Shown: positions 1 through 21,031 of the stretch, piece after piece
How the letters are laid out: each line of letters starts with the position of its first letter
How positions within the stretch are numbered: the stretch's first letter is position 1
From: Acidobacteriota bacterium
GTDB taxonomy: Bacteria > Acidobacteriota > Polarisedimenticolia > Gp22-AA2
Direction of reading: 5' to 3'
Assembly (NCBI GenBank): GCA_043740165.1
Contig: JAYUCR010000397.1
Span: forward strand, 1-21,031
Length of the DNA stretch: 21,031 bases
Translations under genes and position numbers: made by a program
The notes under the pieces: model-generated
Database searches by the model: none
Told to the model about the DNA's origin: nothing
The model's input: only the letters and a program-made list of their open reading frames with translations

Positions 1-49
1 GAAATCAAAATTATCAGCATAAATTGCGCGAAGAGAATCAGCAGTCGAT

Positions 50-3000
50 TCATCGAGCTCCGCCGGGCCCCGGTGACTGCTCCCGTCCGCCAGGATCGAC
101 GGCCTTCTCGCCGCTCAGCGTGTTCAGCCGCTGCTTCAGTTCCGGCTGGTCCGGATTCAATCTGAGGGATTCGCGAAAAGCGCGGACAGCCTCGTCGGGC
201 ATCCCGAGCTTGAGGTCGATCTCCCCGAGGAGCTCCTGAAGTCCGGCCTCGCTCGGAAGGCGCTGGATCGCCGTGCGTATCAGATCCAGCGCCTCGCGCT
301 CACGCGATTGATCGAGGAGCCATCTTCCCAGGTTGAGGTACGCGGGGACGTAGAGCGGATTGATCTGTAATGCGCGGCGCATTTCGCTCTCCCCTTCTTT
401 CGCGTTCCCGCGTTTCAACAGGGCCAGCCCCAGGTTGTGGTGCACGTCGGCATACCCCGGATCCAGGGCAGCCGCCTTGCGGTAGGCGGCGATTTCGTCC
501 TCGGGGCGGCCGAGCCGTCCGAAAACCGCCCCGAGATTGTTGAACGCGGAGGCGTAGGAGGGATCGATGACCGTAGCGCGCTCGAGCTCCTGGCGCGCCT
601 CCTCCAGCCGGCCACCCAGATAGAGCAGCCCTCCGAAATTGGTGCGGACGGCGGCATTGTCCGGGTCGCGGCGAAGGGCATTGCGGAACTGCGTCTCGGC
701 GGCCTTCATGTCGCCGCGATCCTCGTAAACCAGGGCGAGGTTGCTGTAGGAGCCCGCGAAACTGGCGTCGGCGGCGATGGCCCGATGAAACGCCTCGATC
801 GCCGGTTCGATTTGTTTCCGGTTCTTCAGGATGACGCCGATGTTGTTGTAGGCCTCGGCGTAGTCCGGGTCGATCGCGACCACCTTCCGAAATTGCTCCA
901 GCGCCTCGTCGGTCCGCCCCAGCCGGTCAAAGAGGATGCCGAGGCTGTTGCGGGCGTCGGCGAAATTGGGCTCGTATTCCAGCGCGCGCCGGAAGTGCGT
1001 CTCCGCCCCGGCCGTGTCTCCCTGATCGAGCGCCATGTTGCCGAGCAGATTCTCAGCCTCCTTGGAACGGGGCTGCCGCTTCATGTGCTCATCGAGGGCC
1101 CGTGTCGCGGCGGCGTAGTCCTTCTTCTTGTAGTACGCGCGCGCCATGTTCAGGCGGGCGATCGTCAGGTCCTCGGAAGCCGCGACGGCCTTTTCGAACT
1201 CCCCCAGGGCGTCATCGTAGCGGCCCTGGCCGAGCAGGATGGTGCCGCGGTTATTGTGCGTGTTCGCCGTCTCCCCCGCCAGGTACCCGAGAGATCGGAG
1301 TTTTTCGATCCGCTCCGCGTCACCGGCAGCGTCGGGGCTCGCGCCCGACGGCGCCGGGGGGACGCCGCCCGCCGAGGAGCTGGAGCCGGGAGGCATTTCG
1401 GGTGGCGCCGCCTCCGGCCCCGCGGCGACCCTGGCCGGCGCCCCGGTCGCCGCCGGGTTGGCGGGGTTCTCCCATGATGGAATGTAGGCTTCGGGATGCT
1501 CCTTCAGGAATTCCGGGGCGAACGCCTCGGTGATCGGCCGCCCGTCCATGTCCTCGCCCACGGGCAAGCCGTACAGGCGCAACAGGGTGGGGGTGATGTC
1601 GAGCACGGAGGCCTCATCCAGCTCGACCCCGCGCCGGAATTCCGGGCCGTGCAGCACGAGAATCCCGTACTTACGATGCCAGTCCGCCGCGGCCCCGTAC
1701 CCGATGCGCGACTCGGTGAGCGGACGATTTTCGCCGGTCCTGAATCCATGGTCGGAGAGCACCATCACCGTGGTCGGATGGATCCCTTCCAGAAGTCGAC
1801 CCAATGCGGCGTCGGCCTGGACGTAGTATTCATCCACGACCCTCCCGAAGCGCTGCCGGGATTCGGCGTCGATGCCCTGCAGCGGCGGCGGCGCATAGGG
1901 CATGAACAGGTGCGCCGCCGTGTCGGTGCCCTCGAAATAGACCGCGGTGAAGTCGGTGTCATAGCGCGCCTCGAGCGCCAGTGCCACCCTCTCGTAGGTC
2001 CTGCCCGAGGCCAGAAGCGTCTTGAAGTTCTCGACCAGCCGGCTCTGATTTTCCGGCAGCGAGCTCGGATCCGGAGGCATCCGCATGAAGGGCGTCAGAT
2101 CCTGCATCAGGATGTTTTCCGGCGTCACGGTCAGCGATGTCACCAGCGCGTCCGCCTCGGGGGGCGAAACCTTGCCTTCGCGCGCCCCGCCGTCGACGGC
2201 GCGCGCGCCGAACAGCTGGTACGCGACCCGGTCGGAGACCACGAACCCGTTCACCTGCTCGGCGGGATAAGTCGCCCACCACCCGACGATTCCGACCCTC
2301 ACCCCGCGCTCTCCGAGCATGTTCCAGATCGCCTTGACGCGGCGCTGCGTCGCGCTGACCGGGACGCGCTCCCCTTCCCGCTCGGTGTTGGCCACGAAGT
2401 CCAGAATGCCGTGGCGCGCCGGCACCACTCCCGTCGCGATGCTGGTCCAGATGACCGGCGAAAGCATCGGATTGATGCTGCGCAGCCGGGCCCGAACCCC
2501 CTCGTGGACGAGCCGGGCAAGATGCGGCATCCGGCCGCTGCTCATCAACGGGTCGATGATGTTCCAGTCGGCGCCGTCCAGGCCGACGAGGAGCACCTTT
2601 CCCAGGGCGCCCCCGCGCGTCGCCGTCAGGGGGGTCCCGTTGTCGGCCCGGATGCGGACCCCCGGAACCTCGCACGACAGGAGGACCAGCCCCGCCTCCC
2701 GGAAGCGATCCCCCAGGGTGCGGCTGAGCGCCGCCTGGAGCTCCTCGGTGTGCGTCCCGGAGATATCCGCATAGCTGGCCGCCGCCAGGGCGCCACGGAT
2801 CGCCTCCAGGACCCATCGGCTGATGGCGTCGCCTTCCAGGCGCGGTCCGAGGGTCCGGTGCACCTCGATCAGCCGCTCCGGATCGACGCGGTAGCGCAGG
2901 GTCACCGAGGTTTCAACTTCGGTCCCTTCGCGCGTGGCGAGCGGCCGGCGGGAGCCGCCCAGGGAAATATCGAGGGTCGCTGAACGGACGGCGTAGAGGC

Positions 3001-3199
3001 TGATCCGGAACAGCCCCGGCGGGGCGAGGTGCCATCCCTCGGGCACGATGCGCGGCGAGATGAGGCCGAGCCGTGAATCCAGAACGGCAGCCCGGCCGTC
3101 GTCTTCGGTGCGGCGCAGGCCGGCTCCGAGCCAGACGCATAAAAACAGCAGGAGGACGCCGGCGGCCATACGGCGTCGTCTCAGCACCTCCGGTGTCAT
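50..3199 (-). CDS. Large membrane-anchored multidomain protein: N-terminal TM helix, SPFH/band-7-like segment, alkaline-phosphatase-superfamily (type I phosphodiesterase/nucleotide pyrophosphatase-like) domain, Pro/Ala/Ser/Gly-rich linker and about 11 C-terminal TPR repeats
   Basis: 1049-aa ORF. The N-terminus has a hydrophobic helix (AAGVLLLFLCVWLGAGL). VTLRYRVDPERLIEVHRTLG and the following segment resemble SPFH domains. GKVLLVGLDGADW...SPVIWTSIATGVVPARHGILDF...VLSDHGF match metal- and nucleophile-site motifs of the Phosphodiest/AP superfamily. A low-complexity PAATGAPARVAAGPEAAPPEMPPGSSSSAGGVPPAPSGASP linker follows. Repeated 34-aa A..Y.N.G......G....A...F..A...DP units (TPR) cover roughly nt 95-1260. 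No clear SD precedes the 3199 ATG; an alternative start is Met11. Confidence 0.75.
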   Translation of the reverse strand: MTPEVLRRRRMAAGVLLLFLCVWLGAGLRRTEDDGRAAVLDSRLGLISPRIVPEGWHLAPPGLFRISLYAVRSATLDISLGGSRRPLATREGTEVETSVTLRYRVDPERLIEVHRTLGPRLEGDAISRWVLEAIRGALAAASYADISGTHTEELQAALSRTLGDRFREAGLVLLSCEVPGVRIRADNGTPLTATRGGALGKVLLVGLDGADWNIIDPLMSSGRMPHLARLVHEGVRARLRSINPMLSPVIWTSIATGVVPARHGILDFVANTEREGERVPVSATQRRVKAIWNMLGERGVRVGIVGWWATYPAEQVNGFVVSDRVAYQLFGARAVDGGAREGKVSPPEADALVTSLTVTPENILMQDLTPFMRMPPDPSSLPENQSRLVENFKTLLASGRTYERVALALEARYDTDFTAVYFEGTDTAAHLFMPYAPPPLQGIDAESRQRFGRVVDEYYVQADAALGRLLEGIHPTTVMVLSDHGFRTGENRPLTESRIGYGAAADWHRKYGILVLHGPEFRRGVELDEASVLDITPTLLRLYGLPVGEDMDGRPITEAFAPEFLKEHPEAYIPSWENPANPAATGAPARVAAGPEAAPPEMPPGSSSSAGGVPPAPSGASPDAAGDAERIEKLRSLGYLAGETANTHNNRGTILLGQGRYDDALGEFEKAVAASEDLTIARLNMARAYYKKKDYAAATRALDEHMKRQPRSKEAENLLGNMALDQGDTAGAETHFRRALEYEPNFADARNSLGILFDRLGRTDEALEQFRKVVAIDPDYAEAYNNIGVILKNRKQIEPAIEAFHRAIAADASFAGSYSNLALVYEDRGDMKAAETQFRNALRRDPDNAAVRTNFGGLLYLGGRLEEARQELERATVIDPSYASAFNNLGAVFGRLGRPEDEIAAYRKAAALDPGYADVHHNLGLALLKRGNAKEGESEMRRALQINPLYVPAYLNLGRWLLDQSREREALDLIRTAIQRLPSEAGLQELLGEIDLKLGMPDEAVRAFRESLRLNPDQPELKQRLNTLSGEKAVDPGGREQSPGPGGAR

Positions 3200-3224
3200 G
3201 GGCCGGGTGGCGAGCGGAACCCGA

Positions 3225-5671
<2,447 letters not shown>

Positions 5672-5767
5672 GCTCAACTCCTCCGCCCGCCGCACCAGGC
5701 GGTGGGATCGTGTCCAGAAGATAAGGTCGGATGAAAGAGGTCAGGATACGGGAGGACGCCGCCTCCG

Positions 5768-9235
<3,468 letters not shown>

Positions 9236-9236
9236 C

Positions 9237-10787
9237 CTACTCCCACTCGATGGTGGCCGGGGGCTTGCTGCTGATGTCGTAGACGACGCGGTTGATGCCG
9301 CGCACCTCGTTCACGATGCGCAACGAGACGCGCGCCAGGAATTCGTGCGGCAGCCTGGCCCAGTCGGCGGTCATGAAGTCGTCGGTGGTGACGGCGCGGA
9401 TCGCCGCGACGTTCTCGTAGGTCCGGCCATCCCCCATCACGCCGACCGACTTGACCGGCAGGAGCACAACGAACGCCTGCGCGGTCGCGTCGTACAGCGA
9501 CGCGGCCCGCAGCTCGGCGATGAAGATCGCGTCGGCGCGGCGCAGGAGATCGAGACGCGGGCGTGTCACCTCGCCGAGGATCCGCACCGCCAGCCCCGGC
9601 CCGGGAAACGGGTGCCGCATCACGAGATCCTTCGCCAGGCCCAGCTCCAGCCCGACGCGGCGGACCTCGTCCTTGAACAGATCGCGCAGCGGCTCCACCA
9701 GCTTGAGGCGCATCGCTTTGGGGAGGCCGCCGACGTTGTGGTGCGTCTTGATGACCGCCGAGGGGCCCTTGAAGGAGGTCGATTCGATCCGATCGGGATA
9801 AAGGGTCCCCTGCGCCAGGAACTCGACCGGCCCGAGCGTCCTGGCCTCCTTGTCGAACACCTCGATGAAGACCCGGCCGATGGCGCGGCGCTTGGCCTCC
9901 GGATCCTCGACCCCCGAGAGCGCGGTGAGAAAGGCGTCGGCGGCCTCGACGCGCCGGACCGCCAGGTGGTACCCGGTGGAAAAGGCGCGCACCACCTCGT
10001 CCCCCTCGTCCTGGCGCAGCAGGCCGTTGTCGATGAACAGACAGGTGAGGCGATCGCCGATGGCGCGGTGGATCAGGAGGGCCGCCACGGCCGAGTCGAC
10101 GCCGCCCGAAAGCCCGGCGACCACGCGCCCCGCTCCGACCGTCTCCTGCACTTCGCGCACCGCCTCCTCGATGAACGAGCTGATCTTCCAGTCCCCGGAG
10201 CAGCCACAGACGGCGTGCAGGAACGACCCCAGGATCTCGCGCCCATGGATCGTGTGCGACACCTCGGGATGGAACTGGATGGCGTACAGCCGGCGCCGCG
10301 CATCCACCATGGCGGCGCAGGCGGCGTTGGTGCTCCGGGCGACGGTGCGGAAGCCGGGCGGTGGCTCCAGGATCGAGTCGCCGTGGCTCATCCAGACCCG
10401 CTGCGACTTCGGCACGGAGCCGAAGATCGCCGCGTCGCCGGTGATCGTGAGATCGGACGGGCCATACTCGCGCTCCGGCACGCGCTCCACCCGGCCGCCC
10501 AGCGTGTAGGCCATGAGCTGCATGCCATAGCAGATCCCGAGAATCGGCACGCCGAGATCGAACAGCGCCGGGTCGACGCGCGGCGCCCCTTCGCCGTAGA
10601 CCGAGTCGGGCCCGCCGGAAAGGATGATGCCGCGGGGCCCCATGGCGCGCAGCGTCCCGATCGGCGTGTTGAACGGAAGCAATTCGCTGTAGACGCGCAG
10701 CTCGCGCACCCGCCGCGCGATCAGCTGGCTGAACTGCGACCCGAAGTCGAGGACCAGGACCGTCTCGCGGGTCGCCCCTCGGCTCAT
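9237..10787 (-). CDS. guaA: GMP synthase (glutamine-hydrolysing)
   Basis: 516-aa ORF. The N-terminal class-I glutamine amidotransferase domain shows [29 protein letters not shown] and FHPEV. It also has the ATP-pyrophosphatase P-loop [12 protein letters not shown] and the C-terminal dimerisation signature ending ...KPPATIEWE. The ATG overlaps the holA stop (ATGA, 10784-10787). Confidence 0.96.
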
Positions 10788-11812
10788 GACGCTCCCCCCG
10801 CGGCGCGGGCGATGCCATGCACCAGGCGCTCGAACGCATGCGCCGGGTTCTTCGCTCCGGCCCCTTTGATCTCCCGGTCGGCGCGCAGGCAGAGTCTCAG
10901 GGCGCGCCGCAGCTGCGGCGCGCTCACCTTCCCTGTCTCGCTGCGGAGCTGCTCGACGCGGCCCGGGTTGAGACCGTAGAGAGCCTGGAGATCGCGCGGC
11001 GGCACGCGGCGATCGGCAGCGGCGCGCGCCTTCAGGGCGGCGCGCAGGTACCAGGCGATGGCCCCCAGCATCATGGGCGGCTCCTCGCCCGATTCGAGGA
11101 GATCGCGCACGCTCCTGAGGGCAGGCCCGCGATCGCCTCGCAGCGCCAGGAGGGCCACCTGGAACGCCGAGCCGACGCGCGGCACGTCCGCCAGGATGCC
11201 GAGGTCGGTCACCTCGACCGGCCGGGGCGCGCCGATGGCGGCCATCAGCTTTTCCATCTCCGAATCAACGCGCGCCAGGCCGGCGCCCGACAGGCCCACC
11301 GCGATCGCCTCCGCGAGCTCCGGCGAGAGGCCGAAGCTGCGCCCCTTCAGGCGATCCCGCACCCAGGCGGCCACCTGGGAGACGTCGCGCAGGGCGCCGC
11401 AGTCGACGCGAGTCGCCGCGGCGGCCAGGGCCTTGTAGACGGCCCGGCGGGCGTCGAATTCGGCGTCGCTGAAGATCAGGCAGGTGCTTGCGCTCGGTCG
11501 CGCCAGGTAGGCCTTGAGAGACTCGACGCTCTCCGCCTTCAGGCCTGAAGCGCGCCGGACCAGGATCAGCCGCCGGCCCGCCCCCATCGGATAGGTCGAG
11601 GCGAGGTCGAGAAGCTCTTGCAGGTCGGCCTCCCGCCCGTCGACGACGTGCCGGTTGATCCCCCCCGCGTCGACGGGCAGGGCGGCCCGTTCCAGGAGGC
11701 GGATCCCCTCCTCGTGAAAAAAAGTCTCCGGCCCCTCGAACAGGTAGACGGGATCGATCTGCCCGCGCAGGAGCGCCTGCTGCAATTGCGCGAATCGCAG
11801 GGAGGCGACCAT
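10784..11812 (-). CDS. holA: DNA polymerase III delta subunit
   Basis: 342-aa ORF with a HolA-like N-terminus ([32 protein letters not shown]). Its size and its position immediately after lptE, in the conserved leuS-lptE-holA order, fit the call. Confidence 0.85.
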
Positions 11813-11817
11813 CGGCT

Positions 11818-12348
11818 TCAGAACCCCTCCAGGATCGAGCTGACCACGCTCTTCGCGAAGTCGGTCGCGACCTCGTCGATCGCGACGATTTCCTGATCCA
11901 CGAAGGTGCTGGGAGTCGCCGGCACCTCGTACTGGCGCTTGAACAGGAAATGGTCGTCGGACCAGAGAACCTTGTCGGTTTTGACCTCGCTCAGGACGAC
12001 GCGCGCGGTGATCAGAATCTCGTAGCGCCGCGCCCGTCCCTGCTCGCTGATCACGACCGGCGTCGTCGTGTAGCTGTAGAGCGTGCCGCGCAGCACGGCA
12101 TCGGCCCCTTCCTCTCCCGGCACGATGCGCACCCGGCCGCGGGTCGTGAACTCGTCGATCACGTGCTCGGTGACCCGCTGCTCGACCTCGGCGCGGCTTG
12201 TCCGGTTGATGAAGATCGGGATCCCGACGGCATGGACCGTCGGCGGCAGCGTGCTCCCCCGCCCGGCCAGGTGGTAGCCGCAGCCCGTCGACGCGATGGC
12301 GAGCGTCAGGGAGAGGGATCGCGCCAGCGCGGCGGTTCGGGGCGACAT
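11818..12348 (-). CDS. lptE: LPS-assembly lipoprotein LptE
   Basis: 176-aa ORF with a lipoprotein signal peptide ending in a lipobox-like LAIASTG|C. The mature N-terminus CGYHL matches the CGWHL start of E. coli LptE. It lies between leuS and holA as in E. coli. Confidence 0.8.
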   Translation of the reverse strand: MSPRTAALARSLSLTLAIASTGCGYHLAGRGSTLPPTVHAVGIPIFINRTSRAEVEQRVTEHVIDEFTTRGRVRIVPGEEGADAVLRGTLYSYTTTPVVISEQGRARRYEILITARVVLSEVKTDKVLWSDDHFLFKRQYEVPATPSTFVDQEIVAIDEVATDFAKSVVSSILEGF

Positions 12349-12354
12349 GGTCGC

Positions 12355-12363
12355 ATTATAGCA
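12355..12363 (-). promoter_or_regulatory. Perfect extended -10 element TGCTATAAT, 6 nt upstream of the lptE ATG (candidate internal promoter giving a leaderless lptE transcript)
   Basis: The minus-strand sequence reads ...GGCGCTGCTATAATGCGACC-ATG. This is a TGnTATAAT consensus in otherwise GC-rich DNA. The A of the ATG lies 7 nt after the hexamer, the usual distance to a transcription start. There is no SD and no recognisable -35. Confidence 0.3.
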
Positions 12364-12421
12364 GCGCCGCCGCGGCGCTCCCGCCGGCGAATGGGACCCA
12401 TGGGAATACCCGGACGGGCGC

Positions 12422-14956
12422 CTACTGCGCGACGATATTCAGCAGCTTTCCCGGCAGGTAGATGATCTTGCGAATCGACTTGCCCGCGAGGTGCGCCTCG
12501 ACCCGCTGGTCGCCGCGCGCCAGGGCCACCGCCTCGGATTCGCCCGTCGACGCCGGCACGCGCAGGTGACCGCGGAGCCGCCCGTTGACCTGGACCACGA
12601 CCTCGACCAGGTCCTCGCGCATCCAGGCGGGATCGGCGGCCGGCCAGGGCTGCGCCATCGCCTCCCCCTTCCCCCCGAGGCCCTCCCAGATCGCCTCCGA
12701 GATGTGCGGTGCCAGCGGCTGCAGCAGGAGCGCCATGCTCATGCCGGCTTCCTTGATGTAGGGATCGTCCCCCGGCGCGGCGTCGCGGGCGAAGTCCTGG
12801 GTGGCGTTCAGGAGCTCCATCACCGAGGAGACCGGGGTGTTGAGGTGCAGCCGCTTCTCGATGTCGGAGGTCACGCGTTCGATCGTCTGATGGACCTTGC
12901 GCCGCAGGGCCGCCCGGCGCGCATCGTCCGCCCCGTCGAGCCCGGAGGGCAGGGAGGCCGCCGCGAGCGCCGCCGCGCGCGGCGCCAGCAGCCGCCACAC
13001 CTTCTCGAGGAACCGGAAGCACCCCTCGACCCCTTTCTCGTTCCACTCCAGATCCTTCTCCGGCGGCGCGGCGAACAGGGTGAACAGGCGCGTCGTGTCG
13101 GCGCCGTAGCGCCGGATCATCTCGTCAGGGTCGACGACGTTCCCCTTCGACTTCGACATCGCCGTCCCCCCCTTCAGCACCATCCCCTGGCAGAGGAGGC
13201 GGGTCACCGGCTCGTCGACGCGGACCAGGCCCAGGTCGCGCAGCACCTTGGTGAAGAAGCGGCAATAAATAAGATGAAGCGTCGCGTGGGTGATCCCTCC
13301 GACATACAGATCGATGGGGAACCAGGAAGCGACGATCTCGGGGTCGAACGGCGCCTGGTCGTTGCGCGGATCGCAGTACCGGTAGAAGTACCAGGCGGAG
13401 TCGAAGAAAGTGTCCATGGTATCGGTCTCGCGACGCGCCGCGCTGCCGCAGCGCGGACAGGTCGCCCGCACGAACGTCTCGGAGAGGGCCAGGGGCGATC
13501 CGCCCTGCCCGGTGAGCGGCACGTCCTCCGGGAGCAGCACCGGCAGGTCCCTGTCGGGCACCGGAACCACACCACAGCGCTCGCAGTAGACCACCGGGAT
13601 CGGGGTCCCCCAGTAACGCTGCCGCGAGATCCCCCAGTCGAGCAGGCGGAACTGCACCGTGGTGCGGGCGAACCCGCCCTCCTCGCCGGCCCGCGCCATC
13701 GCCGCGCGCGCTTCGGCCGAAGACAGGCCGGTGAAGCGCCCCGAATCGACGAGCACGCCGTCGGCGGTCATCGCCGCGAGGGGCGCTCCCCGCTCCGCCG
13801 GCGACGGAGAGGACTCCGGCGCTGGGGCAGCGGGCGCCTGCTCGCGGATCACGAACCGGATCGGCAGGCCGTAGCGCCGGGCGAATTCGAAATCGCGCTC
13901 GTCGTGCGCCGGGACCGCCATGATGGCGCCGGTGCCGTACCCCATCAGCACGAAGTTCCCGGCGTATACGGGTAAGCGCCCGCCGCTGCAGGGATTCCGG
14001 ACGACAAGCCCACTGTCGACCCCTTCCTTCTCCGCCAGATCGGCGCCGGGCCTGGTGACATCGCGCGCCGCGCCGACCCGCCGCCGGAATTCCTCCAGAC
14101 GAATCCCGGCGGGGCTCGCTGGCTCGACGCGCCGCAACACCGGGTGCTCCGGGGCGACCACGCAGAAGGTCGCGCCGAAGATGGTGTCGAGACGGGTGGT
14201 GAAAATCTCCAGCGCCTCCCCGGTCTCCGCGGACCCGTCGAGAATCGGGAAGCGCACCACGGCCCCAACGCTTCGGCCAATCCAGTTCTGCTGCATCAGC
14301 CGGACCTTCTCCGGCCAGCCCGGCAGCCGATCCAGGCCGGCGAGCAACTCCTCCGAGTAGGCGGAGATGCGCAGGAACCACTGCTCCAGCTCGCGGCGCG
14401 ACACGACCGAATCGCAGCGCCAGCAGCGCCCCGCCTCGACCTGCTCGTTCGCCAGGACGGTCTGGCAGGAGTCGCACCAGTTCACGTCCCGCCGGCTGCG
14501 GTAGGCCAGACCCCGCTCCAGCATCCGGAGAAAAAACCACTGGTTCCAGCGGTAGTAGTCGGGCCGGTGGGCGGCGATCTCGCGCGTCCAATCGTAGGAG
14601 AAGCCGAGCCGGCGGAGCTGTTCCCCCATGACGGCGATGTTCTCGTTGGTCCACTTCGCGGGAGGAATGCCGCGCTGAATGGCGGCGTTCTCCGCCGGCA
14701 TCCCGAACGAATCCCACCCCATCGGATGGAGCACCTGGTCGCCGCGCATCCGGCGGAACCGGGCCACCGCGTCCCCGATGGCGTAGTTGCGCACGTGCCC
14801 CATGTGCAGCCGTCCCGATGGATACGGCAGCATCTCGAGGCAATAGAACTTCCGCCCGGCGGCGCGCGCCGGCGCGCGAAACCCCCCGGCCGCGCGCCAG
14901 CGCTCCTGCCAGGCGCGCTCGATGGCGTCGAACTGATCGCGGTAATCGCCCTGCAT
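12422..14956 (-). CDS. leuS: Leucyl-tRNA synthetase
   Basis: Class-I aaRS motifs are present: PYPSGRLHMGHVRNY (HIGH) and VLKGGTAMSKSKGNVV (KMSKS), plus the Zn-binding CDSC...CWRC and CPRC motifs. The track ORF begins at 15034. However, Met27 (ATG 14956, MQGDYRDQFDAIERAWQERW) aligns with the E. coli LeuS N-terminus MQEQYRPEEIESKVQLHW, so 14956 is taken as the start. Confidence 0.95.
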   Translation of the reverse strand: MQGDYRDQFDAIERAWQERWRAAGGFRAPARAAGRKFYCLEMLPYPSGRLHMGHVRNYAIGDAVARFRRMRGDQVLHPMGWDSFGMPAENAAIQRGIPPAKWTNENIAVMGEQLRRLGFSYDWTREIAAHRPDYYRWNQWFFLRMLERGLAYRSRRDVNWCDSCQTVLANEQVEAGRCWRCDSVVSRRELEQWFLRISAYSEELLAGLDRLPGWPEKVRLMQQNWIGRSVGAVVRFPILDGSAETGEALEIFTTRLDTIFGATFCVVAPEHPVLRRVEPASPAGIRLEEFRRRVGAARDVTRPGADLAEKEGVDSGLVVRNPCSGGRLPVYAGNFVLMGYGTGAIMAVPAHDERDFEFARRYGLPIRFVIREQAPAAPAPESSPSPAERGAPLAAMTADGVLVDSGRFTGLSSAEARAAMARAGEEGGFARTTVQFRLLDWGISRQRYWGTPIPVVYCERCGVVPVPDRDLPVLLPEDVPLTGQGGSPLALSETFVRATCPRCGSAARRETDTMDTFFDSAWYFYRYCDPRNDQAPFDPEIVASWFPIDLYVGGITHATLHLIYCRFFTKVLRDLGLVRVDEPVTRLLCQGMVLKGGTAMSKSKGNVVDPDEMIRRYGADTTRLFTLFAAPPEKDLEWNEKGVEGCFRFLEKVWRLLAPRAAALAAASLPSGLDGADDARRAALRRKVHQTIERVTSDIEKRLHLNTPVSSVMELLNATQDFARDAAPGDDPYIKEAGMSMALLLQPLAPHISEAIWEGLGGKGEAMAQPWPAADPAWMREDLVEVVVQVNGRLRGHLRVPASTGESEAVALARGDQRVEAHLAGKSIRKIIYLPGKLLNIVAQ

Positions 14957-14967
14957 AGAGGCGGATT

Positions 14968-15164
14968 CTAGGAGCCTGTCCGAGTATTCGCAAGGGCCGC
15001 GTTCGCCGCGCCGCGGCGAACCCGGAGGGCGCATGGGGATTGCGGCCCCATGCTTCGTGGCTCCGCCTCATCAAGTGCACCCACATCGATTCCTCCTCGC
15101 GTCTCGCCTGGGACACGCAAGCCCCATGCGCGCGACCCATGCCAATACTCGGACCGGCTCCTAG
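14968..15164. repeat. Long-range inverted repeat (21 bp, 20/21 complementary) enclosing nested GC-rich hairpins in the leuS / RiPP-operon divergent intergenic region
   Basis: The left arm ctaggagcctgtccgagtatt (14968-14988) is the reverse complement of the right arm aatactcggaccggctcctag (15144-15164), with one mismatch. Inside the repeat are a palindrome gttcgccgcg/cgcggcgaac (15001-15010 / 15012-15021) and a hairpin gcatgggg-attgcgg-ccccatgc (15031-15053). Extra copies of ccccatgc occur at 15122-15129 and cccatgc at 15136-15142. Confidence 0.7.
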
Positions 15165-15220
15165 TCGATTTCAGAATTGCAAGCGGGGCCTTCCGCCTTC
15201 CTTCCACCCCCCGCGTCACC

Positions 15221-15248
15221 TTGCGAGTCTGTCATCGGAACCTATATT
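15221..15248 (+). promoter_or_regulatory. Candidate sigma70-type promoter for the plus-strand operon (TTGCGA-N16-TATATT)
   Basis: TTGCGA (15221-15226) matches TTGACA at 4/6. A 16-nt spacer follows, then TATATT (15243-15248), matching TATAAT at 5/6. The site is about 40 nt upstream of the first gene, in the least GC-rich part of the window. It is followed by the SD-like GGGGAGAGGGG (15275-15285). Confidence 0.35.
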
Positions 15249-15285
15249 CCCTCCGCTCAAGACGCGGAAATAACCGGGGAGAGGG

Positions 15286-16428
15286 GTGATGCAGGAAGCG
15301 ACGAGGCCGGTAGACATAGAGGAAGACCCCGGACCGTCACAGGGGCTCGACCTCATTGGCCTGCTCGCGGCGCCGGGGCCGATGGGGGCCGCGCTCCGGT
15401 CGGCGATGCGCGATCTCCCCCCCTCCGCGGTCCCGGGACTCGTGGAGCGGCTGGTCTACCACCGCATCGACGGCCTGGCCTGGCGCGCCATCGCCGGCCT
15501 TCCGGCGGACGAGATCGACCCCTGGCTCCGCGCCACGCTGCGCCGCCGGCACCAGCAGCGCAGCGCCGCGGTCCTGGCGCAGGGACTGGGGCTCGCCGAG
15601 GTGCTCGATCACCTGACGCGGGCCGGCGTGCCGGTCGCGGTGACGCGCGGGCTGCGGGTCATCGAGTGGATCTACCGTGACACGGGGGCGAGGCCGTTCG
15701 AGGATCACGATCTCCTGGTCCGGCCCGCCGACGAGCCGCTGGCGTGCGCCGTCCTGCAGCGCCTGGGGTACGAGGAACGCGCCCCCCGCCTTTTCCGCCG
15801 CACCACCATCACGCTGGACCTGCACACCGACCCGCTCGGAGCGCGCCGCCGCCCGACGCGCGCGCAGCTCTTCCCGATCGACGTCGAGGCGCTGTTCCGT
15901 GACGCCAGCCCCGGCTGGATCGCCGGCGGCCCGGCGATGATCCTGGCCCCCGAGGACGAGATCCTGCTGCTCGCGCTGCACGTCGTGAAACATTCCTTCG
16001 ATCGCCTGATCCGCACCGCCGACCTGGCGCACCTGGTCGCCGTGCACGGCAACGCCATCTGCTGGGAAAGGGTTCGGGAGCGCGCCGAGGAGGCGCGCGC
16101 CACGCGGCTCCTCGGCCTGGCGTTTGGCGCCGCGACGCCGTTCGGCATCACGGTGCCGGCGGCGGTGCGCCTGCCGGAGCCTTTCGCCGGCCTCGAAGGG
16201 CTGCTGCTCGATCGCGTCCGCGCCTTCCGTCCCCTCCCCTACTGCGGAGAGGTGCTGATGGCGATGGCCGCTCCGCGCTTCCTCGATCGCCTGCGCTACG
16301 TCCTCGATGCGCTCGTCCCGGCGGGCGAGGCGCCGGCGGGCGGCTGGTCGGCGGCGGAGATCCCCCGCCGCAGCGTGATTCTGCTCGACGGCGCCGCGCG
16401 CCGGATGCGTGAAAGGAGACGGGCGTGA
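15286..16428 (+). CDS. Nucleotidyltransferase family protein (NTP_transf_5 / PF14907-like, the type associated with RiPP and HprK-like kinase clusters)
   Basis: 380-aa ORF. It has FEDHDLLVRPAD (the D-x-D nucleotidyltransferase motif in the DIDLLV-like context typical of PF14907) and the downstream helical region LLLALHVVKHSFDRLIRTADLAHL typical of this family. The start is either GTG 15286 or the adjacent ATG 15289, after the GGGGAGAGGGG SD. The stop overlaps the next gene (GTGA). Confidence 0.7.
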   Translation: MMQEATRPVDIEEDPGPSQGLDLIGLLAAPGPMGAALRSAMRDLPPSAVPGLVERLVYHRIDGLAWRAIAGLPADEIDPWLRATLRRRHQQRSAAVLAQGLGLAEVLDHLTRAGVPVAVTRGLRVIEWIYRDTGARPFEDHDLLVRPADEPLACAVLQRLGYEERAPRLFRRTTITLDLHTDPLGARRRPTRAQLFPIDVEALFRDASPGWIAGGPAMILAPEDEILLLALHVVKHSFDRLIRTADLAHLVAVHGNAICWERVRERAEEARATRLLGLAFGAATPFGITVPAAVRLPEPFAGLEGLLLDRVRAFRPLPYCGEVLMAMAAPRFLDRLRYVLDALVPAGEAPAGGWSAAEIPRRSVILLDGAARRMRERRRA

Positions 16429-16730
16429 TCGAACCTGGAACCGCACGTTACATCCCCTCCCCCGACGTGGTGACGCGCAACATCGCCGGCGAGCACCTGC
16501 TGGTGCCGGTGCGCACCGGTGTCGCGCAGATGGACTACCTGTACACCGCCGACGAGGTGGGGAGCGTCATCTTCTCCCTGCTCGACGGGCAGCGCGACGC
16601 GACCGCCATCGGCCGCCATGTCGCGGAGCTGTTCGAGGTCGACGCGGCGCAGGCCACGGCCGACGTGGCGGCCTTCCTCCAGGAGCTGGAACAGGCCGGA
16701 CTGGTCCGCCTGGCCGGGGAGGACCGTTGA
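16425..16730 (+). CDS. PqqD-family protein (stand-alone RiPP recognition element, RRE)
   Basis: 101-aa ORF with the PqqD pattern: VVTRNIAGEHLLVPV.....YLYTADEVGSVIFSLLDGQRDATAIGRHVAELFEVDAAQATADVAAFLQELEQAGLV. The GTG start at 16425 is preceded by AAGGAG and overlaps the upstream stop (GTGA). Its stop overlaps the next start (TTGA). Confidence 0.85.
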   Translation: MIEPGTARYIPSPDVVTRNIAGEHLLVPVRTGVAQMDYLYTADEVGSVIFSLLDGQRDATAIGRHVAELFEVDAAQATADVAAFLQELEQAGLVRLAGEDR

Positions 16731-18031
16731 GCGCCTGCTCCCCGGTCACGTACCAGGAGTTCGGCAAGAGCGTGATGCAGGCATGCGCCGGGGCACGCGT
16801 GCCGCTGTCCGGCTCGTTCGAGCTGACCTTCAAGTGCAACCTGCGCTGCGTGCACTGCTACATCCCGGACTTCTCCGGGCGCGACGAGATGACCACCTCC
16901 GAGGTGCAGCGGATCCTGAGCGAGGCGGCCGATGAGGGATGCCTCTGGATGCTGCTCACCGGCGGCGAGGTCCTGTCGCGCGCCGACTTCCGCGAGATCT
17001 ACCTGCACGCCAAGCGCCTGGGGCTGCTGCTGACCGTGTTCAGCAACGGCACCCTCCTGGACGAACGGATCGCCGATCTGCTGGCCGAGTACCCGCCGCG
17101 GGGTATCGAGATCACCCTCTATGGGATGTCGGACGCGACGTATCTGCGCACCACCGGCTCACCGGGGCGTTTCACGCGGGTCAAGCGGGCGGTCGAGCTG
17201 CTGGCGGAGCGCCGCATCGACCTCACCCTGAAGGCGATCGCGATGGAGGAGCTGCGCGACGAGATCCCGGTCATGCAGGCCTGGGCGGCGTCGATGGGGA
17301 TCCGCTTCCGGTACGACGGCACCATTCACGGCCGGCTCGACGGCTCGCTCAGCCCCACGGCGGCGCGTTCCACCCCGGAGCGGCTGGTGCAGCACGACAT
17401 CAACGACCCGCGGCGGCGCGCCGACTGGATGACCTTCTACCGCGACTACGTCAAGCCGGCGCGCAAGAGCGAGATGCTGATGTCGTGCGGCGCCGGGGTG
17501 CAGAGCTTCCACGTCGACCCCAAGGGGACCCTGCTGTCGTGCGAGGCGCTCAACCTCGACGCCTACGATCTGCGCCGCGGCACGTTCCGGGAAGGCTGGT
17601 ACGGCATCGTCGGCCGCGTGCGCGAGCGCCGCGCGGCGGCCCACAACGTCTGCGCCGGCTGCGAGATCAAAGCCCTCTGCGATCGCTGCCCGGCCACGGC
17701 GCTGCTCGAGACCGGCAGCCCCGACGGCTGGATCCCCTACTACTGCGAAGTGACCCACAGGCGGGCCTCCTTCCTGGAGGCCGAGCTGGGAAACACGGAA
17801 GCCGCGGCGCGCTACATGGCCCACGCCGAGAAGGTGGCCGGCGGGTGGACTCCCGAAGGGGTCATCCTGCCGCGCGCCTCGGCGCTGCGCGCGAGCGCCG
17901 CCCCGGCGGGCGGCTGCGCGTCCGGCGGATGCACCTCGGGCGGGTGCGGCAAGCCTGCCGCGGCCGCCGCCAGTCCCCAGCCGTTGCAGATCGATTTGAA
18001 CCGCAGCAACACGATGGAGAGACAGCGATGA
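16727..18031 (+). CDS. Radical SAM / SPASM-domain peptide-modifying enzyme
   Basis: It has the CX3CX2C cluster motif (FKCNLRCVHCY), the GGE motif (LLTGGEVLSRADF) and TNGTLL-like FSNGTLL. A full SPASM signature is present: C-x12-G-x4-C (CGAGVQSFHVDPKGTLLSC) followed by CAGCEIKALCDRC (CX2CX5CX2C). The track ORF (16409) extends upstream through the PqqD gene in another frame. The likely start is TTG 16727 (GGGGAGGA SD 5-6 nt upstream, TTGA overlap with the PqqD stop). Alternatives are GTG 16772 and ATG 16775. The C-terminus carries a GGCASGGCTSGGCG tail. Confidence 0.88.
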   Translation: MSACSPVTYQEFGKSVMQACAGARVPLSGSFELTFKCNLRCVHCYIPDFSGRDEMTTSEVQRILSEAADEGCLWMLLTGGEVLSRADFREIYLHAKRLGLLLTVFSNGTLLDERIADLLAEYPPRGIEITLYGMSDATYLRTTGSPGRFTRVKRAVELLAERRIDLTLKAIAMEELRDEIPVMQAWAASMGIRFRYDGTIHGRLDGSLSPTAARSTPERLVQHDINDPRRRADWMTFYRDYVKPARKSEMLMSCGAGVQSFHVDPKGTLLSCEALNLDAYDLRRGTFREGWYGIVGRVRERRAAAHNVCAGCEIKALCDRCPATALLETGSPDGWIPYYCEVTHRRASFLEAELGNTEAAARYMAHAEKVAGGWTPEGVILPRASALRASAAPAGGCASGGCTSGGCGKPAAAAASPQPLQIDLNRSNTMERQR

Positions 18032-18219
18032 CACGCAGCCCCGAGAAGCCCGGCGCGCCGGCGCGCCGGTCGTACCACCCGCCGCAGCTGCAGCGGGTCA
18101 GCCTGGTCCCCGACGAAGCCGTTCTCGCCTCCTGCAAGACCGCGACCGTGCAGGGGCCGCTGGGCGCCTCGGCAAAATGCACCGGCACCCCTTCACTCTG
18201 CTCGCACGATGGCTCCTAA
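18028..18219 (+). CDS. Putative RiPP precursor peptide (63 aa): MTRSPEKPGAPARRSYHPPQLQRVSLVPDEAVLASCKTATVQGPLGASAKCTGTPSLCSHDGS
   Basis: This ORF is not listed separately in the track; it is the tail of the 16939-18219 ORF. Its ATG at 18028 overlaps the rSAM stop (ATGA) and is preceded by GGAGAG 7 nt upstream. G or C occupies the third codon position in 55 of 63 codons, as in the neighbouring genes. It fills what would otherwise be a 177-nt gap in an operon of overlapping genes. The N-terminal half is charged and Pro-rich with a YxxPxL motif. The C-terminal half has Cys36, Cys51 and Cys58, many Thr/Ser/Gly, and a terminal Ser. Confidence 0.7.
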   Translation: MTRSPEKPGAPARRSYHPPQLQRVSLVPDEAVLASCKTATVQGPLGASAKCTGTPSLCSHDGS

Positions 18220-19132
18220 CACACCCCGTCCGTTGATCCTGGAGATCGCCGGCATCGGCCTCTCCGTGCGGCCGGCCGAGCCGGGGATCGATCTGGTCAC
18301 CGACGCCGCCCACGAGCCGTTTCTGGCGGAAGGGATCGGCGACGACTGCGCCTCGATCGTCCTGGCGCCGGTGGCCTCCACCCGGCCGCCGCGCACCAAG
18401 GGCCGGACGATCTTCGACACCGGCTGCGTCTGGCGTCTGGAGGAGAGCGGCGACGGGCACCTCCTGACGCTGCGCTCGCCGGTGTTCGGCGCCGACCCGT
18501 ATCTCGCGGTGGAATTCGACGCCCAGTATTCCCGCGGCCAGGGGGAAACGCTCGACGGCGGCCCTCATCTGCTGGGAGCGACCATGCACCCTTTCGTCTA
18601 TCCGTTCGACGAGGTGGTCTTCCTGGCCCGCCTGGCGCGCGGCCGCGGCGTGCTGGTGCATGCCTGCGGTCTCACCTATCGCGGGCGCGGCATCCTGCTG
18701 CTCGGCACCTCGGGCGCCGGCAAGAGCACCTCGGCGCGCCTCTGGTCCGAGCGCCCCGCCGCCCGCGTCCTCTCGGACGATCGCATCGTCATCCGCCGCG
18801 ACGACGAGGGTTATCGCATCTTCGGGACCCCCTGGCACGGGGACGCCGGGCTCGAGTCGCCCGGCTCGGCGCCGCTGTGCGCCGTCTTCATCCTCGAGCA
18901 GGCGCCGCGCAATCGCGTCGTCGAGATGCCTCCCTCGCAGGCGGTGGCCCAGATGATGGTGCGCGCCTTTCCCGCCATGTGGGATCAGGGAGGCCTGGAG
19001 TTCGCGGTGAAGTTTCTGTCGCAGATGACCGAGCGGGTCCCGGTGCGGCGGCTGCAGTTCCTGCCCGAAGCCTCGGCGGTCGATTGCGTGCTCGGGGCGA
19101 TCGATGGGGGGCTCGATGCCGAAGGGGCCTGA
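18209..19132 (+). CDS. HPr kinase/phosphorylase-like P-loop kinase (HprK C-terminal-domain family; RiPP-associated kinase type)
   Basis: 307-aa ORF. VLVHACGLTYRGRGILLLGTSGAGKSTSARLWSE....VLSDDRIVI matches the HprK C-terminal-domain pattern H...v...g.GvLi.G.SG.GKS..a..L......lvsDD.v. The ATG at 18209 lies inside the last codons of the precursor ORF (11-nt overlap). Confidence 0.8.
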   Translation: MAPNTPRPLILEIAGIGLSVRPAEPGIDLVTDAAHEPFLAEGIGDDCASIVLAPVASTRPPRTKGRTIFDTGCVWRLEESGDGHLLTLRSPVFGADPYLAVEFDAQYSRGQGETLDGGPHLLGATMHPFVYPFDEVVFLARLARGRGVLVHACGLTYRGRGILLLGTSGAGKSTSARLWSERPAARVLSDDRIVIRRDDEGYRIFGTPWHGDAGLESPGSAPLCAVFILEQAPRNRVVEMPPSQAVAQMMVRAFPAMWDQGGLEFAVKFLSQMTERVPVRRLQFLPEASAVDCVLGAIDGGLDAEGA

Positions 19133-19136
19133 AGAA

Positions 19137-21031
19137 GTGAACGGGGGCTCTCCCGGGTCGAGCCCGGCCCCGCCGGTCCTCCTGGCGGAGCGCCAGGGAG
19201 TGGTGTTCGTCGCCACGTCACAAAGCGTCGACGGCCTGCGCGTCCCGCGGCGTTACTGGGGGACCGACATGGGTGTCGTGGCGATCCCGGCGCACGAGGA
19301 GGAGGTGCGGGCCTGCGAGCTGCTCCCCCCTTCGGATGCCGGCGCCTGGCCGCGCGCCCTGCCGCGCCCCGACCTGCTCTCTCCGGTTCTGTCGCGTCTC
19401 CTCAGCGTCGAGCACATGGAGATGAGTCTCTATCCGGGGCGCGACGGCCTGAAAGCGATGCTGATCGCCCCGGACGGGCAGCGCCTGCCGTTCCCGATCG
19501 CCCCCAAGGATGCGCTCGGCCTCCTGGCCGCGGTCTTCCACCATGCGCCGCGCGGTGTCGTCGCCCTGAACGCGAGCCGCCCCGGGCGGCTGCTCCTCGC
19601 CGTCCAGCCGGCCGCCCGGCCGCACGAGTACCGCGTGCGGCTCGCCGGCGCCGTGGCCACACCGAAGCCGGGCAGCCTGCCCGAGATTGGCGCCTCGATG
19701 TCGCTCCTCGAAATCCTGAACGAATCGCTCGATCGTCCCTCGGGATTGATGCTGGTCGCCGGGGGCAGCTCCTCGGGGCGCAGCACGACCCTGGACCTTC
19801 TGGCCGGATCGCTCCTGGCGCGCGGCCGGAGCGGCGGCCGGATCGGCCCGCGGCGCGAGACCGCGAACCCGAACCTCCCCTGGCTCGCCGACGCCGTCAC
19901 CGACTGGCCGTTTCCGGAGAGCCTCAAGGAGGCGGCGCCCGACTTCGTCATGATGGAGCGGCTGGAAGGACTGCGGCACCTGCTGCTCGCCGCCCGCCTC
20001 GCCGGGACGGGGACGCTGGTGCTGGCCGGCGCGCCCCCCGCCGAGCCGCAGGCGCTGGTGCGCCGCGTGGCGCGCGAGCTCGAGGCCGGCGCCGGACCCG
20101 AGGTGCCGGTGATGGTGCTGGCGCAGTCCCTGCTGCGCACCGTCTGCCGCGGATGCACCACGTGGACGGCGATCCCGGCGGCGCGCGCGTTGCGCCTCGG
20201 GTTCCACCGCTGGGATCTGGAGGAGATGGAGCGCCGCGGCGGGCTCGCCGTCCCGGCCCGCAAAGGCTGCCCCACCTGTGCCGGGACCGGCATCGCCGGG
20301 CTCACGGGGGTGTTCAGCTATGCCGGGTCGGACGGCCTCTCGAGCGCGCTGCCGACGCTGCGCGAAGAAGGCTGGCGCAAGGTTGTCGAAGGCATCGCCG
20401 ACGTCGATGACGTCGCGGCCCTGCCGGGTGGGCATCACGCCATGCGTTCCCTGCGCGAGATCGCCGTGCTGGCCGGCACGACGCCGATGGCGCGCCATGA
20501 GCCCGACGGCGTCGCCACCGCGGCGTCGGCCCGTCCGGTCGCCGCGCGACCCGCCGCGGCCCCGCCGGTCAAGTCCGGCGCCGTCGCGCGCGGCTCCTCC
20601 TCCGCCGACGTCGACATCCTCGTGGCGCTGTTGCGCGCCGCGCGCGCCGGGCAGCCGCCGCAGCCGGAGCGCATGGCCGAGCTGGCGCGCGGCGTCGCCG
20701 GCCGGGCGATGCAGGGCGAGCTCGACACCCAGCTCCAGCCGCCGCCCGCCGGCTACCACATGGGGCGCCGGGCGGTGAACACGGCGGTCCTGGCGGTGCG
20801 GATCGTGGCGGCGCTGGGTCAGACCGAGGACGCTCCGGCGACGGCCACGCTGGCGCTGCTCCATGACATCGGGCTGCTCGAGGCGGGTGTCGATCCGGGG
20901 GCCGAATCGGGCCCTCAACTGAGCGAAGCCGCTCTCGATCCCCAGGGGGCACGGATGCGCCCCGCCACCATGCTGCGCGCGCTTGGCCTTCCCGACGCCG
21001 AGCTGGCGGCCCGGATCGCCGACGCGCAGAC
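19137..21031 (+). CDS. GspE/PilB-like (type II/IV secretion ATPase fold) protein with degenerate catalytic motifs, fused to a C-terminal HD domain; 3' end outside the window
   Basis: I translated this frame by hand; it is open from 18957 to the window end and is absent from the track because it is truncated. The T2SSE-like order is kept. There is an N-terminal GspE-N-like segment (VLLAERQGVVFVATSQSVDGL....GVVAIPAHEEEV). Walker A-like GLMLVAGGSSSGRSTTL stands where GPTGSGKTTTL is expected. Walker B-like PDFVMMERLEG stands for PDVIMVGEIRD. His-box-like TGTLVLAGAP stands for TGHLVLSTLH. LAQSLLRTVCRGC...KGCPTCAGTGIAGLTGVF is the tetracysteine motif. After an Ala/Pro linker comes an HD motif, ATLALLHDIGLL (His-Asp at 20862-20867). 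The start is uncertain: GTG 19137 (4 nt after the kinase stop), GTG 19200 or ATG 19269. Confidence 0.65.
   Translation, partial: MNGGSPGSSPAPPVLLAERQGVVFVATSQSVDGLRVPRRYWGTDMGVVAIPAHEEEVRACELLPPSDAGAWPRALPRPDLLSPVLSRLLSVEHMEMSLYPGRDGLKAMLIAPDGQRLPFPIAPKDALGLLAAVFHHAPRGVVALNASRPGRLLLAVQPAARPHEYRVRLAGAVATPKPGSLPEIGASMSLLEILNESLDRPSGLMLVAGGSSSGRSTTLDLLAGSLLARGRSGGRIGPRRETANPNLPWLADAVTDWPFPESLKEAAPDFVMMERLEGLRHLLLAARLAGTGTLVLAGAPPAEPQALVRRVARELEAGAGPEVPVMVLAQSLLRTVCRGCTTWTAIPAARALRLGFHRWDLEEMERRGGLAVPARKGCPTCAGTGIAGLTGVFSYAGSDGLSSALPTLREEGWRKVVEGIADVDDVAALPGGHHAMRSLREIAVLAGTTPMARHEPDGVATAASARPVAARPAAAPPVKSGAVARGSSSADVDILVALLRAARAGQPPQPERMAELARGVAGRAMQGELDTQLQPPPAGYHMGRRAVNTAVLAVRIVAALGQTEDAPATATLALLHDIGLLEAGVDPGAESGPQLSEAALDPQGARMRPATMLRALGLPDAELAARIADAQ

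Follow-up and report, generated by a model that had tools for sequence, protein, structure and literature searches.

Gene organization of the locus

The window, that is, the whole stretch of 21,031 nucleotides of acidobacterial DNA analyzed here, carries on its forward strand, to which all coordinates below refer, genes for a PF14907 nucleotidyltransferase, a PqqD-type recognition protein, a radical SAM/SPASM enzyme, a small peptide, an ScmC-family (PF27840) kinase-like protein and a T2SSE-like ATPase, in this order. The first of them (15286..16428) encodes a protein of 380 amino acids that matches PF14907 (NTP_transf_5) with an E-value of 7.4e-31 (108 bits, cut-off 31.2), and at least 95% of 23 orthologues retain each aspartate of its DxD motif (D140 and D142). 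It is followed by a PqqD-family RiPP recognition element of 101 residues (16425..16730; PF05402, 54 bits), whose GTG start overlaps the upstream stop codon and is preceded by an AAGGAG Shine-Dalgarno sequence. The best NCBIfam matches of this protein are lasso-type PqqD chaperones, all scoring under the respective cut-offs.

The radical SAM/SPASM enzyme (16727..18031; 434 aa; PF04055, 76 bits) begins with a TTG codon that overlaps the PqqD stop, and its orthologue is called at 432-437 aa with the same start. It has the CX3CX2C motif as CNLRCVHC (residues 37-44) and two SPASM-type motifs, CX12GX4C (254-272) and CX2CX5CX2C (309-321), and so carries the cluster motifs of radical SAM/SPASM peptide maturases of the sactipeptide/ranthipeptide-like kind. 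None of the named maturase families accommodates it, as all 49 NCBIfam matches fall far under their cut-offs, the best with 80 of the required 500 bits. The peptide gene (18028..18219) encodes 63 amino acids; its ATG overlaps the radical SAM stop, with GGAGAG located 8 nt upstream. The kinase-like protein of 307 residues is encoded at 18209..19132. The last gene (19116..21031) is truncated by the end of the window; on the source contig it encodes a full-length T2SSE/PilB-like ATPase of 781 aa with a C-terminal HD-like region, and it is confined to the close clade. Its start is either ATG 19116, as chosen by the gene caller, or GTG 19137.

A promoter-like site, TTGCGA-16-TATATT, lies at 15221..15248, about 38 nt 5' of the first gene. 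It is a consensus match only, one of two promoter-like sites found where 0.2 were expected. The region 14900-21031 contains no terminator-like site, which fits a single transcription unit. Beyond the window, the source contig continues gap-free from the operon into genes for an SpI::Wza fusion, a Wzc-like kinase, a Wzy_C protein, an unknown 530-aa protein and a glycosyltransferase, and two further loci, L001 and L002, show the same run-on into polysaccharide genes. The SpI-like domain, which matches TIGR02228 at 47.9 bits (cut-off 51.85), is thus located two genes downstream of the kinase-like gene and is fused to a Wza-like exporter in the close clade, while it forms a separate gene adjoining the kinase in other clades. 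Domain scans of every gene in the operon, the window and the source contig revealed neither an Asn-synthase-like cyclase nor a B2 peptidase. The lasso-cluster setting assumed in the original prediction, which had been made from the sequence of this window, is therefore not borne out; the operon is instead built around a radical SAM/SPASM enzyme and a PqqD protein. The operon includes no ABC transporter, and the window includes no HPr gene.

The locus is best explained as a conserved and translationally coupled operon that matures a ribosomal peptide. Our literature search on acidobacterial RiPPs with radical SAM enzymes and HPr kinases brought up no paper on this system.

Conservation and linkage of the genes

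The core order of PqqD, radical SAM, peptide and ScmC genes is kept across loci in which kinase identity is as low as 34-42%. The linkage of the peptide and the kinase holds from both directions: peptide homologues adjoin the kinase in 82 of the 86 loci selected by the kinase, and the kinase lies directly downstream of the peptide in 71 of the 73 loci selected by the peptide (97%). The distant-clade loci L086, L087 and the P0118 contig have an SpI-like gene and a giant C25 peptidase. They retain both the C-terminal Ser of the peptide and ScmC, and in their listed gene content no Wzy_C, Wza or Wzc gene adjoins the core.

All close-clade loci whose available DNA extends far enough have the PF14907 gene upstream. 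In the distant clades, it was seen in a minority of loci within the flanks fetched, and its position differs. A tblastn search with the PF14907 protein of the window gave no distant-clade matches, and an iterative profile search with larger flanks located the gene sometimes 6-7 kb downstream or upstream; for the majority of the distant loci, the 7-kb flanks are too short to decide its presence.

As had been pointed out in the original prediction, the kinase ATG at 18209 lies within the last codons of the precursor (cac gAT Ggc tcc taa), giving an 11-nt overlap (18209..18219). This is the earliest possible kinase start following an in-frame stop. A start codon occupies the equivalent position in all 34 distinct close-clade loci (24 ATG and 10 GTG), despite the varying peptide tail. 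Among 117 loci of other clades, however, none has ATG or GTG at this position and 13 have TTG, and in the 82 loci inspected in this respect, the peptide stop is usually separated by a gap from the first ATG. In addition, all junctions of the operon overlap: GTGA at 16425, TTGA at 16727, ATGA at 18028 and the 11 nt at 18209, with a further 17 nt between the kinase and ATPase genes if the latter starts at ATG 19116. The overlap had been taken to tie translation of the kinase to completion of the precursor. We reject such a regulatory reading, because every operon junction overlaps and most of the family does without the 11-nt overlap; the latter is ordinary translational coupling that became fixed in one clade, rather than a dedicated regulatory device.

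The precursor-like peptide

The 63-residue peptide, MTRSPEKPGAPARRSYHPPQLQRVSLVPDEAVLASCKTATVQGPLGASAKCTGTPSLCSHDGS, ends in ...SHDGS and its gene is single-copy in the window. At E <= 0.01, it has no match in Pfam or NCBIfam. Its homologues are nevertheless numerous, since it matches at least 5030 protein clusters, all of which are named 'hypothetical' and are without a Pfam domain. The alignment contains 14 columns that are invariant or nearly so. In the leader, the motif Y16-x-x-P19-x-L21 (18073..18090) is of the [Y/W]xxPx[L/V/I/F/A] type, with 99% conservation of Y16, 100% of P19, and V, L, I or A at position 21; motifs of this type are the target of the discrete recognition elements of lasso peptides and linear polyphosphorylated peptides (LPPs; PMC13381572). 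The leader motif is followed by an invariant block, P28-[D/E]-E-A-V-L-[A/G]-x-C36-K37 (18112..18138), in which E30, V32, C36 and K37 are conserved at 100% and P28, A31 and L33 at 99%. Two more cysteines, C51 and C58, are each conserved in at least 99% of the peptides.

Among 259 unique homologous peptides, the last residue is Ser in 258 and Thr in one, so that a terminal hydroxyl is present in every peptide, and the metagenome loci selected by the peptide have a terminal Ser in 80 of 80 cases. Every other column has a combined Ser and Thr share of at most 68% in the same 259 peptides; positions 38, 41 and 60 are often Ser or Thr (54-68%). The residues preceding the terminal Ser vary even within the close clade, where the tails read HDGS, HSGS, HNGS, MNES, QNAS, HNAS, RDAS and HSAS, and the Ser is also kept in clades without the gene overlap. 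The codon of Ser63 (18214..18216) marks the candidate phospho-acceptor. The original prediction had proposed phosphorylation of Ser63, to be abandoned if orthologous precursors lacked a conserved C-terminal Ser or Thr, and the alignment shows this conservation. Its suggestion of Ser59 as a possible second site fares less well, as this position is not conserved and is Ser in only 29% of the peptides.

The ScmC-family kinase-like protein

The product of the kinase gene is a P-loop kinase-like protein of the HprK/PEPCK fold. Its assignment to PF27840 comes from the precomputed annotation of an identical protein (P0001) and of all close homologues, and the gene tables of the loci likewise name it ScmC. 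The Walker A sequence GTSGAGKST (residues 166-174; 18704..18730) matches GDSGVGKSE of Lactobacillus casei HprK/P, and the SDD motif (residues 189-191; 18773..18781) corresponds to ADD in HprK/P and to D158/D159 in PsmK. In 22 kinase homologues, H151, G166, G169, G171, K172, T174, S189 and D190 are invariant and D191 is conserved in at least 90%, in agreement with the earlier statement that both motifs are intact. Moreover, H151, GTSGAGKST and SDDR (189-192) align with MHG...GDSGVGKSE...ADDR of 1jb1 (L. casei HprK/P) with identical spacing; the protein therefore has the HprK/P-type arrangement of a preceding His, a Walker A GxSGxGKS and an (A)DD(R) 18 residues past the Lys. It also has an invariant motif of its own, GTPWHG.

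The likeness to HprK/P in sequence is limited to about 55 residues, and the HprK family cut-offs are not reached (18.3 versus 240 bits for TIGR00679 and 20.6 versus 33.3 for PF07475). The best NCBIfam match is ScmC (TIGR04249), covering residues 142-253 only, and its 37.7 bits fall short of the 125 required by the equivalog model. A sequence search of the PDB with the kinase profile returned mostly P-loops of ABC transporters, among which the HprK/P entries alone were informative.

The predicted structure is confident and shows a two-domain PEP-carboxykinase-like (PEPCK/HprK) fold with a cleft. HprK/P chains match it over 120-133 residues of the C-terminal domain only, and full-length HprK/P (1ko7) superimposes on the model with a TM of 0.31, while PEPCK matches both domains, although the protein is far smaller than PEPCK (307 versus ~520 aa). 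The N-terminal domain, which had been described as unrecognizable, thus appears to form together with the P-loop domain a PEPCK-like pair, and it is not of the HprK/P type. Together with the scores far under the cut-offs, this leads us to reject a canonical HprK/P identity. As judged from the model, the predicted fold is equally near to a protein kinase and to PEPCK, which acts on a small molecule, and this counts against a protein-kinase role.

Comparison with characterized systems

The locus looks like an uncharacterized cousin of the known phosphorylated peptide natural products. The closest characterized systems are the lasso peptides paeninodin and pseudomycoidin and the LPPs of Bacillota, and a recognition protein, an HprK-like kinase and an NTP-transferase are common to all of them. 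According to Popov et al. (Nat Commun 2026, PMC13381572), the LPP core set comprises SpI, a discrete recognition element, an HprK-like kinase and an NTP-transferase; the precursors have a YxxP leader and the genes lie in polysaccharide loci. In the present locus, the recognition element, the kinase and the NTP-transferase are found in the window and the SpI-like domain just beyond it, all as distant matches. Like the LPP loci, it thus has a discrete PqqD-type recognition element, an HprK-like kinase and an uncharacterized NTP-transferase in a polysaccharide locus, and no macrolactam cyclase. The differences are nonetheless substantial. The locus adds a radical SAM/SPASM enzyme and three invariant cysteines to the core, whereas the MsbA-type exporter of the LPP core set is absent. 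The kinase is of the ScmC type, the host belongs to Acidobacteriota, and the SpI-like domain of the close clade is fused to Wza. Of the LPP leader YxxPxVLxHQxIxFETxxS, YxxPx[V/L] is present and the remainder is absent, L-x-P-[E/D]-E-A-V-L-x-x-C-K being found instead. Finally, the sole conserved hydroxyl belongs to the C-terminal Ser, whereas the LPP acceptor is Ser3, located after an FET motif. The C-terminus, which varies among LPPs, is conserved here as G-S.

In the paeninodin and pseudomycoidin systems (PadeK/PsmK and PsmN), the HprK-family kinase acts on the C-terminal Ser of the precursor; for PsmK, the DD motif is essential, with D158A/D159A inactive, and the NTP-transferase PsmN decorates the resulting Ser phosphate with a hexose (PMC6993621). 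The present locus resembles these systems in its discrete PqqD/B1 recognition element, its [Y/W]xxP leader, its HprK-like kinase and a precursor ending in Ser, but has the radical SAM enzyme in place of the Asn-synthase-like cyclase and the B2 peptidase. A genuine lasso-like cluster with Asn_synthase, its own HprK-like kinase and a PF14907 gene does occur in L087, next to a distant member of the family; the kinase of this cluster matches that of the window over 56 residues only.

The third group for comparison consists of the SynChlorMet cassette, whose ScmC (TIGR04249) shares PF27840, and the HprK-related kinases A and B (TIGR04352 and TIGR04355). The pairing of PqqD with a PqqE-like radical SAM/SPASM enzyme is alike, yet the present locus has a single radical SAM gene and a single PqqD gene, as opposed to the two radical SAM enzymes (ScmE and ScmF) and ScmD of SynChlorMet, and matches to ScmE, ScmF and ScmD in the window are all far under the cut-offs. 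The definition of these families comes from comparative genomics alone, and our literature search on SynChlorMet and ScmC found no functional paper, only unrelated uses of 'SCMC'.

Discussion

We propose that the 63-aa product would be matured by the enzymes encoded around it. Its YxxPxL leader motif probably serves as the docking site of the PqqD-type recognition protein. The radical SAM/SPASM enzyme may then modify the core, most plausibly at the invariant C36, C51 and C58, e.g. by forming thioether cross-links. The ScmC-family protein would use ATP to phosphorylate the invariant Ser63 on its hydroxyl, and the PF14907 nucleotidyltransferase might add a further group to this phosphate, in the manner of PsmN in pseudomycoidin. 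The last step is the weakest one. Deletion of LppN had no visible effect in a heterologous host (PMC13381572). Our literature search on PF14907/NTP_transf_5 found a single, unrelated phosphonate paper. We consider the whole scheme somewhat probable. Within it, phosphorylation of the C-terminal Ser is the best-supported mechanism, although unproven.

The related kinase LppK phosphorylates Ser3 of the core peptide rather than a C-terminal Ser (PMC13381572), and targeting of the C-terminus therefore does not follow from kinase family membership alone. The ScmC protein could act on the peptide elsewhere, by transient phosphorylation (e.g. to enable an elimination, as class III/IV lanthipeptide synthetases do), by activation of the C-terminal carboxylate, or by assisting the radical SAM enzyme as a scaffold or ATP-dependent partner. 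The precedent of LppK, the other characterized non-lasso HprK-like RiPP kinase, speaks for such a role, as do the frequent Ser and Thr residues at positions 38, 41 and 60 and the PEPCK-like cleft of the predicted fold, which is compatible with carboxylate-bearing substrates. However, the kinase is kept wherever the peptide occurs, no column other than the last exceeds the 68% share of Ser and Thr, and a strictly invariant terminal hydroxyl is most simply explained as the acceptor. Action at another site thus seems rather unlikely to us. It is also conceivable that the conserved Ser could serve another enzyme, such as the Wzy_C protein of the close-clade operon. In Pseudomonas aeruginosa 1244, the C-terminal Ser of pilin receives a glycan from PilO/TfpO, which contains a Wzy_C domain. 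By analogy, Ser63 might be a site of O-glycosylation or polysaccharide attachment by an O-antigen-ligase/PglL/PilO-type enzyme, with ScmC phosphorylating, for example, a sugar, a lipid carrier or an export component. This would be in line with the gap-free continuation of the operon into the SpI::Wza, Wzc-like, Wzy_C and glycosyltransferase genes in the source contig and in L001 and L002, and LPP and paeninodin clusters likewise reside within capsule loci. The distant-clade loci L086, L087 and the P0118 contig argue against it, because they keep the Ser and ScmC with no Wzy_C or Wza/Wzc gene beside the core, so that the universally co-conserved partners of the Ser are PqqD, the radical SAM enzyme and ScmC. 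We hold this explanation to be quite improbable; it is, moreover, compatible with phosphorylation, as a glycan could sit on the phosphate.

Two further explanations would sever the kinase from the peptide altogether. The weak matches to Hpr_kinase_C and TIGR00679 over the P-loop region, and the catalytic motifs in common, might indicate a regulatory HPr(Ser) kinase/phosphorylase homologue that acts on an HPr-like protein and has nothing to do with the small ORF. The TIGR00679 score of 18.3 against 240 bits, the PEPCK-like N-terminal domain, the TM of 0.31 to full-length 1ko7, the lack of an HPr gene within the window and the 97% adjacency in peptide-selected loci render this highly improbable. 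As for the small ORF being spurious and its overlap a product of chance, GC-rich DNA does yield many spurious ORFs, with dozens in this window alone. That reading is already refuted by the conservation of the peptide at the amino-acid level, with its 14 near-invariant columns, among loci whose kinases share only 34-42% identity; the at least 5030 database clusters and the gene's own Shine-Dalgarno sequence and ATGA coupling add to this, leaving it a practically negligible chance.

Phosphorylation of the C-terminal Ser by the ScmC-family protein can be placed in a wider frame, which we regard as improbable in its entirety. The family, with at least 5000 peptide clusters, would represent a hitherto unrecognized and very widespread class of acidobacterial modified peptides that are cross-linked by the radical SAM enzyme and phosphorylated at the C-terminal Ser by a kinase of a mini-PEPCK fold. 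The phosphate would anchor a glycan via PF14907 and/or Wzy_C, Wza and Wzc, and the peptide would serve as a primer or anchor of exopolysaccharide.

Phosphorylation is rare among ribosomal peptide natural products, and characterization of the module of an HprK-like kinase, a recognition element and an NTP-transferase has so far been confined to Bacillota, where it is known from paeninodin-type lasso peptides and, since 2026, from LPPs. In the present locus, the same module is combined with a radical SAM/SPASM maturase, and the peptide family concerned is abundant among soil Acidobacteriota and has no annotation in Pfam or NCBIfam. Its invariant C-terminal Ser provides a single, sharply defined candidate acceptor, and thereby a directly testable substrate for the uncharacterized ScmC family and for the related SynChlorMet, GeoRSP and HprK-related systems, which are known from comparative genomics alone. 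The recurring link to polysaccharide export has been noted for LPPs and paeninodins but not explained. In the present locus it is physically closer, with the SpI-like domain fused to a Wza homologue in a gap-free operon, and this tight link may help to show the purpose of such phospho-peptides.

Operon organization

The plus strand of the window carries a single tightly packed operon. It begins with a PF14907 nucleotidyltransferase gene (15286-16428), followed by those for a PqqD-family recognition protein (16425-16730, GTGA overlap with the preceding gene), a radical SAM/SPASM enzyme with CX3CX2C and SPASM Cys motifs (16727-18031, TTGA overlap), a 63-codon peptide (18028-18219, ATGA overlap with the radical SAM stop, GGAGAG Shine-Dalgarno), and the kinase-like protein ScmC (18209-19132, 11-nt overlap with the peptide gene). 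A T2SSE/PilB-like ATPase with an HD-like tail, starting at 19116 or 19137, is cut short by the window end. A promoter-like site lies ahead of the operon (15221-15248), and no terminator-like site was detected from there through the window end. Since neither a lasso cyclase nor a B2 peptidase was found in the window, the operon is not a lasso cluster, contrary to the framing of the original prediction.

A public-assembly contig 99.99% identical to the window contig (L168) shows how the operon continues. Past the ATPase, it encodes an SpI-like::Wza fusion (L168 12250-13665, the same contig as the window, ~3.2 kb past the window end), a Wzc-like protein, Wzy_C, a 530-aa protein without assignment, and a glycosyltransferase, the genes being overlapping or 1-8 nt apart. 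The ATPase is complete there (L168 9908-12253, 781 aa), with HDIGLLE in its C-terminal HD-like region; every family score is far under cut-off. It occurs in the close clade only, where it separates the kinase gene from the polysaccharide export genes.

Upstream of the operon, the minus strand encodes housekeeping functions (leuS, lptE, holA, guaA, dnaE, metK, ahcY, and a TPR/phosphodiesterase protein). The 1049-aa product of 50-3199 on this strand combines Band 7/SPFH, type I phosphodiesterase/nucleotide pyrophosphatase and a long TPR array. The adjoining S-adenosylhomocysteine hydrolase and SAM synthetase genes (3225-5695, minus strand) are separated from the radical SAM operon by ~10 kb and probably reflect coincidental housekeeping synteny. 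In a second public assembly (L169), the operon is found at 99.9% identity starting at window position 14968, just upstream of the leuS start; upstream of this junction L169 has EamA and methyltransferase genes where the window has leuS-lptE-holA, which is due either to a rearrangement, to the block as a whole having moved, or to a chimeric assembly.

The peptide and its terminal serine

The 63-codon plus-strand ORF (18028-18219) encodes MTRSPEKPGAPARRSYHPPQLQRVSLVPDEAVLASCKTATVQGPLGASAKCTGTPSLCSHDGS*. Among 259 pooled unique sequences, Y16, P19, L26, P28, E30, A31, V32, L33, C36, K37, G43, P44, C51 and C58 are invariant or nearly so, and G62 is conserved in 84%. Of the 259, 258 end in Ser and one in Thr, while Ser and Thr together account for at most 68% at every other column. 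Conservation of a C-terminal Ser/Thr in orthologues had been named beforehand as one point on which the original prediction could fail, and it is what we find. Ser59, suggested as a possible further acceptor, is Ser in only 29% of the peptides. The segment Y16-x-x-P19-x-[V/L/I/A] matches [Y/W]xxPx[L/V/I/F/A], the motif to which discrete recognition elements of lasso peptides and LPPs (linear polyphosphorylated peptides) bind (PMC13381572); consistently, the best matches of the PqqD protein are lasso-type chaperones.

The earliest possible start of the 307-codon kinase ORF is indeed the ATG at 18209 inside the last codons of the peptide (cac gAT Ggc tcc taa). An ATG or GTG at exactly stop-10 is present in all 34 distinct close-clade loci (24 ATG, 10 GTG), constraining peptide positions -3 (D/N/S) and -2 (G/A/E), and in none of 117 other-clade loci. 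The terminal Ser is equally conserved in clades without the overlap, so that its conservation is not due to the gene arrangement. Because every junction in the window operon overlaps and the other-clade loci have neither codon at stop-10, the 11-nt overlap is ordinary translational coupling: real and fixed in the clade, but no device peculiar to the kinase, and the proposed regulatory tie to the precursor is not sustained.

The kinase-like protein

The P-loop GTSGAGKST (residues 166-174) and SDD (189-191) are intact, as originally noted, and invariant or nearly so among 22 homologues with identity down to 35%. In a profile alignment, His151, Walker A and (S/A)DDR line up with L. casei HprK/P at identical spacing. 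In precomputed Pfam annotation, every close homologue as well as the identical protein carries PF27840, called ScmC in the locus tables. The best NCBIfam matches are ScmC TIGR04249 (37.7 bits, cut-off 125) and, at 34 bits, HprK-related kinase B; no publication dealing with ScmC or the SynChlorMet cassette came up in our literature search. A confident AlphaFold2 model (pLDDT 91.4, 22-sequence alignment) matches PEPCK in Foldseek with TM ~0.50 across the whole query, versus 0.30 for HprK/P. The N-terminal half, previously considered unrecognizable, is therefore by fold the equivalent of the PEPCK N-domain, and the modeled protein resembles PEPCK in miniature, with a cleft between its domains.

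Conservation across loci

In our genome scan, relatives turned up in at least 574 species genomes, mostly Acidobacteriota (Polarisedimenticolia, Thermoanaerobaculia, Acidoferrales, Terriglobales) and a few labelled Chloroflexota or deltaproteobacteria. In 82 of 86 loci the kinase gene is immediately preceded by a small-peptide homologue, and the order PqqD, radical SAM, peptide, ScmC is kept even at 34-42% kinase identity. The peptide profile retrieves at least 5030 protein clusters, each named 'hypothetical' and all without a Pfam domain. In an independent sample of 80 metagenome loci picked by peptide motif alone, the peptide ends in Ser in 80/80; the kinase gene is present in 71 of the 73 with enough downstream DNA, and the radical SAM gene in 68/71. 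Two of the peptide-selected loci (L124, L150) have a peptide with a Gly-Ser end and ample downstream DNA, with no kinase gene within 400 nt; L150 also has no radical SAM gene. These peptides may represent orphans or additional copies of the precursor. In one close-clade locus (L022 2432-4565) the kinase gene directly follows PF14907, with no PqqD, radical SAM or peptide homologue detected between them, and this may be a deletion variant.

Every close-clade locus for which enough DNA was available has PF14907 upstream, with a conserved DxD motif (D140/D142). Its placement in distant clades is read from few loci, most flanks being too short to decide: in L086 and the P0118 contig it comes after the genes for a small peptidase and a giant Peptidase_C25 protein, and it lies within a neighbouring lasso-like cluster in L087. 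The small peptidase, whose nearest family is archaeal-type signal peptidase I (TIGR02228; 47.9 bits, cut-off 51.85), is a separate 152-155-aa gene directly after the kinase gene in distant clades; in the close clade the Wza-like protein carries this SpI-like domain at its N-terminus (also L001 9110-10564 and L002 9333-10733). The gingipain-like Peptidase_C25 genes (L086 9396-15275, L087 11340-18278, P0118 contig 1927-5592) lie 3' of the kinase and SpI-like genes and encode 1221-2312 aa with CLIPPER or beta-helix regions; they could be processing proteases or surface proteins. The lasso-like cluster beside the distant family member (L087 178-5398) comprises, in this order, PF14907, a 2OG-Fe(II) oxygenase, an Asn-synthase-like cyclase, a 54-aa peptide with a classic Y-S-R-P-Q-L...T leader and C-terminal Thr, a 334-aa HprK-like protein and PqqD, with no B2 peptidase seen in this interval. 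BLASTP aligns T-E-N of that HprK-like protein opposite S-D-D of ScmC.

Comparison and proposed mechanism

In pseudomycoidin, the HprK-family PsmK places one to three phosphates on the C-terminal Ser, for which it needs D158/D159, and the NTP-transferase PsmN puts a hexose on the phosphate (PMC6993621). The LPPs of Bacillota, described in 2026, share a core set of SpI-like peptidase, discrete recognition element, HprK-like kinase LppK, NTP-transferase and MsbA exporter, with a YxxP leader and clusters located in capsule loci; the residue that LppK polyphosphorylates is core Ser3, and LppN deletion had no visible effect in a heterologous host (PMC13381572). What the window operon has in common with these is the recognition element, the type of kinase, an NTP-transferase, the SpI-like peptidase, the leader motif and a setting among polysaccharide genes. 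It differs in having a radical SAM/SPASM enzyme, three invariant Cys and a conserved C-terminal Gly-Ser, in lacking an ABC exporter, and in its phylum. The system appears to combine a paeninodin/LPP phospho-decoration module with a radical SAM/SPASM peptide system.

The analysis demonstrates the operon structure, the joint conservation of its genes, intact catalytic motifs, the fold and the invariant terminal Ser. Beyond that, we suppose, in order of decreasing confidence, that PqqD would bind the YxxP leader and the radical SAM enzyme would modify the Cys-containing core; that ScmC would phosphorylate the Ser63 hydroxyl, a step toward which we lean slightly; that PF14907 might extend this phosphate; and that the SpI-like domain might remove the leader, the product being functionally linked to the polysaccharide machinery. 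The original observation holds, and its interpretation is supported in part: the C-terminal Ser prediction survives, and the lasso framing, Ser59, the regulatory overlap and the unassigned N-domain call for correction.

ScmC could instead target the peptide elsewhere than the Ser63 hydroxyl; we regard this as unlikely, the last column being the only one with a conserved hydroxyl. The same Ser might serve as glycan acceptor for the Wzy_C protein encoded downstream, with ScmC doing something else, which seems rather improbable. That ScmC is a classical HPr kinase is hardly credible: the NCBIfam HPr(Ser) kinase model gives 18 bits against a cut-off of 240. Given the conservation of the peptide, that the small ORF is spurious has a negligible chance. 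Hitherto without annotation or characterisation, the system is widespread in Acidobacteriota.

Follow-up and report, generated by a model that had tools for sequence, protein, structure and literature searches.

Gene limits and domain composition

What is the role of a gene that joins a secretion ATPase fold to an HD domain, both of them catalytically degenerate, and that is tightly coupled to a set of genes for peptide modification? The question is raised by the last gene of the window (the whole stretch analyzed, 21,031 nt of contig JAYUCR010000397.1 from an Acidobacteriota bacterium of the class Polarisedimenticolia), whose ORF runs past the window end (Table 1). The full-length protein (P0001), 100% identical to the portion in the window, has 781 aa. 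The 143 aa beyond the window complete the HD-type domain and add a beta-barrel at the C terminus. Gene callers place the start at ATG 19116, which gives a 17-nt overlap with the upstream stop; an alternative GTG at 19137 has a Shine-Dalgarno-like site (AAGGGG) 9 nt 5' of the codon. The 4-nt gap after the kinase gene that was originally described therefore holds for the GTG only, not for the called ATG, and with either start codon the gene is tightly coupled to its upstream neighbor. The coordinates of the original prediction (motifs, Cys codons, and His-Asp codons) were all accurate and in frame. The GC content by codon position in the plus frame (0.78/0.58/0.90) follows the pattern of a real gene in a genome of ca. 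70% GC. A shadow ORF or pseudogene was considered and rejected, since the antisense ORFs at 19218-20918 and 19430-20305 have shadow-frame GC and the plus frame has the coding pattern.

The protein is made up of four parts, i.e., a GspE/PilB-type N2D plus RecA-like core, a disordered linker, a domain of the HD-GYP lineage, and a Tudor/SH3-like barrel. The mean pLDDT of the AF2 model is 85, with values below 50 at residues 466 to 492 of the linker, which also has the lowest conservation (0.42). The HD-type domain ends at ca. residue 700 and is followed by the barrel (ca. 705 to 771 of the full protein), the most conserved of the regions (0.81), with lower conservation in the HD core (0.60). A small N-terminal domain, for which there was no Pfam match, is kept within the family and missing, according to the alignment, from distant relatives with a T2SSE+HD-GYP architecture.

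Table 1. Features of the gene block and of the encoded protein (positions in the window)
Feature	Position	Strand	Remarks
Sigma-70-like promoter match	15221..15248	+	5' of the gene block
NTP_transf_5 nucleotidyltransferase-family gene	15289..16428	+	First in the co-directional block
PqqD-family (RRE-type) gene	16425..16730	+	In another frame than the long ORF 16409-18031
Radical SAM/SPASM gene	16727..18031	+	
Conserved 63-aa peptide gene	18028..18219	+	Between the radical SAM and kinase-like genes
HprK-like/ScmC-family gene	18209..19132	+	"Kinase" of the original prediction; Pfam ScmC (precomputed)
Gene under study	19116..21031	+	Residues 1-638 of 781-aa P0001
Small beta-beta-beta-alpha domain	19176..19313	+	Residues 21-66; AF2 model; conservation 0.69
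N2D-like domain of GspE/PilB ATPases	19368..19655	+	Residues 85-180; Foldseek, AF2 secondary structure
RecA-like C-terminal ATPase-fold domain with Zn-binding subdomain	19671..20435	+	Residues 186-440
Walker A remnant GGSSSGRSTT	19761..19790	+	Glycines and Ser/Thr retained; Lys to Arg
Asp-box position GGRIGPRRET	19833..19862	+	Canonical I-E-D-P-x-E; HMM alignment to PilF, MAFFT alignment
Walker B region APDFVMMERLEG	19935..19970	+	
His-box remnant TGTLVLAGAP	20007..20036	+	
Tetracysteine Zn motif	20145..20279	+	CRGC 20145-20156; CPTC 20268-20279
Ala/Pro-rich disordered linker	20487..20591	+	Residues 458-492
Degenerate HD-GYP-type domain (start)	20592..21031	+	Residues 493-638 in the window
Codon for R552	20769..20771	+	First metal-binding His position of canonical HD-GYP proteins
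HD dyad H583 D584	20862..20867	+	In LLHDIGLL (20856-20879)

We found ca. 85 relatives, almost all of them in "Ca. Polarisedimenticolia" MAGs, and these homologs are intact and full-length (770 to 790 aa) down to identities of 42 to 45%. The degeneracy of both catalytic centers might suggest a functionless remnant in decay, but this explanation is effectively refuted by the conservation pattern (intact homologs, invariant cysteines, and a C-terminal barrel conserved at 81%), together with the coding-type GC and the pLDDT of the model.

A degenerate GspE/PilB-type core

The similarity of the core to T2SSE is well above chance level. The score with Pfam PF00437 (T2SSE) was 27.4 bits (cut-off, 24.9), a profile of the family matched PilF (E value of 3e-24) and GspE (2.6e-19) in the PDB, and Foldseek matched PilF (5oiu) at 6.5e-18, with alignments over ca. 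390 columns of PilF/PilB across both the N2D and the CTD. GspE, PilB, and PilF (PF00437; 1p9w, 4ksr, 5oiu, and 5tsh) share with this protein the N2D plus RecA-like CTD fold, the P-loop position, the tetracysteine Zn subdomain, and the order and spacing of all the motifs, confirming the fold that had been proposed for it. Unlike them, it has an Arg in Walker A, and its Asp box, catalytic Glu, and His box have all been lost. The position of the Walker A Lys is occupied by Arg in 59 of the 60 aligned family sequences and, among 81 homologs with a recognizable P-loop, by Arg in 79, Cys in two, and Lys in none. The acidic ligands of the Asp box are replaced by Gly, Arg, or Ala. In Walker B, an Arg is found at the canonical catalytic Glu position, with Glu or Asp one residue before (34 and 26 of 60, respectively), and neither histidine of the His box is present family-wide (the aligned positions are Thr/Cys and Pro/Ala). 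On the other hand, the Gly, Ser, Thr, and Arg of the P-loop are conserved at 90% or more, and the four Zn cysteines (codons 20145, 20154, 20268, and 20277) are found in 60/60 sequences, aligned with the CxxC...CxxC of PilF. Since the replacements are family-wide, they are real and not sequencing noise. The Lys-to-Arg change, the loss of the Asp and His boxes, and the tetracysteine motif had all been read correctly from the single sequence, and the suggestion of a pseudo-ATPase acting as a nucleotide binder or scaffold is reasonable given that the catalytic residues are lost and the P-loop is strongly selected. Judging from these residues, the protein appears to be a catalytically degenerate member of the GspE/PilB fold in which the P-loop is still under strong selection.

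It is extremely improbable that we are dealing with a working motor ATPase for peptide or polysaccharide secretion in which the Arg stands in for the Lys. The conserved fold, Zn site, and P-loop glycines, and the acidic residue after the hydrophobic Walker B strand (60/60), would fit such a motor, but not the absence of the Asp box, of the canonical Walker B Glu, and of both His-box histidines. The scores were also far below the equivalog level (39.3 versus 675.65 for PilB, TIGR02538, and 35 versus 630.25 for GspE, TIGR02533), and no GspF/PilC platform, GspL/PilM partner, or pilin families appeared among the called neighbors in four loci. Nor does the protein have the N1/MshEN domain of the motors (no match to MshEN/T2SSE_N, PF05157, in 60 members at an E value of ≤0.1), and it differs from them in the fused HD-GYP-type module. 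PilZ was detected neither by profile nor as RxxxR...(D/N)xSxxG with the usual spacing. A PF05157-type N-terminal domain is carried by P0086, a canonical PilB that was only a weak match to the family.

The HD-GYP lineage of the C-terminal domain

The fusion to the HD superfamily that had been claimed is supported by the HD dyad in the window, by Pfam HD matches in 39 of 60 members (E value of ≤0.1), and by an hhalign comparison of the family-only C terminus with 20 HD_5 proteins (probability of 100%, E value of 3.7e-42, 274 columns). The family profile likewise recovered HD_5 proteins at E values of 1e-20 to 1e-25, and those with the same barrel (PF13487; P0121 and P0133) are homologous across the HD domain and the barrel. 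By sequence, we assign the domain to the HD-GYP/HD_5 lineage rather than to the generic HD or HDOD families. HDOD (PF08668) had given only a sub-threshold match to the window fragment, missing the curated cut-off, and full-length P0001 gives Pfam T2SSE only.

However, the motifs of this lineage are largely gone. Taking HHExh(D/N)GxGYP as the definition (bioRxiv 10.1101/2021.11.05.467447), GYP and HHE are present in none of 85 homologs, in which the aligned segment is VHxLL...P. The RxH motif is also missing in all family members, and the Asp of the "AD" motif is kept in 0/60 (Ser, Ala, or Cys in 60/60). The HD dyad is better preserved (His in 56 and Asp in 50 of 60), and the position of residue 552 is His in 56/60. 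The protein in the window has R552 and, in place of the remaining HHE-position His, Q638; H583 and D584 are its only canonical metal ligands. HD_5 and T2SSE+HD_5 proteins, in contrast, keep EHERxDGSGYP or VHERxSGxGFP, RxH, and AD, and may for this reason still be enzymes, although all those compared are uncharacterized metagenomic sequences. In PmGH, the GYP motif and a Lys after the HD contact c-di-GMP; both are absent here, which makes it unlikely that c-di-GMP is bound in the canonical way.

HD enzymes with mononuclear centers exist. This precedent, the complete H552/H583/D584 triad in 47/60 sequences, and the frequent Pfam HD matches are what could be said for an active phosphohydrolase, either removing a group installed by the kinase or the nucleotidyltransferase or hydrolyzing a cyclic dinucleotide. 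Nevertheless, for a domain of HD-GYP descent the absence of RxH, HHE, GYP, and the AD Asp in all members makes activity very unlikely. The triad is partly lost in 13/60, including the protein in the window, so these residues do not show the constraint expected of a catalytic center, and the closest solved structure is Bd1817, an unconventional HD-GYP protein. The phosphohydrolase output, or phosphate- or nucleotide-removing partner of the kinase, of the original prediction is therefore not plausible.

Gene order around the family

Upstream of the gene there is a peptide cassette. What had been taken for a 540-aa radical SAM protein is in fact two genes, PqqD and radical SAM. In the 63-aa peptide, a candidate precursor of the cassette, a YxxPxL leader-like motif is accompanied by three Cys and a C-terminal Ser, all of them invariant. 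The HprK-like gene was matched by the NCBIfam models ScmC (1.4e-9) and HprK_rel_B (1.6e-8), both under cut-off. Kinases of the HprK type and nucleotidyltransferases of the PsmN type are known to phosphorylate and then glycosylate the C-terminal Ser of a peptide (PMC6993621).

The order NTP_transf_5, PqqD, radical SAM, 63-aa Cys-rich peptide, HprK/ScmC-like gene, and (in about half of the loci) a CheY-like regulator is fixed 5' of the gene under study, and Wza, Wzc, Wzy, Wzx, and glycosyltransferases follow on the 3' side in every sufficiently long locus. Neighboring genes overlap at their starts and stops across the Polarisedimenticolia loci. The HprK/ScmC-like gene is immediately 5' of the gene in all of them or separated by one receiver gene, which was found directly 5' in 10 of the 21 Polarisedimenticolia-type loci with a visible upstream side and does not occur in the lineage of the window. 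From the promoter-like site to the window end (21031) there was no terminator-like site, and Rfam gave only a chance-level match between 14800 and 21031. Given the lack of a terminator-like site and the conserved synteny, the tight packing with the upstream genes stands; the co-occurrence with the radical SAM cassette, for which a check had been proposed, is seen as well. The gene has a fixed operon position, with the peptide-modification cassette on one side and the exopolysaccharide locus (Wza/Wzc/Wzy/Wzx) on the other. At a greater distance, a homolog of 42% identity (L023) adjoins a receiver gene but has no exopolysaccharide or cassette genes in its vicinity.

Four T2SSE+HD_5 proteins (P0100, P0102, P0105, and P0108) have the same whole architecture and the Walker A Arg, and these distant relatives retain VHERxSGxGFP, a nearly intact HD-GYP motif. 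Their genes are located directly 5' of Wza-Wzc-Wzy-Wzx in L006/L029 and L008. A Response_reg gene precedes them in L007 and L008, and a divergent hybrid histidine kinase flanks the one in L029. No peptide cassette was found within 10 kb upstream of the L029 exopolysaccharide locus. Among the distant relatives, therefore, the link to Wza-Wzc persists with or without the cassette. It should be noted that the sample is small (a metagenome scan with the T2SSE+HD_5 alignment yielded four loci, two of them already known). In L007 and L031, NTP_transf_5-PqqD-rSAM comes directly after the T2SSE+HD_5 gene and exopolysaccharide genes are not visible, so the peptide-system link is not separable from the exopolysaccharide link.

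This arrangement would fit another explanation, in which the protein serves the RiPP-like cassette and not the polysaccharide machinery. For instance, its P-loop or HD pocket could hold or sense a peptide intermediate that is phosphorylated or nucleotidylated, or the protein could pass the mature peptide to the export apparatus. The constant proximity of the HprK/ScmC-like gene, the C-terminal Ser chemistry, and the Ser at the end of the 63-aa peptide point in the same direction. So does the S24-like peptidase, which follows ScmC in autonomous cassettes and is found here 3' of the gene under study, fused to Wza; the gene is therefore placed within the usual order of the cassette. However, cassettes of other lineages (L033 and L034) consist of PqqD-rSAM-peptide-ScmC-S24 peptidase(-NTP_transf_5) without any T2SSE/HD gene, two family loci (L015 and L020) have lost the radical SAM gene and kept the gene under study, and the T2SSE+HD_5 relative at the L029 exopolysaccharide locus has no cassette within the 10 kb upstream. 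We regard a purely cassette-bound role as rather unlikely.

Comparison with known systems and possible role

As had been stated, no characterized protein with this architecture was found in the PDB or the literature. Literature searches yielded no description of a fusion of GspE/PilB with HD-GYP or of the present cassette adjoining polysaccharide genes, and the searched text of an HD-GYP census makes no mention of T2SSE+HD-GYP (bioRxiv 10.1101/2021.11.05.467447). It is an uncharacterized architecture assembled from known domain families, and these provide partial parallels. In Myxococcus xanthus, PilB controls the production of exopolysaccharide by a route that does not depend on ATP hydrolysis (PMC5544727), and the protein has both c-di-GMP and ADP as ligands (PMC6957770). 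The nucleotide state, not hydrolysis, is what governs exopolysaccharide there, and the genomic tie of the present family to such a locus would be compatible with that. However, M. xanthus PilB is a true motor in which the motifs are intact, has a c-di-GMP site of the MshEN type, acts through the Dif pathway, and is encoded outside the exopolysaccharide operon. Our protein shares none of this, so that the resemblance in signaling would be a functional analogy and not membership. HD-GYP proteins that lack catalytic activity exert their effects by binding and by contacts with other proteins (bioRxiv 10.1101/2021.11.05.467447). In one of them, Bdellovibrio Bd1817 (HD-G'Y'P; PDB 3tm8; PMC3188283), the Tyr is altered, whereas the domain studied here has lost the AD Asp and the entire HHE...GxGYP segment; neither Bd1817 nor the other inactive HD-GYP proteins have the C-terminal Tudor/SH3-like barrel or the pseudo-ATPase fusion. 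RpfG-type REC-HD-GYP regulators likewise combine a receiver and an HD-GYP-type domain in one signaling unit, and their inactive members act on exopolysaccharide and enzyme secretion through protein-protein contacts. In our case, though, the receiver is a separate gene, absent in the lineage of the window, and a pseudo-PilB core lies in between.

The reading that we prefer, from anatomy and context and with a probability of about one half, is a non-catalytic nucleotide-binding signaling or scaffold protein for exopolysaccharide export. The ancestor may have been a receiver-controlled PilB-like/HD-GYP protein of cyclic-dinucleotide signaling, dedicated to the exopolysaccharide locus, with both catalytic centers being lost in "Ca. 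Polarisedimenticolia." The present protein would be a non-hydrolyzing nucleotide-binding switch or scaffold, probably oligomeric, in which the P-loop and/or the HD pocket binds a nucleotide or phosphorylated ligand and the highly conserved barrel makes the protein contact that gates polysaccharide polymerization or export. Possible partners in this contact are Wzc, Wza, and the proteins of the cassette. Conservation of the P-loop, cysteines, and barrel above that of the HD core is the selection pattern expected of a binder or scaffold. The missing MshEN/T2SSE_N or PilZ domain, the absence of the GYP motif and of the Lys after the HD, the lack of a receiver in the lineage of the window, and the contexts of L023, L007, and L031 weigh against this reading.

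A more elaborate and improbable version would make the doubly inactive PilB/HD-GYP protein a checkpoint that couples peptide maturation to Wza/Wzc/Wzy export. The PqqD-rSAM-HprK-like-NTP_transf_5 cassette would make a thioether-bridged peptide, phosphorylated or glycosylated at its C-terminal Ser, and the phospho- or nucleotidyl-peptide would be read at the P-loop or in the HD pocket. A fusion of the leader peptidase with Wza already exists. If this is true, Acidobacteriota would have a system in which exopolysaccharide secretion is primed or gated by a peptide.

The hosts are Acidobacteriota of soil and sediment that have not been cultured, which keeps the practical impact small until a tractable host or recombinant protein can be had. 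If the preferred reading of a non-catalytic binder or scaffold is true, the family would be a clear natural "double pseudoenzyme," with the folds of a secretion motor and a second-messenger phosphodiesterase kept for binding, not catalysis, and both hard-wired in a Wzx/Wzy-type exopolysaccharide operon. The sequences also record a loss of motifs in steps, from canonical HD-GYP through T2SSE+HD_5 with VHERxSGxGFP to the Polarisedimenticolia form. Among polysaccharides made by synthases (cellulose, alginate, and Pel), nucleotide-dependent posttranslational control is well established. It is much less so for Wzx/Wzy/Wzc systems, for which this family is a candidate.

The fusion gene and its product

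The fusion gene lies on the plus strand of a window of ca. 70% GC, in a frame running from 19029 to the window end whose GC content by codon position (0.78/0.58/0.90) follows the pattern of real genes. Long antisense ORFs over it were ruled out as genes by their shadow-frame GC pattern. A protein from public metagenomes (P0001, 781 aa) is 100% identical across the 631 translated residues, so the window must cut the gene at residue 638, and the last 143 residues and everything downstream were outside the view of the original prediction. Gene callers place the start at ATG 19116, which gives a 17-nt overlap with the upstream stop; the gap of 4 nt after the kinase gene described originally holds for GTG 19137, preceded by an AAGGGG site 9 nt upstream, but not for the called start. 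The choice is irrelevant to function, since the first ~18 residues are not conserved.

A degenerate PilB/GspE fold

The original prediction of a catalytically degenerate GspE/PilB-like ATPase was borne out, and its motif positions were all correct: GGSSSGRSTT (19761-19790), TGTLVLAGAP (20007-20036), the Cys codons (20145, 20154, 20268 and 20277) and the HD dyad (20862-20867). The HMM domain scan it had proposed put the single sequence just above the Pfam T2SSE cut-off (27.4 versus 24.9 bits) and matched 60 of 60 aligned relatives. Searched against solved structures, the family profile retrieved Thermus thermophilus PilF (3e-24) and GspE (2.6e-19), and the AlphaFold model (mean pLDDT 85) matched PilF/PilB in Foldseek (6.5e-18, ~390 columns, N2D and CTD covered).

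HMM and MAFFT alignments with PilB/GspE showed Arg at the Walker A Lys position, in 59 of the 60 aligned sequences and in 79 of 81 homologues with a recognizable P-loop (Cys in two, Lys in none). The acidic positions of the Asp box are Gly, Arg or Ala, the Glu of Walker B, GE(I/M)RD, is Arg with E/D one residue before, and the two His-box histidines are Thr/Cys and Pro/Ala. These replacements are properties of the whole family, and scores with the NCBIfam PilB/GspE equivalogs reach ~5% of their cut-offs. The P-loop glycines and Ser/Thr are conserved at ≥90%, and none of the four Zn cysteines varies. The N-terminal two thirds are a pseudo-ATPase that, from this conservation pattern, has probably retained binding of a phosphate-bearing ligand. 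The Lys, Asp box, Glu, His box and machine partners of a functional GspE/PilB ATPase were sought and not found, which places the protein outside that functional family; despite the shared fold, an active motor is very improbable. Even less credible is a dead gene, which would have to combine missing catalytic residues with invariant Zn cysteines and a real-gene codon pattern.

An HD-GYP-type domain with few metal ligands

Pfam recognized the C-terminal third weakly (HD in 39/60 and HDOD in 27/60 members, both at E ≤ 0.1; HD_5 in none of the 60). An exhaustive profile search retrieved hundreds of proteins of 280-650 aa that matched residues ~480-775 at 1e-20 to 1e-25, those checked being HD_5/HD proteins with EHERxDGSGYP motifs, and hhalign of the family-only C terminus against 20 of them gave a probability of 100% (E 3.7e-42, 274 columns). 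In comparisons with individual proteins, Bd1817, an unconventional HD-G'Y'P protein, scored 15.5 (192 residues aligned), followed by DvhD (11.4), PgpH (10.5), PmGH (10.2), PA4781 (9.3) and an HDOD protein (9.1); the last ~58 residues matched Tudor domains (about 6). This C-terminal barrel is shared with canonical HD_5 proteins and, with the preceding helix, has the highest mean majority fraction of the protein (0.81; HD core, 0.60).

Status of the HD-GYP signature elements (defined as in bioRxiv 10.1101/2021.11.05.467447), from alignments and column counts
Element	Family	Window protein
First His	56/60	Arg-552
HD dyad	H 56/60, D 50/60	present
RxH	lost	lost
HHE	one His remaining in 33/60	Gln
DGxGYP	lost in all	lost
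AD aspartate	Ser/Ala/Cys 60/60	Ser

The predicted fusion to an HD domain is thus upheld as HD-GYP-lineage homology, but not its phosphohydrolase output, as most of the metal ligands are lost. Judged by the known ligands of HD-GYP structures, the residues left cannot make up a bi- or trinuclear metal centre. An HD-GYP phosphodiesterase was rejected on its GYP/HHE motifs and ligand set; an active HD hydrolase, which could invoke the retained HD dyad, is improbable given so incomplete a set.

Distribution and gene order

The search recovered about 85 relatives (770-790 aa), the most divergent at ~45% identity; they and 20 species-level genome matches come almost entirely from MAGs of Acidobacteriota, Ca. 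Polarisedimenticolia (former gp22). Bins labelled Verrucomicrobiia, Dongiaceae, Binatia and Cryosericum (L014, L024, L027 and L028) carry the same Polarisedimenticolia-type locus and synteny and are probably mis-binned or misclassified contigs. The ENA metagenome scaffold L001 corresponds to the window (one mismatch in 11.9 kb).

Called genes with Pfam and a tblastn synteny table of 28 loci gave a fixed order, leuS (minus strand), NTP_transf_5, PqqD, radical SAM (rSAM)/SPASM, 63-aa peptide, ScmC/HprK-like kinase, an optional Response_reg and the fusion gene, followed 3' by Wza-like, Wzc-like tyrosine autokinase, Wzy_C, Wzx flippase, glycosyltransferase and methyltransferase genes; the association with the rSAM cassette raised originally therefore recurs in other genomes. 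Start and stop codons overlap in most genes, and no terminator-like site was found between the promoter-like site of the window and 21031. The optional gene, a CheY-like single-domain receiver, is directly 5' of the fusion gene in 10 of the 21 loci with the upstream side visible, and also in distant relatives; it is present in L004 and, at the equivalent position, in L009, L010, L012, L013, L016, L017, L020, L022, L023, L007 and L008, and absent from the window's lineage.

Loci L015 and L020 apparently lack the rSAM gene, L020 also PqqD and the peptide, and both retain NTP_transf_5, ScmC-like, fusion and exopolysaccharide genes. Separately, the leuS/NTP_transf_5 intergenic region has nested inverted repeats (34-nt arms, 88% complementarity; inner 16-nt arms; central hairpin) without an Rfam match. 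At their left edge the upstream genes of L001 and L002 become completely different, and rightward the two differ by 10 mismatches in 16 kb; a mobile or REP-like element, a site of recombination or a chimeric assembly might each account for this. Elsewhere in the window, a 1,049-aa protein has an unusual combination of SPFH/Band-7, type I phosphodiesterase/nucleotide pyrophosphatase and a long TPR array.

Coordinates of features in the window and related loci
Feature	Sequence	Coordinates	Strand	Remark
SPFH/phosphodiesterase/TPR protein	window	50-3199	-	1,049 aa
Nested inverted repeats	window	14968-15164
Promoter-like site	window	15221-15248
PqqD-family gene	window	16425-16730	+	other frame, coding-type GC3; PF05402/lasso-PqqD matches
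rSAM/SPASM gene	window	starts 16727	+	within ORF 16409-18031
Conserved 63-aa peptide gene	window	18028-18219	+	between rSAM and ScmC-like genes
Wza-like gene with S24-like segment	L001	12343-13758		just past window end
Receiver gene	L004	9604-10041
S24-like peptidase gene	L006	4281-4793		between fusion gene and Wza
rSAM apparently missing	L015	1247-1865
rSAM apparently missing	L020	2872-4760
Lasso-like cluster	L033	178-5398
S24-like peptidase gene	L033	10885-11343		after ScmC, autonomous cassette
Peptidase_C25 protein	L033	11340-18278
S24-like peptidase gene	L034	10932-11399		after ScmC, autonomous cassette
Peptidase_C25 protein	L034	11396-17275

The peptide cassette and its peptidase

The 540-aa "rSAM" ORF (16409-18031, plus strand) was rejected as one gene and holds two. 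The 63-aa gene after it starts at an ATG that is preceded by a GGAGAGA site and overlaps the rSAM stop (ATGA). Its 18 distinct sequences have in common a leader-like motif (YxxPxL), the block LVPDEAVLASCK, three Cys that are almost invariant and a C-terminal Ser that never varies, and the product is likely a precursor peptide. In lasso peptides, a C-terminal Ser is phosphorylated by HprK-type kinases and then glycosylated by PsmN-type enzymes (PMC6993621).

At its N terminus, the Wza-like protein has a segment resembling S24/signal peptidase I (TIGR02228, 2.5e-8). In L006 and in two autonomous cassettes (L033 and L034) this peptidase is encoded by a gene of its own, which points to a fusion of the cassette's leader peptidase with the protein for polysaccharide export. 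These cassettes, from other lineages and with ScmC homologues 37-42% identical, run PqqD, rSAM, small peptide, ScmC, S24-like peptidase and Peptidase_C25 protein, with NTP_transf_5 as an optional last gene, and have no T2SSE/HD or exopolysaccharide genes; giant Peptidase_C25-domain proteins (about 2,000-2,300 aa) are in place of the latter. A few kb 5' on the L033 contig is a second, lasso-like cluster (NTP_transf_5, 2OG-Fe oxygenase, Asn-synthase-like, 54-aa ORF, HprK-like and PqqD).

Distant relatives and separable modules

Five distant relatives (P0100, P0101, P0102, P0105 and P0108; 672-748 aa) share the whole architecture, with T2SSE and HD_5 above cut-offs. In the four whose motifs were read (all except P0101), the Walker A position is already Arg. 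Most of these retain the Glu of Walker B within P-E-I-R/x (P0105 has Asp), a part of the His box and the VHERxSGxGFP-like, RxH and AD motifs, some of these features being lost in P0108. At the P0100 locus (L006/L029), the homologue is followed by a gene for a 170-aa S24-like peptidase and by Wza-Wzc-Wzy-Wzx. On its upstream side lies a divergent gene for a GAF-PAS hybrid histidine kinase, and the 10 kb in that direction contain no peptide cassette. The P0108 locus (L008) reads Response_reg, homologue, Wza-Wzc-Wzy-Wzx, and that of P0105 (L007) Response_reg, homologue, NTP_transf_5-PqqD-rSAM. NTP_transf_5 directly follows the homologue in L031, and for a 42%-identical homologue (L023) the receiver gene is the only partner.

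From these contexts and the cassettes without T2SSE/HD or exopolysaccharide genes, three separable modules emerge: the peptide cassette, which can stand alone, the pair of receiver and PilB-like/HD-GYP protein, and the exopolysaccharide operon of Wzx/Wzy type. The pair sits, in Ca. Polarisedimenticolia, between ScmC and the cassette peptidase, the latter fused to Wza. An accessory role in the peptide cassette, to which the fixed synteny and the P0105 and L031 contexts would lend themselves, is unlikely in view of the P0100 locus and the autonomous cassettes.

A putative switch for exopolysaccharide export

We favor, at a probability of about 0.5, a protein that would bind a nucleotide or phospho-ligand without hydrolysing it and, as switch or scaffold, act on polysaccharide polymerisation or export. 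Its ancestor would have been a receiver-controlled cyclic-dinucleotide signalling protein. The anatomy is observed, as is the lack of catalytic residues. The switch or scaffold is made plausible by two precedents: Myxococcus xanthus PilB regulates exopolysaccharide through its nucleotide state, independently of hydrolysis (PMC5544727; PMC6957770), and inactive HD-GYP proteins work through binding and protein contacts (bioRxiv 10.1101/2021.11.05.467447). The protein may be likened in mode of action to both PilB-type signalling proteins and inactive HD-GYP regulators. The reading is weakened by the lack of a canonical c-di-GMP site (no GYP, Lys after HD, MshEN or PilZ), by the few distant relatives and by exopolysaccharide and peptide links that are inseparable within the class.

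As the original prediction anticipated, no characterized protein with this architecture appeared among solved structures or the papers found: none combines PilB-like and HD-GYP-type domains, and a census of HD-GYP domain architectures (bioRxiv 10.1101/2021.11.05.467447) nowhere mentions GspE, PilB, T2SSE or ATPase in its text. The protein is a novel variant assembled from known kinds and limited to uncultured Acidobacteriota.
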